Below the pieces are notes generated by a model that was given only the letters and a program-made list of their open reading frames with translations, was not told the origin of the DNA and searched no databases. Made by a program: the position numbers and the translations under genes. 64,000 nucleotides of DNA from a virus. Where the stretch lies: positions 126,392 to 190,391 of the IMG/VR virus record IMGVR_UViG_3300036715_001865, one strand, 5' to 3'. Below, piece after piece: positions 1 through 64,000 of the stretch; positions within the stretch are counted from its first letter, which is position 1; every line of letters starts with the position of its first letter.

Positions 1-1122
1 TGCAAACGTTTTCCAACTAGAATCCACAGCACTTGTGAATTCTTTTCTCATATCAGGACCAGTTAATCTAGTCTTTGATTGACTGTCATACTCAGGGTTT
101 TTAACCTTCAAATTAGCCAACACCAACAACCCTTTTCGAATATCATTTCTGGTAATTTCAGCTTTTAATTTTTTAGCTTCTTTTAATAAATGATTTCCTA
201 CTCTATCAAATAGAACATTGAAAAATTGTGTGTTACACTTTCCACCATCAAATAACAATGAACTATTGACCCAAGTAAACATTTGCTCATCAATCCCATC
301 ATGGCCATTGCATATAATATAAATATCCCCGTGAACATTTTCATCATTTACACTAAAAGTAAAAGTATCTTTTCCTACTGCAATCCTATCAATATACTCT
401 TGTACACCTCGTTTATAACGAAACTTTTCTCCATTGTATTCAACACTTATATTTGGATTTGTCATCGCAATTTCAACTGCTCTATTGCGAATTAAATTGT
501 CCGGTAGTGATATATCCGAAAACACCAACGGATCTAGTTGAAAGCTTAATTCTGTTCCTGTGGTCTTTGCAACCAACTCAGTAATTTTAGGCCTTGATGC
601 TTTATTTGCACCATCAACAAATTTCTGGTAGTATTTTTTATTGTCTCGATGTATGGTAATATCTAATTCAGAGCAACAAAAGTTTGTACAAGCTGCGCCC
701 ACTCCATTCATACCCTGGACACCTATTTGCTTATCTTCAGTAAAGTTTCTACCCGAACGTAATGAACTAAACACTACTTCTGGAGTAAATTTCCCAGAAC
801 TATGCTTATCAATAGGTACACCTCGACCATTATCACCAATTGTGTATTTTCCTGTTTCAGGTGATGCTTGAATTTTCAACAACTTAACCTTGGAAGAAAT
901 CTGGGCAAATTCATCCAAACTATTATCAACGATTTCACCGAATGCCTTATACACCGCTGGTATAAATGTAACATCTTCAATTTGTAATACTGGGCTAGAT
1001 AACAATGGTATAGAAAATGTGGTTGGATTGCCACTACCGAAGTATACAGGGTTGCGTAATCTAACATGCTCTCTATCGGTTAATATTTTTATATCTTCTG
1101 ATGTATATGTTTTTTCTTTCAT
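1..1122 (-). CDS. Type II DNA topoisomerase ATPase subunit (GyrB/ParE/T4 gp39-like), 3' part runs off the window edge
   Basis: Manual translation from the ATG at 1122 (SD GGAG upstream): MKEKTYTSEDIKILTDREHVRLR, GEIVDNSLDE, DNGRGVP, GMNGVGAACTN (GHKL motifs), YDSQSKTRL. Absent from the ORF track because it is truncated. Confidence 0.93.
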   Translation of the reverse strand, partial: MKEKTYTSEDIKILTDREHVRLRNPVYFGSGNPTTFSIPLLSSPVLQIEDVTFIPAVYKAFGEIVDNSLDEFAQISSKVKLLKIQASPETGKYTIGDNGRGVPIDKHSSGKFTPEVVFSSLRSGRNFTEDKQIGVQGMNGVGAACTNFCCSELDITIHRDNKKYYQKFVDGANKASRPKITELVAKTTGTELSFQLDPLVFSDISLPDNLIRNRAVEIAMTNPNISVEYNGEKFRYKRGVQEYIDRIAVGKDTFTFSVNDENVHGDIYIICNGHDGIDEQMFTWVNSSLLFDGGKCNTQFFNVLFDRVGNHLLKEAKKLKAEITRNDIRKGLLVLANLKVKNPEYDSQSKTRLTGPDMRKEFTSAVDSSWKTFA

Positions 1123-1136
1123 CTAGTTTTATTCTC

Positions 1137-1373
1137 CTAATTGCGGGAAGTGGCTTGTTGAGCTGCTATTAGCCTCTCAACATCATCCATTGCAAAATTT
1201 AAAGCACTTAATAATTGCAATACTGTTTGCCCAGCAGGCATCTGCCGGAGTATATTAAGTTTATCCAGAATTAAACCTTGTTGAGTACCAAGTTGTGTAA
1301 CATTCATAGTATCCCACAAATCTGTTCTTATATTAACTTCCCAATCTTCTTTTTTTATTTGTTCATATTCCAT
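1137..1373 (-). CDS. Hypothetical protein
   Basis: 78-aa ORF packed between the primase and topoisomerase genes. Confidence 0.7.
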   Translation of the reverse strand: MEYEQIKKEDWEVNIRTDLWDTMNVTQLGTQQGLILDKLNILRQMPAGQTVLQLLSALNFAMDDVERLIAAQQATSRN

Positions 1374-1375
1374 TA

Positions 1376-2407
1376 TTATGTTCCTTTTTCACAATATAAA
1401 TTTATTACTACCTTGGCTAAATTACCCGAAACAGTATTCTGCATAATGGTACGTAATGTGTATAATAATCCATGCTTTCGAATAGAATCATTAACATCTT
1501 TGCAATCGTCACTTTTATCTAATGTACTTATACTCCACCCCAAGTCAATTGCTTGTTCAGCTAAAATATGCCCTGACCCATACCTATCCGGTATTACTAC
1601 TTTAGGTCTTCGAGATTTGTTTAACCACGTGATTTGGGATTTTGTTAATTTGTTGCCAAAAATTGCGACTCCTGATAATGCAGATGCATCAAACCAACCT
1701 TCTACAACATATAATGGATCCGTGTTGTACCCTTGTATTTGATCATACCCATACATTACATTATCCCTAGCTACTGATGCACTCAAATATTTCTTTTGGT
1801 GCAAATCTGTTAAATCCCTACCTTGATAGAATATTAATTTGTTGTCTTTATATATTGGAATGATTAGTCGTCCGTACCATCTGGCATTAAGAACATGCTG
1901 TTGGTGCTTTACACAATGAAATGGATAAGTTTTCCAATCGATCCCTCTGTTGGCTAAGTATTCAATAGAATACTGACACCAATCATCATCGGGATCATCC
2001 ACTAATGGATAAAAGAAAGGTAGTAACGGGATTTCATCCGGCTCAATAGATTGATAAACAGATACAGCTTTAGAATATTCACCTGTAAGGGCGTCGAGAG
2101 TTAGTTTCCCCCAATCCACCTTAAGGATACCAAATGATTCAAATACTTCCACCATATTTTTTGATGGATTTTTATTTTCAGTTGGCTCATATACTGCAAC
2201 ATGTCCACAATTAAAACAATTATATGTTCCACCATGTTCTGTAAACACAAATGCAGCTCGTTTACCTTTTTTACCATGGTCATTGCATACCTTACACAAT
2301 ACAGGATACCATCCCTTAGCACTTGGAGGGTCTAAGTGTATATGTTGAGTGATTATTTGTTCAAATAGATTATTAGAAGAATCAACTGTTGACGGCTTCC
2401 TATCCAT
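1376..2407 (-). CDS. dnaG: DNA primase (T4 gp61/DnaG-like)
   Basis: N-terminal Zn ribbon (CKVC...CFNCGH), GRLIIPI, YQGR, TOPRIM YVVEGWFDA. Confidence 0.9.
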   Translation of the reverse strand: MDRKPSTVDSSNNLFEQIITQHIHLDPPSAKGWYPVLCKVCNDHGKKGKRAAFVFTEHGGTYNCFNCGHVAVYEPTENKNPSKNMVEVFESFGILKVDWGKLTLDALTGEYSKAVSVYQSIEPDEIPLLPFFYPLVDDPDDDWCQYSIEYLANRGIDWKTYPFHCVKHQQHVLNARWYGRLIIPIYKDNKLIFYQGRDLTDLHQKKYLSASVARDNVMYGYDQIQGYNTDPLYVVEGWFDASALSGVAIFGNKLTKSQITWLNKSRRPKVVIPDRYGSGHILAEQAIDLGWSISTLDKSDDCKDVNDSIRKHGLLYTLRTIMQNTVSGNLAKVVINLYCEKGT

Positions 2408-2472
2408 ACGCTCTCCAATATTGATATAAAATACAATTATACATCAATATTGAATAAACTTCAACTTTCTTA

Positions 2473-3426
2473 CTATTCTGATGAATTGTTCTCTATATAA
2501 TCCATTAGTTTTGTGTATATCAACCGTTGATATCTTTTCCACTGTTGAAGTTTGTATTTTTGGAATTTTGGATTGTCAGTTGGAGCTAGTAACACCGATT
2601 TCATTTTATCAAACCGTTGAACTATGCCAAAACTTTTGTTAAGACCTAACGTGCCTTTGGTGCTAATATTATTCAATACCTGTTTAATAATATCTGTTGG
2701 ATGGCCTCTATCCTCTGCCCACCAAATTAAACCAGATACAATATTTTGCGAATGTGCTTCAATCTCCACTTGCTGACTTAAGTATTTTTCCTGATCACCA
2801 CTCCCCCCTGCTGACTTTATAAGGTGCTTATCTGTTGAGGTGAGGGTGTGTTGGTTGTTGCTGCGTTGGGACTGTATTATGTGGGTTAGTTCATGCTCCA
2901 CTGTTCCAACCCAATTAGGTACTAATAAAGCCGCTCGGTTTACCTGGTGAATCAACTTAAATGGATAGTATAGGTCAATTAATGCAACATTCATGTATGG
3001 ACCAGTTTTTTTAGTAACCTCCTCAGATGAACCAACAAAAATTCTACGAAATCCTGTTGCAGTGCCGTGGTGAGCCATTTTTTCCACAATATGAACCCCT
3101 ACTCTTATTGAGGTGCCTTGATAGTTATCTTTATCATACTTGACCCGTGTTGCTACTGGTTGATTTGTTTTTATGTTGTCAGGTGTACCATAAAATGGTG
3201 TTTTAATTTGAGAATTTAAAAGGTTATTGATAACAGGGGTTAACATTTTTTTTAACTTGTCCTCCAGTACCTTAACCATATCCACTGTGTTTAGATTAAG
3301 GTCTTCACTGGTTAAGTCCACAAACTTAAGCCAATCATTAAATATCTTGGTTAGTTGTTTATTCGCAGTGGGCGGCAATGCTATTTTTTCCACTAATAAT
3401 TTTTGAGTTGACATAAAAATATCCAT
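2473..3426 (-). CDS. Hypothetical protein with HExxH metallopeptidase-like motif
   Basis: VEHELTHIIQ plus downstream YLSQQVEIEAH; ATAAATA upstream. Confidence 0.65.
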   Translation of the reverse strand: MDIFMSTQKLLVEKIALPPTANKQLTKIFNDWLKFVDLTSEDLNLNTVDMVKVLEDKLKKMLTPVINNLLNSQIKTPFYGTPDNIKTNQPVATRVKYDKDNYQGTSIRVGVHIVEKMAHHGTATGFRRIFVGSSEEVTKKTGPYMNVALIDLYYPFKLIHQVNRAALLVPNWVGTVEHELTHIIQSQRSNNQHTLTSTDKHLIKSAGGSGDQEKYLSQQVEIEAHSQNIVSGLIWWAEDRGHPTDIIKQVLNNISTKGTLGLNKSFGIVQRFDKMKSVLLAPTDNPKFQKYKLQQWKRYQRLIYTKLMDYIENNSSE

Positions 3427-3454
3427 TAATTGATATTTTATTTATCACCCACAA

Positions 3455-3478
3455 ACAAAAAACCACCCGAAGGTGGTT
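3455..3478 (-). terminator. Intrinsic terminator downstream of the tmRNA
   Basis: AACCACC-TTCG-GGTGGTT followed by a T-tract on the minus strand. Confidence 0.85.
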
Positions 3479-3480
3479 TA

Positions 3481-3750
3481 TGTGAAGGTGTTTCTGTTTC
3501 CAAGTGTACCTCCAATACTCATACCTACTTAGTTGCCTAAGCGGCTAGTGCATAATTTTCTGAATTTGCAGTTATATTTTTTATGCCATTAGATATTACT
3601 ATCCAGAAGGTCATCTCTCTAGTTGCCGATCAAACTTATTCTACCCCAATCGATACCATGACATCCCCATAATTAGTTATTTGTGGAGATGGTGGGAGTC
3701 GAACCCACGTCTTGAAGCCTTTAATTTGATAGGAATTACAACCATTCAAC
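3481..3750 (-). ncRNA. ssrA: tmRNA, circularly permuted (two-piece) gene
   Basis: Acceptor piece ~3750-3684 (T arm GTGGG-TTCGACT-CCCAC, CATCTCC-A) precedes the coding piece, which starts GGGGATG at 3668. G3-U70 pair. Tag reading frame 3569-3537 = ANSENYALAA*. P2-type pairings between the pieces. Confidence 0.93.
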
Positions 3751-3755
3751 TTTTG

Positions 3756-3763
3756 TATTTATA
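3756..3763 (-). promoter_or_regulatory. T4-like late promoter driving the tmRNA precursor
   Basis: TATAAATA ~6 nt upstream of the predicted 5' end of the acceptor piece. Confidence 0.7.
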
Positions 3764-4112
3764 CTATTCGAGTTTTATGTGCCTTAATATACTCATTTGT
3801 GAAATACTTTACTCTACCATCTACCATTTCACACAAGGTAGTAGGATGTATTCCCGAACCTACTGCAATAGTAAATTGAATATCAACCAATTGCTCATCG
3901 ATATCATCAGTGGGCCGAACATAATCCATACCGGATACAAATATCCTATAAGCTTCAGTGGCTAAATTATATGCCAATTGATCTATAGCAATTTTTGTTT
4001 GGTTGGCATCAATAGCTTGAATGGTACCATCTTTGATAATTTCTGTACACAATTCTTCCCAAGATTGTAACTCTTGATTGCTAATTTTAGTTGGTGTAGA
4101 TGTATTGTTCAT
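3759..4112 (-). CDS. Hypothetical protein
   Basis: 117-aa ORF, coupled to the upstream gene. Confidence 0.7.
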   Translation of the reverse strand: MNNTSTPTKISNQELQSWEELCTEIIKDGTIQAIDANQTKIAIDQLAYNLATEAYRIFVSGMDYVRPTDDIDEQLVDIQFTIAVGSGIHPTTLCEMVDGRVKYFTNEYIKAHKTRIV

Positions 4113-4618
4113 TTATGTCCTTTTGTTGAGGCCCAATCCAAATCCAAGTCTTCTTGATACTCTTTTGCAATGTGAATTACAGGAAGTGTATCTAAAATAC
4201 TTGGTAGTTTATCAATATCCATATCCCCAATATTATATGATAGGGTAATATGTGGGGTAAAATCAGGAAAGTCAAATGTAGCATCATGTTTTTTCATTAG
4301 ATATTCATGTCGTTCTTTCAATTCTGGACAATCATATTTTATAACCAAACAATTGCTACTACTTCCATCTTCACTGGTTGACTTCCATACATCAAAAGTT
4401 GTTGGAGTTCCAGTAAACATTGGATCTATATTACCCAATGCTTCATATTCAGGTAAAAACTTTCTACTATATAACAACGTAGAATGCATATCTTTTGGCA
4501 ATAATCCATTGGGAATATCATTATCTTTAATGTACTTCAATACTGCTGTGGTTGTGGGTGTATCAAACTTTACACCTGCATACGTTCCTTTATTCGTTTG
4601 TAGTTCCGTTAATAACAT
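4109..4618 (-). CDS. acb1: Anti-CBASS nuclease Acb1-like 2H phosphodiesterase (T4 57B family)
   Basis: Two HxT motifs (MHSTLLYSR, TPHITLSYNIG), HDATFDFPDF and C-terminal EYQEDLDLDWA match the T4 Acb1 layout from memory. Confidence 0.85.
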   Translation of the reverse strand: MLLTELQTNKGTYAGVKFDTPTTTAVLKYIKDNDIPNGLLPKDMHSTLLYSRKFLPEYEALGNIDPMFTGTPTTFDVWKSTSEDGSSSNCLVIKYDCPELKERHEYLMKKHDATFDFPDFTPHITLSYNIGDMDIDKLPSILDTLPVIHIAKEYQEDLDLDWASTKGHK

Positions 4619-4916
4619 TTAACTTCCTTGATATTGATTTATCTCTGAATCTTGACGCTTTTGCCATATCAGAGTGATTACCGCATTTATCTTCCATCCG
4701 CAACATATGTGCAAATGCTAGTCCTATTTCATCTCGGACACGAACTTTAACTTCCTGATTTACTCGTCCATTCAAATACACTCTACAGTGCCACCAATTA
4801 AGTATCTTAGTGACGTTTGTAAAGTGAGTACATTCACCAGTGGCAATATTCTGTATAGGTAGTACTGGTTTGATACTGTTTGGCTTGATACTGTTTGGCT
4901 TGATACTGTTTGGCAT
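4590..4916 (-). CDS. Hypothetical protein with N-terminal (PNSIK)3 repeat
   Basis: ORF track; repeat visible in the DNA. Confidence 0.6.
   Translation of the reverse strand: MPNSIKPNSIKPNSIKPVLPIQNIATGECTHFTNVTKILNWWHCRVYLNGRVNQEVKVRVRDEIGLAFAHMLRMEDKCGNHSDMAKASRFRDKSISRKLNVINGTTNE
4870..4914. repeat. 15-bp tandem repeat x3 (TTGATACTGTTTGGC)
   Basis: Three exact in-frame copies. Confidence 0.9.
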
Positions 4917-4920
4917 GATA

Positions 4921-5538
4921 CTACTTCCGTTTATATTTCACAAAAACTAATTCTTTGTTTTCAGCTGGTGTTACACTCACCACATCGAATTGTTTTTTAA
5001 TACTCTTTATCGGAAAATACATATCACATTCTACATCTTTATCAACAAAAGTCAACAATAGTTCATCTGCGAATGCAATAGCTTCTACAAATATTCTTCC
5101 ACCACCAATAATAAATACTGGATTATCTAATTCATCAGTGTGATATTCCACAGCTCTAATATTTGGAATAACAGTAGCATTTGGCAAAGATGTAAGTGTC
5201 CTTGAGACTACAAAACACTTACGATTTGGCAACACACTTTCAATTGCCTTATCTCCCAATCGCTTGTTAATGTCTTCATAAGTATGCCTACCCATTACAC
5301 AGCAATGTCCCATCGTGTGCTCCTTGAAGAATTTAAAATCTTCAGAGTAATACCAAGGAATTTCCCCCTTGTTTGAGAATCCACCAAAGTTCTTCTCAAT
5401 TGCAGCAATAATGGTGTACTTTTGTTGTGGGATGGGTTCAAATTGAAACTGTGGTTGACCCATAGCTGCTCGTATTTGAGCTTCCTGCTGCATTCGAGCT
5501 TGTTCCGCAAACATTTTTTGCACTTCTTCCGGATTCAT
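4921..5538 (-). CDS. folA: Dihydrofolate reductase with Q-rich N-terminal extension
   Basis: IPWYYSEDFKFFKEHT, VMGRHTY, LPNRKCFVVSR, IIGGGRIF, CDMYFP. Confidence 0.92.
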   Translation of the reverse strand: MNPEEVQKMFAEQARMQQEAQIRAAMGQPQFQFEPIPQQKYTIIAAIEKNFGGFSNKGEIPWYYSEDFKFFKEHTMGHCCVMGRHTYEDINKRLGDKAIESVLPNRKCFVVSRTLTSLPNATVIPNIRAVEYHTDELDNPVFIIGGGRIFVEAIAFADELLLTFVDKDVECDMYFPIKSIKKQFDVVSVTPAENKELVFVKYKRK

Positions 5539-5984
5539 ACTAATATTGCTCCCAACCGTTGAACTGTTAATGGAATGTTTCGAGTGTCGCTATACAACAG
5601 CAACGAGAGGTCTTGGTCAAAAAATACCTTTTCGGCCCGTAATCCTGCCAACGAAAATCCATCTATCATTCTAGTGATTGAAACAAACTTAAATACTTGG
5701 TGTTCAGTTGTAACAGTCAGTTTTACCATACAATAAGTAATAGGTGTGTTACCATCGCTAATCAACAAATCGATGAACTCCGCCATAACTCTTTTAGCAT
5801 CCTGTGAGTTTTTCCCCACATATAGGCGGGTCACTCCTCTATTTCCAACCCACACTTCACCTAACATGAGGTACAGGAATGCAGTGGTAATTCTTCTGCG
5901 ACGGTGCTGATAGCTTGAAAACGTGCCATTTAAAATGTGTGCCGTAGCAGTGTGCAACGTGTCAATATCCAACTCTCTAATCAT
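5535..5984 (-). CDS. Hypothetical protein
   Basis: 149-aa ORF overlapping its neighbours by 4 nt. Confidence 0.7.
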   Translation of the reverse strand: MIRELDIDTLHTATAHILNGTFSSYQHRRRRITTAFLYLMLGEVWVGNRGVTRLYVGKNSQDAKRVMAEFIDLLISDGNTPITYCMVKLTVTTEHQVFKFVSITRMIDGFSLAGLRAEKVFFDQDLSLLLYSDTRNIPLTVQRLGAILV

Positions 5985-7942
5985 AACATCTCCTTAATAT
6001 CCGAAATACCTACAATTGGTATATTCAATTCCCGAGCTTTATCCAACTTACTAGAAGCCCCATCTGGATTATTAGTAACTACTAAACTGGTTTTTGAACT
6101 AATAGAGCTACCAATTTTTCCACCAGCCTGTTCAATTAATTTTTGCAAATTAGCATCACGAAATCCAGTAAACACTACAATTTTTCCACTAAAATTACCA
6201 GAAGCAGGTGGCATATATGGTGCAATCACTACTACTTTTTGTACTTCTCTTAAAAAATTTAAAAATTGTGGATATCCTGTTTGCACTTTTGTGGCTGTTT
6301 TGTGTTCAAATCCTTTAACATCTAGGATTTTACTGTAACTTTCACACAGTGACATATCTCCATTGAATGCATCATACAGAGCTTTCATTTTCCGAACTCC
6401 AACTCCTCTACCAAATGCGTTATGAGCACCCATCAATAGATATAATGGGATATTGGTTAATTTTTCACGGAGGCCATTGAAAATCTTTTTTGCATTTACT
6501 TTTGAGTTTAGTAAACTACTTAAATCTTCTTGGGTCAACATAATAACACTTTCAGGTGTTTCAAATCCCATATCAAATATTTTTTGTAGATTACCTTCGC
6601 CTAAGTGAGGTGCTTTAATGGCATCAAAAAAGTCAACTAATTGTCCATATAATGCCTCTTTACTGTTAGCATCGTCCAACACCAAATCAACACCAGTTTC
6701 TGTCCAATGAGTATATCCATATTGGAGAGTCTTCTCAGTAAACCATTCATCATAATCAGCTACTGTTGATGGATGCAAAACTTCCATAATAAATGGCACA
6801 ACATCACCACTTCTGGTTACTTTTACTTTAGACCCTGGACCAATTTTGTTTTCACAAATAAACTTCATATTGAAGCCTGTTGCCCACGTAACTGTTACTC
6901 CAACCAATTCAACTGGAGAAATTTCCACTCTTGGTTTTAGATAACCATGTTTACTAATGTTGATTTCGACGTCCACAACAGTAGCAATTACAACATTGGA
7001 GGCATCTGTAATTTTATATTTGATTGCGTATGCTGGATTCAAAGTAGAGCTGGTTGGATTCATTTCAGCACGTTTGGCAGCTGAATCAACTTCCAGTACA
7101 ATACCATCTAACTCATATGCAGAATATTGTTTCCGGTTTTTAACTTCTGCAACTAACAGACCATCATTAATGTTATCCAATTTCCAACGGCGGTAGGATA
7201 CAACATTAAAACCTAACTCTTCCAGTAACTGAAGCTGTGCTGTTTTTCCTAATTTGGAACCTACTATTTCGTAGACAACAAAATCAACATATTGATATAC
7301 ACCAACTGGATTAACACTAGCATTCATTAAACCAGATACCATATTTCGGGCATTTTTATATGGTGTTCCATTTCTTGTTTTTAAAGTTTTGATAATTGGA
7401 AAGTTTCTAATTGAAATAATGTTCTCACCACGGACAGCTAACGGCTGCCCATTGTGGTTGATTTTCTTAGGAACAGATGGCATTTGTGATAAATGTCTGG
7501 AAATGTCGGCACCTTGTGTACCATTTCCTCTACTATAACCTATTTGAAAATTACCATCTGCATCATATACAACAAGACCACTAGTGCCATCTAATTTATC
7601 AGATTCCACAGCACTATATGACTCTAGGCTCCACTTTTTGACCCAAGCTTCAATTTCACCGTCATATACTTGGTCCAACGAGCCCATTTGGAATGGTAAA
7701 GTAACCTTTCCGCCACGGACATCACTACCAATGCCTAAGAAATAAGCATTGGTTGGATCAGTGTTTTTTGCATATTTAGATAGGGCATCATACTCACTAT
7801 CTTCCATCAGAGGTTCTTCGTCATTGAAATATAACTCATCTGCTAATTCAAGTACGGATATGATTTGAGCGGTTGAATACCCACCAAATCCAATCTCAAA
7901 GAAAGCCGCCGCCAATAATTTACCTTCATCTGTAGTAATCAT
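5981..7942 (-). CDS. ligA: NAD-dependent DNA ligase
   Basis: MGSLD, KLDG adenylation motif, SRGNGTQG, RGE, DGIV, AIKYK, OB fold, C-terminal BRCT (VFTGFRD); no tetracysteine Zn finger seen. Confidence 0.95.
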   Translation of the reverse strand: MITTDEGKLLAAAFFEIGFGGYSTAQIISVLELADELYFNDEEPLMEDSEYDALSKYAKNTDPTNAYFLGIGSDVRGGKVTLPFQMGSLDQVYDGEIEAWVKKWSLESYSAVESDKLDGTSGLVVYDADGNFQIGYSRGNGTQGADISRHLSQMPSVPKKINHNGQPLAVRGENIISIRNFPIIKTLKTRNGTPYKNARNMVSGLMNASVNPVGVYQYVDFVVYEIVGSKLGKTAQLQLLEELGFNVVSYRRWKLDNINDGLLVAEVKNRKQYSAYELDGIVLEVDSAAKRAEMNPTSSTLNPAYAIKYKITDASNVVIATVVDVEINISKHGYLKPRVEISPVELVGVTVTWATGFNMKFICENKIGPGSKVKVTRSGDVVPFIMEVLHPSTVADYDEWFTEKTLQYGYTHWTETGVDLVLDDANSKEALYGQLVDFFDAIKAPHLGEGNLQKIFDMGFETPESVIMLTQEDLSSLLNSKVNAKKIFNGLREKLTNIPLYLLMGAHNAFGRGVGVRKMKALYDAFNGDMSLCESYSKILDVKGFEHKTATKVQTGYPQFLNFLREVQKVVVIAPYMPPASGNFSGKIVVFTGFRDANLQKLIEQAGGKIGSSISSKTSLVVTNNPDGASSKLDKARELNIPIVGISDIKEML

Positions 7943-8025
7943 ATTTTTCTCCGTTATTCAATAATAATGATATTATATACGAATTTTAGTATTTGTCAAC
8001 TTAACGGGAATCTAAATTATACAGC

Positions 8026-8889
8026 CTATACTGCTACGGTAGCTTTAATTGTAGGGTGACTTTCATAACCAATGATTTCGAAATCTTCAAATTTAAAATC
8101 ATCAATATCATTAATCGACCTATTAAACATAAATTTTGGTGATTTAAATGGAGTTCGAGATAACTGTTCAATACATTGATCTACGTGGTTTTCGTAGATA
8201 TGAACATTACCACCATTCCAAATCAATTCACCAGGGTTTAAACCGGTTACTTCTGCTAACATTCTCAACAATAATGAATACTGTACAACATTGAATGGAA
8301 CACCCAAAAATACATCACAGCTACGTTGATTTAATATCATTGAAAGTTCACCATCCACAACATTACACTGAAACGAATAATGACATGGGGGCAATTTCAT
8401 ATTTGACAAATCACCAACATTCCATGCAGTTACAATCATTCTTCTATCTGTTGGATTGTGTAACAACTTATCAATCAAAATAGCAATTTGGTCAATCTCA
8501 TACGACTTAAAAATAGGAGCACCATGTATCTCACTACTTTGAACATCCAGTTCATGAGTTAACCACCTTCTCCACTGGTATCCGTACACTGGCCCCAACT
8601 CTCCATGTTCATCTGCCCATTCGTCCCAAATACGAACATTATGGTCTTGTAAATATTTAATGTTGGTGCTACCAGTCAAGTACCATAACAATTCACGAAC
8701 AATTGATCTGATGTGCATATGTTTTGTGGTCAATAGTGGAATACTACCATCTCTCAAATCAAAACACATTTGAGGACCAAAAATACTTTTGGTTCGAATT
8801 CCTGTTCTATTTTGACTCCAAGTACCTTCAGTTAATACTCGTTGTACGAGGTGTAAATATTCCTTATCGTGAAACGATATTTCTTCCAT
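8026..8889 (-). CDS. thyA: Thymidylate synthase
   Basis: RTG, ELLWYLTG, IWDEWAD, LGPVYGYQWR, LPPCH, QRSCDVFLGVPFN, HIYENH. Confidence 0.97.
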   Translation of the reverse strand: MEEISFHDKEYLHLVQRVLTEGTWSQNRTGIRTKSIFGPQMCFDLRDGSIPLLTTKHMHIRSIVRELLWYLTGSTNIKYLQDHNVRIWDEWADEHGELGPVYGYQWRRWLTHELDVQSSEIHGAPIFKSYEIDQIAILIDKLLHNPTDRRMIVTAWNVGDLSNMKLPPCHYSFQCNVVDGELSMILNQRSCDVFLGVPFNVVQYSLLLRMLAEVTGLNPGELIWNGGNVHIYENHVDQCIEQLSRTPFKSPKFMFNRSINDIDDFKFEDFEIIGYESHPTIKATVAV

Positions 8890-8901
8890 GAAATCTCCTT
8901 T

Positions 8902-9084
8902 TTATTGTTCAACTACATACAGATCACTATCTCTAACCCATTTCTTCCATGACCCAACCATTCTATCTGATGGGGTGATTTCATACAAGGTGTCGATTTT
9001 TTTACTTGCTAATTCTTTAGCGGCCTTTTTTCCAGTTTTAATAACTTCCACCCCTTCGTATACGTATACAGGCTTATCATCCAT
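8902..9084 (-). CDS. Hypothetical protein
   Basis: 60-aa ORF within the operon. Confidence 0.65.
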   Translation of the reverse strand: MDDKPVYVYEGVEVIKTGKKAAKELASKKIDTLYEITPSDRMVGSWKKWVRDSDLYVVEQ

Positions 9085-9096
9085 CTAATTTTTTCC

Positions 9097-9849
9097 TTAT
9101 GTTAAATATTGTTCGATATAGTCCCGATCTTGTGTAAAAATCGGGATATTACGTTCTATTCCTTTTGTTTGTCGATCGCCACCTAGCCGCGTGGTATAGC
9201 AACTTCCTCTTTTTTTCCAGGTATGTAGATTGTTCCAATTTACACATTTTTCCAACATCAACATATCTTGCACCTGGCTTGTGTTTTTCTTATGCAATTG
9301 GTTATGACTGAAGTGGTGTTGTCCCAACATGTTTATTGAATTTCTTGTTGCATCCTGTTGTCTCCATACAAAATAATTGGCCACTTCAGACATGGGTACG
9401 TTAAATACTCTACTGTCAAATAATGCAAAATTTGCTGGAGTATATGGGATGTCTGGGAACAATTGTCCAATGTGGAAATTGAAATTAGCAGTTGCGATTG
9501 CTGCTGATACTGATACAGTTTTCTGAATATTGCCACCGTACCAAGGGTCTGTTGTTAGTTTATCCCAATCACACAACAATATTGAAATTTCATCTGATTG
9601 TGTATACCCAAATTTAGCATTTTGAATTTGTGAACCTAATGCTTCCATAGTGAGACACATCGCTGTATGTAATTTTTCACTAAATGGATCATTGATCATA
9701 CTAGGATCATTTTCTTTGTTGATTTTTCTGGTATATGTATGGAACGCTTTACCATCTAACCTAATAATGGTAGCAGATCTACCTAAAAGAGAAGACTGAG
9801 TGGTCTTCTCATATTTCTTCATTCTGTCGCCCAATGTGTCCTTTGACAT
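9097..9849 (-). CDS. thg1: tRNA(His) guanylyltransferase Thg1-like (3'-5' polymerase)
   Basis: RMKKYE, IRLDGKAFH, YTQSDEIS, FDSRVF, YFVWRQQDATRNS. Confidence 0.93.
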   Translation of the reverse strand: MSKDTLGDRMKKYEKTTQSSLLGRSATIIRLDGKAFHTYTRKINKENDPSMINDPFSEKLHTAMCLTMEALGSQIQNAKFGYTQSDEISILLCDWDKLTTDPWYGGNIQKTVSVSAAIATANFNFHIGQLFPDIPYTPANFALFDSRVFNVPMSEVANYFVWRQQDATRNSINMLGQHHFSHNQLHKKNTSQVQDMLMLEKCVNWNNLHTWKKRGSCYTTRLGGDRQTKGIERNIPIFTQDRDYIEQYLT

Positions 9850-9928
9850 ACAAATCTCCTTATATTAAGCTGCAAATGTATTATACGGAGATTATCTATC
9901 AATATCAACTGGTGGACTAATACATGGA

Positions 9929-11398
9929 TTAGCGCTTTCTTCTTCTAACACGGTTATTAACTAATGTTCCAGATGAAACTGCTGGATCTCCTGCTAGTTC
10001 ATTCAAATACTCTTCAACTGCTGTGTATCCATTATTGTTAGCATCACTGTTTCTATCACTACTATTATTTGGATTCAAAGAATGTGTTGTTTCCCAATCA
10101 TCTGGCATTCCATCATGATCAGTATCAACAGAAGCAGTTCCTACAGCTAATGTGGGCCAATTATTTTGGTCTTGTCCTACAGTACCTGTTCCATTTATAA
10201 TATCATCCATTATACGAGAATCAATAATATCTCTAGTTGGTAATTTTGCTCCTGCACTTGGTAACACATTGGTTAAAACTAAACTTGTAGAATAGGTGGT
10301 TACAAATGGTGTGGTAACTGGTGAAGATAGTAAATTAATACCTGAATTGCCACCATAAATGTTACCTGGATTGAAGTCATTTACTGTTCCAGTTGGATAT
10401 AGTGGAGAATAGTTGCCAGTTATATAAATGCGAGTTTGTGAATCCACATCAAGTATTGTATTGTAACTACCAGCATCACCCAAATCTAATGGATTCTTTT
10501 TGTATACGTTGTTTACAAAATTAGCTTGGGTGGTATTAAAATTGACTGGATAAAGATTGGTAGCCTTTTGCATTCGGATGTTACCCGAATTATATGTTGG
10601 GTAATAGTAAATTACATTATTACGGAAGTCAAAAATACTAGGGTCATCTACACGAGGATTACGTTCTTGGTTGTGAGCAAATACTGTGTGATGAATGGAT
10701 ATAGATCTCGGATGAACGGTGTCAACACCAATATCACCACCAGCTAAAAATCCCATACTGTGAGAGCCTTTAGAGTGACCTGAAGTTGCTCCAGATGCAA
10801 TAATACAGTTTTGAATAGTGACATCACTTACTGAGTCCCAAACTGTTGCATTCTGATCAACAGACCATTGAATAGACAAATGATCCAACACAACATTATA
10901 AACTCTGTTTGGGATATCCACACCCCACATTTCAACACCACTATTATAGTCACATGAGTTTAATCCTTTGGCAATACATGCATCACTACCTGGTCGAATT
11001 CTTAAATATCGAATTACAACATCATGAGCCCCATCTTGAATATAGAATCCCCAATTTTTGATTTGGATACCATCCCCAGGAGCTGTTTGTCCTGCAATAG
11101 TAATATAACTATGTGCTGCATTTATGATAATATCATTAGCTAATGATATAGTTCCACCTGTTTTGAATACAACAGTTCTTGCTCCTGTTATACCTTCAAC
11201 ACAGTTTCTAAGTGAACCAACTCCAGAATCGTCTAAATTGGTTACTTCACATATAACTCCACCTCTTCCTCCAACAGTCTGAGTACCATACCCTTCGGCA
11301 GTTGGAAACGCTTTTGGAGGAATTGCGGAAGCAGGGGTAATAAAGGAAAATAGCAATAATGCTATTAAGGTTGAAGCAAATAAAGATAGTTTTTGCAT
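9929..11398 (-). CDS. Secreted pectate-lyase-like beta-helix protein with C-terminal Ca-binding DxDxDG motifs
   Basis: Signal peptide; AFPTAEGYG...GGRGG, VTNLDDSGVGSLR, TIAGQTAPGDG, DHLSIQWSVD, RNPR; DTDHDGMPDDWE. Confidence 0.85.
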   Translation of the reverse strand: MQKLSLFASTLIALLLFSFITPASAIPPKAFPTAEGYGTQTVGGRGGVICEVTNLDDSGVGSLRNCVEGITGARTVVFKTGGTISLANDIIINAAHSYITIAGQTAPGDGIQIKNWGFYIQDGAHDVVIRYLRIRPGSDACIAKGLNSCDYNSGVEMWGVDIPNRVYNVVLDHLSIQWSVDQNATVWDSVSDVTIQNCIIASGATSGHSKGSHSMGFLAGGDIGVDTVHPRSISIHHTVFAHNQERNPRVDDPSIFDFRNNVIYYYPTYNSGNIRMQKATNLYPVNFNTTQANFVNNVYKKNPLDLGDAGSYNTILDVDSQTRIYITGNYSPLYPTGTVNDFNPGNIYGGNSGINLLSSPVTTPFVTTYSTSLVLTNVLPSAGAKLPTRDIIDSRIMDDIINGTGTVGQDQNNWPTLAVGTASVDTDHDGMPDDWETTHSLNPNNSSDRNSDANNNGYTAVEEYLNELAGDPAVSSGTLVNNRVRRRKR

Positions 11399-11453
11399 AA
11401 TAAATACCAGTTTTTAAATTGTCTGGTATTTATTACTACTAACTTTACATCTA

Positions 11454-11546
11454 TTAATCCATATTGCTAATCTTATGAGTTTCTAAGATAGCTCGTTCAG
11501 TGTCGAGGTTTCTTGTAATGGCAGCTTCTGTGGTAAACTTATTTGG
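11454..11546 (-). pseudogene. Orphan remnant of the original MazG C-terminus
   Basis: Translates as PNKFTTEAAITRNLDTERAILETHKISNMD*, aligning with the current MazG end PDKFTVDSAIHRDVDKERSILESYE*. Confidence 0.85.
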
Positions 11547-11604
11547 AAGAACTAGGAGACACTATCATAAATATCTTCACCAAATTAATAAGTGAGTAGT
11601 CTCC

Positions 11605-12498
11605 ATGCAGCAACAGTTTTATGTATATGAATTAATTGACCCAAGAACAAATATTCCGTTTTATGTGGGAAAGGGATGTGGCAATCGAATACACCAACAC
11701 ATATTAGAAGCTAACAAACCAAGAGATAAACAAGTTAATAAGTTTAAATGTGCAGTTATTAACAATATACTGAGCAACCATAGAGTGGTGGTTGAATCAA
11801 TCATACAGGATAAATTATCAGAACAACAAGCATTTGAGTTAGAAATAGAATTAATAGCTAAATACGGAAAAAGGTGGGATGGCACTGGATCATTAACCAA
11901 CTTTCACGATGGTGGAATAGGAGGAACTGGATATCCAAAAGAAATAGAACAATATAGCATAACAGGATCATTTATAAAATCCCACTCATCGATTACATTA
12001 GCAGCTATGGAGCATAATATTCATAAAAGCTCAATATGTGCGGCACTTAATGGGAGAACCTTGTTGGCTGGTGGATATAGATGGGGATATGTTGGAGATA
12101 TATTAACACCATATACCAACATGAAATATACTCCTGTATCTTGTTATAATATGGATGGAACCATTAGATGCAGCTTTAATAGTATTAAATCTGCAGCAAA
12201 AAGTTGTAATATTATATACACCAATATTATTGATGCTATAGCTGGAAGGCACCATACTGCAGGTGGATATAGATGGGCGTACCTTGGGGAAATTCCAAAT
12301 TCCATCCCAGATGGCTATAATATTCCAGGTACTAGAAAGTTTGCATGTTATGATAATAACATGCAACTAATAAAAGTGTATGATAATCTGGCAGATGCTG
12401 TATTAGAAACTGGCGCAGTATCCTCTGGTATAGTAGATAGGTGCGCCGGCCGTGTTAAATATAAATCAGGGGGATTTTATTGGAAATATTATTCATAA
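11605..12498 (+). mobile_element. Free-standing GIY-YIG homing endonuclease with NUMOD1-like repeats
   Basis: FYVYELIDPRTNIPFYVGKG, EIELIAKYG, LTN; three repeats of the SI..A...TAGGYRW type. Confidence 0.85.
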
Positions 12499-13070
12499 CT
12501 CTCCAAAATAGACCGTTCCTTGTCCACATCACGGTGGATAGCACTATCTACTGTGAATTTATCTGGATATCTATGTCTAAGTTTTTCAAATCCCATATCT
12601 AATGTTTCATTTAAGGATTTACCAAGTGCATCATGGCCTATTAAGATATACCACATAACATCAAACATCTCCTCCCTAACATTAACCTGATCGATATCAG
12701 TTCCATTTTCAACGGCTTTTACAATTGCCTCAATTAATTCAGTACTTTCAGTAGCAATACCAATTAAAGCATGAAACAATCTAGGGTCAATTGGAAGATC
12801 CACAACATTAGAAGTATTGGTAGTACTTGCTAATGCAGTATGTGTATTAATAACAGTTCCTAATTGAGAATTCCAACCGTTATTATCAATTGGTTTTCCA
12901 TAAAACACATTTTTCTTAATTGCATCTAACATATTACCAGCAGCAATAAACATTTGCATTACCTGTAATAATTTATCGTAGTCAGTATGAACTACTTCGA
13001 GGTGACTTTCAGTGCGAATAGCATCTTTGATATATTGAGCCAAATCCGTGGTATCTTGTGAATTATTCAT
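12489..13070 (-). CDS. mazG: MazG-like nucleotide pyrophosphohydrolase
   Basis: HALIGIATESTELIEA...NVREEMFDVMWY...KLRHRYPDKF. Confidence 0.85.
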   Translation of the reverse strand: MNNSQDTTDLAQYIKDAIRTESHLEVVHTDYDKLLQVMQMFIAAGNMLDAIKKNVFYGKPIDNNGWNSQLGTVINTHTALASTTNTSNVVDLPIDPRLFHALIGIATESTELIEAIVKAVENGTDIDQVNVREEMFDVMWYILIGHDALGKSLNETLDMGFEKLRHRYPDKFTVDSAIHRDVDKERSILESYE

Positions 13071-13100
13071 ATAATCTCCTTTTGTATGAATTCATTACAT

Positions 13101-13130
13101 ATTATACAGATGTTTTGTTTTAATGTCAAC
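13101..13130 (-). promoter_or_regulatory. Sigma70-type early promoter
   Basis: TTGACA-N17-TATAAT with extended TG. Confidence 0.8.
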
Positions 13131-13226
13131 GTAATGGTGTTTTTCAAAATACTTCAAACGTTAATATGATTATAGTATAATAAATGTTTACAAAATAAAT
13201 AAACTCACAATACCACTGGAGATTAT

Positions 13227-13970
13227 ATGAAAACACATTACCGTACTATATGGCTATCAGATATACACTTGGGAACGAGAGATTGTCAAGCTGATGCACT
13301 TTTAAATTTTCTAAAAGATACTGAATCAGATAATCTTATTTTGGTTGGCGATATTATTGACTTTTGGGCAATTAAGAGAACTCCATACTGGCCAACATCT
13401 CACAACACAATTATACAAAAAGTTCTTAAAAAAGTAAGACACGGAACTAAAGTAATTTTCATCGCTGGAAATCATGACGAGTCCCTTAGAGAGCACGTAG
13501 GGTTATCATTTGGTGGAGTGGAAATACATGAAAATTATACTCATACCCTCACAGATGGTAGAACAATATTTTGTGTACATGGTGACATTTATGATGTAAT
13601 TACCAGATACCATAGATGGTTGGCTATTTTAGGTGATGTTGGATACACTGGACTACTGTGGTTAAATCGAATTCAAAACAAAATCAGAGCTTCTATCGGG
13701 TTTGGACATTGGTCTTTATCAGCATACGTTAAATCTCGAGTTAAGGACGCTGTTAGTTTTATTAGTGATTATGAAGCTAATGTGGTGAAAGAGGCTAAGC
13801 AATTAGGTGTAACAGGTGTGCTATGTGGACACATCCACCACGCAGAAATGCGAACAATTGATGGGGTTCTTTATTTAAATACAGGAGACTGGGTGGAAAG
13901 TTGCACTGCTATTGTGGAACATTTAGATGGTAGTTTGGAATTAATTAAATGGATGGAACATAACAGATGA
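13227..13970 (+). CDS. Metallophosphoesterase, UDP-2,3-diacylglucosamine hydrolase (LpxH2)-like
   Basis: LSDIHLG, LVGDIIDFW, IAGNHD, VHGD, CGHIHH, NTGDWVESCTA. Confidence 0.88.
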   Translation: MKTHYRTIWLSDIHLGTRDCQADALLNFLKDTESDNLILVGDIIDFWAIKRTPYWPTSHNTIIQKVLKKVRHGTKVIFIAGNHDESLREHVGLSFGGVEIHENYTHTLTDGRTIFCVHGDIYDVITRYHRWLAILGDVGYTGLLWLNRIQNKIRASIGFGHWSLSAYVKSRVKDAVSFISDYEANVVKEAKQLGVTGVLCGHIHHAEMRTIDGVLYLNTGDWVESCTAIVEHLDGSLELIKWMEHNR

Positions 13971-14013
13971 AGATTTTCATGGCGTTCAAGGTACAGGAAA
14001 CGGTCATATCACA
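13967..14013 (+). pseudogene. Frameshifted remnant of the original glycosyltransferase N-terminus
   Basis: ATG overlaps the upstream stop (ATGA); MKI then, after a 1-nt shift, GVQGTGNGHIT; paralogous to MKIWYAVNATGNGHIT at 15222. Confidence 0.8.
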
Positions 14014-14058
14014 GTACTCCATCATAAATACTAATACCAAAACAATTATGGTAATATT

Positions 14059-15210
14059 ATGGATGATAAATGGACCATGGAATGGTTTATTGGTATGGGG
14101 GTTATCTTGGTTGCTGTAGGTGGTAGCTTACGAATAGTAAAAAGTAAAATTTCTGATGAAATTAGGAATGATATTATAAGTGCTACCCCAAAATGTAGAG
14201 ATAATTTATCAGAGCGGATATATTGGTTGCTAAATGATATAACGGATTATCCTTACTGTGTTGGATGTGGTGTTTATATTCAGCCCATTTTTTACAAGTT
14301 AAAAAATGGATACAAAAATTCCAGATTTTGTTCTCCGGCTTGTTCAAGCAGGTCTGATGATATAAAACAAACTAAAAAATATAATTTTAAAGAGATACAT
14401 GGTGTGTACCACCACATGCAGCTATCTTCAACGAAAAGTAAGATTAAGCAAACAAATTTAGATAGATATGGTGTGGAAAATACATTTCAATCTGATGAAA
14501 TTAAAGATAAAATTAAACAAAATAGATTAGAACAAACTGGATATGAATATGCTTCACAAAATCCAGAAATTAGGAAAAAAATACAACAAACAAATTTAGA
14601 TAGATATGGAGTGGATAATCCACGGAAATCTAATGTAACCGTAGATAAAATAAAACAGACCAACCAAGAACGATATGGATATGATTCGTTCTTAATTTCT
14701 CCAGAGGGACAACAACAAAGATTACAAACCACTTTAGAAAAATATGGGGTGGAATATGCTTTACAAAGCCCCGAAATACAACAAAATAAAAACCAAACCT
14801 GTTTAGCTAAGTATGGAGTAAACCATCCTATGCAAACTACTACTGTTTTTGAAAAATGTGGTAAGTACAAGAATAAACAATTGAATCTACCATCTGGTAA
14901 ATCAATTCGATACCAAGGATACGAAAACGTGGCAATCACGCATTTATTATTAGAGGTAGGAGAAGAAGATATTAAAAACCAACGAGGAGAAGTTCCTTCT
15001 ATTTGGTATATAATAGATGACACAACACATAGGTATTATCCAGATATTTATATTCCCAGTAAGAATTTAATAGTGGAAGTAAAATCAACCTGGACATATA
15101 AAAAACATTTTGATATTAACCAATTAAAGAAACAAACTTGTATTGAACAAGGATATAATTTTGAATTTTGGATATGTTCAAATAAGAAAATTTTAGAAAT
15201 AATACGATAA
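14059..15210 (+). mobile_element. Free-standing endonuclease: Zn motif, TNLDRYGV repeats, C-terminal PD-(D/E)xK domain
   Basis: CVGC...CSPAC; repeated QTNL(D/E)(R/K)YG; YYPDIYIPSKNLIVEVKS. Confidence 0.75.
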
Positions 15211-15221
15211 GGGATATATTT

Positions 15222-16262
15222 ATGAAGATATGGTACGCTGTAAACGCCACGGGGAATGGACATATCACACGTGGAAGAGTGATGGCAAAAGAATTAAAAT
15301 CAGCTGGCATTGAGGTTGATTTTATGTTTTCAGGTAGACCACCAGATAAACTTTTTGACATGGAAGTGTTTGGAAACTACCAAACAAGGAAAGGGGTAAC
15401 TTTTAATATACACAAGGGGAAAGTTGATTCATACAAAACCATCATAGAAATGGATGTATCCACTATGTGGAAAGATATAGCTAATTTACAACTAAGTTCG
15501 TATGATCTGGTTATTAGTGATTACGAGCCTGTAACAGCGTGGGCAGCAAAACAACAAGAAATACCTGTTATAGGTATTGGCCACCAATATGCATTTAATT
15601 ATGACATTCCAATCAAGGGCGGTAATTGTATTACTAAAGGGATAATGAAGAATTTTGCACCAGTTACAACTGGGGTTGGTTTACATTGGCACCACTTTAA
15701 CCAACCAATACTTCCTCCCATAATCGACCTACCACATCTTCCAGAATATACAACAAAAACTATAATTGTGTATTTGCCCTTTGAAGATCAACAAGAGGTA
15801 ATTCAGATGTTATCAAAGATCAGAGGATTTGAATTTCATGTGTATACATCTGAAAATATAAAATCTACATATGATCACATTAAGCATTATACACCTTCGC
15901 GTGATGGATTTCAAAATGATTTGTTACACAGTGTTGGAGTTATTTGCAATGCAGGATTTGAATTAGTAAGTGAGGCGTTACAACTTGGAAAGAAAATACT
16001 AGTAAAGCCTGTACAAGCTCAAATGGAACAGTTATCTAATGCAGAAGCACTGACACAATTACAATATGGATATTCAATGATATGGTTAGATAGGGAGATG
16101 GTTAAGTATTGGTTATATGATACCAAAGCTACTATAATATCATATCCAAATACTGCTAAAATGTTGGTTGAAAAAATGCAAAGCGGTGGATTAGATTTAT
16201 CCACCGCTGAAATTATTAAATTTTGGGAAAATGTTACCGTCTCGGACCTTTCTTGCTATTAA
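15222..16262 (+). CDS. Glycosyltransferase, MJ1255/VC2487-like (GT-B)
   Basis: TGNGHITR, DLVISDYEP, IGIGHQYAF, GLHW, NAGFELVSEAL, QMEQLSNA. Confidence 0.85.
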   Translation: MKIWYAVNATGNGHITRGRVMAKELKSAGIEVDFMFSGRPPDKLFDMEVFGNYQTRKGVTFNIHKGKVDSYKTIIEMDVSTMWKDIANLQLSSYDLVISDYEPVTAWAAKQQEIPVIGIGHQYAFNYDIPIKGGNCITKGIMKNFAPVTTGVGLHWHHFNQPILPPIIDLPHLPEYTTKTIIVYLPFEDQQEVIQMLSKIRGFEFHVYTSENIKSTYDHIKHYTPSRDGFQNDLLHSVGVICNAGFELVSEALQLGKKILVKPVQAQMEQLSNAEALTQLQYGYSMIWLDREMVKYWLYDTKATIISYPNTAKMLVEKMQSGGLDLSTAEIIKFWENVTVSDLSCY

Positions 16263-16728
16263 ACAATTGTTTTTTAGCAAGTAGTACTGTGGTAGCAGGG
16301 GCGCGTTCTGTAAACACTACACCATTTAAGTGATCTACTTCATGTTGAATAACAGTAGCTTCCAGATTCTTAAATTCTTGTGTGTGTTCTTCTCCTGTTT
16401 GATCTTGCCAAGTTACCGTTATATCTTTTGACCGTTTAACATTAAAAAACAAACCAGGAAAAGATAAACATCCTTCTTTAATTGTTTGTGTTCCTTCAGT
16501 TTTTTCGATCTTGGGATTTATCATTGTAAATGGAAAAAATTCAAGAACTAGAATTTGTTGAGAAATATTAACTTGTGGAGCAGCTAAACCTGCTCCATTC
16601 CGTTCCTGTAAAATAACAGCCATATTTTGAACAATATGAACTAAATTACGATCAAACACTTCAACACGTTCTGCTGGAGTTGCTAAAATAAAGCTACCAT
16701 CATATTGAAATTTAAAATCTGGAGTCAT
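16234..16728 (-). CDS. def: Peptide deformylase
   Basis: GAGLAAPQV, EGCLS, QHEVDHLNG. Confidence 0.95.
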   Translation of the reverse strand: MTPDFKFQYDGSFILATPAERVEVFDRNLVHIVQNMAVILQERNGAGLAAPQVNISQQILVLEFFPFTMINPKIEKTEGTQTIKEGCLSFPGLFFNVKRSKDITVTWQDQTGEEHTQEFKNLEATVIQHEVDHLNGVVFTERAPATTVLLAKKQLFNSKKGPRR

Positions 16729-16741
16729 ACAAAGTCACCTA

Positions 16742-17335
16742 CTAATTTAATTGGTTATGGGCCAACAAGCGGCTATCCTTTCCAACTTTCGTCATCAAAA
16801 AATCCATTTGATCTTGTAATATATTTCTATTTGTTAAAATTAAATGTTCATAAATTGATGGAACATATGGTAAATACAACAATTTCATACCTGCTTCTTC
16901 AGGTGTGTTATCATCTTTACGTCTATTGCATCCAGCACACGCAGTAACAACATTCATCCAGACATTTTTCCCTTGTCTTGAACTTGGTAAAATATGATCT
17001 CTGGTTAGTTTTGCTGTGGTAAATTCAATTCCACAATATGCACATAAATTATGATCTCGTCTAAACAATGTTTTGTTTGTCAAAGACGGAGTCCGAAACA
17101 CGTGTTTTGACCCAATTTCACCTTTAATAGCAATAATGGTATTTAATTCCATTGTTGATTGGGTCTGAGTAATACGGTTAGTACCACCGTGGATAACATA
17201 CAATTCATCACTTGGTGTCCAGGCAATTAAATTTTTTGCTTGATAGTATGCTGCCGTCTGAAAATCAATCCAACGCGATGGTGTTCCAGACATATCTAAC
17301 TGGAGGATTAATGGGTGTTGTTGAGTATGTTCCAT
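16742..17335 (-). CDS. HNH endonuclease
   Basis: LFRRDHNLCAYCG...TRDHILP...WMNVVTACAGCNRRK. Confidence 0.9.
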   Translation of the reverse strand: MEHTQQHPLILQLDMSGTPSRWIDFQTAAYYQAKNLIAWTPSDELYVIHGGTNRITQTQSTMELNTIIAIKGEIGSKHVFRTPSLTNKTLFRRDHNLCAYCGIEFTTAKLTRDHILPSSRQGKNVWMNVVTACAGCNRRKDDNTPEEAGMKLLYLPYVPSIYEHLILTNRNILQDQMDFLMTKVGKDSRLLAHNQLN

Positions 17336-17435
17336 ATTTCACCTTAATAATTTACTATACTTACCGTATTTACTATAAGATATATTATACAGCATTTAAT
17401 AAATTTGTCAACTATTAAGGGGAATAAGGGATATA

Positions 17436-18191
17436 CTACATTTGTATTCCTCTACTATTCAATTCTTGTTGTAAAACTAACAATTTATTATCTGTTTTTG
17501 CTAATTTCATTCGTATTTCATGAGCGACTTTTTTATCCAAATCTCCCAATACTTGGTTGATTATCATATCAGCTTGTGATAATTGTTGTCCCATAGATGG
17601 AGCTTTTTGTTTTGCTTTAGATTCAGGGGCCTTTTTACCCCAGTCTCTATCAAACGCTTCTTGCAATTTTAGCCACATATTTTCAAATGCATTTACTGCA
17701 TTTTCTAGTCTACTAGCAGCAACTTTTAATCTGTTTTGTTGATCTAATGGGGCATCACTGGCCATAGATTTTAGTAACATAGGTAACTCACCAGCAAATA
17801 TATCTACATACTTACTATATGATATTCCTTTTTCTTGTCTTACAGCAACGTCCATATTAATTTCAACACCACCCAATTCTTTTAATTGTGAAGCATTTTT
17901 TTTGTATCTACTATCTTTTGATAGGGTGATTAAAGCATTTTTCATACCTGTTGTTGGATTTATTCTTCGTGAAGATGTGCTTAAGAAATTTTCTGCAAAC
18001 CATCTACCTTTTTGTTGACCTGCAACTTTTTTTGTGGTTCTCCACATATCTTCGTGGTTTCCCTCAGCATACATATTTTTGATAATACCAGGTAGGGTAT
18101 CAGAGTGTAACATGGTTAATAAATTTACGTTGTATAATAATTGATCTACAGCATTTATGCTCATATCTTCAAATAGGTCTTGTAATAACAT
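17436..18191 (-). CDS. Hypothetical late protein (MLLxDL N-terminus)
   Basis: 251-aa ORF behind a late promoter. Confidence 0.7.
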   Translation of the reverse strand: MLLQDLFEDMSINAVDQLLYNVNLLTMLHSDTLPGIIKNMYAEGNHEDMWRTTKKVAGQQKGRWFAENFLSTSSRRINPTTGMKNALITLSKDSRYKKNASQLKELGGVEINMDVAVRQEKGISYSKYVDIFAGELPMLLKSMASDAPLDQQNRLKVAASRLENAVNAFENMWLKLQEAFDRDWGKKAPESKAKQKAPSMGQQLSQADMIINQVLGDLDKKVAHEIRMKLAKTDNKLLVLQQELNSRGIQM

Positions 18192-18221
18192 GGTGGGATT
18201 CCTTAGTAATGTATATTACAT

Positions 18222-18233
18222 TATTTATAAATA
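18222..18233. promoter_or_regulatory. Palindromic divergent T4-like late promoter
   Basis: TATTTATAAATA gives TATAAATA on both strands between divergent ORFs. Confidence 0.75.
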
Positions 18234-18258
18234 TATGTAAACTATACGGAATAACCCT

Positions 18259-18702
18259 ATGCACATTACATTTAAACAATTTTTAATCGAAACCTTAGAT
18301 AACCCTGTTCCATATAGTTGGATTGGAAAATATGACGACCAGTGGACAGCTAAATTCCAAATTGATGAGCTCATCTATCACGTAATTTTTAGTCAGGATG
18401 ACGAAAATCTTAGTAAATGGGAATGTGTTTTTACAATTGTAAACCAAACTAATGATCAAGGTATGTTTGCTCTTACTGGAACAGGAAATGCAATGACAGT
18501 TTTCAGCACTATTACAAAAATTGCAGTTGATTTCATTAAAAACAACTCTACTGTTAATATGTTTGTATTCACAGCTGATGGTGACTCACGAAAACGTTTT
18601 TATGATAGATGGGCTAAACAATTAGCCCATCTATTTGGAGGGTGGGATATCCGTATTATTGACAGGGGAGTTCGTAAGTATATTTTACGAAGACCTATGT
18701 AG
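18259..18702 (+). CDS. Hypothetical late protein (FKQFLIE N-terminus)
   Basis: 147-aa ORF. Confidence 0.7.
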   Translation: MHITFKQFLIETLDNPVPYSWIGKYDDQWTAKFQIDELIYHVIFSQDDENLSKWECVFTIVNQTNDQGMFALTGTGNAMTVFSTITKIAVDFIKNNSTVNMFVFTADGDSRKRFYDRWAKQLAHLFGGWDIRIIDRGVRKYILRRPM

Positions 18703-18707
18703 GTCAA

Positions 18708-19640
18708 TTATCTTGAAAGTTCTGAAATACTATCACCAGATGATAATCTTCTGATAGTTTCTGCTAACATCGGGGCAACAGAAATTTGTCTAATTTTTGG
18801 ACTGTGTTTAGTTAATGGAATGGTATCTGTAACAACAACTTCTGTCAACACTGAATTATTAATTCTATCATAAGCACTGCCAGACAAAATTGGATGGGTA
18901 CAATAAGCAACTACCTTTGCAGCACCATTATCCATTAATGCTTGTGCTGCATTACACAATGTTCCACCACTGTCGATCATATCATCTGTAATAATACAAA
19001 CCTTATCTTCAACATCACCAATGATATTCATCACTTCTGATACACCAGCTTTTGGTCTTCTTTTGTCAATAACAGCTAATTCAACACCTAAGTGTTTGGC
19101 TAATGCACGAGCTCTACCAACCCCACCAATATCTGGAGATACCACCATGGTATTATTTGGATAATTCCACCGTATATCACTGACAAATAGTTTTCCAGCT
19201 GATAAGTTATCAACAGGTATGTCAAAGAATCCTTGTATCTGAATGGCGTGTAAATCCACGGTTACGATATGATCAATATTGACTGATTGTAATAATCCAG
19301 CAACTACTTTAGCTGATATAGGAGTTCGTGAATTTTCGAGGCGGCGATCAGCTCTTGCATACCCATAATATGGGATGATTGCTGTAATTTTTTTGGTTGA
19401 AGATCTATACAATGCATCTGCCATCAATAACAATTCCATTAGGGTGTCATTGGTTGGAGCACAAGTTGGTTGAATAATAAACGCTTTATCTTTTCTGACA
19501 CTATCCTGAATTTCGATCTGAATTTCACCATCACTAAATTGACCTACTACAGTCTTACATAGGGTGGTATTCAACTCTTCTGCGATCAATTGTGCCAATG
19601 GTAAATTAGCTGTGCCAGATAACAATTTGATTCTTTGCAT
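18708..19640 (-). CDS. prs: Ribose-phosphate pyrophosphokinase
   Basis: FSDGEI, ELLLMADA, PYYGYARADR, VDLHA, VVSPDIGG, DDMIDSGGT; start reset to the ATG at 19640 (GGAG upstream). Confidence 0.93.
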   Translation of the reverse strand: MQRIKLLSGTANLPLAQLIAEELNTTLCKTVVGQFSDGEIQIEIQDSVRKDKAFIIQPTCAPTNDTLMELLLMADALYRSSTKKITAIIPYYGYARADRRLENSRTPISAKVVAGLLQSVNIDHIVTVDLHAIQIQGFFDIPVDNLSAGKLFVSDIRWNYPNNTMVVSPDIGGVGRARALAKHLGVELAVIDKRRPKAGVSEVMNIIGDVEDKVCIITDDMIDSGGTLCNAAQALMDNGAAKVVAYCTHPILSGSAYDRINNSVLTEVVVTDTIPLTKHSPKIRQISVAPMLAETIRRLSSGDSISELSR

Positions 19641-19740
19641 TAACAACTCCATTTCTTTAGTAAAATGAAGTTGTATTATATATAGATAAAAGTATAATGT
19701 CAACTAAATATAGGGACACAAGTTAAGTGGAGAGTTTCAA

Positions 19741-20295
19741 ATGAATGTACAAGAATTATTGACCCCTATTGTATTGTTTGAGGATGTGAGTTCTTCTAAT
19801 ATTAAGATGGAGTTACAAAAAGTCAAGAAAGATATGGAAAACCTGATGTTACGAGGTGGATCTTTAGGTCATGGTAGTGTATTACCTCAATACATGGATC
19901 AAATGAACCGTCTGAAGGCAAGACAGAAATCATTAAGAGACCAATTAACACTATCAAAAACTCACTCATCTGTTCAACAAGAGTTAGGAAGCGATTGGCA
20001 AAAAAGTCAAGCTGAACGTATGGCAAATCCAATGGACAGAGCCAACAGAAACAGTGAAGCAATTAGTACTGGACTACAACAAGGTCACCAATTAAGAAAA
20101 GAGTTGGGTGGATATGATGGAATTGCGCAAGATATCCTTAAAAATATAAGAGCTTTAACAGAAAATGGAACAAAACCATTAGAATTTGAAGTGTTATCAA
20201 ATAAGTATGGAGTTAATATTAGAACTCTACACAAATGGTTTGAACGTCCAGAATTTATGAAACTTCGTAGATTTATGCCACACATGTACCGTTAA
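19741..20295 (+). CDS. Hypothetical protein (MNVQELL N-terminus, possible C-terminal HTH)
   Basis: 184-aa ORF. Confidence 0.65.
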   Translation: MNVQELLTPIVLFEDVSSSNIKMELQKVKKDMENLMLRGGSLGHGSVLPQYMDQMNRLKARQKSLRDQLTLSKTHSSVQQELGSDWQKSQAERMANPMDRANRNSEAISTGLQQGHQLRKELGGYDGIAQDILKNIRALTENGTKPLEFEVLSNKYGVNIRTLHKWFERPEFMKLRRFMPHMYR

Positions 20296-20361
20296 TAATA
20301 TTGACTTAAATATTGATTTAGTATATCATCATATTTTATCATATTTTAAGGAGATTAACAC

Positions 20362-20652
20362 ATGTCTGCAACATACAAATCAGTTATCATTATTGGATTA
20401 CGATTAAGCGAATTGTCACTTATTAATGTGGATGATCCAGATTGTGAATTACACGAATATCAATTGGGGGAACTCGAATCGTGTAAATTGGGACGTCCAG
20501 ATAATATTATAGGGTTTGAGTACACCTCAACTGAAGGATTTGATGGATGTGCAATTCAATTAAATGATTCAGTTGTTAATCAACTCAAAGATCGGTTTGT
20601 TAACATAACAGACAAAGTTGCTAAAGTATATCTAGCAACAGTTGGATATTAA
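20362..20652 (+). CDS. Hypothetical protein
   Basis: SD GGAG and upstream TTGACT promoter. Confidence 0.7.
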   Translation: MSATYKSVIIIGLRLSELSLINVDDPDCELHEYQLGELESCKLGRPDNIIGFEYTSTEGFDGCAIQLNDSVVNQLKDRFVNITDKVAKVYLATVGY

Positions 20653-21244
20653 CCAACTGTTGACTTAATATAGGTATACCAGTATAATAACTTACAAATA
20701 TATAAGGGTGTACCTATGGAAACATATACCGAAGTAATTAATGGACAGTTAGTTACCATAAAAAGATTGTCCATTCATACAAGATCAAACAACACTAGAA
20801 CTAAGTCTCTTAAGGAACTTTTTCCTAAGCCAAAAAGATTAACAAAAAGACAACGTTTGTTTCAATAACCAGCGTTGACTTTTTTGTCTATATAAAGTAC
20901 AATTGGATTTATGTTGTTACATTGGATGTAACAAATTATTACCCCTTTTACCACACTTTTAAATAAGTTACTTTAGGGGTAATGAATCAATTATAAGAAT
21001 GATTGTGATGACTCAATCGGCAACCAATGATACCCTTCTCTTGGCCAAGTGGGAACAAAGCACAGGGATGTGCTTCCAAGCCCGTAAGATAATACTTACA
21101 TAAGTCTGTCAACTTGGGAGTTAAGTCTCCTATACTTGTGATAAACATGTGATATCCATGTCGCCAGGTACTTCCAATCAACTGCGTTAATGTGGGGGCA
21201 GGGATATTGATTGTATTCATTAAGTATAGCTAATTCGATAAAAT

Positions 21245-21391
21245 AGAGATATGAGATAAGACATGAACGCAGTGAATGTTTATCTCATATCTCTCCTGAA
21301 AGGTAATTGAATAAGATTGTTTGAATCAATTATCCCTATGGGATGAATATTAGTGGTGATTCCACTTCGTGTTCATCACCACTAATATTCA
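21245..21391. repeat. Pair of long inverted repeats with GNA-triloop mini-hairpins in their loops
   Basis: 15-bp perfect arms 21245-59/21280-94; 17-bp perfect arms 21344-60/21375-91. Confidence 0.85.
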
Positions 21392-21611
21392 ATTTTACTT
21401 AGGTGTTGTATGTGTGATTATCCATTAATAGATATGACTCGATTATCTCAACTTTATGATATAAATTATATTGCTCCTATGGATAAACCAATACAATTGG
21501 AATTAATAAGGAAATATGTGTGTAAATCAAAACCTCCTATTGAAGATGATAATTCCCCTATTGATTTAAATAATTAATTGTATATAATATAGTTTTAAAA
21601 GGAGAAAAATA

Positions 21612-21809
21612 ATGATTGTGGATATTAATGAAGTAAGACAGCTACATAAACGAATACAAGAAATCAACAGTGTACCATTATCCGAAATACAATGGGTAGA
21701 TGATGGAAACATTATTCCTGTATCAGATAAAGCTGTTGCTGATTGGAAATCTGTTGGTCTAAGTAATACCTATTTTGTTTTATTTGATAAGGTTGTACCA
21801 AATGAGTAA
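21612..21809 (+). CDS. Hypothetical protein
   Basis: SD AGGAG. Confidence 0.65.
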   Translation: MIVDINEVRQLHKRIQEINSVPLSEIQWVDDGNIIPVSDKAVADWKSVGLSNTYFVLFDKVVPNE

Positions 21810-22293
21810 AAAACAGTTAAGAGTAATGCCACCAGATGTAAAATCACAACTACCCATTTATATCAACCAAGTAGAAGAAAGATACAATGCTAAATATGTA
21901 GGTGATTTTTGTATTAAAACAACATCTGGGTGGACTGATGCACCAGCTGCAATTTTTTACACAGAACACCCAGATGAAGCAAAAGGACACACACATTATT
22001 TTGCTATTTACTTAAATCCATCAAATCCCCTAAGTGATTTTATAATTACCAAAGGAGATTCAGCTTTTTCACAACCAATTATTGGGTTAGTGACAGAAGA
22101 TGGTACCGTGATTTTTAGTAGATATGGGCATGATTTTCGTTCTACACCTGATGGTAGTTTTATTGATGGTGGAAGAGATTATTGTCGCACAGGTGGAGAT
22201 ATTAATAACCATGTACTTGTCAGATTGATAATTGACAAAGATAAATTGGTAATTGATGAAAAATCTATTGATACGGATTTGTATTCAATATAA
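21802..22293 (+). CDS. Hypothetical phage protein
   Basis: Start reset to the ATG at 21802; SRYGHDF...IDGGRDY motif. Confidence 0.7.
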   Translation: MSKKQLRVMPPDVKSQLPIYINQVEERYNAKYVGDFCIKTTSGWTDAPAAIFYTEHPDEAKGHTHYFAIYLNPSNPLSDFIITKGDSAFSQPIIGLVTEDGTVIFSRYGHDFRSTPDGSFIDGGRDYCRTGGDINNHVLVRLIIDKDKLVIDEKSIDTDLYSI

Positions 22294-22343
22294 TAATATA
22301 CACAAAAAGATTGTGTATTAATTTTAATTAGAGGAGTTCTAAT

Positions 22344-23396
22344 ATGTCAACAAATAAAGAATTTGATTATTTAATTTTCATTGGTAGATTTCAACCAATG
22401 CACATTGGTCACTTACAAGTAATAAACAAAGCACTGGAGTTATCTGATAACTTGATTGTATTAGTTGGTAGTTCGTATATACCAAGTACGATTAAAAACC
22501 CATGGTGTTTTGGTGAACGTGTAGCTATGATTGCAAGCACTTTATCCAGTGATTTACTTCCACGAGTTTCTATTGAAGCATTGGAAGACATTATGTACAG
22601 TGATGATGCTTGGATTCGACAAGTTCAAGAAAAGGTTGCAAGTACTATTTTTAGCCAAGAAGGGAAAAGTGGTAAATTTAGATTTTCCCACGACTTGAAA
22701 ATAGGTATTATCGGTCACAGCAAAGATGAATCATCTTTCTATCTTCGATTATTCCCACAGTGGACCCAAGTAAGTCATGAAATGGATGAAGTTGTTCATG
22801 CAACTGACATCCGAGCCATTTTGTTTGAAAACAAAAACATTCTGTATCTTCGTGGGTTGTTGCCAAGCTCGGTGTTTGATCAGATGAAAAATTATATCTT
22901 AACCACACGGTTTGCAACTTTACAAAAAGAGTATGAGTTTATTAAACGATATAAACAATCCTGGGCCGCTGCTCCATATGAACCAACATTCATGACAGCA
23001 GATGCAGTTGTAGTTCAATCTGGGCATATTTTAATGGTTGTCCGTGATGCTTCTCCAGGTGAAGGGCTTTTTGCTCTACCAGGTGGCTTTGTGAATACCA
23101 ATGAATATATTGAGTGTGCTGCTCTTCGTGAGCTAAAAGAAGAAACCAAAATCGATGTACCAGCTAAGGTACTTCGTGGTAATATTAAGCAGTCTCATGT
23201 ATTTGATCACCCACAAAGAAGTTTAAGAGGAAGAACAATTACACAAGCGTTCTTTATTGAATTGCCACCAGGTCCATTACCTAAGGTAAAAGGAAGTGAT
23301 GATGCAAGAGCTGCTATGTGGATTCCATTTAACGAATTGAACCCTCAAAATATTTTTGAGGATCATTTCAGTATCATCCGATATTTTATAGGATAA
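22344..23396 (+). CDS. nadM: Bifunctional NMN adenylyltransferase / ADP-ribose pyrophosphatase (NadM-Nudix, NatV-like)
   Basis: IGRFQPMHIGH (HxGH), KNPW, IIGHSKDESSFYL, HATDIR; Nudix box GGFVNTNEYIECAALRELKEET. Confidence 0.93.
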   Translation: MSTNKEFDYLIFIGRFQPMHIGHLQVINKALELSDNLIVLVGSSYIPSTIKNPWCFGERVAMIASTLSSDLLPRVSIEALEDIMYSDDAWIRQVQEKVASTIFSQEGKSGKFRFSHDLKIGIIGHSKDESSFYLRLFPQWTQVSHEMDEVVHATDIRAILFENKNILYLRGLLPSSVFDQMKNYILTTRFATLQKEYEFIKRYKQSWAAAPYEPTFMTADAVVVQSGHILMVVRDASPGEGLFALPGGFVNTNEYIECAALRELKEETKIDVPAKVLRGNIKQSHVFDHPQRSLRGRTITQAFFIELPPGPLPKVKGSDDARAAMWIPFNELNPQNIFEDHFSIIRYFIG

Positions 23397-23400
23397 CCAA

Positions 23401-23658
23401 ATGAAAACAGTTCAACACACGTTTGGTGATGGTAAATATACTGCAATTTTTCATGAGAGTGGTAAATTGGATGTATTAAGGTATGGTGAGCCATGGTCTG
23501 ATGAAACTGGTAATGGTCTTCTGTTGGCTATGTTGATGGATTATGATTTCCTTAAAGAACAATCTCAATTTGCAGATATGCAAATTGATAGTTTATTGAA
23601 TGAAGTGCAATATTTAAGAGATAAGTTACCACCTGAAGATAAAACGTTGACTTTTTAG
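23401..23658 (+). CDS. Hypothetical protein
   Basis: 85-aa ORF. Confidence 0.65.
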   Translation: MKTVQHTFGDGKYTAIFHESGKLDVLRYGEPWSDETGNGLLLAMLMDYDFLKEQSQFADMQIDSLLNEVQYLRDKLPPEDKTLTF

Positions 23659-23721
23659 CAAAAGTCATATATATAATATGTTCTTTCTTGAATAGTTATT
23701 ATTTGAGGAAGAACATTTGAT

Positions 23722-23796
23722 TGCGGATTACAGTTCTGGCTGAACTGACGAGTCTCATAAGCTCGACAAAGAGTGGTTCGATCCCACTATCCGCTA
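23722..23796 (+). tRNA. tRNA-Met(CAT), 1:72 mismatch (initiator-like) but no GGG/CCC run in the anticodon stem
   Basis: Cloverleaf; anticodon arm CGAGT-CTCATAA-GCTCG; no encoded CCA. Confidence 0.85.
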
Positions 23797-23863
23797 CGGA
23801 AATTCCACTAAAACCAATGGTTTACAAAAACTCAAAGGTTGGGATTTTTATTTAATATATTAT

Positions 23864-24177
23864 GTTGTTGCATATACGAAGAATTTCTTCTATTATGATA
23901 TTTCAATGTCGTAGGGGTCTAACATTTCGTCAGATTTGAGTAGGCACAGAGATTGGAACCATGCTGTGTACGGAACCACAGATGTTGTCATTAACAGTAA
24001 AATGATCTCTAACTTGTCAGAGAAAAACATACGATCATTGTGTTGTATGTATAAAACAAGTTGCCTGATATGGAGTTTAATATATCACCAAGCCCATGGT
24101 TTACAGAAGCGGCCTTATTGGAATTAAAACTCCCAATTTGTTTAATGCGTCAAAGTCTTTGTAGATTTTATCTCAAC
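23864..24177 (+). ncRNA. Candidate Y-RNA-like ncRNA, long form
   Basis: Terminal module shared with 51017/51557/51709; TACGAAGA pairs with TCTTTGTA; several internal hairpins. Confidence 0.55.
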
Positions 24178-24255
24178 TAATATATTTTTACTTTTCACAA
24201 AAAACCAACAGAACTAAACAACGCTCTTGTTCTGTGAGCGATATAAGGAATACAA

Positions 24256-25062
24256 ATGATGCACAAATCAAATATGGTCGGCTGCCTTAAAGCCAATTCA
24301 AAAATACTTCGTGAATTTGGTGATACAGTTTACTTACCATTTGGAGTTGAATACTCAATCCTGTTAAAAAACCTAAATTCTGTTAGAGCAGCTGTTAATA
24401 TTTTTATTGACGGAAAAAATGTCACAGAAGGGGTATCATTAATCATCGATCCAAATTCTGAATTTGAACTGTCAAGATCGATTGTTGCTGGTAATTTAAC
24501 ATCAGGGAATGCTTTTAAGTTTATTGAAAGAACGTCCGCAATTGAAGAATTTAAAGGACTTGGAATTGAAGATGGTTTAATTCGAATTGAATTTCAATAC
24601 GAGAAAAAAGTAGCTCCAATTGATTGGAACTCCAGAATCAGACAAACTCAACGTCATGATGATTGGGGAAGTGACATATCACTATACGGAATGGAGCGAA
24701 GTGCACTGCATACAAAAGGTATGTCGGGACAAGCTTCGTCTTATGGTGGAGAACAATCTCCCCAAATAATGTCCCTAGTTGCTGATACTATGAGATCGAT
24801 GAAGTCTTCACCTGCTAACGAAGCTGGTATTACTGTACCAGGATCTATTTCTACTCAACAATTTTCAACAACACAAGGTTTTACTAAAGAACCTGAAAAG
24901 CATGTGATGGTGTTAAAGCTGTTAGGTGAAACAGCCACAGGAACGGTAGTATCTCAGCCTGTTACTGTAGATGTTGTTCCTGTTTGTACCACTTGTGGAC
25001 GTCGAAATAAAGCAACCTCTAAATTTTGTACCGATTGTGGTACATCTCTTCAAATCGTATAA
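24256..25062 (+). CDS. Hypothetical protein with C-terminal Zn ribbon
   Basis: VYLPFGVEYSILLKN...IDG; CTTCG...FCTDCG. Confidence 0.75.
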   Translation: MMHKSNMVGCLKANSKILREFGDTVYLPFGVEYSILLKNLNSVRAAVNIFIDGKNVTEGVSLIIDPNSEFELSRSIVAGNLTSGNAFKFIERTSAIEEFKGLGIEDGLIRIEFQYEKKVAPIDWNSRIRQTQRHDDWGSDISLYGMERSALHTKGMSGQASSYGGEQSPQIMSLVADTMRSMKSSPANEAGITVPGSISTQQFSTTQGFTKEPEKHVMVLKLLGETATGTVVSQPVTVDVVPVCTTCGRRNKATSKFCTDCGTSLQIV

Positions 25063-25103
25063 TATGTTAATTTTAATGGGGAGACAAAACTCCCCATTAA
25101 TAG

Positions 25104-25131
25104 TTGATAAAAAATATACTTTGTGTATAAT
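25104..25131 (+). promoter_or_regulatory. Sigma70-type promoter for the kinase/vWA genes
   Basis: TTGATA-N16-TATAAT (TGTATAAT), just after an inverted-repeat terminator. Confidence 0.65.
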
Positions 25132-25165
25132 AGCTATCACACTTTAATCAACTTATAACTATATT

Positions 25166-26200
25166 ATGCCTACAAAAATTCAAACATTGTCAGCATCTGA
25201 ATTATTACTCATTACACAACCTGAGAAGTTATATTCACTTGCCAATTGCAAAACAGAATATAGATCTTTGTGCTCGATATGGCATCCTGATCGTAACAAA
25301 AACATTAAAGCTACAGAAGTTTTCCAACATATCAAAATGTTGTTTGAGCAAACAGAAGTGAAGATCAAAAGTGGAACATGGAATGGTCCATCAGACTTAA
25401 CATTTACCACACACAAAGGAAAAACATATAAGTTCCATTACAAATGTTACCAAGAATTTGATTTGGGAAAAATGTACATTGGTGCAACTAAATTGATGTA
25501 TGTGGTCGACGCTGAATTTAAAGATCTGTTTGATAATGGGGTGAATATGATTAACTCGATTGTCTATCCAAATTCAGCCTACGAAGATCAATTTAAACGA
25601 CATTTTCCTGTTGTGTTATTTAACGGCGAAACGGATATTGGATTAGTTCTAGTGGTTGAAAAAACACTAGATTTGATTTTATTGAAAGACTTGTTGGATG
25701 TTATGGGTGGTAAATTACCAATGGTGCACACTGCTTGGGTACTTAGCACATTGAGCAACATTGCTTGTTTTCTTGAAATGAATAAAATTGCTCATGGTGC
25801 ACTATCTATTGATACATTGTGGATATCGCCTATGTACCATTCTGCTGTTGTATTAGGTGGTTGGTGGTATGCCCGCAAAGATGGTGATAAATTATTAGCA
25901 TTGCCTTCATCAACTTTATCTATTCTACCATCAAGTGTTTTAGTTGATAAAAAAGCTAAATCATCGTATGATAGACAACTTATCAAATCGATTGCGTTAG
26001 AGAGTTTAGGAGATAAAACCAGAATTGGATCTATGTTACTGACCGATAAATCAGTACCAAATAATATCCTAATGTGGTTAAGAGGGTCAGGTGAAAAATC
26101 TGCAGTTGAAGATTATAAAGCTTGGTCAAAAGTACGGGATGCAGGGTTAGGGCCAAGAAAGTTTGTTGCCCTTGACATCGACATTCATAAAATTTATTAA
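25166..26200 (+). CDS. J-domain plus kinase-like fold protein
   Basis: YRSLCSIWHPDRN (HPD); IAHGAL, VVLGGWWYA. Confidence 0.75.
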   Translation: MPTKIQTLSASELLLITQPEKLYSLANCKTEYRSLCSIWHPDRNKNIKATEVFQHIKMLFEQTEVKIKSGTWNGPSDLTFTTHKGKTYKFHYKCYQEFDLGKMYIGATKLMYVVDAEFKDLFDNGVNMINSIVYPNSAYEDQFKRHFPVVLFNGETDIGLVLVVEKTLDLILLKDLLDVMGGKLPMVHTAWVLSTLSNIACFLEMNKIAHGALSIDTLWISPMYHSAVVLGGWWYARKDGDKLLALPSSTLSILPSSVLVDKKAKSSYDRQLIKSIALESLGDKTRIGSMLLTDKSVPNNILMWLRGSGEKSAVEDYKAWSKVRDAGLGPRKFVALDIDIHKIY

Positions 26201-26218
26201 TGAGATAGGAGAAATATT

Positions 26219-27145
26219 ATGGGATATACCCGCTGGAGCGATGATGATTGGACAGATTATTCATCTACAACAAAAACTAAAACTGCCGACAAGATTTTTA
26301 CCTCTACAGCAACTGTAAATCAATTGGATCCGAAGGGTGTATTACTTCGAGAATCTCGGGACAGTGACCTCAACCCTGAATCAACAGCTATTATTATTGG
26401 TGTTGATGTTACTGGTTCAATGGGCATGATTGCGGATTATTTTGTTAAAGAAGGTCTGGGTGTATTATTTACACACATCTTAGATCGTAAACCAGTTACA
26501 GATCCACATTTGATGGTGATGGCTATTGGTGATGCGGCTGCAGGTGATAGAAGTCCACTTCAGGTAAGCCAATTCGAAGCAGATTTGAAAATTGCTGAAC
26601 AGTTGGAAAAAATCCATGTTGAACATGGTGGTGGTGGTAATTCATATGAATCGTATGAGTTGCCTTGGTTCTTCGCAGCAAACCACATTTCCATGGATTG
26701 TTTGGAAAAACGTGGTAAAAAAGGCTATTTGTTTACAATTGGTGATGAGCCTCCATCCAAAGGTGTAATTGCTTCTCAAGTTGCAAAGGTTATTGGTGAT
26801 GAATTACCTGGTAATATTTCATTAATTGATATGTACACCCAGGTGAGTAAATCATTTCACACCTTCCACATTATTGTGAAAGAAGGTAACCACTGTAGAT
26901 ATCATTTCGATGAAGTAAAAACACAGTGGGAAGAAATTATGGGTCAACACGCCATTGTATTAACAGATTACACCAAGTTGTCAGAAGTTATTGAGTCAAT
27001 CATTCAAGTTATTGAAGGTGACAATATTGCTGCAGTAACCACTAGTTGGTCTGGTGATACCTCATTGGTAGTAGCAAGTGCTATTGATGGATTGGGCAAA
27101 ACTGTAGCCACTACTACTTCAGCCAAAGGCGTTGTTAGATTCTAA
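26219..27145 (+). CDS. vWA (MIDAS) domain protein
   Basis: IIIGVDVTGSMG, AIGD, QVSQFE, GGGGNSYESY, FTIGDE. Confidence 0.8.
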   Translation: MGYTRWSDDDWTDYSSTTKTKTADKIFTSTATVNQLDPKGVLLRESRDSDLNPESTAIIIGVDVTGSMGMIADYFVKEGLGVLFTHILDRKPVTDPHLMVMAIGDAAAGDRSPLQVSQFEADLKIAEQLEKIHVEHGGGGNSYESYELPWFFAANHISMDCLEKRGKKGYLFTIGDEPPSKGVIASQVAKVIGDELPGNISLIDMYTQVSKSFHTFHIIVKEGNHCRYHFDEVKTQWEEIMGQHAIVLTDYTKLSEVIESIIQVIEGDNIAAVTTSWSGDTSLVVASAIDGLGKTVATTTSAKGVVRF

Positions 27146-27161
27146 CGATAGCTTTATACTG

Positions 27162-27191
27162 ATAGGTAGGCGATTAATCGCCTACCTATCT
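27162..27191 (+). terminator. Inverted repeat after the vWA gene
   Basis: GATAGGTAGGCGA-TTAA-TCGCCTACCTATC. Confidence 0.6.
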
Positions 27192-27216
27192 TAACGATTA
27201 AAAATAGGGATATTAT

Positions 27217-27504
27217 ATGAAAATTAGACCACTTGGAAATAGAATTGTAGTAAAACAAGATGCACCAAAAATGACATCAACGAATGGTATTATGTTGGTA
27301 TCATCTGCAATTGATGCAGCCAATATAGGCGTTGTAATTGCAGCTGGACCAGGAAGACATTTGGATAATGGTGAGTTTATCCCCAATAGTGTATCTGTTG
27401 GTGATAGAATTTTGTTTAATAAACAATCTGCAGAAGAAATTGAAGTTGACAAAGAAAAAGCTCTCATTATGACAGAAGATGCTATTATGGGAATCTTAAA
27501 TTAA
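27217..27504 (+). CDS. groES: Co-chaperonin GroES
   Basis: MKIRPLGNRIVV, GVVIAAGPG, VSVGDRILF. Confidence 0.92.
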   Translation: MKIRPLGNRIVVKQDAPKMTSTNGIMLVSSAIDAANIGVVIAAGPGRHLDNGEFIPNSVSVGDRILFNKQSAEEIEVDKEKALIMTEDAIMGILN

Positions 27505-27518
27505 CAAAAGAGGTTGGG

Positions 27519-28109
27519 ATGAAAATTATACTGTGTGATACTAAAAAGGATATGACAGTTGCTTGGCACAAGGTATTTGCTCGATTGATTGAGTTGGGGT
27601 ATGATGTTGAAATTGTGCAGGGTAGTATCGTACACCAACAAGTGGATGCTATAGTGGCACCTGGTAATAGTTTTGGTTTTATGAGTGATGGATTGGACAA
27701 GGTAATACTAAACTATCTTGGGGAGTCTATCCAAGATAGTGTTCAATTTACCATCAAACAATCCATATTAGGTGAATTAGTAGTTGGTGATGCAATTGTT
27801 GTACCAACACAATCACCCAGAATCCCACAGGTGATATATGCACCAACTATGAGAGTTCCAACTAGATTACCCAAGGATACCACTAATGTGTACTTGGCCA
27901 CTCTAGCTGGACTAGTAAGAGCAGTTGAATATAATTTTACATCTGTAGCTATTTCTGGTATGGGAACAGGGTATGGAAACGTTTCGGTGGAAGTGTGTGC
28001 CAATCAAATGTATTTTGCATATGCAAAGCACTTCATCGGATTACCATGCCCAACAAATATTAATGAAGCAAAAATTCGACATAGACATTTATTTATTCCT
28101 CCCTTATAA
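27519..28109 (+). CDS. Macrodomain (ADP-ribose processing) protein
   Basis: DAIVAPGNSFGFMSDGLD, YAPTMRVP, SGMGTGYG. Confidence 0.88.
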   Translation: MKIILCDTKKDMTVAWHKVFARLIELGYDVEIVQGSIVHQQVDAIVAPGNSFGFMSDGLDKVILNYLGESIQDSVQFTIKQSILGELVVGDAIVVPTQSPRIPQVIYAPTMRVPTRLPKDTTNVYLATLAGLVRAVEYNFTSVAISGMGTGYGNVSVEVCANQMYFAYAKHFIGLPCPTNINEAKIRHRHLFIPPL

Positions 28110-28187
28110 CTTTTCCCCATATATTGATTTTTCTATAGAAGTAAGATATAATATGTTTTTATTATTACTTCTTCAAGGAATAAATTC

Positions 28188-29375
28188 ATGAGTACAGTAC
28201 AGTGTGTAATTGGGGCGATGTATGGTGACGAAGGCAAGGGCCTAATGGTTGATTACTTTGCCTCACAAAAACCTCTCAACAAAGTTGTTGTTAGATACAA
28301 CGGCTCAAGTCAAGCAGGGCATACTGTTGTATGCCCTAATTCAACTCGACATATTTTTTCTCACTTTAGTTCTGGCACGTTCGTTCAGTGTGAGACACTA
28401 TTAAGTGAAGATTTTGTTGTTCACCCAATTTTGTTCAAAAAAGAGTTCCTTGAACTGACATCTAAGGGACTTAGGCCATTGGTGTATGCACACGAAGATT
28501 GTTTGGTAACCACCCCGTATGATATGTTAATCAACCAAATTATTGAATCTCGTCGTGGTAAATTCCGACATGGTTCAGTGGGTGTAGGATTTGGTGAGAC
28601 TTTTGAGCGGGATTGTTATATGTCTATCAAAGTTTCTGACTTGTTTGGTAACCGCGATTCTCTCAAAGAAAGATTGATGCTAATCCGAGATCGTTGGGTT
28701 CCATCAAGAATTCAGCGGTGTGAAGGTGAGCATGAGAAGTCTATGTTTGATGCAATCAAAAGTGATGCTCTTCTTAATAACTTTTTGTCTGATTGTAAGT
28801 TTTTTACAGATAGAGCTAACATATTGTATTATGATAAATGGACACACAAAGATTTGATTTTTGAAGGGGCACAAGGTTTGATGTTGGATCAAACCTTTGG
28901 TTTCTTTCCACATGTGACTAGATCTAATACTGGGTTAAAAAACATTATTAAAGTATTGGACCATTTTAAAGTGGAAGAATTGAGAGTAAACCATATCTCG
29001 AGAGCGTACACTACCAGACATGGCGCAGGTCCATTAGAATTTGAACAAGATTTTCCTGATAATATCATTGATAACACTAACCACGCGCATGTTTTTCAGG
29101 GTAATTTGCGTTACTCTCCATTAAATTTGGATGATATGCAAAATGTGATAAGTCAAGATTATGATAGTGTTCATGAGTTGCATAAGTATGACCTAGTTGA
29201 AGAAACCACTATTACCTGTATGGATCAAGTTAAAGTAAATGACACAGTCCCACTTATTTTTAATGGTAGAATGCAACAAATACCAACCAAAGAATTTGAA
29301 GAAGGTATTAAAAACTCAGCAACCTATATGAGCTATGGGCCAACTCGTGACCATGTGTGGAGAGTGGTAGGATGA
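28188..29375 (+). CDS. purA: Adenylosuccinate synthetase-like protein (PurA-type, Asp retained)
   Basis: GAMYGDEGKG, GSSQAGHT, HGSVGVG, FEGAQG, TRSNTG, YTTRHGAGP. Confidence 0.85.
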   Translation: MSTVQCVIGAMYGDEGKGLMVDYFASQKPLNKVVVRYNGSSQAGHTVVCPNSTRHIFSHFSSGTFVQCETLLSEDFVVHPILFKKEFLELTSKGLRPLVYAHEDCLVTTPYDMLINQIIESRRGKFRHGSVGVGFGETFERDCYMSIKVSDLFGNRDSLKERLMLIRDRWVPSRIQRCEGEHEKSMFDAIKSDALLNNFLSDCKFFTDRANILYYDKWTHKDLIFEGAQGLMLDQTFGFFPHVTRSNTGLKNIIKVLDHFKVEELRVNHISRAYTTRHGAGPLEFEQDFPDNIIDNTNHAHVFQGNLRYSPLNLDDMQNVISQDYDSVHELHKYDLVEETTITCMDQVKVNDTVPLIFNGRMQQIPTKEFEEGIKNSATYMSYGPTRDHVWRVVG

Positions 29376-29656
29376 TAGACATCACACCAATAAACACCGT
29401 CAATTTTTTTGAAGTTACACAATACTTACAACAACAAACTGGTGATGACAAAATTCAACACCGGCTGTATGAATTATTAAAAAATGCCCAATATGGTAAT
29501 CAAGATTTCTGTAACGATTCTTATTTTATTTATTGTGTGCCAGAATGTGAGGAATTGTTGAGTCCAGATGAATTGTTGTTGAAAAACACTTGTGTGGAGG
29601 CATTGGACATGAAACACTCAGATTTTGGAACTATTGTGTTTTATGTAGAGTGGTAA
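29372..29656 (+). CDS. Hypothetical protein
   Basis: Start reset to the ATG at 29372. Confidence 0.6.
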   Translation: MIDITPINTVNFFEVTQYLQQQTGDDKIQHRLYELLKNAQYGNQDFCNDSYFIYCVPECEELLSPDELLLKNTCVEALDMKHSDFGTIVFYVEW

Positions 29657-29657
29657 A

Positions 29658-29906
29658 ATGGCCAAAATAAAAAGAATTCATATTAATCAACACCACATTA
29701 AACACAACAAGCATCCTGAGGATATAAAACCAGTAATGACTATAAAATGTTCTGGCAAAACATTCATTGGGCAGGAAGTTGTTATATCTGGTGAGTCAAA
29801 AGTAGTGTATAGACCAGAACACCCATTATCATGTGGTGCACATGTGTGGATTGAAACCAAATCAGATGTATATTTGGATGGTAAATTAGTACCATTCATA
29901 ATTTAA
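29658..29906 (+). CDS. Hypothetical phage protein
   Basis: RIHINQH...PLSCGAHVWIET. Confidence 0.7.
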   Translation: MAKIKRIHINQHHIKHNKHPEDIKPVMTIKCSGKTFIGQEVVISGESKVVYRPEHPLSCGAHVWIETKSDVYLDGKLVPFII

Positions 29907-29928
29907 TTTTATTATAAGGAATACCACC

Positions 29929-30963
29929 ATGCTAAAAATGCAATGGGTTGCAATCATACTAATGCTAGTATCACATATATCAATAGCTGATGAAGATAAT
30001 AGCAATTTTATTGCTAGAAATCCAGGGAAGTGTACCTATCAAAATAGTACATTTTTGTCTCAACATAGTAGAGAGATTGAGTTGTATGCTGATTTATACA
30101 GTGTGCCAGTATTAATAGCATACCAATTAATTCAAATTGAAAATATTGAAAACCTACCCAAATGGGGTGATTGTCCAGTTGTTAAGATGAAATCTAGTAC
30201 AGCAAGTGACCTGGGGTTAGATATTACCGTTCCAGTTCAACATATTGAAGGTAGTATAAAGTATCTATCTATCAACTATAAAAAATTTAATGATTGGCCA
30301 CAATCATTAGCAGGATACCATGCTGGCTCTAATAATAAAGCTGTAATAACAAAAAATTGGGATGTTTTGCCAGAAGAAACTAAGAAATTTGTATATAGTT
30401 TTGGTGGCAATTTAATACCTGTACTAACCATTTCTCAATCTAATATTCCGAGATTTACTACTGATGGCAATGGCAATTTAATACCTGTACCAACCATTTC
30501 TCAATCTAATATTCTGAGATTTACTACTGATGGCAATGGCAATTTAATACCTGTATCGGAGGAGCCCAAACCTGAACAACAGATAAAAAGTACAAACCAA
30601 TCAAATATTCCTAAATTTACAAGAAAACCACCACCAGAAGTAGCTTCAAATCCAGAAGCTGCCTCAAATATTCCCGAATTTACAGAAAATCCATCCCCGG
30701 AGGCAAACTCAAGTATTCCCGAATTTACAAGAAATAAACAACCAGAAGTTCCCAATTATAGGTTTATTCAGAATGACCTACCACTTGGAGTAATAATATC
30801 CATTGTGTATTTGTTCTTGTCTAATATAAGTATTAGGTTTTATGGGTGGGTAAGTAATTACGTACCATTTTTGCCAAAGGTTGCTCCACAGGTTTGGTGG
30901 GGGTTGTTTATAGGTATCCCTTGCTATTTTATGGTAGTAAATTACATTGTCCCACAGGTATAA
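29929..30963 (+). CDS. Membrane-anchored SLT/lytic-transglycosylase-like protein with repeat linker
   Basis: Signal peptide; degenerate SLT motifs (IEGSIKYL, LAGYHAG, ETKKFV); P/E-rich linker; two C-terminal hydrophobic segments. Confidence 0.55.
   Translation: MLKMQWVAIILMLVSHISIADEDNSNFIARNPGKCTYQNSTFLSQHSREIELYADLYSVPVLIAYQLIQIENIENLPKWGDCPVVKMKSSTASDLGLDITVPVQHIEGSIKYLSINYKKFNDWPQSLAGYHAGSNNKAVITKNWDVLPEETKKFVYSFGGNLIPVLTISQSNIPRFTTDGNGNLIPVPTISQSNILRFTTDGNGNLIPVSEEPKPEQQIKSTNQSNIPKFTRKPPPEVASNPEAASNIPEFTENPSPEANSSIPEFTRNKQPEVPNYRFIQNDLPLGVIISIVYLFLSNISIRFYGWVSNYVPFLPKVAPQVWWGLFIGIPCYFMVVNYIVPQV
30406..30555. repeat. 66-bp tandem repeat (about 2.3 copies, 22-aa unit)
   Basis: GGCAATTTAATACCTGTA starts at 30406, 30472 and 30538. 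Confidence 0.9.
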
Positions 30964-30998
30964 ATAAAAATAAAGAGCGGGTATACCACCCCCGCTCT

Positions 30999-31850
30999 TT
31001 ATTTGTTTATTTTTTCAATCCTCCACCCCTTCCAACAACCTCTCTCCAATGGATTCCCGTGTCTAGCAGCTAATAAAAATTTATCAAACGGTAACTCTAA
31101 ATCTTTACAAACTCCCCGTAAATATCCAGCTCCTATTAAGTCTCCACTTGGATTAAATACTTTACAGAACACAGCATTGCCATTTTTTTCACCTTGTCCA
31201 CGCTTGTTCTTCTGCCATGTGGCTTTGCGCTTATCTATTAGGTCTGGTTGTTGTAGTGGGTGGGTATTAGATGTAAACATATCTGATAGTTGTTGTTTTC
31301 GTTCGAGTGTGTGAATATGCTTACCAGTTCTGGTTATAGCTCCTTTCTGGTGAGTTTCTGGGGTTGGTAGTGGAGGTCTGCAACCGGAAGCTAATGCTCT
31401 TTGTCTATACTCGTCCCGAAGAGAGGGGTTGTTTTGAAATATTTGTTTCCTTATTGTGGACAGTTTTTCCTTGTGTTCATCTGATAGAGTTCGTCCAGAT
31501 CTTTGAACTGACCACAATAATCTTGTATTAGATGTTGGTTGCCACCCTAAATTGGATTCTCCTCCTCGTGTGAGGTTATATCCATGTTCTGTTATAAAAG
31601 ATTGATATTGAGTAATAAAATGAGCTTCCATTGTTTTTAGGGTGTGCTCTCCATCCAACGAACAATATATCACGTTAAATTCAAAGTTATCTATTCCATA
31701 TTTTCGAATTGCTTTATACAATGGACGATTATTTGTTTTTGATACCGTAATATGTTGATTCCATCTGGATATTGGGTTTTTTCTGTTAGTGTACCCAACA
31801 TATAGCTTACCATTAACTTTGTTGATAATCTTGTAAATATAATGTATCAT
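30999..31850 (-). mobile_element. Free-standing GIY-YIG homing endonuclease (NUMOD3-like)
   Basis: YIYKIINKVNGKLYVGYT, RWNQH, E..FI, GYNLTRGG, HKEKLS. Confidence 0.88.
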
Positions 31851-31882
31851 TACTTCTCCTACTAATACTATTGAGGTTATTT

Positions 31883-33013
31883 ATGAATATAACAAACACA
31901 GAATACCAAACCATGTTAAAAATTTGTCAGGATGGCACTTTTTATTTTAATGACCAGTCTATAGGAGCTAACTTATTCAGAATGTTTAATTATAGATTGG
32001 CTAGTTATACAGATTGGTTAGTTGACCCTATCACGTTTGAGATGCGTGGATTGATGGTAGAGATTGATAGTAATGGGGAATTTTTACGAGTTGCATCTAG
32101 GCCACCAGCTAAATTCTTTAATCTAAATGAAACCCCATTTGTGCAAAATGTTGATTTGTCTGTTGGTGGTGTTGTCAATGATAAGTTGGATGGCTCTCTA
32201 ATGAGTACGTTTTGGTACATGGATATAAATGGAGTTATCCAACTTGGGGTGAAATCCAAAATGTCTTTGATTTCAGACCAGTGTGTACAAACAACAGAGT
32301 ATCTCCAACAACATCCAATATTGAGACAAGAATTGTTGGATTTAGCCCGTAAAGGATTTACAGTATATTGTGAAATTTGTGGTCCAGATAACCGTATTGT
32401 TGTTGGATACCAAGAGCGAAAGCTAACAGCATTGGGCATTCGTGATAATATAACTGGGGAAGAATTACCTCCAACAACATCCTCTATATTATCAAATGGT
32501 CATTGGGTCAATCATTTTTATTCAGATGATATAGCAAGTGTTGTATCAGGGATAGATGATTTGGTGGGAATTGAGGGGTATGTAATACAGTTAAATAGTG
32601 GAATTCGATTCAAAATTAAATCTAACTGGTATCTATCTTTGCATCACTGTAAAGATTCGGTGAATAACCCTCGTAGACTATTTGAGGCTATTGTTGATGA
32701 AGGTGTGGATGACATCCGTAGTATGTTTCATGATGATGCTTGGTTAATCAATCAAATTGATGAAATGCAAGTAACAGTGGATAAATTGTACAATGATATG
32801 GTTTCTGAAGTGGAACACTTTTATGAAGTGCATAAAGATTTAGACCGGAAAACTTATGCTATTTTGGGGCAAGAATTAGTTACCAAGATGTATTTTTGTT
32901 TAGTTATGGTAAAATATGCCGGTAAAATTCCAGACTATAAAACGTTCCTCAAATCAAAATACAAAGAGTTGGGATTTGTGGATAAGGCTATCAAAGAAAC
33001 AGTTGAAGAATGA
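31883..33013 (+). CDS. rnlA: RNA ligase 1 (T4 RnlA-like)
   Basis: EMRG, PPAKFFNLNE, KLDGSL, EICGPDNRIVVGY, EGYV, KIKSNWY. Confidence 0.9.
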   Translation: MNITNTEYQTMLKICQDGTFYFNDQSIGANLFRMFNYRLASYTDWLVDPITFEMRGLMVEIDSNGEFLRVASRPPAKFFNLNETPFVQNVDLSVGGVVNDKLDGSLMSTFWYMDINGVIQLGVKSKMSLISDQCVQTTEYLQQHPILRQELLDLARKGFTVYCEICGPDNRIVVGYQERKLTALGIRDNITGEELPPTTSSILSNGHWVNHFYSDDIASVVSGIDDLVGIEGYVIQLNSGIRFKIKSNWYLSLHHCKDSVNNPRRLFEAIVDEGVDDIRSMFHDDAWLINQIDEMQVTVDKLYNDMVSEVEHFYEVHKDLDRKTYAILGQELVTKMYFCLVMVKYAGKIPDYKTFLKSKYKELGFVDKAIKETVEE

Positions 33014-33261
33014 AAAAACAAACTATTGCGGTTAAGGTGGAGGGATTTCCTCCACCTATTAATAAGCACAATCGTGAGATGTTTAGGAAATTTCATGAAA
33101 GCCATTTCCTATCAGCTCATCCACTACCTTCTTCCCCGTCGGTGCAATATAGTGGTGCAGATGAAGATGATGTTTCATTAATTGTGAAAATGACAATATC
33201 ATTAATAGTTGGGGGGTTATTTGGATTATATTTGTATGTTGCCCAAATAGGAAGTATATAA
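33010..33261 (+). CDS. Hypothetical membrane protein
   Basis: C-terminal transmembrane segment. Confidence 0.6.
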   Translation: MKKQTIAVKVEGFPPPINKHNREMFRKFHESHFLSAHPLPSSPSVQYSGADEDDVSLIVKMTISLIVGGLFGLYLYVAQIGSI

Positions 33262-33326
33262 CTCAGTTGATTTTACTATACAATGATGTATAATATGATT
33301 TTTAATTATTACAAATAGAGGTAAAC

Positions 33327-34838
33327 ATGAAAAAACTCACAACATTAATTACAAGCTGCATTTTTGTAGTATTGTTCCTATTATCATCATTAGCTGATGC
33401 CAAAGGTGGTAGTTTTGGGGGGCGGTCATCTAGTTCTTCATTCTCATCATCACGGTCATCTAGTTCTTCATTCTCATCCCGACCATCAATTTCAGTAAAA
33501 AGCTCGGCCACTTCAGCCTCAACAGCCCACACATCGAAGCCAATCACTGTAACTCGGGACAATGTGATGAGTTCAATTGGCAAGCGGGGTGCAACGGGTG
33601 ATGCAGCTGGTGTATTGTTTAAGAACTTTCAGACAAGAAACTCTTCCCCCATCAACACTAAAGTGCCGTTGGATAGGGCAACAGTGGATAGAGTATTCAC
33701 TCCACAGTATAGAGCCACCCGCCGTTCAGATTATTATGGCGCATATACTCCAATGCCGACCACACAATATAGAAATGCAGTGTATACAAACCATTCAAGT
33801 GGATATGGCATTTGGGATTTGATGTTATTCAATAGTATTATGGATAATGTTGGCGATCGAGGTATGTATTATCACCATCAACAGGACCCAGCTTTTCAAC
33901 AATGGAGAACAGATGCAAATTCAGCTTGTGCCGCTGGTGACACTGATGTTTGTGAGAAGTTAAAAGATCTCGACCGTGAAATGAGTGAATATAAAGCAAA
34001 AGGTACAGTGGTTAATCCAGCATATGTAACACCAGGTGTTGATCCAGACATTTATGAAGCTAATAATATTGACCCATCAAAACTTGCAGAAATTAAAGTG
34101 TGTACTGGTGCAGTTGGGTCTGATTACTTGAGATATCAAGCAGAAATTGCTAAATTTACAAAATTGCGAGTGACTCCAGTTACAACAAATGGTTCTGTTG
34201 ATACTATTGCAAAAATGGCAACTGGTGAGTGTAATATTGGTTTTGTTCAAACAGATATTTCACTGTCCCCAAGTTTACAGACCCTTGTAACACTGTCACA
34301 GTTGGAAGTTGGATTATTAATTTGTAATAAAGAATCCAATATTAAAACAGCTGCAGATATGAAGAAAGATACAGTAGTGTATATTGGTAATGACCAAACA
34401 GGGTCTCAATACACCTTTGGAGAGTTACAGCGGTTGAGTGGTAGTTTAGGAAAAGCAGTGGTGAATAATACTTTACCAGCATTACAAGCTGCAGAAGTAG
34501 TACAAAGTCAACCTCAAAGTTGCTTCTTTGCAGTATCAACTCCTGAATACCCAGGATTTATGAGTCTGGATAGATCTGGTAAAGCATATGGGGTTCCTAT
34601 TTTATCAAAACACTTGAGTAAAAATCAACCATACAAATTGGTTGTAGCTGATGTGAAACATTACAAAACCTTAACCCAAGAGGAGTATAAATCGTATAAT
34701 TGGTTTAATACAAGAGGTACAGACACTATTGCAGTTCCAACAGCATTAGTAGCTCCACAGAGTTGGATAGATCAAAATAAAGACTTATACAACCTATTAT
34801 TACTTGAAAAAACAAAACTACAGGCAGCTATTCAATAA
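33327..34838 (+). CDS. Exported protein: G/S-rich N-terminus plus TAXI/solute-binding-like C-terminal domain
   Basis: Signal peptide; TTNGSVDTIAKM...GFVQTD; GNDQTGSQYT. Confidence 0.6.
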   Translation: MKKLTTLITSCIFVVLFLLSSLADAKGGSFGGRSSSSSFSSSRSSSSSFSSRPSISVKSSATSASTAHTSKPITVTRDNVMSSIGKRGATGDAAGVLFKNFQTRNSSPINTKVPLDRATVDRVFTPQYRATRRSDYYGAYTPMPTTQYRNAVYTNHSSGYGIWDLMLFNSIMDNVGDRGMYYHHQQDPAFQQWRTDANSACAAGDTDVCEKLKDLDREMSEYKAKGTVVNPAYVTPGVDPDIYEANNIDPSKLAEIKVCTGAVGSDYLRYQAEIAKFTKLRVTPVTTNGSVDTIAKMATGECNIGFVQTDISLSPSLQTLVTLSQLEVGLLICNKESNIKTAADMKKDTVVYIGNDQTGSQYTFGELQRLSGSLGKAVVNNTLPALQAAEVVQSQPQSCFFAVSTPEYPGFMSLDRSGKAYGVPILSKHLSKNQPYKLVVADVKHYKTLTQEEYKSYNWFNTRGTDTIAVPTALVAPQSWIDQNKDLYNLLLLEKTKLQAAIQ

Positions 34839-34904
34839 CGCCTATTGAGGGAGAGGCAAAATACTTCTCCCTACTTTAAACTACACTAGAAGGAAACATA
34901 ACAC

Positions 34905-35612
34905 ATGATTTTAACTTTACTAACTTGTGGCATATTGATTTTATTACTTGTTGTCAGTATATCAGTATACCGTAAAAAACATACAACCCATGCACAGACC
35001 CCTGTTGAAATAATTGCAACTGGTATTGCAGAACGAGTTACTAATATACTCTCGTCAACACCCACTCCATTAGCTGTTTTAAAAAGTATTTACTATGATC
35101 GGTTATATGTTGGCAAAACACTAACATTGGACTCATCATTAAAAGCAATGCTGACAAATGTGTTATTTGGGTTCCCAATAGATCCATTAATCGTATCCTC
35201 ATTTAAGTACTTTGACATTGATGGCAACCCTTTTGAAGAAGTAGTGTTTGATAAAATTGGTGCAAAAAATTATATCATGATGCATGATGAATTTGAAGGT
35301 GTTAATTACTTTTTAAACAGAGTGATGACAAATGGAGTTCAGACTGGTGAAACTCCACCAATGGTTGATCAAGATGTCATCACGTTGACAGAAGATGGTG
35401 TTGATTATGAGTATCAAGATTTCTCGGGTCTGATGAATGTAACAATGCGGGACAGCAAAGGTAATATATTAAATGATCGTTTAATTCGTGTGTATTCGCG
35501 TGAATTACGCAGCGACGATGACGAATACCTAGTGACAATAATGGATTCCCCTAATGCTATCGAATACTATATTGGGTTTCAAATTAGTATTCATCAATTA
35601 GAAGATATCTAA
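34905..35612 (+). CDS. Hypothetical membrane-anchored protein
   Basis: N-terminal transmembrane segment, 235 aa. Confidence 0.65.
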   Translation: MILTLLTCGILILLLVVSISVYRKKHTTHAQTPVEIIATGIAERVTNILSSTPTPLAVLKSIYYDRLYVGKTLTLDSSLKAMLTNVLFGFPIDPLIVSSFKYFDIDGNPFEEVVFDKIGAKNYIMMHDEFEGVNYFLNRVMTNGVQTGETPPMVDQDVITLTEDGVDYEYQDFSGLMNVTMRDSKGNILNDRLIRVYSRELRSDDDEYLVTIMDSPNAIEYYIGFQISIHQLEDI

Positions 35613-35695
35613 TATCCATCAGTTGATTATTTGCAATAATTACTGTATAATTTATTTAACAATAATATTTTTAACTACAAAAGAGGTAATACAAT

Positions 35696-36463
35696 ATGAC
35701 AAGTACTTTAAATTTTTTCAAAAACTTAGGTAAAGTGAAATCAGCACAATTGGGTGATGGTTTAGTTAATTTGGCTGCTGCAATTGATGCAGATGGTGTT
35801 GGTGAAGCTGCTATTAAACAGAAACAAGAAGAACATGTGTTGCTGGTTCAGCAATTGGTTGAAGCACAAGGTGTATTCAAGAAAGAGAAAAAAGAGTTTG
35901 ATGAATTGTATGAGTTATATACTAAAAAATTAGCTGCTGCTGAACGCGCTAGTGCTGATTTTACTGCAGACCCAACAAATGTGGCTGCTGGCAATGCTGC
36001 TGCTGAATTGTTGGCAAGTGTGGAAAAGTTAGCTCCAAAACTATCCAAAGAGAAAACTGAATTTGAAAGCGCAGAACGTTGGATGACTGAAATTCAACAA
36101 GCAGCTGATGAAGCAGCTCAAGAATTGTTGGGATTGCGTCAACGTATTGATGAGATTAAACAACAAACAAAAGAGGCAGAGTTATCCAAAGACCGTGCTA
36201 ACAAACAATTGGCACAAGCAGAACAATTGGCTGGTTTGCGAACTGCATCAAACAAGTTCGATGTTGCAATGAGTGCCCTCGAAAAACAACAAGCTCGAAT
36301 TGCTGATGAAGCATCAGTCGCAACCATTGCTGCTGAGCAACTTCGTACTCCAGCATCAACTTTGTCGGATGCTGCATCAAAATACATGAGTGACATGGAA
36401 CCTGTTGCAGAAACTGAATCATTAGCTGACAAGTTGGCAAGATTATCTGCATTAGCTAAGTAA
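35696..36463 (+). CDS. Coiled-coil protein, PspA/IM30-like
   Basis: Ala/Glu/Gln-rich heptads; ends SLADKLARL. Confidence 0.55.
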   Translation: MTSTLNFFKNLGKVKSAQLGDGLVNLAAAIDADGVGEAAIKQKQEEHVLLVQQLVEAQGVFKKEKKEFDELYELYTKKLAAAERASADFTADPTNVAAGNAAAELLASVEKLAPKLSKEKTEFESAERWMTEIQQAADEAAQELLGLRQRIDEIKQQTKEAELSKDRANKQLAQAEQLAGLRTASNKFDVAMSALEKQQARIADEASVATIAAEQLRTPASTLSDAASKYMSDMEPVAETESLADKLARLSALAK

Positions 36464-36480
36464 TACTACTTAGCTCTACA

Positions 36481-36513
36481 AAAAGCCCAGTGTGTGATAC
36501 ACTGGGCTTTTTC
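36481..36513 (+). terminator. Intrinsic terminator
   Basis: AAAAGCCCAGTGT-GTGAT-ACACTGGGCTTTTT. Confidence 0.85.
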
Positions 36514-36554
36514 TTTGTGTGTAATAAATAATATATCCACATTAGGAGTTAGAT

Positions 36555-37181
36555 ATGTTATTGAATGAAATATTAGAAAAGCCCATAAGAGGGATGAAAG
36601 TATCCAAGGCCTCTGCTGAAAGGTTGGATATTGATTCAGATTTATATAGAAAAATACCAAAAAATTTAAAATACTTGGATACTGGTATTCAATCATCAGC
36701 ATACTTACACAAGCCAACTAATACTATATTAAAGCACACTGCATTGCCAGCAAATGAAGGCAATCCAGTCTACCAATTTATTAGATTAGCATCAAATCAT
36801 CAAGACAATCCATACTTTCCTAAGATACACAACACTAAAGGTTATTCAAAAGACGGAAAAACTGCCAGGTTATTAATTAAAATGGAAAAAGCTAAGCCTC
36901 TGAACAAAAAAGAGATACTAAAATGTGTCAAACTATTTGGATTTAGCCTTTCAGAACTTGGCCCATATGATTTTGATAATTGGAATAACACGTTTACGAA
37001 AACATTCAATGAGGTAGCCACAAGACGACAGTTGTACGCTAATATTGTGGATAATGACCTAAAACAAGCACTTCGTTTGTTAGAACCCCTGTTCCAACAT
37101 TATAATCCTGATATGCACTTTGGAAATATTATGGTTCGTTCTGATGGGCACATTATTATCATGGATCCGATTGGTTGGTAA
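36555..37181 (+). CDS. Atypical protein-kinase-fold protein, paralog 1
   Basis: LDTGIQSSAY, NPYFPKIH, MEK, PDMHFGNIM, IMDP; ATAAATA at 36524. Confidence 0.7.
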   Translation: MLLNEILEKPIRGMKVSKASAERLDIDSDLYRKIPKNLKYLDTGIQSSAYLHKPTNTILKHTALPANEGNPVYQFIRLASNHQDNPYFPKIHNTKGYSKDGKTARLLIKMEKAKPLNKKEILKCVKLFGFSLSELGPYDFDNWNNTFTKTFNEVATRRQLYANIVDNDLKQALRLLEPLFQHYNPDMHFGNIMVRSDGHIIIMDPIGW

Positions 37182-37242
37182 TAATTAATACAGATTGTAG
37201 TATAACTATAAATAATATAATACAGATAACAAGGATAATACA

Positions 37243-38466
37243 ATGAAAAAAGGTTACATGATTGCACAGAATAGTATTGCCAATACATTCTTCACTGCAT
37301 CAAGTTCATACGACAGACCTAAGTGGTTGCCAATTAGTGAAGCTACCACATATGCGACAGCAGAACTAGCAGATAAAGCACTCGTTAAGTTATTAAAACA
37401 TGGAGCATATTCTGCAAAATTAGTAGAAGCCACATCTATGGAATTTGAATTTCCTGATGAAGGTCCAAATAAAGACCAAGCACCCATTACTAAAACAGAT
37501 GGGGAGGATGAAATGACAGCTGGTCAATTATCTGATGAAGATGATATGGACGAGCTTAATATGGACGGTGATGAAATTGAAATGGGTGATGGATATACAG
37601 ATTCTGATGAAGATGAATTTGATGACGAAGACCAAGGTGAATTTGATGATTTTGAAGGGGAAGAGGATGATAACTTTGAAGATTTAGATATGGAAGAGGA
37701 TGAGAATGCTCTTACTCCAGAAGAACAACAAATGTCTCAAGGTGGTAGAAGTGGAATGTCATCAGGTAATGGTCCTGTTAGAGAAGCATTTGATAATTGG
37801 AGAACCACACAAGGTGCTGTTCCATTAAAAACTCCCAAAGCTAGTAGAGAAAGAGGCAGGGGCAACCAAAGAAATGCAAAAATAAGTGACAGTGAAGTTC
37901 GTGAAATGAGAACCATGAAAAAGAATGGTGTCAAATTGTCTACAATTTTTGCTAAATGGCCAAATTGTGCTGAAAGCACCATCAAAAAGATATTAGCTGG
38001 AGACGCCCGTAATTCCCCTGCGTGTGATATTGATGAGGGGTTGGATATGAAAGTTACCAAGATTAAATTCAATCAAGATAACAGAAACGACAGAGATACA
38101 AATTTCTCTCAAGATATTGAACCATCATATGCTGAAATCAAAGTACCAAAAAATGTAATGAGAGCCATCAAAGCATCTATTGATACATATAATGATGCTG
38201 CTGATTTCAACAATGGTAGAGATGATGCACAAGCATCAATGGCACTTACTATTGCAACAGCACTAAAAACATTGGAAGATTGTTTGAAATTGGGAACCCA
38301 AGAAGGGTTAATGCAAGCACAGATTCAATTATCTACTTTTATGAATCCTATTACCACAAATATACCAGATGTTGTAAAAGACTATCTGATTAAGTTTGGT
38401 AGACAACCAATTTCACTGAAAGATACCTTTTATAGTAAGTGGGATAATTCCCCAAAGGGTAAATAA
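37243..38466 (+). CDS. Acidic hypothetical protein with internal HTH-like segment
   Basis: Long D/E tract; ISDSEVREMR...ESTIKKIL. Confidence 0.65.
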   Translation: MKKGYMIAQNSIANTFFTASSSYDRPKWLPISEATTYATAELADKALVKLLKHGAYSAKLVEATSMEFEFPDEGPNKDQAPITKTDGEDEMTAGQLSDEDDMDELNMDGDEIEMGDGYTDSDEDEFDDEDQGEFDDFEGEEDDNFEDLDMEEDENALTPEEQQMSQGGRSGMSSGNGPVREAFDNWRTTQGAVPLKTPKASRERGRGNQRNAKISDSEVREMRTMKKNGVKLSTIFAKWPNCAESTIKKILAGDARNSPACDIDEGLDMKVTKIKFNQDNRNDRDTNFSQDIEPSYAEIKVPKNVMRAIKASIDTYNDAADFNNGRDDAQASMALTIATALKTLEDCLKLGTQEGLMQAQIQLSTFMNPITTNIPDVVKDYLIKFGRQPISLKDTFYSKWDNSPKGK

Positions 38467-38467
38467 T

Positions 38468-39217
38468 ATGTTGTTGTGTGAAGTACGACCACAATTGCCA
38501 ACTTCCAATAAAAAGATCCAAATCCCCCAAATGTCAAAAGCAAGACATTTGGGAGCTGGAATACAAGGATTTGCAAAACAGCTTATTAATAAGCCAAATA
38601 CCGTCGTTAAGATTGCCTTAACGGCAAATGTTGATGCTTACGAGGAATTTATACGGCTTGCAATGGCACATCAAGATAATCCATTTTTTCCAAAAATTAA
38701 AGCAGTAAAAAAATATAAGATTGATGCTATGACTGAACAGGAGCATGCTGATTTAATGTTAAGTCTAGGTGTCTCATCAGATGCTATTCCTGATGAGGAT
38801 ATGTTAATGCACATGAATAATGTTATCATCATTGCTATGGAGAGGTTAATTCCAATTCATGCAAATTATTTACGTGATGAGGTCCCTCGTATGTTAATAG
38901 ATTTGTATGGAGATCATGTGGTAAACATGCTGCGACGAGATTTCGGTGACGATGTAACAGAAGATATTGATTTATTATTATATGCTTTGGTTAAGTGGTC
39001 TAACACCATATCAAAAAGAACCCCTAATAAACATTTTCGAAATATACTGAGATTGATGGCTCCATTGTGGCAAAAGTGGTATAAGGATACAAAAGCTGAT
39101 AATATGATGATTCGACAAACGCCCAATGGGCCACAGTTAGTTTTCTTGGATCCAGTGTGGTCACCTCCAGCAGGAATGATACCAAATAACCGTGATTATA
39201 TGATAGCATTTACATAA
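38468..39217 (+). CDS. Atypical kinase-fold protein, paralog 2
   Basis: LGAGIQG, VVKI, NPFFPKIK, MERL, DTKADNMM, FLDP. Confidence 0.7.
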   Translation: MLLCEVRPQLPTSNKKIQIPQMSKARHLGAGIQGFAKQLINKPNTVVKIALTANVDAYEEFIRLAMAHQDNPFFPKIKAVKKYKIDAMTEQEHADLMLSLGVSSDAIPDEDMLMHMNNVIIIAMERLIPIHANYLRDEVPRMLIDLYGDHVVNMLRRDFGDDVTEDIDLLLYALVKWSNTISKRTPNKHFRNILRLMAPLWQKWYKDTKADNMMIRQTPNGPQLVFLDPVWSPPAGMIPNNRDYMIAFT

Positions 39218-39228
39218 AGGATTAAATT

Positions 39229-39471
39229 ATGAATATAAATGAATTATTGCTTAAGCCAACAAAACCTAAGAAAAAGAAAGCAAAAATTTTAAAAGAGGCT
39301 TTTCCGTTTCCAGATGATCAAGTGCCAGTTGTTATTGGTGGAATTACATTTGACCCACCATTTTATCCAATGGCAGCAAATATTGAAGATAAAAATGGTC
39401 AATTATTATGTACTTGTGCCAATAATGGAGTTGCAAAGGCTTTAGTTGACCTTATTGATAGGGTGATGTAA
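39229..39471 (+). CDS. Hypothetical protein (MNINELL N-terminus)
   Basis: 80-aa ORF. Confidence 0.6.
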   Translation: MNINELLLKPTKPKKKKAKILKEAFPFPDDQVPVVIGGITFDPPFYPMAANIEDKNGQLLCTCANNGVAKALVDLIDRVM

Positions 39472-40171
39472 ATGCTTTTGACTGAACTACTAAACAAAAC
39501 ATCACCAACCATTAAAACGTCTAAATCATCAACGTCAGGAATTTTAACCCATTCCACTCAACAGGTAATTGGTGGAGGAGCCCAGGCTATTGCGTACCTA
39601 CATAAAAAATTTCCAGGTAAGGTTATCAAAACGATTCAGCTTAGTGGAACGGATGATCCAGTGTATCAATTTATGAGATTAGCCATGAAACACCAAAATA
39701 ATCCATACTTTCCTAAAATATATAGTGTGAAAATGTATCCCACTACTCAAGATAGTATGGATGATAGAGCAGATGAGTTTGATATTTTGGATACAAAGGG
39801 TGACTATAATCCTCCACCAGATACTATGAATTATACAGCATATGTGGTGATGGAAAAATTAAAACCACTCAGTAACATCACTAACCAAGATTTGGAAAAA
39901 TTTGGACTAGAGGATTTCAGCTTACCCCCTTCATATGAAAACATATGGGAGACAAGCTGAAATCAGGTTTAGAATGGCTTTTCAAAATCCTGAGATTCGA
40001 CGTGAGATGATACGATCAATACAAGAACCAAATCTAAAACAAGCTCTTCGGTTATTGGAACCATTGTTTAGACACTATACCCCTGATATGCATGGAGCTA
40101 ATATAATGGTTCGTGGTACTCAGTGGGTGTTTATAGATCCAGTGTCATTAGATGATGAAGACGAGGTGTGA
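39472..40171 (+). pseudogene. Atypical kinase paralog 3, split by a +1 frameshift (ORFs 39472-39960 and 39935-40171)
   Basis: N-half IGGGAQA, NPYFPKIY, MEKL; C-half PDMHGANIM, FIDP; C5 run at 39925-39929. Confidence 0.75.
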
Positions 40172-40205
40172 TTAGCATAAATACGTTACAATTAAGGAGA
40201 TTGTT

Positions 40206-40394
40206 ATGAAGGCAAAAGAAGTACTTGAAGAAAACATTATGCAGTACCCAGAAACAATAACAGCATTGGACCAATTAGTTAGATTTACAATTGCTCCACT
40301 GTTTGATGACTTGGCACTAACAAAAAAAGAAATTAAACAAGCGTCTCAGTTTATACAAAATAGACTGATGACAATGGCAGATAGTAAACGGTAA
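40206..40394 (+). CDS. Hypothetical late protein
   Basis: ATAAATA at 40177 and SD AAGGAG. Confidence 0.6.
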   Translation: MKAKEVLEENIMQYPETITALDQLVRFTIAPLFDDLALTKKEIKQASQFIQNRLMTMADSKR

Positions 40395-40626
40395 TAAATT
40401 TTTTGTTGACTTTTTTGACAAAAGCATATATACTTCATCACATAAATTATTTAATAGAGATACCAAATGAAATTATCACAACATCAACATAGTATTTTAC
40501 GATTTAGCCAATATTGGCTAGGTGGGATGCTGTGCTTATTAGATTGTGATTATAGCTATGGCGGACCTACAAAGACCTTTCGTGAGAATTGAATAAGAAG
40601 ATAATAACTTCACAATGCACTTAATG

Positions 40627-40664
40627 AAAGGTCCAAACGGTAAAAGTTTAGGACCTTTTTTTTT
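40627..40664 (+). terminator. Intrinsic terminator
   Basis: AAAGGTCC...GGACCTTT plus long T-tract. Confidence 0.75.
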
Positions 40665-40792
40665 GGTCTGTAATATGTGGTAAGATGAGTAACGAGTGCT
40701 CCGCTAACCCACAAAAAATAAATTAGTAAAATGGCGGATGCTAAGAGATAATATCAACCAGTATGTTTAGGGACGGCCTAGACGATAATTAT

Positions 40793-40865
40793 GGCGATTG
40801 TGTTGTAACGGTTAGCATCCAATACTGTGAATATTGAGGATAGGGTTCAACCCCCTGCTTTCGCC
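40793..40865 (+). tRNA. tRNA-His(GTG) with genomically encoded G-1:C73
   Basis: Anticodon arm CAATA-CTGTGAA-TATTG; two T-T mismatches in the acceptor stem. Confidence 0.85.
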
Positions 40866-40906
40866 CAAAGTTATAAATATGGATATAAATGTTTGAGGTT
40901 GTTAAT

Positions 40907-41960
40907 ATGTTATTAAATGAATTGAGTGTGTTAGTTGAAAAAAGAAGAAATCCAAAAATGAACCCAAGATACTCTCCAGAAGACCAACTGCAACAATTGT
41001 CTCAAAAATTAGGTGGTGCTATAGATAATGTATTTGTCACCTTTACTCAAGTTGATAAACTAGGGACTAATCCACAAAGTGGTTATTATACTCCAATGGG
41101 GATTTATGCATATCCATTACAATATGTACTTGACCAAAACATGGATGTTCCATATGCAGGAGAAGCTAAATATATTCAAGTATTTAAGGTTCAAGAATTA
41201 ACAAACGTGTGGACCGTATCAGATGAATCACAGTTCGAGGAAATGAAAAGAAAGTTAAAAATCACTGAACCAAAAATGCTACAACATTGAAAATACCTCA
41301 GATACTTCAGAGTTATGGGATTGTATTCAACAATATGTTATAGACACTACAGATACTGACAAGGCTGCAGGATTGGCGTTTAGAAAATTGCTCAAAAAAA
41401 CTGGTATAGATGGGGTCATAGATCATGGGAGTGGAATCATATTTAATGAAGAGCCTACTCAGGCAGTGTTCTTCCATCTAAAAAATTTAACATTGATGGA
41501 TACTATTGATAATAGTAGTTGGTTGGTTAATTACTATAAACCAATATCAAATAAACTCAATACACCAGATGTATCTACTATAACCCCTGTGGAAGCTGTT
41601 AATTTGAGCACAGCAAAACAACGAAGAATAAGACAACTTGAGCCAATAATTCTAACAAGAGTTGACCCAGCTATATCATATGCTCGTACTATTATTAAAG
41701 GTAGATGGCCTGAACTTGAACACCGGTTATTGGAAGATAAAGATCCTGAAGCTATACTAAAATACGCAAATCTGGTTGTAAGAGGGCGGTTTATTGAGGG
41801 CGAGAGAATTTTAGCATCTAATCCACCCACAGCAGTAATATATGCTAGACAGGTATTAAAAGGAAGGTTTCCAATGGGTGAGCGTCAAATCAGACAAGAT
41901 AAAAACAGTGCTATGTTGTATACAAAATTTTTGAAAACAATTGGTGAAACGTTCATATAA
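40907..41960 (+). pseudogene. Late-gene ORF split by a +1 frameshift (40907-41290 plus 41259-41960)
   Basis: Second frame open from 41259 with no suitable start; A5 runs at 41257 and 41272; TATAAATA at 40872; C-terminal YA..(V/I).GR(W/F).E repeats. Confidence 0.65.
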
Positions 41961-42013
41961 TAACTATTGGTATGTGGTTTGTATAAATAAGACGTACTGT
42001 ATAGGAGTTAAAC

Positions 42014-42247
42014 ATGAAAGTATTAGAATTGTTATCAGAAGGTTTTTTTGGTGGTGAAGATAAAGACCCAACAAAACGCCACTCAGTTGTGACATATGAT
42101 ATGTCAAAAGGCAAATCAGCTAATTGGGCGGTATATGCAGGAAGTAGACAAGTAGCTAAAGATAAAACCAAAGCAGATGCAATGGCAATGGTTAATTCAC
42201 AAGTACTAACCAAAAAGTTTGGCAAGTTAACAGCTAAACAAGTATAA
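42014..42247 (+). CDS. Small late protein, member of a 3-gene repeat-domain family
   Basis: TATAAATA at 41982; ends KKFGKLTAKQV. Confidence 0.65.
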   Translation: MKVLELLSEGFFGGEDKDPTKRHSVVTYDMSKGKSANWAVYAGSRQVAKDKTKADAMAMVNSQVLTKKFGKLTAKQV

Positions 42248-42256
42248 CGGCTTAAT

Positions 42257-42325
42257 GCCCCTTCTGGCGGAACCAGACCCGACACTACGAATGTTGGTGA
42301 GATGATTCGACTTCATCAAGGGGTG
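42257..42325 (+). tRNA. tRNA-Arg(ACG), short D arm
   Basis: GCCCCTT/AAGGGGT; anticodon loop CTACGAA. Confidence 0.75.
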
Positions 42326-42410
42326 CATAAAATTTGTCCTCTGTTGATTTATTAAAGTATTTGTGTATAATACTCTGCATAAGTTAAGTAATTCACACAT
42401 AGGATTTCAA

Positions 42411-42767
42411 ATGAGATTAAAACTTGTAGGGTTTAGATTAGAAGATGAATATGGTGTTGTTACAACCATTGATAAAGTGCCTCACAAAAGTGAAATGGGT
42501 GAATTGGAAAATAAAGGATATAAAAAACTTTATGTTGTCGATGAAGATGCTATGTGTTCCATTGGAAGTGCTACTAATTTTGTTGTAGCTCCATATAAAC
42601 CATTTGTCAATTTGAGAAATGATGTGGCTGGTTTGGTTAGTATTATGGAAGATGATGGTAAATCATATTCTGAAATTTTAGAGTCGTTATACTCTGAATA
42701 CACATTATCAAAAAGTCTTAAAGATGAGTTGCCAAATTTAGTAGCTTATTTGATGGATGAAGAATAA
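42411..42767 (+). CDS. Hypothetical protein
   Basis: Sigma70-type promoter at 42344-42371. Confidence 0.65.
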   Translation: MRLKLVGFRLEDEYGVVTTIDKVPHKSEMGELENKGYKKLYVVDEDAMCSIGSATNFVVAPYKPFVNLRNDVAGLVSIMEDDGKSYSEILESLYSEYTLSKSLKDELPNLVAYLMDEE

Positions 42768-42777
42768 GTAATATTTT

Positions 42778-42848
42778 GCGGGACTGGTATATAGATTGTG
42801 CCCCTGCCTTCCAAGCAGGTGAATTGGGTTTGATTCCCAAGTTCCGCT
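42778..42848 (+). tRNA. tRNA-Gly(TCC)
   Basis: CCTGC-CTTCCAA-GCAGG; T73. Confidence 0.88.
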
Positions 42849-42863
42849 CAAACAAGAAATAAA

Positions 42864-42938
42864 GCCTGTGTAGCTCAATGGTAGAGTCCCAGTTTTCCAA
42901 ACTGGTTGTTGACGGTTCGAGTCCGTTCGCCGGCTCCA
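42864..42938 (+). tRNA. tRNA-Gly(TCC), second copy, CCA encoded
   Basis: CCAGT-TTTCCAA-ACTGG. Confidence 0.9.
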
Positions 42939-43015
42939 AGATTTTTTGGTGTTTTAACTTAGAATAGAGAGGTGGAAATGAGAATTGTTAAGAAGTTAGT
43001 TCGAATAGAAGATGT

Positions 43016-43372
43016 GTGTATGTGTGTACAGGAACGTTGGATAAAGTAGCGACAGTGGCTGTTCATGCTGCCAATACAACTTACCGTGGTGGCTATATTA
43101 GCCCAACTCCTATTCCATTACTTTGTGATGGAACTGCAGTGTGGTCACTTAGAAACGACGTTGACATTAATGATAGTCGGAACGTAAAAGGATACCAACA
43201 CGATAATTACCGATCGTTGTTATTTGTTAATCCCCGCACAGATGTTATTATGATAACGAATCCTTCCAATCGAAGAGATGAGGACCATCATGTTCCAATC
43301 TGTGAAATGAAAAAACAATCAATTGCTGAAATGATTGATGTGTTACAAATGTTGTATAAAGCGGCGCCGTAA
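43016..43372 (+). CDS. Hypothetical protein (start uncertain)
   Basis: ORF track. Confidence 0.45.
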   Translation: MYVCTGTLDKVATVAVHAANTTYRGGYISPTPIPLLCDGTAVWSLRNDVDINDSRNVKGYQHDNYRSLLFVNPRTDVIMITNPSNRRDEDHHVPICEMKKQSIAEMIDVLQMLYKAAP

Positions 43373-43446
43373 CTACCACAGCTAGTTGATTAAAGTAATA
43401 AATTAGAAGATAATATATTTTTAAATAAATCGAGGAGTTAACAAAT

Positions 43447-43803
43447 ATGTCAATTGAAATGAATGAAATCGCCACTGAAAACTTAGCCGCAGCCAAATCC
43501 GCAGCAGTAATCACAGCTGGTACTATTGCAAATACACAATTGGCTAAGTTAGTCGCTAAAAAATCACCAATGATGATTAGAGGGTATGTTGATACTCCAA
43601 TCGGTAAATTGGTATTGGCTAATATCGTTTCCCAAGCATTCAAACATATGCGCCCAGGTGATGCTAAATTGGAATTGTTGTCTGAAGGTATGATGATTGC
43701 TGCATATCAAAACGTGATTGGCACGATTGACCTTGATGGTCTGATTGATGAGTTCGTTGAGTCTGCAAGTGTATCAAGAGTGTTAGACACCCTTGGTGAG
43801 TAA
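43447..43803 (+). CDS. Hypothetical phage protein
   Basis: SD GAGGAG; followed by hairpin 43817-43838. Confidence 0.75.
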   Translation: MSIEMNEIATENLAAAKSAAVITAGTIANTQLAKLVAKKSPMMIRGYVDTPIGKLVLANIVSQAFKHMRPGDAKLELLSEGMMIAAYQNVIGTIDLDGLIDEFVESASVSRVLDTLGE

Positions 43804-43902
43804 GTAAACATATCAGGGGCTGTTTAATATAGCCCCTGTAGCAAGGTCTAGTATGCGGTTACACTTATAGGTGTAACTATTCTTGGTACAAGGTGAAATA
43901 AA

Positions 43903-44325
43903 TTGGATGTTTTTAAAAATACTAATGTTGTAGTTAAAAAGAAACAAGGGGACTTGGGTGTTGCTCGAGCTATTTATGAATATACTAAAATGGGATATAC
44001 AGTTTTAGCCCCACTATCTGACTCAGATAAATATGATTTAGTTGTAGATACAGGTGATGGATTTTTAAAAGTTCAAGTAAAAACATCCAGATGCAAGCCT
44101 ACTCAAAAAGGCCAATCAGGATGGCTAGTAAATCTTGCTACTAGAGGAGGAAATACCACTACAAATACTATCCGTTGTAGAGAAGTAGCAGATTACGATA
44201 TACTATTTGTATTGGTAGACACTGGAGATTGTTGGTCTATCCCAACAATAGCTTTGGGAGATGCAAAATATAGTATAAAATTAGGTACCACTAGTGGTAT
44301 AAAATACGCAGCATATAAACTGTAA
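43903..44325 (+). mobile_element. PD-(D/E)xK endonuclease in the tRNA cluster
   Basis: KQGDLG, YDLVVD...KVQVKT; ends 4 nt before tRNA-Tyr. Confidence 0.8.
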
Positions 44326-44329
44326 TATT

Positions 44330-44416
44330 GGGGTTGCTGAGCGCTGGAGAGCTCAACTGACTGTAAATCAGCCGCATCCAAATAAGCCTGTGTAGGTTCG
44401 AGTCCTACCAGCCCCA
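44330..44416 (+). tRNA. tRNA-Tyr(GTA)
   Basis: Anticodon loop CTGTAAA; long variable arm. Confidence 0.88.
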
Positions 44417-44534
44417 CATAATAAGAAGTTAAATAGTAGTTTGTTGTTGCCAATGTGTTTATATGAGTGGTTGAGTTCTTCATATAAAATGACAACTCCT
44501 AAACGTATAGGAACTCAACACTTTTTATTATTCA

Positions 44535-44606
44535 GGTCTTGTATTCATTTGGCAAAGATGCCTCTCTGTCTAAGAGGTTAAGTGGGTTCGATTCCCATCA
44601 AGATCG
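44535..44606 (+). tRNA. tRNA-Asp(GTC)
   Basis: CCTCT-CTGTCTA-AGAGG; G73. Confidence 0.9.
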
Positions 44607-44675
44607 CATAATTAAATCACTAGTTGATTTTAATAAATTTTAATGTATAATAGATTTTTTCAATTGGAGATATTA

Positions 44676-44858
44676 ATGAATGAAACGTTTTTGTTGTTAG
44701 CTTATTCGTGGTCCAATGTGTACAAACATTTAACTGGTACTGCGTTCTCCAACAAACAATTGTCCAATAATATATTGAATGTTGGTGAATTGGTTGTAAG
44801 TTATATGGTTGTAGCTGCACAATTGTTATTAGCTGTTGTATTAATTAAAGTACTATAG
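44676..44858 (+). CDS. Small membrane protein
   Basis: Promoter 44624-44651, SD GGAG. Confidence 0.55.
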   Translation: MNETFLLLAYSWSNVYKHLTGTAFSNKQLSNNILNVGELVVSYMVVAAQLLLAVVLIKVL

Positions 44859-44867
44859 AGGTGAAGT

Positions 44868-45227
44868 ATGAGCGAATGTGTTTTTGAAAGAGAGTTGTTA
44901 TTTCTGGAAGCTAGATATCCTGTGTTATCGGAGGAAAAATTAAGACAGTTGCCGTGGAATAGATTAAAAAATATAATGGCCCGAGTACGAGCTTTTAATA
45001 GTGGGATTGGTGAGTGGTATGGTATTGATTATCATGAGTCGTGTGATCCACCTGAAGAGTTAGATGAATCCATGTTTTCAACATGGGAAGAACGTAAAGA
45101 AGCCATTAAAATACTGTTAGCTCCACATAGAGAGTATTTTAAGTTGTTGAAAAAATGTGCAGCTGAGCTACCAAATTATCAATTGGTAGAATCCCCTCGG
45201 GTAAAGCGACACAAAAGAAAGAAATGA
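44868..45227 (+). CDS. Hypothetical protein
   Basis: SD GAGGTG. Confidence 0.7.
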   Translation: MSECVFERELLFLEARYPVLSEEKLRQLPWNRLKNIMARVRAFNSGIGEWYGIDYHESCDPPEELDESMFSTWEERKEAIKILLAPHREYFKLLKKCAAELPNYQLVESPRVKRHKRKK

Positions 45228-45232
45228 TTAAT

Positions 45233-45322
45233 GGGTCTTGAAATAAGGATAGACGGTTCTATCGGATGTCTGTAACACATCTCCTTCTTGGCATGCAGTT
45301 CAACTCTAGCCAAGGCCCACCA
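45233..45322 (+). ncRNA. Atypical tRNA-like RNA with GTA anticodon loop and encoded CCA
   Basis: GGGTCTT/AAGGCCC-A-CCA; GATGT-CTGTAAC-ACATC; distorted D and T arms. Confidence 0.55.
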
Positions 45323-45330
45323 ATTTTAAT

Positions 45331-45368
45331 GCCGGATGATCCAACTGTGAATCCAGTTGCCGGCTCCA
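45331..45368 (+). ncRNA. Gly-like tRNA minihelix ending in TCCA
   Basis: GCCGG/CCGGC plus CAACTG/CAGTTG hairpin. Confidence 0.4.
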
Positions 45369-45385
45369 ATTACAGAGGTAACAAG

Positions 45386-45880
45386 ATGAGTGAAACACAA
45401 ATTGAAGCACCAGATGAAGGTGAAGTATTTGGTGAATACCAGTTACATATTAAAACTTGGGAAAACGATGCTGACAACGTCGGGGTAAAGGTAATTTCGG
45501 GGTTATCCAAGACAGATGTTGGTTTTTATGTAGAAGTAGTAAAACAATTTACTAGTTGCAATTCTACCCCATCAGGTTTTGGTAATAGTTCAATTACAGA
45601 TGATGACCTAATTACCATTATACAAAAATCATTAGAAAAACATTCTGATGTATCAGACTTAGAGCAAGAACTGTTTGGTGGGTGGGATGAGCTTGATATA
45701 GATGACACCGATAAATTAACATATGCTGCTGATATACTGTATGATAATTTGTGTGTGTATATGTTGGGTTATCCAGAAGATGAGAGTTTTCGAGAACAAT
45801 ATCACTTTTGTAGAGTGTTTGATAGTTACAAAGTGTTGCATTTTCCTGTTAATGGAAATGATGTAACATCTGAATTTTAA
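45386..45880 (+). CDS. Hypothetical acidic protein
   Basis: Start reset to the ATG at 45386 (GAGG upstream). Confidence 0.7.
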   Translation: MSETQIEAPDEGEVFGEYQLHIKTWENDADNVGVKVISGLSKTDVGFYVEVVKQFTSCNSTPSGFGNSSITDDDLITIIQKSLEKHSDVSDLEQELFGGWDELDIDDTDKLTYAADILYDNLCVYMLGYPEDESFREQYHFCRVFDSYKVLHFPVNGNDVTSEF

Positions 45881-45888
45881 TAAATTCT

Positions 45889-45963
45889 GGCCGTGTGTCC
45901 CAACCTGGAAGAGGAAGCAGACTTAAAATCTGTTAGTTGTGGGTTCGAATCCCATCACGGCTA
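45889..45963 (+). tRNA. tRNA-Leu(TAA), short variable loop
   Basis: GCAGA-CTTAAAA-TCTGT; 5-nt variable loop. Confidence 0.85.
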
Positions 45964-45969
45964 CTAAAT

Positions 45970-46043
45970 GACCAAGTGTCCCAATTGGAAGAGGAAACAG
46001 TTTCAAACTCTGTTAGTTGTGGGTTCGACTCCCACCTTGGTTA
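45970..46043 (+). tRNA. tRNA-Leu(CAA), short variable loop, paralog of the previous tRNA
   Basis: ACAGT-TTCAAAC-TCTGT (31:39 mismatch). Confidence 0.75.
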
Positions 46044-46178
46044 CATATTTTCACAAGATGAAATGAGGAATTTATGATGAGTAGTAAGATTGGTTTATTA
46101 CCCATAAAAATAGGAGTTGTAATTGGGTTGTAGTAAGGGTTGTATTGTCCTTATTACATCAACAGATTGCAAAATAAT

Positions 46179-46253
46179 ATAGCTGTATTCAAAATGGACA
46201 AAGACCGCTGACTCTCTATCAGCTTTGTGCGGGTTCGATTCCCGTCAGCTATG
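46179..46253 (+). tRNA. tRNA-Glu(CTC)
   Basis: GCTGA-CTCTCTA-TCAGC. Confidence 0.88.
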
Positions 46254-46275
46254 CAACAACTTAATGGAAGTTATA

Positions 46276-46569
46276 ATGACTTTAAATATAAAAGATATGG
46301 TTAACAATGGACAAAAGGTTACTTTTGTTTGTTATGGAAGTGGTGAATTGTGGTATGTAACTGATTCGGGGTTTGAGTTCCCAGTACCGATTAGTGATAC
46401 AGGTGATGGAATCTTCTTAGCCTCAGACAAAGCAATGTTGTTTATGAGATACATTCGAAAACATATTGCATTTTTAGAAGAAAGTAAACAGCTTCAATTA
46501 AAAGAACAAGAGCGGCATAAAACAGAAGCACAGTTTCACATTGGTGTTTTAGGTATTCCAACACAGTAA
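46276..46569 (+). CDS. Hypothetical phage protein
   Basis: LWYVTDSGFEFPVPISDTGDG...MRYIRK. Confidence 0.7.
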   Translation: MTLNIKDMVNNGQKVTFVCYGSGELWYVTDSGFEFPVPISDTGDGIFLASDKAMLFMRYIRKHIAFLEESKQLQLKEQERHKTEAQFHIGVLGIPTQ

Positions 46570-46664
46570 TGAATTATTGATTAGTAAGGAAAGTAAAAGG
46601 AGCATGGGAAATAGTTGTTACCTCTAATAACAACGGTTGGATACCGCACCTGCTAATCAAAAAT

Positions 46665-46737
46665 GCCTCTTAAACTAATCTGGTGAAAGTGCAAGACTGA
46701 AAATCTTGAAAGCCTGGATCGAAACCAGGAAGAGGCA
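46665..46737 (+). tRNA. tRNA-Phe(GAA)
   Basis: CAAGA-CTGAAAA-TCTTG; T loop ATCGAAA. Confidence 0.88.
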
Positions 46738-46767
46738 CATATTTTAAAACAACTAGGGGATTATAAC

Positions 46768-46986
46768 ATGACACTAGAAATAGTAGCAGTAACAATTTTA
46801 TCTATCGTAGTAGGCACTCTAATGTTTACAGCATTGTTGGGAACAATATTCCCAAAATTGGGGCATAAGGTGTTTGGTTGGCATACTGTGAATACCGTTG
46901 ACAGTTTTGATGGTGCTAGTGTACATGGTACTTGTACTGTGTGTCATAAGGATTGTATGCAAGATAGCCAAGGAAATTGGTTTTAA
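46768..46986 (+). CDS. Small membrane protein with Cys/His motif
   Basis: N-terminal transmembrane segment; GWH...CTVC...DSQGNWF. Confidence 0.65.
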   Translation: MTLEIVAVTILSIVVGTLMFTALLGTIFPKLGHKVFGWHTVNTVDSFDGASVHGTCTVCHKDCMQDSQGNWF

Positions 46987-47001
46987 GAGTTTTAGTATTA
47001 A

Positions 47002-47170
47002 CTATGTAGTGTATTAGGTCGTACAAAGAGACGTTGACTCCGATAATAGTTAGGTCCGGATTGTAATTGTGCAATTATAGATATAGTCAAGTGGGATTAC
47101 AACAACGACTCCTGCTTGATGTTCCTTAAACGACAGCCCTATTAGTTGTCCGGTTTAATACACTACACAG
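47002..47170 (+). ncRNA. Candidate ~165-nt multibranch ncRNA
   Basis: 12-bp perfect closing stem 47005-16/47156-67 plus nested helices. Confidence 0.6.
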
Positions 47171-47225
47171 TTGATTAAATAATTAAAATAAGTATAATAC
47201 ATCTTAAGTTAGGAGGAAACACATT

Positions 47226-47630
47226 ATGACACCAGCAGAGCAATTAATACAAGATTATGACATTGAAGTAGATATTTGTGACGACCCAAGCGAATTTGCA
47301 GATTATTTTCGCGATTGTGGTAGTGATTACTTTGAATGTGGTCAAGGATTTTATCAAGATGAAGCTACAGTAATTGTCCAACTAGGTGATACTTATTTTA
47401 ATGTTTATTTGGAAGCTGAAATTGGTAGTCAAAAAATGGAACGTGGGGAGCGATTTTACTCTGTTGAAAATATCATTAAAGTTGAGTGGGAAGTAATTCC
47501 AACACCAGAGCTAAGAGCTAAATGTCAATACAGTATTGTGGCAACGCTTACAGATTTTGATCAACGAAGATTAGTTGAATATTTTGAAGAACACAATATC
47601 AGTCACACGATTGATAAGATTTTAATATAA
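47226..47630 (+). CDS. Hypothetical protein
   Basis: Promoter and SD AGGAGG. Confidence 0.75.
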   Translation: MTPAEQLIQDYDIEVDICDDPSEFADYFRDCGSDYFECGQGFYQDEATVIVQLGDTYFNVYLEAEIGSQKMERGERFYSVENIIKVEWEVIPTPELRAKCQYSIVATLTDFDQRRLVEYFEEHNISHTIDKILI

Positions 47631-47636
47631 AGAGAT

Positions 47637-47707
47637 GACGTGTTGGTATAGTGGTAGTGCCTAAGTCTGCAAAACTTATGACGGGAGTTCAATTCTCCCA
47701 CCCGTCT
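47637..47707 (+). tRNA. tRNA-Cys(GCA)
   Basis: TAAGT-CTGCAAA-ACTTA; T73. Confidence 0.85.
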
Positions 47708-47732
47708 CAAAAATTAGCAACAGGGGTATAAT

Positions 47733-48293
47733 ATGACCACCATGAACGCAGAGCAGTTGTTACAAAAGATTAAAGCTACCTTGAATAGTGTTGATGAGTT
47801 GCAATTATTGAAACAAGAAGCAATAAAATCAACAAAACAAAACGTAAAAGTAGAAGTAGAAGTTGGTGCTGAAGAAACTGGCCCCATGTCATCTGAACGG
47901 TTGGCTGAAATTTTAATAGTACATACTGTAACTCGTCCAAATTTGAGAGATGATGAATTTTTTGTATTTGTTGGTCAACAGTTTTTGCGAGATTTGTTTG
48001 ATGGTGACGGTGATATGTCTAGTTATGTTAATGTAACTCTTCAGTGTCCTGAACGGTGGCTTAATATTCTTGAACAACGCGCATTATTGATGGCTGTGCA
48101 AGTAAGATGCCCTAAGTTGCAAAAATTACATATTGTAACCCATAGTGTGTATATTTTACAGTGTTCACCAAATGGTACAGTTTTTGTTATTGATGACCCT
48201 AGCGAATACCCTGAAATACCATATAAAAAAGGGGTAAGATATTCACCTCCAGAAAATCCATCTTCTGGACAGTTAAGTATCTTACATTTGTAA
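47733..48293 (+). CDS. Hypothetical protein
   Basis: 186-aa ORF. Confidence 0.7.
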   Translation: MTTMNAEQLLQKIKATLNSVDELQLLKQEAIKSTKQNVKVEVEVGAEETGPMSSERLAEILIVHTVTRPNLRDDEFFVFVGQQFLRDLFDGDGDMSSYVNVTLQCPERWLNILEQRALLMAVQVRCPKLQKLHIVTHSVYILQCSPNGTVFVIDDPSEYPEIPYKKGVRYSPPENPSSGQLSILHL

Positions 48294-48300
48294 TAGATAT

Positions 48301-48372
48301 AGTGAATTGGCAGAGAGGTAATGCACTTCTTTCATATGGAAGGTTAGGTGGGTTCAATTCCCACATTCACTA
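48301..48372 (+). tRNA. tRNA with CAT anticodon (Met or lysidine-Ile)
   Basis: AGTGAAT/ATTCACT; CTTCT-TTCATAT-GGAAG. Confidence 0.85.
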
Positions 48373-48392
48373 CTAATAAAAGGAAACAACAC

Positions 48393-48644
48393 ATGGCATT
48401 ATCAAGAGATTGGAAAAATCAACGTAGAGTTGATCATTATCGTGAACGAAATTTTGTATTTGGTTGGTTTAAGAATGCAAAAACACAACCAATGTTTTGT
48501 ATGAGTTGTAGAAATGAAACTTGCAAAGATACATCTCATCACCGATTTGTGTTACATCCAATTATTCGCATTCCGAGAAAGGGCGCAAGTAAAACCAAAT
48601 GGAAACAGTTTTTCGAACAAGTAAAACAGTTTCATGTATTATAG
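48393..48644 (+). CDS. Hypothetical basic protein
   Basis: Start reset to the ATG at 48393. Confidence 0.6.
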   Translation: MALSRDWKNQRRVDHYRERNFVFGWFKNAKTQPMFCMSCRNETCKDTSHHRFVLHPIIRIPRKGASKTKWKQFFEQVKQFHVL

Positions 48645-48711
48645 GTTGGCCGTTGGTACGGTATTAGGACTCCAAATCCTGATTGAGGGAGATCGTTCCT
48701 CCCACAGCCTG
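48643..48711 (+). tRNA. tRNA-Trp(CCA), atypical T loop
   Basis: TAGGA-CTCCAAA-TCCTG; G73. Confidence 0.7.
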
Positions 48712-48720
48712 CTGAATTAT

Positions 48721-48811
48721 TCCACCATCACTCATTCGAATCGCGGCTTATGAGTTATTGATGCCGGTGTGGTATCTTGGAGACGAGTAGGTTCAAATCC
48801 TACTGGTGGAG
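48721..48811 (+). ncRNA. tRNA-like RNA with intact acceptor and T arms but no canonical anticodon arm
   Basis: TCCACCA/TGGTGGA; GTAGG-TTCAAAT-CCTAC. Confidence 0.6.
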
Positions 48812-48835
48812 CTTATTTTAAAATTTGAGGTAACT

Positions 48836-49075
48836 ATGACAGAATTATTGCCATGTCCATTTTGTGGATTTCAACCAGATATTAATGAACCAGATTGTAT
48901 ATATCCTGCTTGTCGTCCCGAATATGATGCAGATGGAAAAATCACATTCCAATTATATAATTTGGTGTGTTATGAATCAGCAGGTGGTTGTAGTGCTCAT
49001 GTATTGGGATATGACCGAGATGAGTGTATTCGGTTATGGAATACAAGAACTCCAGCTAAGGTGAACCATGAATAA
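48836..49075 (+). CDS. Lar-like (restriction alleviation) Zn protein
   Basis: ELLPCPFCG...WNTR. Confidence 0.65.
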   Translation: MTELLPCPFCGFQPDINEPDCIYPACRPEYDADGKITFQLYNLVCYESAGGCSAHVLGYDRDECIRLWNTRTPAKVNHE

Positions 49076-49400
49076 TCAAGACGCACCAAAAATAACCGCA
49101 TTTAGTGGAATATTTGAAGATAAACTTCATAAATTGGTTAAAAAAATTAAAAAAATTAAGAGATTAAGAAAAGAAAAAGCATCACAAGCGAAGATTAAAA
49201 TGCTTATTTCAGAGGCAAAAACGCTTAAGAAGTTAGTTAATAAAATGCCAAATGATAATACTCGTCAAACTATAGAGATTGCTTTGTCAGTTGTTGATGG
49301 TAAAATTTTATTGAAAGAGAGTTGTGCATCAAATGGTCTTCAATTATACAATGTGCGATATGTTGGTGGATTGTTAATTGTTGAGGTTGATAAAGTTTAA
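49068..49400 (+). CDS. Hypothetical basic protein
   Basis: 110-aa ORF. Confidence 0.65.
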   Translation: MNNQDAPKITAFSGIFEDKLHKLVKKIKKIKRLRKEKASQAKIKMLISEAKTLKKLVNKMPNDNTRQTIEIALSVVDGKILLKESCASNGLQLYNVRYVGGLLIVEVDKV

Positions 49401-49403
49401 TAT

Positions 49404-49477
49404 GTCACTGTGATCCAATTGGTAGAGGTGATAGGCTAAGAACCTATTTGTTGCGAGTTCGAATCTCGCCAGTGATA
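49404..49477 (+). tRNA. tRNA-Leu(AAG), A34, short variable loop
   Basis: ATAGG-CTAAGAA-CCTAT. Confidence 0.85.
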
Positions 49478-49545
49478 CTAAAAGAGTTGTAAAACTTGTT
49501 GGTGTGGTATAAATACCACGTCTCATATATAAGGAGTAAAGTGTT

Positions 49546-50037
49546 ATGATGGTTAAAGATTTGTTGGAAAGTAGAGAATCCAGAAGCGAACACACCTGGA
49601 ATTTGGAAGCATCTGGACAAATGGATGCCCCTAATGTTAGTGGTGGTGAATATGGGTTAGTGAACAAAGCTGGTAAATTTGTGCGTAAGTCTTTGACAAA
49701 AGCTGCCGCGAATGCTTTATGTACCCGTTCAGACTTGATCGCAAAACATGGTCCATTGAAAGTTCGTCAAATATCTGAAGCTGTTACTGGTGATTCAAGA
49801 GAAGAATATGATCACAATGCGTTTGGTAACTCACAAGGAACTAATTTTCCTCATGGGGAACAAGCTCAGGATAATATCCGAACATTAAATGATAACACTG
49901 ATGGTGAATATGGATTAGCTACAGGTAGTAATAAGTTAATTAGACGAGAATTAACAAAGCGGGCAGCTATTGCTCTTAGTAATAGACCTGATTTAATATC
50001 TAAATATGGTAAGTTGTATGCTGTAAAAATGGATTAA
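49546..50037 (+). CDS. Late protein with two copies of a ~45-aa repeat domain
   Basis: TATAAATA at 49508; GEYGL...DLI.K(H/Y)G.L x2. Confidence 0.7.
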   Translation: MMVKDLLESRESRSEHTWNLEASGQMDAPNVSGGEYGLVNKAGKFVRKSLTKAAANALCTRSDLIAKHGPLKVRQISEAVTGDSREEYDHNAFGNSQGTNFPHGEQAQDNIRTLNDNTDGEYGLATGSNKLIRRELTKRAAIALSNRPDLISKYGKLYAVKMD

Positions 50038-50041
50038 TAAT

Positions 50042-50281
50042 ATGAAAGTTTCAGAGTTGTTAGGAGAAGCTCAAATATTCCAAACACCTCATATTCGTAA
50101 GCGATACGATAAAAGACGAGATGTTAGACGAAGAGCGACTACATTTAATTTAGTTACAGCCAATGGTCAAGTTGTTGCTTCTGGGTTAACACCACAAAAA
50201 GCACAATTAATGGTACACGACCAAAGTTTGATACAAAAATATGGTAAACTTTATACCAGAAATATTTTATTCAGACAGTAA
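50042..50281 (+). CDS. Small protein, same repeat-domain family
   Basis: MKVSELLGE; SLIQKYGKLY. Confidence 0.65.
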   Translation: MKVSELLGEAQIFQTPHIRKRYDKRRDVRRRATTFNLVTANGQVVASGLTPQKAQLMVHDQSLIQKYGKLYTRNILFRQ

Positions 50282-50368
50282 ATTGCTTGTTGACTTAATA
50301 TATAGTTTAGTGTATTATAAGCGAATATTAAGTCAATAAAGAAAATATTGCTGATGTGGGACATGTTT

Positions 50369-50456
50369 GGGGATATGATGAAATTTGGTAGACGTGCTAG
50401 ATTTAGATTCTAGTGTTCGAGAGAGCGTATCGGTTCGAATCCGATTATCCCCACCA
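50369..50456 (+). tRNA. tRNA-Leu(TAG), long variable arm, CCA encoded
   Basis: CTAGA-TTTAGAT-TCTAG. Confidence 0.92.
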
Positions 50457-50563
50457 ATATATAACAAGCGTTGACATTTTGTTATATATAAAGTATAATA
50501 GATTTTTTATTATATAAGAGCTAGAAGACTTGTTGGATTTAATCCTCCCCTTTTAGTGAATTT

Positions 50564-50640
50564 CGGGATGTATTTCAGTCTGGTAGAATGAACCGTTTGG
50601 GGCGGTTTGGCCGCAGGTTCAAATCCTGTCATCCCGACCA
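50564..50640 (+). tRNA. tRNA-Pro(TGG), CCA encoded
   Basis: AACCG-TTTGGGG-CGGTT. Confidence 0.92.
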
Positions 50641-50665
50641 ATAATATTAACTCCATGGATAGTTT

Positions 50666-50935
50666 ATGAAAGAGTTGTTAACAGTAAAGAAAGTTGTATC
50701 TGGAATTGCATTATGTAGTAGTGATAGTGTAAAAGAATTTACAATGGACTTACCAGAAGAGCATATTGGTAATGGAAAAAGTTTTATTCTTAAACCGGGT
50801 AATGAATTAGAGTTGACTCAAGACGAATTAGGATGTAGAATACGCTGTAATCAAAGTGATAAAGAATTAGTTTTGTTTTTGATTGAAACTGATGATGGAT
50901 TGGAAATTGAAGAAACGTATGTTGTAAAGAAGTAA
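50666..50935 (+). CDS. Hypothetical protein
   Basis: 89-aa ORF between tRNAs. Confidence 0.6.
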   Translation: MKELLTVKKVVSGIALCSSDSVKEFTMDLPEEHIGNGKSFILKPGNELELTQDELGCRIRCNQSDKELVLFLIETDDGLEIEETYVVKK

Positions 50936-50939
50936 AATT

Positions 50940-51010
50940 AGGGGATTCGTATATTGGTGGTACACTACTCTTTGACAGTAGTAGAAATGGTTCGATTCCA
51001 TTATCCCCTG
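50940..51010 (+). tRNA. tRNA-Gln(TTG)
   Basis: CTACT-CTTTGAC-AGTAG. Confidence 0.88.
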
Positions 51011-51016
51011 CAAAAT

Positions 51017-51080
51017 GTTGTTGCAAAGAGAAAGTGTTACTTCTTGGTGAAAAAACACACTTACTCATTTATATCTCAAC
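51017..51080 (+). ncRNA. Candidate Y-RNA-like ncRNA, short form 1
   Basis: GTTGTTGCAAAGAG-AAAGTGTTACTTC...ACACTTACTC...TATCTCAAC. Confidence 0.55.
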
Positions 51081-51086
51081 TTTTTT

Positions 51087-51160
51087 GTTCTTGTCGTCTA
51101 AAGGTTAAGGATATCGGTCTTTCAAATCGATGATGTTGGGTTCAAGTCCCACCAGGAACG
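51087..51160 (+). tRNA. tRNA-Glu(TTC)
   Basis: TCGGT-CTTTCAA-ATCGA. Confidence 0.88.
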
Positions 51161-51161
51161 C

Positions 51162-51273
51162 TTATTAATGTAACCTTAAAGTTAAAGGGCCCTAGCGAGG
51201 ATGTAGGGAAATAGAGGATCTAACCTCTCATTGATAAACCCACCAAATTGCAATTTGGTGAGGTTATAATAAT
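51162..51273 (+). ncRNA. Candidate ~110-nt multibranch ncRNA
   Basis: Closing helix 51162-76/51261-72 and three internal hairpins. Confidence 0.45.
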
Positions 51274-51284
51274 AAAACTGATAA

Positions 51285-51530
51285 GAGTCTGTGGCAACGG
51301 GTTTTTATTAAACAAACATTACACAAAAAAGAGATGTTGAACCACGTTTGCACGAAAGTGTAAAGAACAATACGTTGTGGTGACGTTATAACTCGAAGTA
51401 GGGTAGTGACGAAGGTCACCAACCTTCCATCTACGTCGATGAAATCCGGGCAAACCGAAAGAGTTACGCCGTTATTAGCCACTTGTAAGAATAGTTAAAG
51501 GTCTAATACATTAGTGGTGGTATTAGCGGA
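51285..51530 (+). ncRNA. Candidate ~245-nt structured ncRNA with GNRA-capped helices
   Basis: TTGCAC-GAAA-GTGTAA, GTGAC-GAAG-GTCAC, TAACTC/GAGTTA, GTGGC/GCCAC. Confidence 0.55.
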
Positions 51531-51556
51531 ATTTTTAAATGTGTTAACAAAATATA

Positions 51557-51625
51557 TATTGTTGCAAAGATTGAGTGTTACTTCATTATTAGAAACCAAC
51601 ACACTTAATCGTTTTTATCTCAATA
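51557..51625 (+). ncRNA. Candidate Y-RNA-like ncRNA, short form 2
   Basis: TATTGTTGCAAA-GATTGAGTGT-TACTTC...ACACTTAATC...TATCTCAATA. Confidence 0.55.
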
Positions 51626-51629
51626 TTAT

Positions 51630-51701
51630 TGGTCCATAGCTCAGAGGCAGAGCGCACCCCTGATAAGGGTGAGGTCGGGATTTCAATATTCCCTGGACCA
51701 A
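51630..51701 (+). tRNA. tRNA-Ile(GAT)
   Basis: CACCC-CTGATAA-GGGTG. Confidence 0.9.
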
Positions 51702-51708
51702 CAAAATT

Positions 51709-51817
51709 ATCGATGCAAATCAAACAGTTACTTCTTTTACTTGATATAAAAACCTGACGGTTCGATTCCGTCGTAGAGTGGCCTCGGATGCTATCTGTTT
51801 GCAACCATTAACTCGAT
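51709..51817 (+). ncRNA. Candidate Y-RNA-like ncRNA carrying a tRNA T arm
   Basis: ATCGA-TGCAAAT-CAAACAG-TTACTTC; GACGG-TTCGATT-CCGTC; CTGTTTG...TCGAT. Confidence 0.6.
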
Positions 51818-52271
51818 GAATTTATTTTATGTTACTGATAAAGAGGAAACTGTGGAAGTGATATTAACAAAAATTTGCACAGGGTGTCAAACAGAGAAAA
51901 AAGTTATAGAGTTTCGAAAACGAAGTAACAGTAAGGATGGATTTGCATCTTGTTGTAAAGTTTGTGCCGATGTTGGTTCTGAAAAGTGGAGACAACTAAA
52001 TTTAGAAAAAAGAAAAATTCAGTCAACAAAGTTGGTGTATGATACACAACTAAGATTTAATGAGTGGAAAAAAGAACAAGGTTGTAGTTGTTGTATGGAA
52101 AATGAACCAGTGTGTTTAGATCTACACCATTTAGATCCATCAAAAAAAGATGGACACCCGTCCATGTTTGTAAAATATGGGTGGAATAGATTAATGAAAG
52201 AAGCAACTAAGTGTATAGTTGTTTGTAGAAACTGCCATGCGAAAATTCACGCTGGTATGATAAAATTGTGA
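51816..52271 (+). mobile_element. HNH endonuclease in the tRNA cluster
   Basis: CTGCQ...CCKVC; CSCC...LDLHHLDP...CIVVCRNCHAKIH. Confidence 0.8.
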
Positions 52272-52276
52272 TTTTG

Positions 52277-52351
52277 CAGTCTGTAGCCAAGCGGTATGGT
52301 GCATCATTTGGGGTGATGAAATCGGGAGTTCGATCCTCCCCAGACTGACCA
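52277..52351 (+). tRNA. tRNA-Pro(TGG), second copy, CCA encoded
   Basis: CATCA-TTTGGGG-TGATG. Confidence 0.9.
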
Positions 52352-52357
52352 ACATAT

Positions 52358-52428
52358 GCGAGTATAGTTTAAGTGGTAAAACGCCGGTGTCCAACTGGTA
52401 TTATTGGCTCGAAACCAATTATTTCGCT
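52358..52428 (+). tRNA. Degenerate tRNA-Gly-like gene
   Basis: GCG acceptor with a bulge and T73; irregular anticodon loop around GTCC; T loop CTCGAAA. Confidence 0.5.
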
Positions 52429-52453
52429 CAAAATTAATTAATAAGGATAACCG

Positions 52454-52849
52454 ATGATAACATTGAGAAATAAATCAGTAAATGTTCCAAGAGATGTATT
52501 AATCAACTATCTTAGAGCTAATTTGGAACTTCATAAAGCGCAGTTTCAAGAAGCGGTTGAAGTATATCAGAAAAGATTGCAATTTGAATTGCAGGAAGCG
52601 TTGGATGTAGTTGCTGGTCAAATCAACTTTGATGCCTTGTCTAAAGTTAGAGTGTCCTTCAATCCACCACAATCACACGAAAGTGATTATGTGGAAATTT
52701 TGGAAATGATGGAGATGTCAGTTGATGACACCATTAATCTTGATTCCGAAAGTTTCAGAGCTTACATCAAGAATGAGTGGTCTTGGTCTGCAGGATTAAC
52801 CAATTTAATTGAAGCAAACAAAGTTTATTTATCAAGTAAATTGTCCTAA
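52454..52849 (+). CDS. Hypothetical phage protein
   Basis: 131-aa ORF, P.SH..DY...LEM motif. Confidence 0.75.
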   Translation: MITLRNKSVNVPRDVLINYLRANLELHKAQFQEAVEVYQKRLQFELQEALDVVAGQINFDALSKVRVSFNPPQSHESDYVEILEMMEMSVDDTINLDSESFRAYIKNEWSWSAGLTNLIEANKVYLSSKLS

Positions 52850-52858
52850 GGAAGAACT

Positions 52859-53053
52859 ATGCCAATATATGAATATAAGTGTGATGCTTGTGATCACACC
52901 CTCGAAAAGATCCAAAAATTCTCAGATGATCCATTATTGGAATGTCCTGAATGCAAAGAACCTAAATTGGTAAAATTGATCTCTCAAGGTAATTTCTGTC
53001 TTATGGGTGGTAACTGGCACAATCCGGGAATGCACGCTAGTCGGAAAAATTAA
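52859..53053 (+). CDS. FmdB-family zinc ribbon protein
   Basis: MPIYEYKCDAC...CPEC...GGNWH. Confidence 0.85.
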   Translation: MPIYEYKCDACDHTLEKIQKFSDDPLLECPECKEPKLVKLISQGNFCLMGGNWHNPGMHASRKN

Positions 53054-53218
53054 ATGTCAAGCCAAGAAGAATTGGATTGGTTGTATAGAATGAGTGAGTT
53101 AGAAGATAGTTGGGATTTACCACATATTATGGCATGTAGTCCAGAAATATATCAACAGATTCTAGCTCATCAAAAAATCGATATCATGGATGACTCTGAC
53201 GAAAATTGAGGTTATATT

Positions 53219-53458
53219 GTGACAGTTAAAGTTATTAGTTTTACTCCATATCGACACATTAGTACTGTCCATATTGATGATAGTTGGTCTCAAGAAAGAA
53301 TCGATGAGGCTATTGAATACCAAAGAAATTTAGATAAATTACATTGTTTATATCATGACCACAAAACAAATTTTGCATCAGATTGTGGTGAAGACGAAAA
53401 AGAAATTTACCGGTTAAGTAGACTATTAGATGATTATGATGTAAAATATCCGTATTAA
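53219..53458 (+). CDS. Hypothetical protein
   Basis: GTG start with GAGG upstream. Confidence 0.6.
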   Translation: MTVKVISFTPYRHISTVHIDDSWSQERIDEAIEYQRNLDKLHCLYHDHKTNFASDCGEDEKEIYRLSRLLDDYDVKYPY

Positions 53459-53467
53459 GCAACAATT

Positions 53468-53551
53468 GGAGAGTAAAGCTAGGGGGCCCTAGCAACATCC
53501 TGCTAAGATGATTGAACCGAAAGGTTTTCATTTCGATTATGATGCTCTCCG
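53468..53551 (+). tRNA. tRNA-Ser(GCT)
   Basis: Anticodon loop CTGCTAA; variable arm; G73. Confidence 0.82.
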
Positions 53552-53563
53552 CGTAACACAATT

Positions 53564-53650
53564 GGAAGATGAACCAACCAGGGCGTTGGACCTACCTTGA
53601 AAGTAGTGGGATGATTAATTTCATTGGGCTTCGAGTGCACCCGTCTTCCA
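53564..53650 (+). tRNA. tRNA-Ser(TGA), bulged T stem
   Basis: Anticodon loop CTTGAAA; variable arm. Confidence 0.75.
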
Positions 53651-53672
53651 CAAACATTAATAGAAGAATTAT

Positions 53673-54140
53673 ATGGTTAAAAAATACGATGCTCAAAAAA
53701 TTCAAGAGATAAAGGAAATATTACCTACAGTTCATTCATATACAGAACTAGCTAAATCATTGGGTAGAGTTGATATTACATATTTATCTGCCATATGTAA
53801 GCGAGAACAATTGGATACCACACATTTTGTTGGCTCACATAGGTTCCAAAAGGGACATATATCATCCACAAGACGGTCCGACTATGATGTATTTATAACA
53901 AATTCCACGTATTGTAGGAGATTAATCAAGCAGCGAATACTTGACCAAAACTTAATGGAATATAAATGTGCTATATGTAACATCGGACCAGTTTGGAATA
54001 ACAAGCCAATGCCATTGATATTAGACCACATTAACGGTATAAACAATGACAACAAACTAACAAATTTAAGATTTGTGTGTAGTAATTGTGATTCACAGTT
54101 GGACACATATAAGTCAAAGAATAGAAGATTAAAACAATAA
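53673..54140 (+). mobile_element. HNH endonuclease directly after tRNA-Ser
   Basis: CAICN...LILDHINGINNDN..NLRFVCSNCDSQ. Confidence 0.88.
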
Positions 54141-54156
54141 ACACAGGAGTTTCTCT

Positions 54157-54537
54157 ATGGTTGCTATTTCTACTGGCATATGTGTATTATCAGAATATGA
54201 TAATGCTATTTTCTTCAAAGCCCAATGTGGGTGTGCAAGTTCAGATGATGAACAACATTTGTGTATGTCATATAATGACGATTTGCAAGATGTTGAGTTG
54301 TTAGTTTCATGTAAAGTCACTACTGAATATTTCCCATCATCTTATGATGATACCTTGTGGGAATCTGTTGGTAATTGGGTATCTGCACAGTTGTTTAAAG
54401 TTAAACAGGTGTATCGATTGCTTACAACTGGTGTATTAACTGCAGAAACATCATTTTTGTTTGAGTCAGAGGCTCAAATTCAAGATTACATCACAGCTCT
54501 TCAACTGGGGCTAGAAAAATTAAAACGGGATAAGTAA
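54157..54537 (+). CDS. Hypothetical protein
   Basis: SD AGGAG. Confidence 0.7.
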   Translation: MVAISTGICVLSEYDNAIFFKAQCGCASSDDEQHLCMSYNDDLQDVELLVSCKVTTEYFPSSYDDTLWESVGNWVSAQLFKVKQVYRLLTTGVLTAETSFLFESEAQIQDYITALQLGLEKLKRDK

Positions 54538-54550
54538 TTATCCCGGACAG

Positions 54551-54579
54551 TTGATTTTTCATATCAATAATTGTATAAT
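54551..54579 (+). promoter_or_regulatory. Sigma70-type promoter for the 257-aa gene and the downstream RNA
   Basis: TTGATT-N17-TATAAT. Confidence 0.7.
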
Positions 54580-54610
54580 AGATTTTTAAATTAGAAGAGG
54601 AATTAATCAG

Positions 54611-55384
54611 ATGGCACATAAAACAAAATTGCATGAGATTCTTGCAGTAGAATCAGGTAAAGAAGGTTACTTCAAATCAGCATTGGTTGAAATGACCAAT
54701 TTATTCAAAAACAAAGCAAACCATTTTAATGGATTCAATAAAAATTTGACTCTATTTGGTGATGAAACTCCAGAAAAAATTGCAAAAGAAAAAGCGGCTG
54801 CTGAATCACAGGCATTAACTGCAACTGTGGAATCTGAACTTGCTTATTTGGCTGAAGTGGTTTCTTCTTATGTTGACGTTTTCTATCAAAAAGATGATGC
54901 CAATCAACGTGCTGTTGCAGACATCATTGTAAATGGTGTAGTTATTGCAACTGGCATCCCAGCAACAACTTTGTTGGGCCTGGAAAACAAATTGAAACAG
55001 TTGCGTCCGATTTATGATCAGATTCCAACGTTACAACCAGGAACAAACTGGGAATTGAATCCAGCGCTGGGTAAAGGTGTTTATATTGATAGAGACCAAC
55101 AAGTTCGAACCACCACCAGAAAAGGTTTTGCATTTAAAGAAATTTCGCCTGCTACTGAGAAGTTTCCAGCTCAGATCGAGCGTTGGGAAACAGTAGATGA
55201 CATCGGGTATACTACTTTGACTCGTTGGACTGGTATGATTTCAGTTGCAGAAAAAGTTGATTTGTTAAAACGTTTTGATGCAGTAATGCACGCGGTTAAA
55301 CAAGCTCGTCAACGTGCAAATGAAGTTGAAGTTCACAATGTCAATTTGGGTAAAGTATTAATGGAAGCCATTAACGGCTTCTAA
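54611..55384 (+). CDS. Uncharacterised 257-aa protein (KLHEILAVE N-terminus)
   Basis: Largely helical; SD GAGG. Confidence 0.8.
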   Translation: MAHKTKLHEILAVESGKEGYFKSALVEMTNLFKNKANHFNGFNKNLTLFGDETPEKIAKEKAAAESQALTATVESELAYLAEVVSSYVDVFYQKDDANQRAVADIIVNGVVIATGIPATTLLGLENKLKQLRPIYDQIPTLQPGTNWELNPALGKGVYIDRDQQVRTTTRKGFAFKEISPATEKFPAQIERWETVDDIGYTTLTRWTGMISVAEKVDLLKRFDAVMHAVKQARQRANEVEVHNVNLGKVLMEAINGF

Positions 55385-55389
55385 CAAGT

Positions 55390-55712
55390 TTGAGATAAGT
55401 TTATCGTCAATATTATCGTTAAAGTTATAGATTGATAATCTGGTAGAAATACCAACTGGAGGTTCGATTCCTCCCTGGCCCACGAAGAAACAAATATGGG
55501 TCGGTGCCGGAATGTGGTATACGGGGATTGTTCAATTGTTTTATCGTATTGTCTCAACAAGTTTATTAGATGGATAATAGTAGTAAGCAACACAAGAATA
55601 ATTTTGAATGCTATGGGTTCGAGTCCCATTCTGTGCACTAACCAAACAAAGCTATAATTATGCACCGGTAGGTCAATGGTAGACCGTCAAATTTTTATCT
55701 TCCCTTATTGTG
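55390..55712 (+). ncRNA. Two tandem tRNA-like modules circularly permuted at the anticodon loop
   Basis: Each module reads: anticodon-stem 3' strand, variable region, T arm, acceptor 3' strand, linker, acceptor 5' strand, D arm, anticodon-stem 5' strand. Confidence 0.8.
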
Positions 55713-55762
55713 TAAGACTGAAAGTATTAACGCCCATCAAATCCAATTATAGGATAATTATT

Positions 55763-55794
55763 AAACCGCCGGTTAGGTTAAACCGGCGGTTTTC
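55763..55794 (+). terminator. Intrinsic terminator closing the gene plus ncRNA unit
   Basis: 12-bp stem AAACCGCCGGTT/AACCGGCGGTTT. Confidence 0.85.
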
Positions 55795-55866
55795 CTACGT
55801 CTGGTGTGTTGTAATTTAATATATTATAGTATATAATACACTTTCCAACATGAATAAGGAATCCTT

Positions 55867-56490
55867 ATGATATCAAAAAAGATTGTACTTGCGTCCAGCA
55901 ACCGAACAAAATTGCGTGAAATTAACTACATGGCTCAAGCATTCAACGGCCCAAGCTTTTCAATTGATTTAGTCGATCAATCAAACTTTAGAACTCCTGA
56001 TGCGAGAGAAACGGGAACCACATTTGTGGAGAATGCCATTATAAAAGCAAGACACGCTTGTCATTATAGTGATTTACCAGCTATTGCAGATGATTCAGGA
56101 TTAATCGTTGATGCCTTAGGATATTTAGGACCAGGTGTTCGCACATCCAGATATGCTGGTGAACATGCAACAAAAGACGATAACATCAAAAAATTACTGA
56201 CGGCTATGTTGGGTATTCCAAGTGCCCAACGAATTGCACGATTGGTATCAGTTGTTGTTTACATGAGAGATGCAAATGATCCTTGTCCAATAATTACAAC
56301 TGGTGTCTGGGAAGGTTCTATTGGATATATTCCACAAGGGATGGGTGGTAGTTGTTTTGACTCTATATTCTGGCCATTCAATGTTGATTGTTCAGTTGCA
56401 CAATTAACTGTTGCTGAGCTGGCTGTTGTTAGTCATCGTGGTATTGCAATCTCAGAAATGTTCAACCACATAAAAGAGGAATGTAAATGA
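55867..56490 (+). CDS. rdgB: Non-canonical purine NTP pyrophosphatase (RdgB/HAM1)
   Basis: LASSNRTKLRE, ETGTTFVENAIIKA, ADDSGL, PGVRTSRYAG, SHRG. Confidence 0.92.
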   Translation: MISKKIVLASSNRTKLREINYMAQAFNGPSFSIDLVDQSNFRTPDARETGTTFVENAIIKARHACHYSDLPAIADDSGLIVDALGYLGPGVRTSRYAGEHATKDDNIKKLLTAMLGIPSAQRIARLVSVVVYMRDANDPCPIITTGVWEGSIGYIPQGMGGSCFDSIFWPFNVDCSVAQLTVAELAVVSHRGIAISEMFNHIKEECK

Positions 56491-56735
56491 ATTTTGATCC
56501 AATAGATATACAGGTGTTTAGTAAGATGGTACCTCGAAGTATAGCTCAAGATATTGTTGGTGTACAACCTATGGATCCAGAATTGTTAACTGGGCTGATG
56601 AAATTTACTTCTCAGCCTACCAGTTATAAACAAGGACAATTGATTCATCAATTTGGAGTGGGGTGGTTAAGATATCACGGAACTGAGTTTATATCAGAAG
56701 AGTTGTATGAACAACTAACAAAACAAGAATCGTAA
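56487..56735 (+). CDS. Small protein with gp23-like IAxDIVGVQPM motif
   Basis: SIAQDIVGVQPM. Confidence 0.6.
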   Translation: MNFDPIDIQVFSKMVPRSIAQDIVGVQPMDPELLTGLMKFTSQPTSYKQGQLIHQFGVGWLRYHGTEFISEELYEQLTKQES

Positions 56736-56830
56736 TTTATACCCCTATTGACTTATTCATTAATTGATGTATAATAATCGAATAAGTTAATAAAACTTTG
56801 TCCCCCTCACCAAAACTGGAGAATACAAAT

Positions 56831-57007
56831 ATGAGCATGAATAGCAATGATAGTGATGACAACAATTGGATGTGGATTGCTGTTATAGTATTGGGGATCT
56901 GTGGTGCAGCTACAACAATGTATGACAAACACCAAAAGTCTCAGGTAGCAATTGCACAATTGAATGCAGGTTGCAATGGAGGGTCAATTGTCACACTCCC
57001 TAGATAA
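56831..57007 (+). CDS. Small membrane protein
   Basis: Promoter 56748-56775, SD GGAG. Confidence 0.55.
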   Translation: MSMNSNDSDDNNWMWIAVIVLGICGAATTMYDKHQKSQVAIAQLNAGCNGGSIVTLPR

Positions 57008-57166
57008 ATTTAACGTTGATGAGTGGATGTCACAAGAAGTTATCAACGAAAAATTAGATACTTTCAACAAAACTGGTGATTGGTCTATTTTTGATGATGT
57101 GCCTGCTATTCAACATGTGAGTATTATGTATCCACATACAGTGGAATTACTTGATGTCCAACCAAA

Positions 57167-57349
57167 ATGATTGTATGTGTTTGTAATAATATAAATGAAC
57201 AAAAAATTCAGGAAGAATTAAACAATGGTGCTCGAGTGAGCACCATTGTTAAAGCTCATAAGTGTCATAAGTGTGCAAAATGTATTCCTATGATAAGAGA
57301 AATGTATCAAAAACATATTAACCACGTCGAAACAAGAGTAACTGATTAA
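57167..57349 (+). CDS. bfd: Bfd-like [2Fe-2S] protein
   Basis: MIVCVCNNINE...CHKCAKC. Confidence 0.8.
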   Translation: MIVCVCNNINEQKIQEELNNGARVSTIVKAHKCHKCAKCIPMIREMYQKHINHVETRVTD

Positions 57350-57400
57350 TATCAGTTGGTGGTTCAACCCACCATTCGACACTTACAGAAAGGTATTAAC

Positions 57401-57880
57401 ATGAGTAATATATTAACAGGTGTTGGAGTAATTAAATACAATCCACCTAGACCAGGTATGAAACATAGAACTGATTGGTGGGCTGTGTTGGATGTTAATA
57501 AAGAATTGACCAGATACTACAGATGGTGGCTTGAATTTGAACAACACATTCATTTACAACCTCCAAGTTGGGATTGTCATATTTCTATCGTAAGAGGTGA
57601 AAAACCACAACCTGAGTTTATAGATGGTTGGAAAAAGTATCAAGGTGAGCGATTAGAGTTTACCTATACACATGGAGTTATCAGAGTAGGCAGAAGTTTA
57701 CGAACTGATGCAAGAGCGGAAAATGCAACTGGTGGAGAGTACTATTTTATTGATGTTGTTTGTCCAAGATTGGATGAGATTCGGAAAGAACTAGGACTTA
57801 AAACTGGATTCAATCATCACTTAACGATTGGTAGGACCTACGAATATTTAAGTAAACACGAAAACAAACCAAAGAGGTAA
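57401..57880 (+). CDS. Putative 2H phosphoesterase
   Basis: CHISIVRGE and HHLTIG (two Hx[S/T] motifs). Confidence 0.55.
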   Translation: MSNILTGVGVIKYNPPRPGMKHRTDWWAVLDVNKELTRYYRWWLEFEQHIHLQPPSWDCHISIVRGEKPQPEFIDGWKKYQGERLEFTYTHGVIRVGRSLRTDARAENATGGEYYFIDVVCPRLDEIRKELGLKTGFNHHLTIGRTYEYLSKHENKPKR

Positions 57881-57884
57881 TATT

Positions 57885-58133
57885 ATGGCAATAAAAGTAT
57901 TGTTTGCACCAGGCACATTGGAAGCATTGGAAGAAGAACTGTCTCCAGAGGACCTCCAAGAGTTCATGGATAATCTCAAAGCTAAAATGGATGATGGGAG
58001 TCTAGGAGATGATGCTACTCTTATTGATATGGACGAGCTTCAGAAATCTGATCCGGAGACATACAATCACATTTTAGCACAGATTGCTATGATGGAAGTT
58101 GATATGATGGAAACCCCAAGAGTGCTTCACTAA
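57885..58133 (+). CDS. Hypothetical acidic protein
   Basis: 82-aa ORF. Confidence 0.7.
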   Translation: MAIKVLFAPGTLEALEEELSPEDLQEFMDNLKAKMDDGSLGDDATLIDMDELQKSDPETYNHILAQIAMMEVDMMETPRVLH

Positions 58134-58169
58134 CCTAGTTGTATAAATATTCAATTTCAAGGATGATAT

Positions 58170-58769
58170 ATGAATAATGTAGTAGTGATGATATCAGGAG
58201 AAGGAACAACATTGCAATCTTTATTGGATAATTGCAAGGTTGCAAATGTTGTTGGAGTTATTTCAAATAATGCTTGTGTGGGAGGGATTACTAGATCAAT
58301 TTTCTCTAATGTCCCACACATTAAAGTGTTTGTTCCATATCCTCAAGAATGTTCTGGTTCATATGAAGGAAGATTAATAAACGGTTTGAATGATATTATA
58401 AAAAAAGCTGGTGGAGTAAAATTTATTGTGCTTGCTGGATTTATGAAAATTTTATCAGCAGATTTTATTGAGTATTACAACAATAAAGGAATACAAATCG
58501 TTAATATTCACCCATCACTTCTTCCAAATCATAAGGGGTTAAATACACACAAAAGAGTTTTGGCAAATGATGACGAGAGTCATGGAATGACTATTCACTA
58601 TGTTACGGATAAAGTTGATAGTGGGGAGATTATTTTTCAAAGATCTTTCTATGTAACTGATGCTGATACAGTTTCAACATTGGAACGGAAAGTAAAACAA
58701 TTAGAGCAAATGTATTATCCATTAGTAGTAGATGATTTATTGGTTAAAATGGACAATCTTATTGCATAG
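58170..58769 (+). CDS. purN: Phosphoribosylglycinamide formyltransferase
   Basis: MISGEGTTLQ, VLAGFMKILS, NIHPSLLP, HGMTIHYVTDKVDSG; TATAAATA at 58142. Confidence 0.92.
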   Translation: MNNVVVMISGEGTTLQSLLDNCKVANVVGVISNNACVGGITRSIFSNVPHIKVFVPYPQECSGSYEGRLINGLNDIIKKAGGVKFIVLAGFMKILSADFIEYYNNKGIQIVNIHPSLLPNHKGLNTHKRVLANDDESHGMTIHYVTDKVDSGEIIFQRSFYVTDADTVSTLERKVKQLEQMYYPLVVDDLLVKMDNLIA

Positions 58770-58789
58770 ATATTTTTGGTGGAGGGTAA

Positions 58790-59646
58790 ATGGTTAAAGA
58801 CAAGCGACATGATAAAATATTCTTCCAACGGAGCAAAGGTATGGCTACATTTGTTATAAACATTATCGCCACACCCGAGGTGTAGAAAGCATTGGGTTTG
58901 AAGGTGATGAATATGATTATGAAGAGTCAGATAGAACCATTGTTGGCTCTCGAGTAAGTACTTCTACCATCCAACTTTACCAAGTTGGATGGGGCGACAA
59001 TATGAAAGGTCGTCGAAATTTTAGAACAGCTATTAGACGATACATATCAAAACAAGTTGGCCGTAAATGGGACGACGTGTATAGTGAACTAAGTTCTAAA
59101 TGTGATCAACGCACCTTTCGGTCCACACAATTATTTGAGTGTATTAATAGTGACGTTTGTACAAATATTGGAGTACATGATGATAAGTTGTACATATACG
59201 ACAGTAATTATATCCACCCTGTGGACCAATATTCGTGGACTCGTTGGTATGTTGATCCAAGAGATGGTATTTTGTATGATCGTCCCTATTTCAGAAACCC
59301 ATTTAAAGCTCGTTATAAAAAAGAACGAGCTCGTAAGAAATTGGAACTTGCAAACAACATTAGAGTTATTGACAAATATACTGAATATCACTTGATTGAT
59401 GACCTTTGGTATAAAATTAAGTTTGAATACAATACCCTTTACCCTTCTGTGCAGCAACGGTATTCCCCCCATTCATCCGAATACCAAGAGTGTATTGTTT
59501 GGAAATACCATTATAGATATGATATGTTGACGGGTAGCCAGAGAGCTAACCGTACAGCGGTTGCTAAACTCACAGCATCAAAAAGAGATATTAGAAAGTT
59601 CAAATTATGCAAATTGGTTTTAGATGAAGAAGTTGTGACACCATAA
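58790..59646 (+). CDS. Hypothetical protein, probably extended 5' through a -1 frameshift
   Basis: Strong SD plus ATG at 58790; the 59002 frame is open from 58816; RRYISKQVGRKWDDVYSE. Confidence 0.55.
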
Positions 59647-59674
59647 ATATAGTATTCTAACAAAGGAGACAGAT

Positions 59675-60049
59675 ATGAGTGGTTTGGTGTTAATAAATAG
59701 TGAAGTACAATTTGCTGAAAAAATTGTAAAAACAGTTACTGTATTGCGTAGCACATCAATTAATATGGGTGTGCGTATATGGTATCAAGTACTTACAGAT
59801 GAACTTGAAATGTTTCAACGATGGTCCATGTTAATGGATCCAACTGATGAAGTATTAATGTGTACACAACCTGGTGATATTTTGGATATTGAATTCATTC
59901 AAAATGTAGCAGAAGATTTGGTTAATTTAACCTTTGAACCATTCGAACGCAATGTGATATCATCTGCAAAATTTAATGAAGCTTTCCAACAAACAATGAA
60001 ACCAAAAGCACCAACCAAGGCAAAAGCAGCCAAAACACCAAAGGTGTAA
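59675..60049 (+). CDS. Hypothetical late protein
   Basis: ATAAATA at 59643; SD AGGAG. Confidence 0.7.
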   Translation: MSGLVLINSEVQFAEKIVKTVTVLRSTSINMGVRIWYQVLTDELEMFQRWSMLMDPTDEVLMCTQPGDILDIEFIQNVAEDLVNLTFEPFERNVISSAKFNEAFQQTMKPKAPTKAKAAKTPKV

Positions 60050-60051
60050 TT

Positions 60052-61344
60052 ATGAGTATTATGAAACAGTTTATTGGAGATGAGTTCACACAATCAGCTA
60101 AATTATTAGTGTTTGAGAATGTATCATTTCCAAATGGATTCGCAAAGTTTCTTGAGGCGTTGGTTGTTGAAGGGATTACTAGTGAAGACCCAACTCGACA
60201 ATCATTAACATCTGGATACAGATGGTTAGATGAAGTCGCTGTTGGGGGGGTACAACTGGAGACATCTGTATATCCATACAATAGCCACAAAATTGCTGGT
60301 GATATTTCCATCAAAGGTCCAAAAGATAAAATCGAAATTATCCAATCCATTTTGGAAAGGCAAAATGCGTCATATGATGGTTCTGTTGTCCCAGATGATA
60401 TTGAACTAAACATTGAATATCATCGCACACTAAACCCATTATTGTGGGAAGATATAGGTGGAGAATACTCCCTCCTTGAAGATGTACAGGATGCACTAGA
60501 TGCATTGGGTGAAGAGTTTTTTACCTTTTTAGATATGCCAGGGTTAACTGTGGAAGATGTTACCCTCACCGGTAGTAGTGCAAACTTTAATTGGAACGAA
60601 TCCAGTGATATGGATATTCATTTGGTAGTTGACCTAAAAAAGGCTGAGAAGAAGTTTGGTAAGTTGTGTGGACCATATTTTGATGCTTGTAAAAAAGTGT
60701 GGAATAATTTGCATAACATTGATATCAAAGGTATTCCTGTGGAATTTTATGTTCAGGATAAGGATGAAGTTCATAATAGTACTGGTGTTTATTCTATTGC
60801 TGATGAAGAGTGGGTTGTTGAGCCATCATATGATGAACCAGATTATGATGATAATGATGTCAAATTGAAAACAGCTGAGTGGATCAATAAAATCACTGAA
60901 ATACTATCAAGCAATCAACCAGATGCCATTGCAGACTTTATGCAGAAATTGAGTAGATTGAGACAAGCTGGTTTGGACAAAGGTGGAGAATTTTCTACTG
61001 AAAATTTAGCATTTAAAGCATTGCGAAATGGGGGATATTTAGACCTATTAGCAGATACTAAATCTAAAATATGGGATAAAGAAATGAGCTTATCATTAGA
61101 TGATATTGGTGCAGAAGAAGAGGAAGAACTTAGTCCTTGGGAAGAATTAGGATACGGTAAAAAACGAACTGTATCTCAACCGGTTGGTCCGGCTCCAAAG
61201 AAATCAAGAATCAATTTAAATGTTCCGTTTGCCCATAAAGATGCAGCCAAGCGTGCTGGTGCTAGATGGGATGCTGGAATCAGAAAATGGTACATGCTTG
61301 TAACACCAGATGAACTTAAAAAAATTCCACATGTGTGGCGATAA
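60052..61344 (+). CDS. Pol-beta-superfamily nucleotidyltransferase with C-terminal DUF5710-like module
   Basis: LTGSSAN...SDMDIHL, VEFYVQD, GEFSTENLAFK; LNVPFAHKDAAKRAGARWD...WY. Confidence 0.75.
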   Translation: MSIMKQFIGDEFTQSAKLLVFENVSFPNGFAKFLEALVVEGITSEDPTRQSLTSGYRWLDEVAVGGVQLETSVYPYNSHKIAGDISIKGPKDKIEIIQSILERQNASYDGSVVPDDIELNIEYHRTLNPLLWEDIGGEYSLLEDVQDALDALGEEFFTFLDMPGLTVEDVTLTGSSANFNWNESSDMDIHLVVDLKKAEKKFGKLCGPYFDACKKVWNNLHNIDIKGIPVEFYVQDKDEVHNSTGVYSIADEEWVVEPSYDEPDYDDNDVKLKTAEWINKITEILSSNQPDAIADFMQKLSRLRQAGLDKGGEFSTENLAFKALRNGGYLDLLADTKSKIWDKEMSLSLDDIGAEEEEELSPWEELGYGKKRTVSQPVGPAPKKSRINLNVPFAHKDAAKRAGARWDAGIRKWYMLVTPDELKKIPHVWR

Positions 61345-61345
61345 T

Positions 61346-61567
61346 ATGGATACACTACCTCACACTTCTTCCACACAATTATTGGAGGATATGAAAAAGT
61401 GGACATATAAAGATTTAGAGCCAATGGATGATATACGTGATTCGTTCACGTTTGCAGAATTATATCTTGGCAAGTTTTCTGAACCATCAGAAAAAATCAA
61501 CCAAGATCGCTTGGATTATGCTGAATATAGACGTTACCAGCGGCAGTTGAATAACAATAAAGAATAA
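61346..61567 (+). CDS. Hypothetical protein
   Basis: Start reset to 61346. Confidence 0.55.
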   Translation: MDTLPHTSSTQLLEDMKKWTYKDLEPMDDIRDSFTFAELYLGKFSEPSEKINQDRLDYAEYRRYQRQLNNNKE

Positions 61568-61636
61568 CGTATAATATGTTTTACCCCCTCTGGAAAGACT
61601 GGAGGGGTTTCATTTAACAGTAAAGGAGATTTACTT

Positions 61637-63070
61637 ATGTTCGAACCAACAAGTTTTAAACACACAATCAACGACTATAACCTGCTATTGGATACTGATT
61701 CATATAAAGCTGGGCATTGGTTACAATATCCACCAAATACCACACAAGTGTTCTCCTATATTGAGAGCAGAGGTGGTAAGTATGATGAAACTGTTTTCTT
61801 TGGTCTTCAGTATTACTTAATGGAATTTTTATCCAGACCAATCACCCAAGAAAATATTGATGAAGCAAAGGCATTGTGGCCTGTTCATGGTGAACCCTTC
61901 AACGAAGAAGGTTGGCAATATATTTTGGATACCTATGATGGCTTCTTACCAATTGTTGTTAATGCAATTCCTGAAGGAACTGTTGTCCCAACTGGTAATT
62001 ATTTGTGTTCAATTACGAATACTGATCCAAAGTGTTATTGGTTACCATCTCATTTGGAAACTGGTTTATTACGAGCAGTTTGGTACGGTACCACCGTTGC
62101 AACACAAAGCTATACAATCAAACAAATTATCAAAAAGTACTTAACAGCAACTGCTACAAAAGATGTATTGGACTCATTAGAGTTTAGGTTACATGACTTT
62201 GGTGCTCGTGGTGTTAGTTCTTATGAAAGTTCTGGTTTGGGTAGTATGGCCCATTTGGTTAATTTCAAAGGAACAGATACCATTCAAGGTGTTAGACAAG
62301 CAAGAAAGTATTACGGTGAACATATTGCTGGTTTCTCAGTTCCTGCATCTGAACATTCTTCCATGACTACATGGGGAAGAGATGGTGAAGTTAAAGCGTA
62401 CGAAAATATGATTGACCAATTTGGTAAACCAAATCAAGTTGTATCCATTGTTGTAGATTCATATGACACAATGAATGCTATTAAAAACCTACTTGGTAAA
62501 CAATTAAAATACAAGATTGAAGAATCAGGTATGAATTTAGTTGTTCGACCTGATAGTGGTGTGCCAGAAGACATTGTTCTTGAAGTTGTTGAATTAATGG
62601 CTGAAGCATTTGGTTATACCACCAACAACAAAGGCTATAAAGTATTAGGTGCTGGCACAAGAGTTCTACAAGGTGATGGTATTGACCAATATTCAATTGT
62701 TGAAATTCTTGAAAATCTGATGCAACATGGTTGGTCTGCTGAAAATGTATTTTTTGGTATGGGTGGTGCATTGTTGCAAGGTGTTAATCGTGATACGTTG
62801 AAATTTGCAATGAAAGCATCTGCTGCTTGTATTGATGGTGAATGGGTTGATGTGTACAAAGACCCAATTACAGATTCTGGCAAACGATCTAAAAAAGGTG
62901 TGATTGATTTGTACAGACGAAAAGACACTAAAGTGTATGTTACAGGTCGAGTATCTGACACAACAGATATGAAATTGATGGAAAGTGTATCTCGTCCAGT
63001 GTTCAAAAACGGTTTATTGTTAATCGAAGACGATTTAACTTCAATCAGAAAAAGAACTACCAAAAAGTAG
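61637..63070 (+). CDS. nadV: Nicotinamide phosphoribosyltransferase
   Basis: DTDSYKAGH, FFGLQY, LHDFGARG, SVPASEHS, VDSYD, VRPDSG, QGDG, FGMGG, NRDT. Confidence 0.93.
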   Translation: MFEPTSFKHTINDYNLLLDTDSYKAGHWLQYPPNTTQVFSYIESRGGKYDETVFFGLQYYLMEFLSRPITQENIDEAKALWPVHGEPFNEEGWQYILDTYDGFLPIVVNAIPEGTVVPTGNYLCSITNTDPKCYWLPSHLETGLLRAVWYGTTVATQSYTIKQIIKKYLTATATKDVLDSLEFRLHDFGARGVSSYESSGLGSMAHLVNFKGTDTIQGVRQARKYYGEHIAGFSVPASEHSSMTTWGRDGEVKAYENMIDQFGKPNQVVSIVVDSYDTMNAIKNLLGKQLKYKIEESGMNLVVRPDSGVPEDIVLEVVELMAEAFGYTTNNKGYKVLGAGTRVLQGDGIDQYSIVEILENLMQHGWSAENVFFGMGGALLQGVNRDTLKFAMKASAACIDGEWVDVYKDPITDSGKRSKKGVIDLYRRKDTKVYVTGRVSDTTDMKLMESVSRPVFKNGLLLIEDDLTSIRKRTTKK

Positions 63071-63300
63071 TGAAGTTGATTTAAAAAGAAAATGTAGTAT
63101 AATAGTCAAATCATCTGAGAAAATAAGATGATAAAGAAACATCAAATCTTCCATCCAGTAGTTCTGATGTTGATTTTAAAATAAAAATGTAGTAAAATAT
63201 ATTCATCAGTTAAAGTATTAACTGACTTTTCTTACTCCTATCATCACAATGGTGAGGTGATAGGAGATTTTTTTAACAATAACCTATAAGGAATATAACC

Positions 63301-64000
63301 ATGAGAAAATTACTTTTAACTTCAGCCATTGCAGTAGCATTGTCGGTTGGTATTGCATCTGCGGACCCATCTGTTACTTCAACTTTGAATGGCACTATTT
63401 ATACGGGTGCAAATGTATTTGCTGGCCCAGGTGGTGCTGTATATCAATCAGCGACTGGCACACTTTCATCTGGCACGGTGATTACTACTGGCCAATTCGC
63501 ACAAAATCCATATTCAATTACAACTCCTGCAACCTCATTAACTCCTAGCAGCACAACTAATTATGCAGGCTTCAGTGGCGCTCCTACTGTGGCGGTTGTA
63601 ACAAGCACAACTGCAACTGCAAGTGAAGCTCACTTAGCATCTGGCAATGCAGGCGCCCTTCCTTTTTGGACCGGTGGTATTGCAGGTGCTGGCGTAAACA
63701 GTATTGTTGCTGGTAATGCATTGACGGTGGTTAAAGATTTGACTGTTCCAGTTACCACAATCGTTCCAGGTGCTCCAGGTGTTATTACCATCTGGGGGAA
63801 AGATGGTGCTACTGGTGCTACTGGTGCTACTGGTGCTACTGGTGCTACTGGTGCTACTGGTGCTACTGGTGCTACTGGTGCTACTGGTGCTACTGGTGCT
63901 ACTGGTGCTACTGGTGCTACTGGTGCTACTGGTGCTACTGGTGCTACTGGTGCTACTGGTGCTACTGGTGCTACTGGTGCTACTGGTGCTACTGGTGCTA
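63301..64000 (+). CDS. Exported collagen-like protein (partial)
   Basis: ATG at 63301; signal peptide [21 protein letters not shown]; T/G/A-rich region then (Gly-Ala-Thr)n to the window edge. Confidence 0.8.
63805..64000. repeat. Perfect 9-bp tandem repeat GGTGCTACT, at least 21 copies
   Basis: In frame with the 63301 ORF; encodes Gly-X-Y triplets. Confidence 0.95.

Follow-up and report, generated by a model that had tools for sequence, protein, structure and literature searches.

Two-piece tmRNAs have been described from many phages. In a 2022 paper 53 of 133 unique phage tmRNA structures were two-piece; the permuted entries of its Table S1 include XacN1, DLP_6, Mendera, Moby, IME-SM1 and PHB04, and the two-piece set also includes Melnitz, Caulobacter phages and cyanophages (PMC9004378). 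The two-piece tmRNA of Marzo is annotated in GenBank (PMC8928761), and 79 phage tmRNAs have been curated (PMC11915505). The kind of gene described here is already known, including from the closest cultured relatives of the phage, and our gene is one more example of it. The earlier note on this DNA had seen novelty in the gene, which by its own account catalogued homologs would remove; such homologs are catalogued (PMC9004378, Table S1), and the claim of novelty falls.

The window, a stretch of 64,000 nucleotides, lies within a 190-kb viral contig, ~54% complete, in which the structural genes are T4-like and at least 17 tRNAs are encoded. The ligase and primase most resemble those of the jumbo phages Phosso, XacN1, CM1/RAS14, Xoo-sp13, RsoM2USA and Atu_ph07 (27–42% identity), and the top sequencing-run matches are microbial-mat and sediment metagenomes. 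The RdgB-like and PurN-like genes were also considered as indicators of the host, but their 38–45% matches to gammaproteobacteria came from a biased plasmid set and were not usable. Window positions 3763-3455 (minus strand) hold an intact circularly permuted tmRNA gene, in which the acceptor piece (T arm and acceptor 3' strand) precedes the coding piece, with an intervening segment between them (Table 1). Three public sequencing runs contain this gene with 0 differences over its length, one of them maybe the source sample. No RNA run was on record as containing the gene in our search of public sequencing runs; one run guessed to be RNA (X5) contains no more than parts of the upstream ORFs and is uninformative on the tmRNA.

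Table 1. Features of the tmRNA locus and its conserved neighbors (window coordinates).
Feature	Position	Strand	Basis or remark
Credible T4-type late promoter, TATAAATA	3756..3763	-	Overlaps stop codon of upstream 117-aa ORF
Acceptor piece, ~67 nt plus CCA	3684..3750	-	Rfam, covariation; 5' end inferred from promoter spacing
P2 3' strands	3743-3738, 3730-3723, 3719-3712	-	
T arm	3708-3692	-	
Acceptor 3' strand, CATCTCC	3691-3685	-	
Discriminator A	3684	-	
Intervening segment, 15 nt	3669..3683	-	Empty (no cargo gene)
Coding piece, ~190 nt to trailer, ~214 nt with terminator	3480..3668	-	Rfam, ARAGORN; in order: acceptor 5' strand, D loop, P2 5' strands, compact structured region, resume site, tag, hairpins
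Acceptor 5' strand, GGGGATG	3668-3662	-	
P2 5' strands	3649-3643, 3636-3629, 3626-3622	-	
Tag reading frame ANSENYALAA*, resume codon GCA	3537..3569	-	ARAGORN, Rfam alignment
3' trailer hairpin, loop conserved in two-piece tmRNAs	3483..3514	-	
Intrinsic terminator, UUCG loop 3479-3460 plus T run	3455..3479	-	
Acb1-family (anti-CBASS) 2H phosphoesterase, conserved upstream neighbor	4109..4618	-	PF23474 E 4e-33, synteny
DNA primase, conserved downstream neighbor	1376..2407	-	
Sigma70-type promoter, 12/12, heading the ligase-DHFR-Acb1 operon	7972..7999	-	Consensus match only

The earlier note had called a phage-encoded, permuted two-piece tmRNA here, and the elements that it listed all lie on the minus strand where it placed them. 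ARAGORN reports a permuted tmRNA* at c[3446,3773] with the tag ANSENYALAA*, the same tag as in the Rfam alignment. Rfam RF04321 (tmRNA_permuted) matches over the whole model at 115.6 bits (E 1.4e-22, cut-off 47), as does RF01850 (beta_tmRNA) at 95.2 bits (E 2.6e-28, cut-off 84). The alanine G3:U70 pair that had been predicted is present together with the discriminator A73. The D loop has no stem, and the coding piece carries the resume consensus followed by an open tag frame with a hydrophobic AA degron and then a stop. CCA is not encoded, the sequence after the acceptor stem being A-CAA, and the intervening segment is at the short end of the homolog range (7–411 nt).

In an alignment with nine homologs, 93.8% of cells pair in the acceptor, T, P2c and P2a helices, compared with 47–54% in slid controls. 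Changes on both sides were seen in 9 of 24 pairs and 0/500 shuffles reached the covariation score, which bears out the proposed P2 pairing between the two pieces. The minimum free energy fold of the whole precursor taken alone was not significant (z -1.44), and the P2 duplex alone was borderline, with 81/1000 shuffles equally good. The tmRNA call thus rests on models and covariation, not on folding energy.

From its sequence characters, the gene is a beta-type two-piece tmRNA. Beta is its best-scoring clade model and the sole one above cut-off; the gene falls below the cut-off in RF01849 (alpha, 44.4 bits vs 50), in the cyano model (45.1 bits vs 70) and in one-piece RF00023 (23.2 bits vs 47). 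It has both strands of the P2a motif and the 3' trailer loop of Rhodocyclaceae-type genes (59–63/63); the bacterial set had been retrieved with a pattern that included the 3' strand of P2a but neither its 5' strand nor the loop, and the loop occurs in 59/63 Rhodocyclaceae-type and 0/23 one-piece genes. The T loop is canonical, whereas none of the 23 alpha genes has a canonical one. Computed after setting all genes in canonical order, mean identity of the window gene was 0.60 to Rhodocyclaceae-type genes, 0.58 to viral permuted genes, 0.52 to one-piece gammaproteobacterial genes and 0.44 to alpha genes. Searching with the acceptor-piece pattern gave 67 bacterial genomes, all proteobacterial, of which the family-titled ones were Rhodocyclales or beta; the tags of these bacterial genes are ANDERFALAA-like.

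Compared with the beta-type permuted tmRNA of Rhodocyclaceae and related Betaproteobacteria (RF01850/RF04321), the window gene has the same gene order, opening point and P2a pair and the same compact mRNA domain and 3' loop, and it passes both cut-offs over the whole model. It differs in being only ~60% identical to the bacterial genes, in its tag (ANSENYALAA against ANDERFALAA or ANDERFAIAA), in its 15-nt spacer against a median of 32, in lacking an encoded CCA and in having a phage late promoter, not a sigma70 one. With one-piece gammaproteobacterial tmRNA (RF00023, ~23 bits) it shares the tRNA-like domain, the resume consensus and a YALAA-ending tag, and differs in gene order, P2 sequence and the long multi-pseudoknot domain.

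The earlier note had read the locus as an independent circular permutation, in which a one-piece gammaproteobacterial ssrA would have been rearranged within the phage lineage, and had noted that an ANDENYALAA-type tag is typical of one-piece gammaproteobacterial tmRNA. The tag does end in YALAA, as in 16/23 one-piece gammaproteobacterial genes and 0/63 Rhodocyclaceae-type genes, and the host-like phage genes match gammaproteobacteria best, if weakly. YALAA-ending tags were, however, found in six other permuted phage genes, including that of XacN1, so the tag is uninformative on origin; such endings in phages may reflect fit to host proteases. The GCATG/CATGTAG P2 pair, seen in 20/23 and 23/23 one-piece gammaproteobacterial genes, is absent from the window gene, as is their long pseudoknot domain, and it has instead the P2a strands, 3' loop, opening site and compact mRNA domain of beta-type genes, with beta alone of the clade models passing its cut-off.

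The phylogeny that the earlier note had proposed as a check answers in part. In a maximum-likelihood tree (97 rows, 190 columns) the window gene falls in a beta-type clade (97/92) whose 56 rows come from phages and bacteria, with viral rows nearest to it. The alpha (100/100) and one-piece gammaproteobacterial (95/95) genes stand apart, and a starred branch separates the window gene from the latter. AU tests, which have low power on 190 columns, reject neither a grouping with the one-piece gammaproteobacterial genes (p 0.17–0.19) nor one with alpha (p 0.31), so the tree is supporting and not decisive. Given the beta-type motifs, the identities, the tree and the failure of the tag argument, we regard an independent permutation as very improbable.

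Pattern searches and synteny were used to collect relatives of the gene. Two IMG/VR pattern scans gave 66 contigs, from which, together with the syntenic relatives, 42 distinct permuted genes were obtained. Tight patterns made from the window gene itself found nothing further, with 0 other viral contigs for the D loop/P2 and 0 bacterial genomes for the acceptor, so that the collections searched contain no close homolog. The three syntenic relatives (L003/4/5/8, L068/9, L070), found through the neighboring Acb1 gene or in the IMG/VR pattern scans, all have a permuted tmRNA between Acb1 and primase, these two proteins being 42–56% identical to those of the window. Their tmRNAs form no clade with the window gene, suggesting that alleles were swapped or that resolution is poor. 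The tmRNA of one of them (L068:4322-4659) has an unusual acceptor stem with a GTGGGTG start, and the tags of six viral copies (L033, L037, L056, L061, L066, L070) are long and basic and end in LAV, FAV or LAL, not LAA, possibly as altered degrons.

Permuted tmRNAs were also found in the cultured relatives RsoM2USA (beta, 92 bits), XacN1 (beta, 107.8), Xoo-sp13 and Phosso (alpha, 108), and in nine more cultured phages (Marzo, DLP_6, PA_L9, JGB6, BUCT628, QDWS595, QDWS359, PHB04 and BUDD), six of which exceed the beta cut-off. The window gene is of the same kind as these phage two-piece tmRNAs, which occur in lytic phages beside or among tRNA and translation-support genes. The Melnitz gene, reported to be alpha-like, early-promoter driven and riboswitch-linked, differs from the window gene with its late promoter. 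Spacers are long in XacN1 (117 nt), Xoo-sp13 (150 nt; L145) and Phosso (~410 nt), in contrast to the minimal spacer of the window gene.

Several observations were made on these cultured phages. The permuted tmRNAs of XacN1, Xoo-sp13 and RsoM2USA are unannotated in their GenBank records. XacN1 (L143:1501-1800 and 2840-3253) has a GOLLD RNA (227 bits) ~1 kb downstream of its permuted tmRNA, and two amber suppressor tRNAs lie upstream at the XacN1/Xoo-sp13 locus. For the beta-type gene of Ralstonia phage RsoM2USA (L001:3934-4245) ARAGORN picked the wrong tag frame, the tag read by eye being ANDSRYAVAA. The alpha-type gene of Sinorhizobium phage Phosso (L144, 349596-350198, minus strand) was missed by ARAGORN; its spacer holds long inverted repeats, one of which resembles an acceptor stem.

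Could the gene be a passenger that does nothing for the phage, either a captured host ssrA or a piece of an attachment site? Integration at ssrA is common (PMC11915505), and the relatives RAS14 and Atu_ph07 have no tmRNA above cut-off. The window gene is, however, complete, its likeness to any bacterial gene found does not exceed 62%, and no tyrosine integrase was found on the contig (~54% complete). Its own phage-type promoter and terminator, and a position kept while its neighbors diverged to ~50% protein identity, make a remnant most unlikely. We put at roughly 0.8 the probability that this is a functional beta-type two-piece tmRNA, long kept between Acb1 and primase in a family of T4-like jumbo myophages.

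Other features of the surroundings were recorded. A 317-aa ORF with a HELTH metalloprotease-like motif (2473-3426, minus strand) comes right after the tmRNA terminator and has no Pfam or PHROG match; the syntenic relatives have a different conserved ORF at its position. Genes for Thg1 tRNA-His guanylyltransferase (9097-9849, minus strand) and NAMPT (61637-63070, plus strand) are present in the window, and with Acb1 they surround the locus with counter-defence and translation or NAD support. Two tRNA-like Rfam matches on the plus strand (40794-40865 and 44329-44416; 38.6 and 40.6 bits) were missed by ARAGORN. Two tandem tRNA-like modules (55430-55720, plus strand) follow an ORF at 54611-55384, a DUF7873 gene (PF25283), and run in the order T arm, acceptor 3' strand, loop, acceptor 5' strand, D arm; the second has a weak YrlA match (33.9 bits vs cut-off 69, E 6e-4), and no TROVE/Ro60 gene turned up on the contig (~54% complete).

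The octamer TATAAATA occurs at 41 sites in the contig, 30 of them 10–50 nt before the start of a same-strand ORF and these mostly in the structural region; among control octamers, of the same composition and not overlapping the motif, 0–16% of sites lay before ORFs. A sigma-like (gp55-like) gene (G000:69411-69995) lies beside gp46/gp47-like genes, and T4 gp55 likewise adjoins gp46/gp47. The motif thus behaves as a late promoter of the phage, and its copy at the tmRNA is a credible late promoter. This copy is 13 nt before the first P2 strand, which fits a late start near 3750 and so pieces of ~70 and 190–214 nt, in keeping with the ~70 and ~190 nt that had been predicted. TAAATA stands at the same place in two syntenic relatives, whereas sigma70-like elements take its place in L068 and in several other viral copies. 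Late expression, as first proposed, agrees with the behavior of the motif, but the stronger form, late only, goes further than the sequence does: with the 12/12 sigma70 consensus upstream and no terminator called between 7999-7972 and 3479, the first one being that after the tmRNA, earlier read-through into the gene is possible.

The following scheme draws on general knowledge of tmRNA processing and ribosome rescue. A single precursor would be transcribed from the phage late promoter, from ~3750 to 3455, and possibly also at an earlier stage, if transcription of the ligase operon reads through into the gene. Cleavage by host RNase P would fall at G3668, and 3' trimming after A3684 would allow the host CCA-adding enzyme to complete the acceptor piece, the spacer being lost. 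The two pieces, held together by the acceptor stem and P2 pairing, would be charged by host AlaRS (G3:U70, A73); aided by SmpB and EF-Tu of the host, they would rescue ribosomes stalled on broken, non-stop mRNA, adding (A)ANSENYALAA and so directing the product to ClpXP-type degradation. Host factors are presumed, as searches of the phage's own contig (~54% complete) turned up no gene for SmpB, a CCA-adding enzyme or ClpP. We infer that the purpose would be to keep ribosomes in circulation during the late stage of infection, after host transcription has been shut off and while non-stop mRNAs are plentiful; the RNA would supplement or back up a host tmRNA that is maybe depleted or cut, as the at least 17 phage tRNAs back up the tRNA pool. 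The processing and rescue steps are taken from established tmRNA biology (PMC11915505, PMC9004378).

The RNA could also act against the host system, as a decoy that titrates host SmpB or as a redirector whose tag spares phage proteins; redirection of trans-translation had been raised in the earlier note. E. coli SspB reads the part of the tag where Asp is usual, and the window tag has Ser there. A precedent exists in the tag-less tmRNA-like RNA of mycobacteriophage DS6A, a host tmRNA inhibitor (PMC4131195; PMC11915505), with which the window gene shares a phage-encoded tmRNA-like domain and dependence on host SmpB. The coding part is wholly missing from the DS6A RNA, however, whereas the window gene keeps its resume site, full tag frame and C-terminal LAA degron intact, and homologous phage tags mostly end in AA. 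We consider a decoy or redirector improbable, redirection in particular because the LAA degron is kept. The window gene is most likely a working ribosome-rescue RNA matured by host enzymes, as judged from its intact elements and known tmRNA biology.

Beyond this locus, the beta-type two-piece tmRNA might be mainly a phage lineage, with the 'third lineage' of Rhodocyclaceae arising where a phage copy replaced the host ssrA. The form is found in lytic phages of hosts that have one-piece tmRNA (Xanthomonas, Stenotrophomonas, Pseudomonas, Acinetobacter, Ralstonia and Alcaligenes). On this view, being compact and split might protect the RNA from host RNases that attack tmRNA. Phage copies are far more diverse (mean identity ~0.6 against 0.85 for bacterial ones), and the Rhodocyclaceae clade (97/90) is placed among phage rows. 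In bacteria the form is rare (4/151 genomes of the order and 2/151 of the class, one of these tallies including the unpublished genome G146, which contributed no sequence), and Pseudomonadota have 594 instances of it against 153,942 standard ones. Against this, the nesting branches are not starred and the first to branch off is a divergent bacterial copy (L216), the bacterial set came from a narrow pattern and phage RNAs may evolve faster, and phage monophyly was not rejected by an AU test (p 0.20). We hold such a phage origin to be rather unlikely. If it were true, the window would be one of hundreds of examples and not a discovery.

As a single locus the gene matters little, but it is a tidy example, with a minimal spacer, its own late promoter and terminator, and a conserved position. 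In the literature searched there is apparently no test of the function of intact phage tmRNAs; XacN1, Xoo-sp13 and RsoM2USA carry the same gene type, so that function is testable there. Beta-type two-piece genes in phages of one-piece hosts form a wider pattern that is worth one systematic study.
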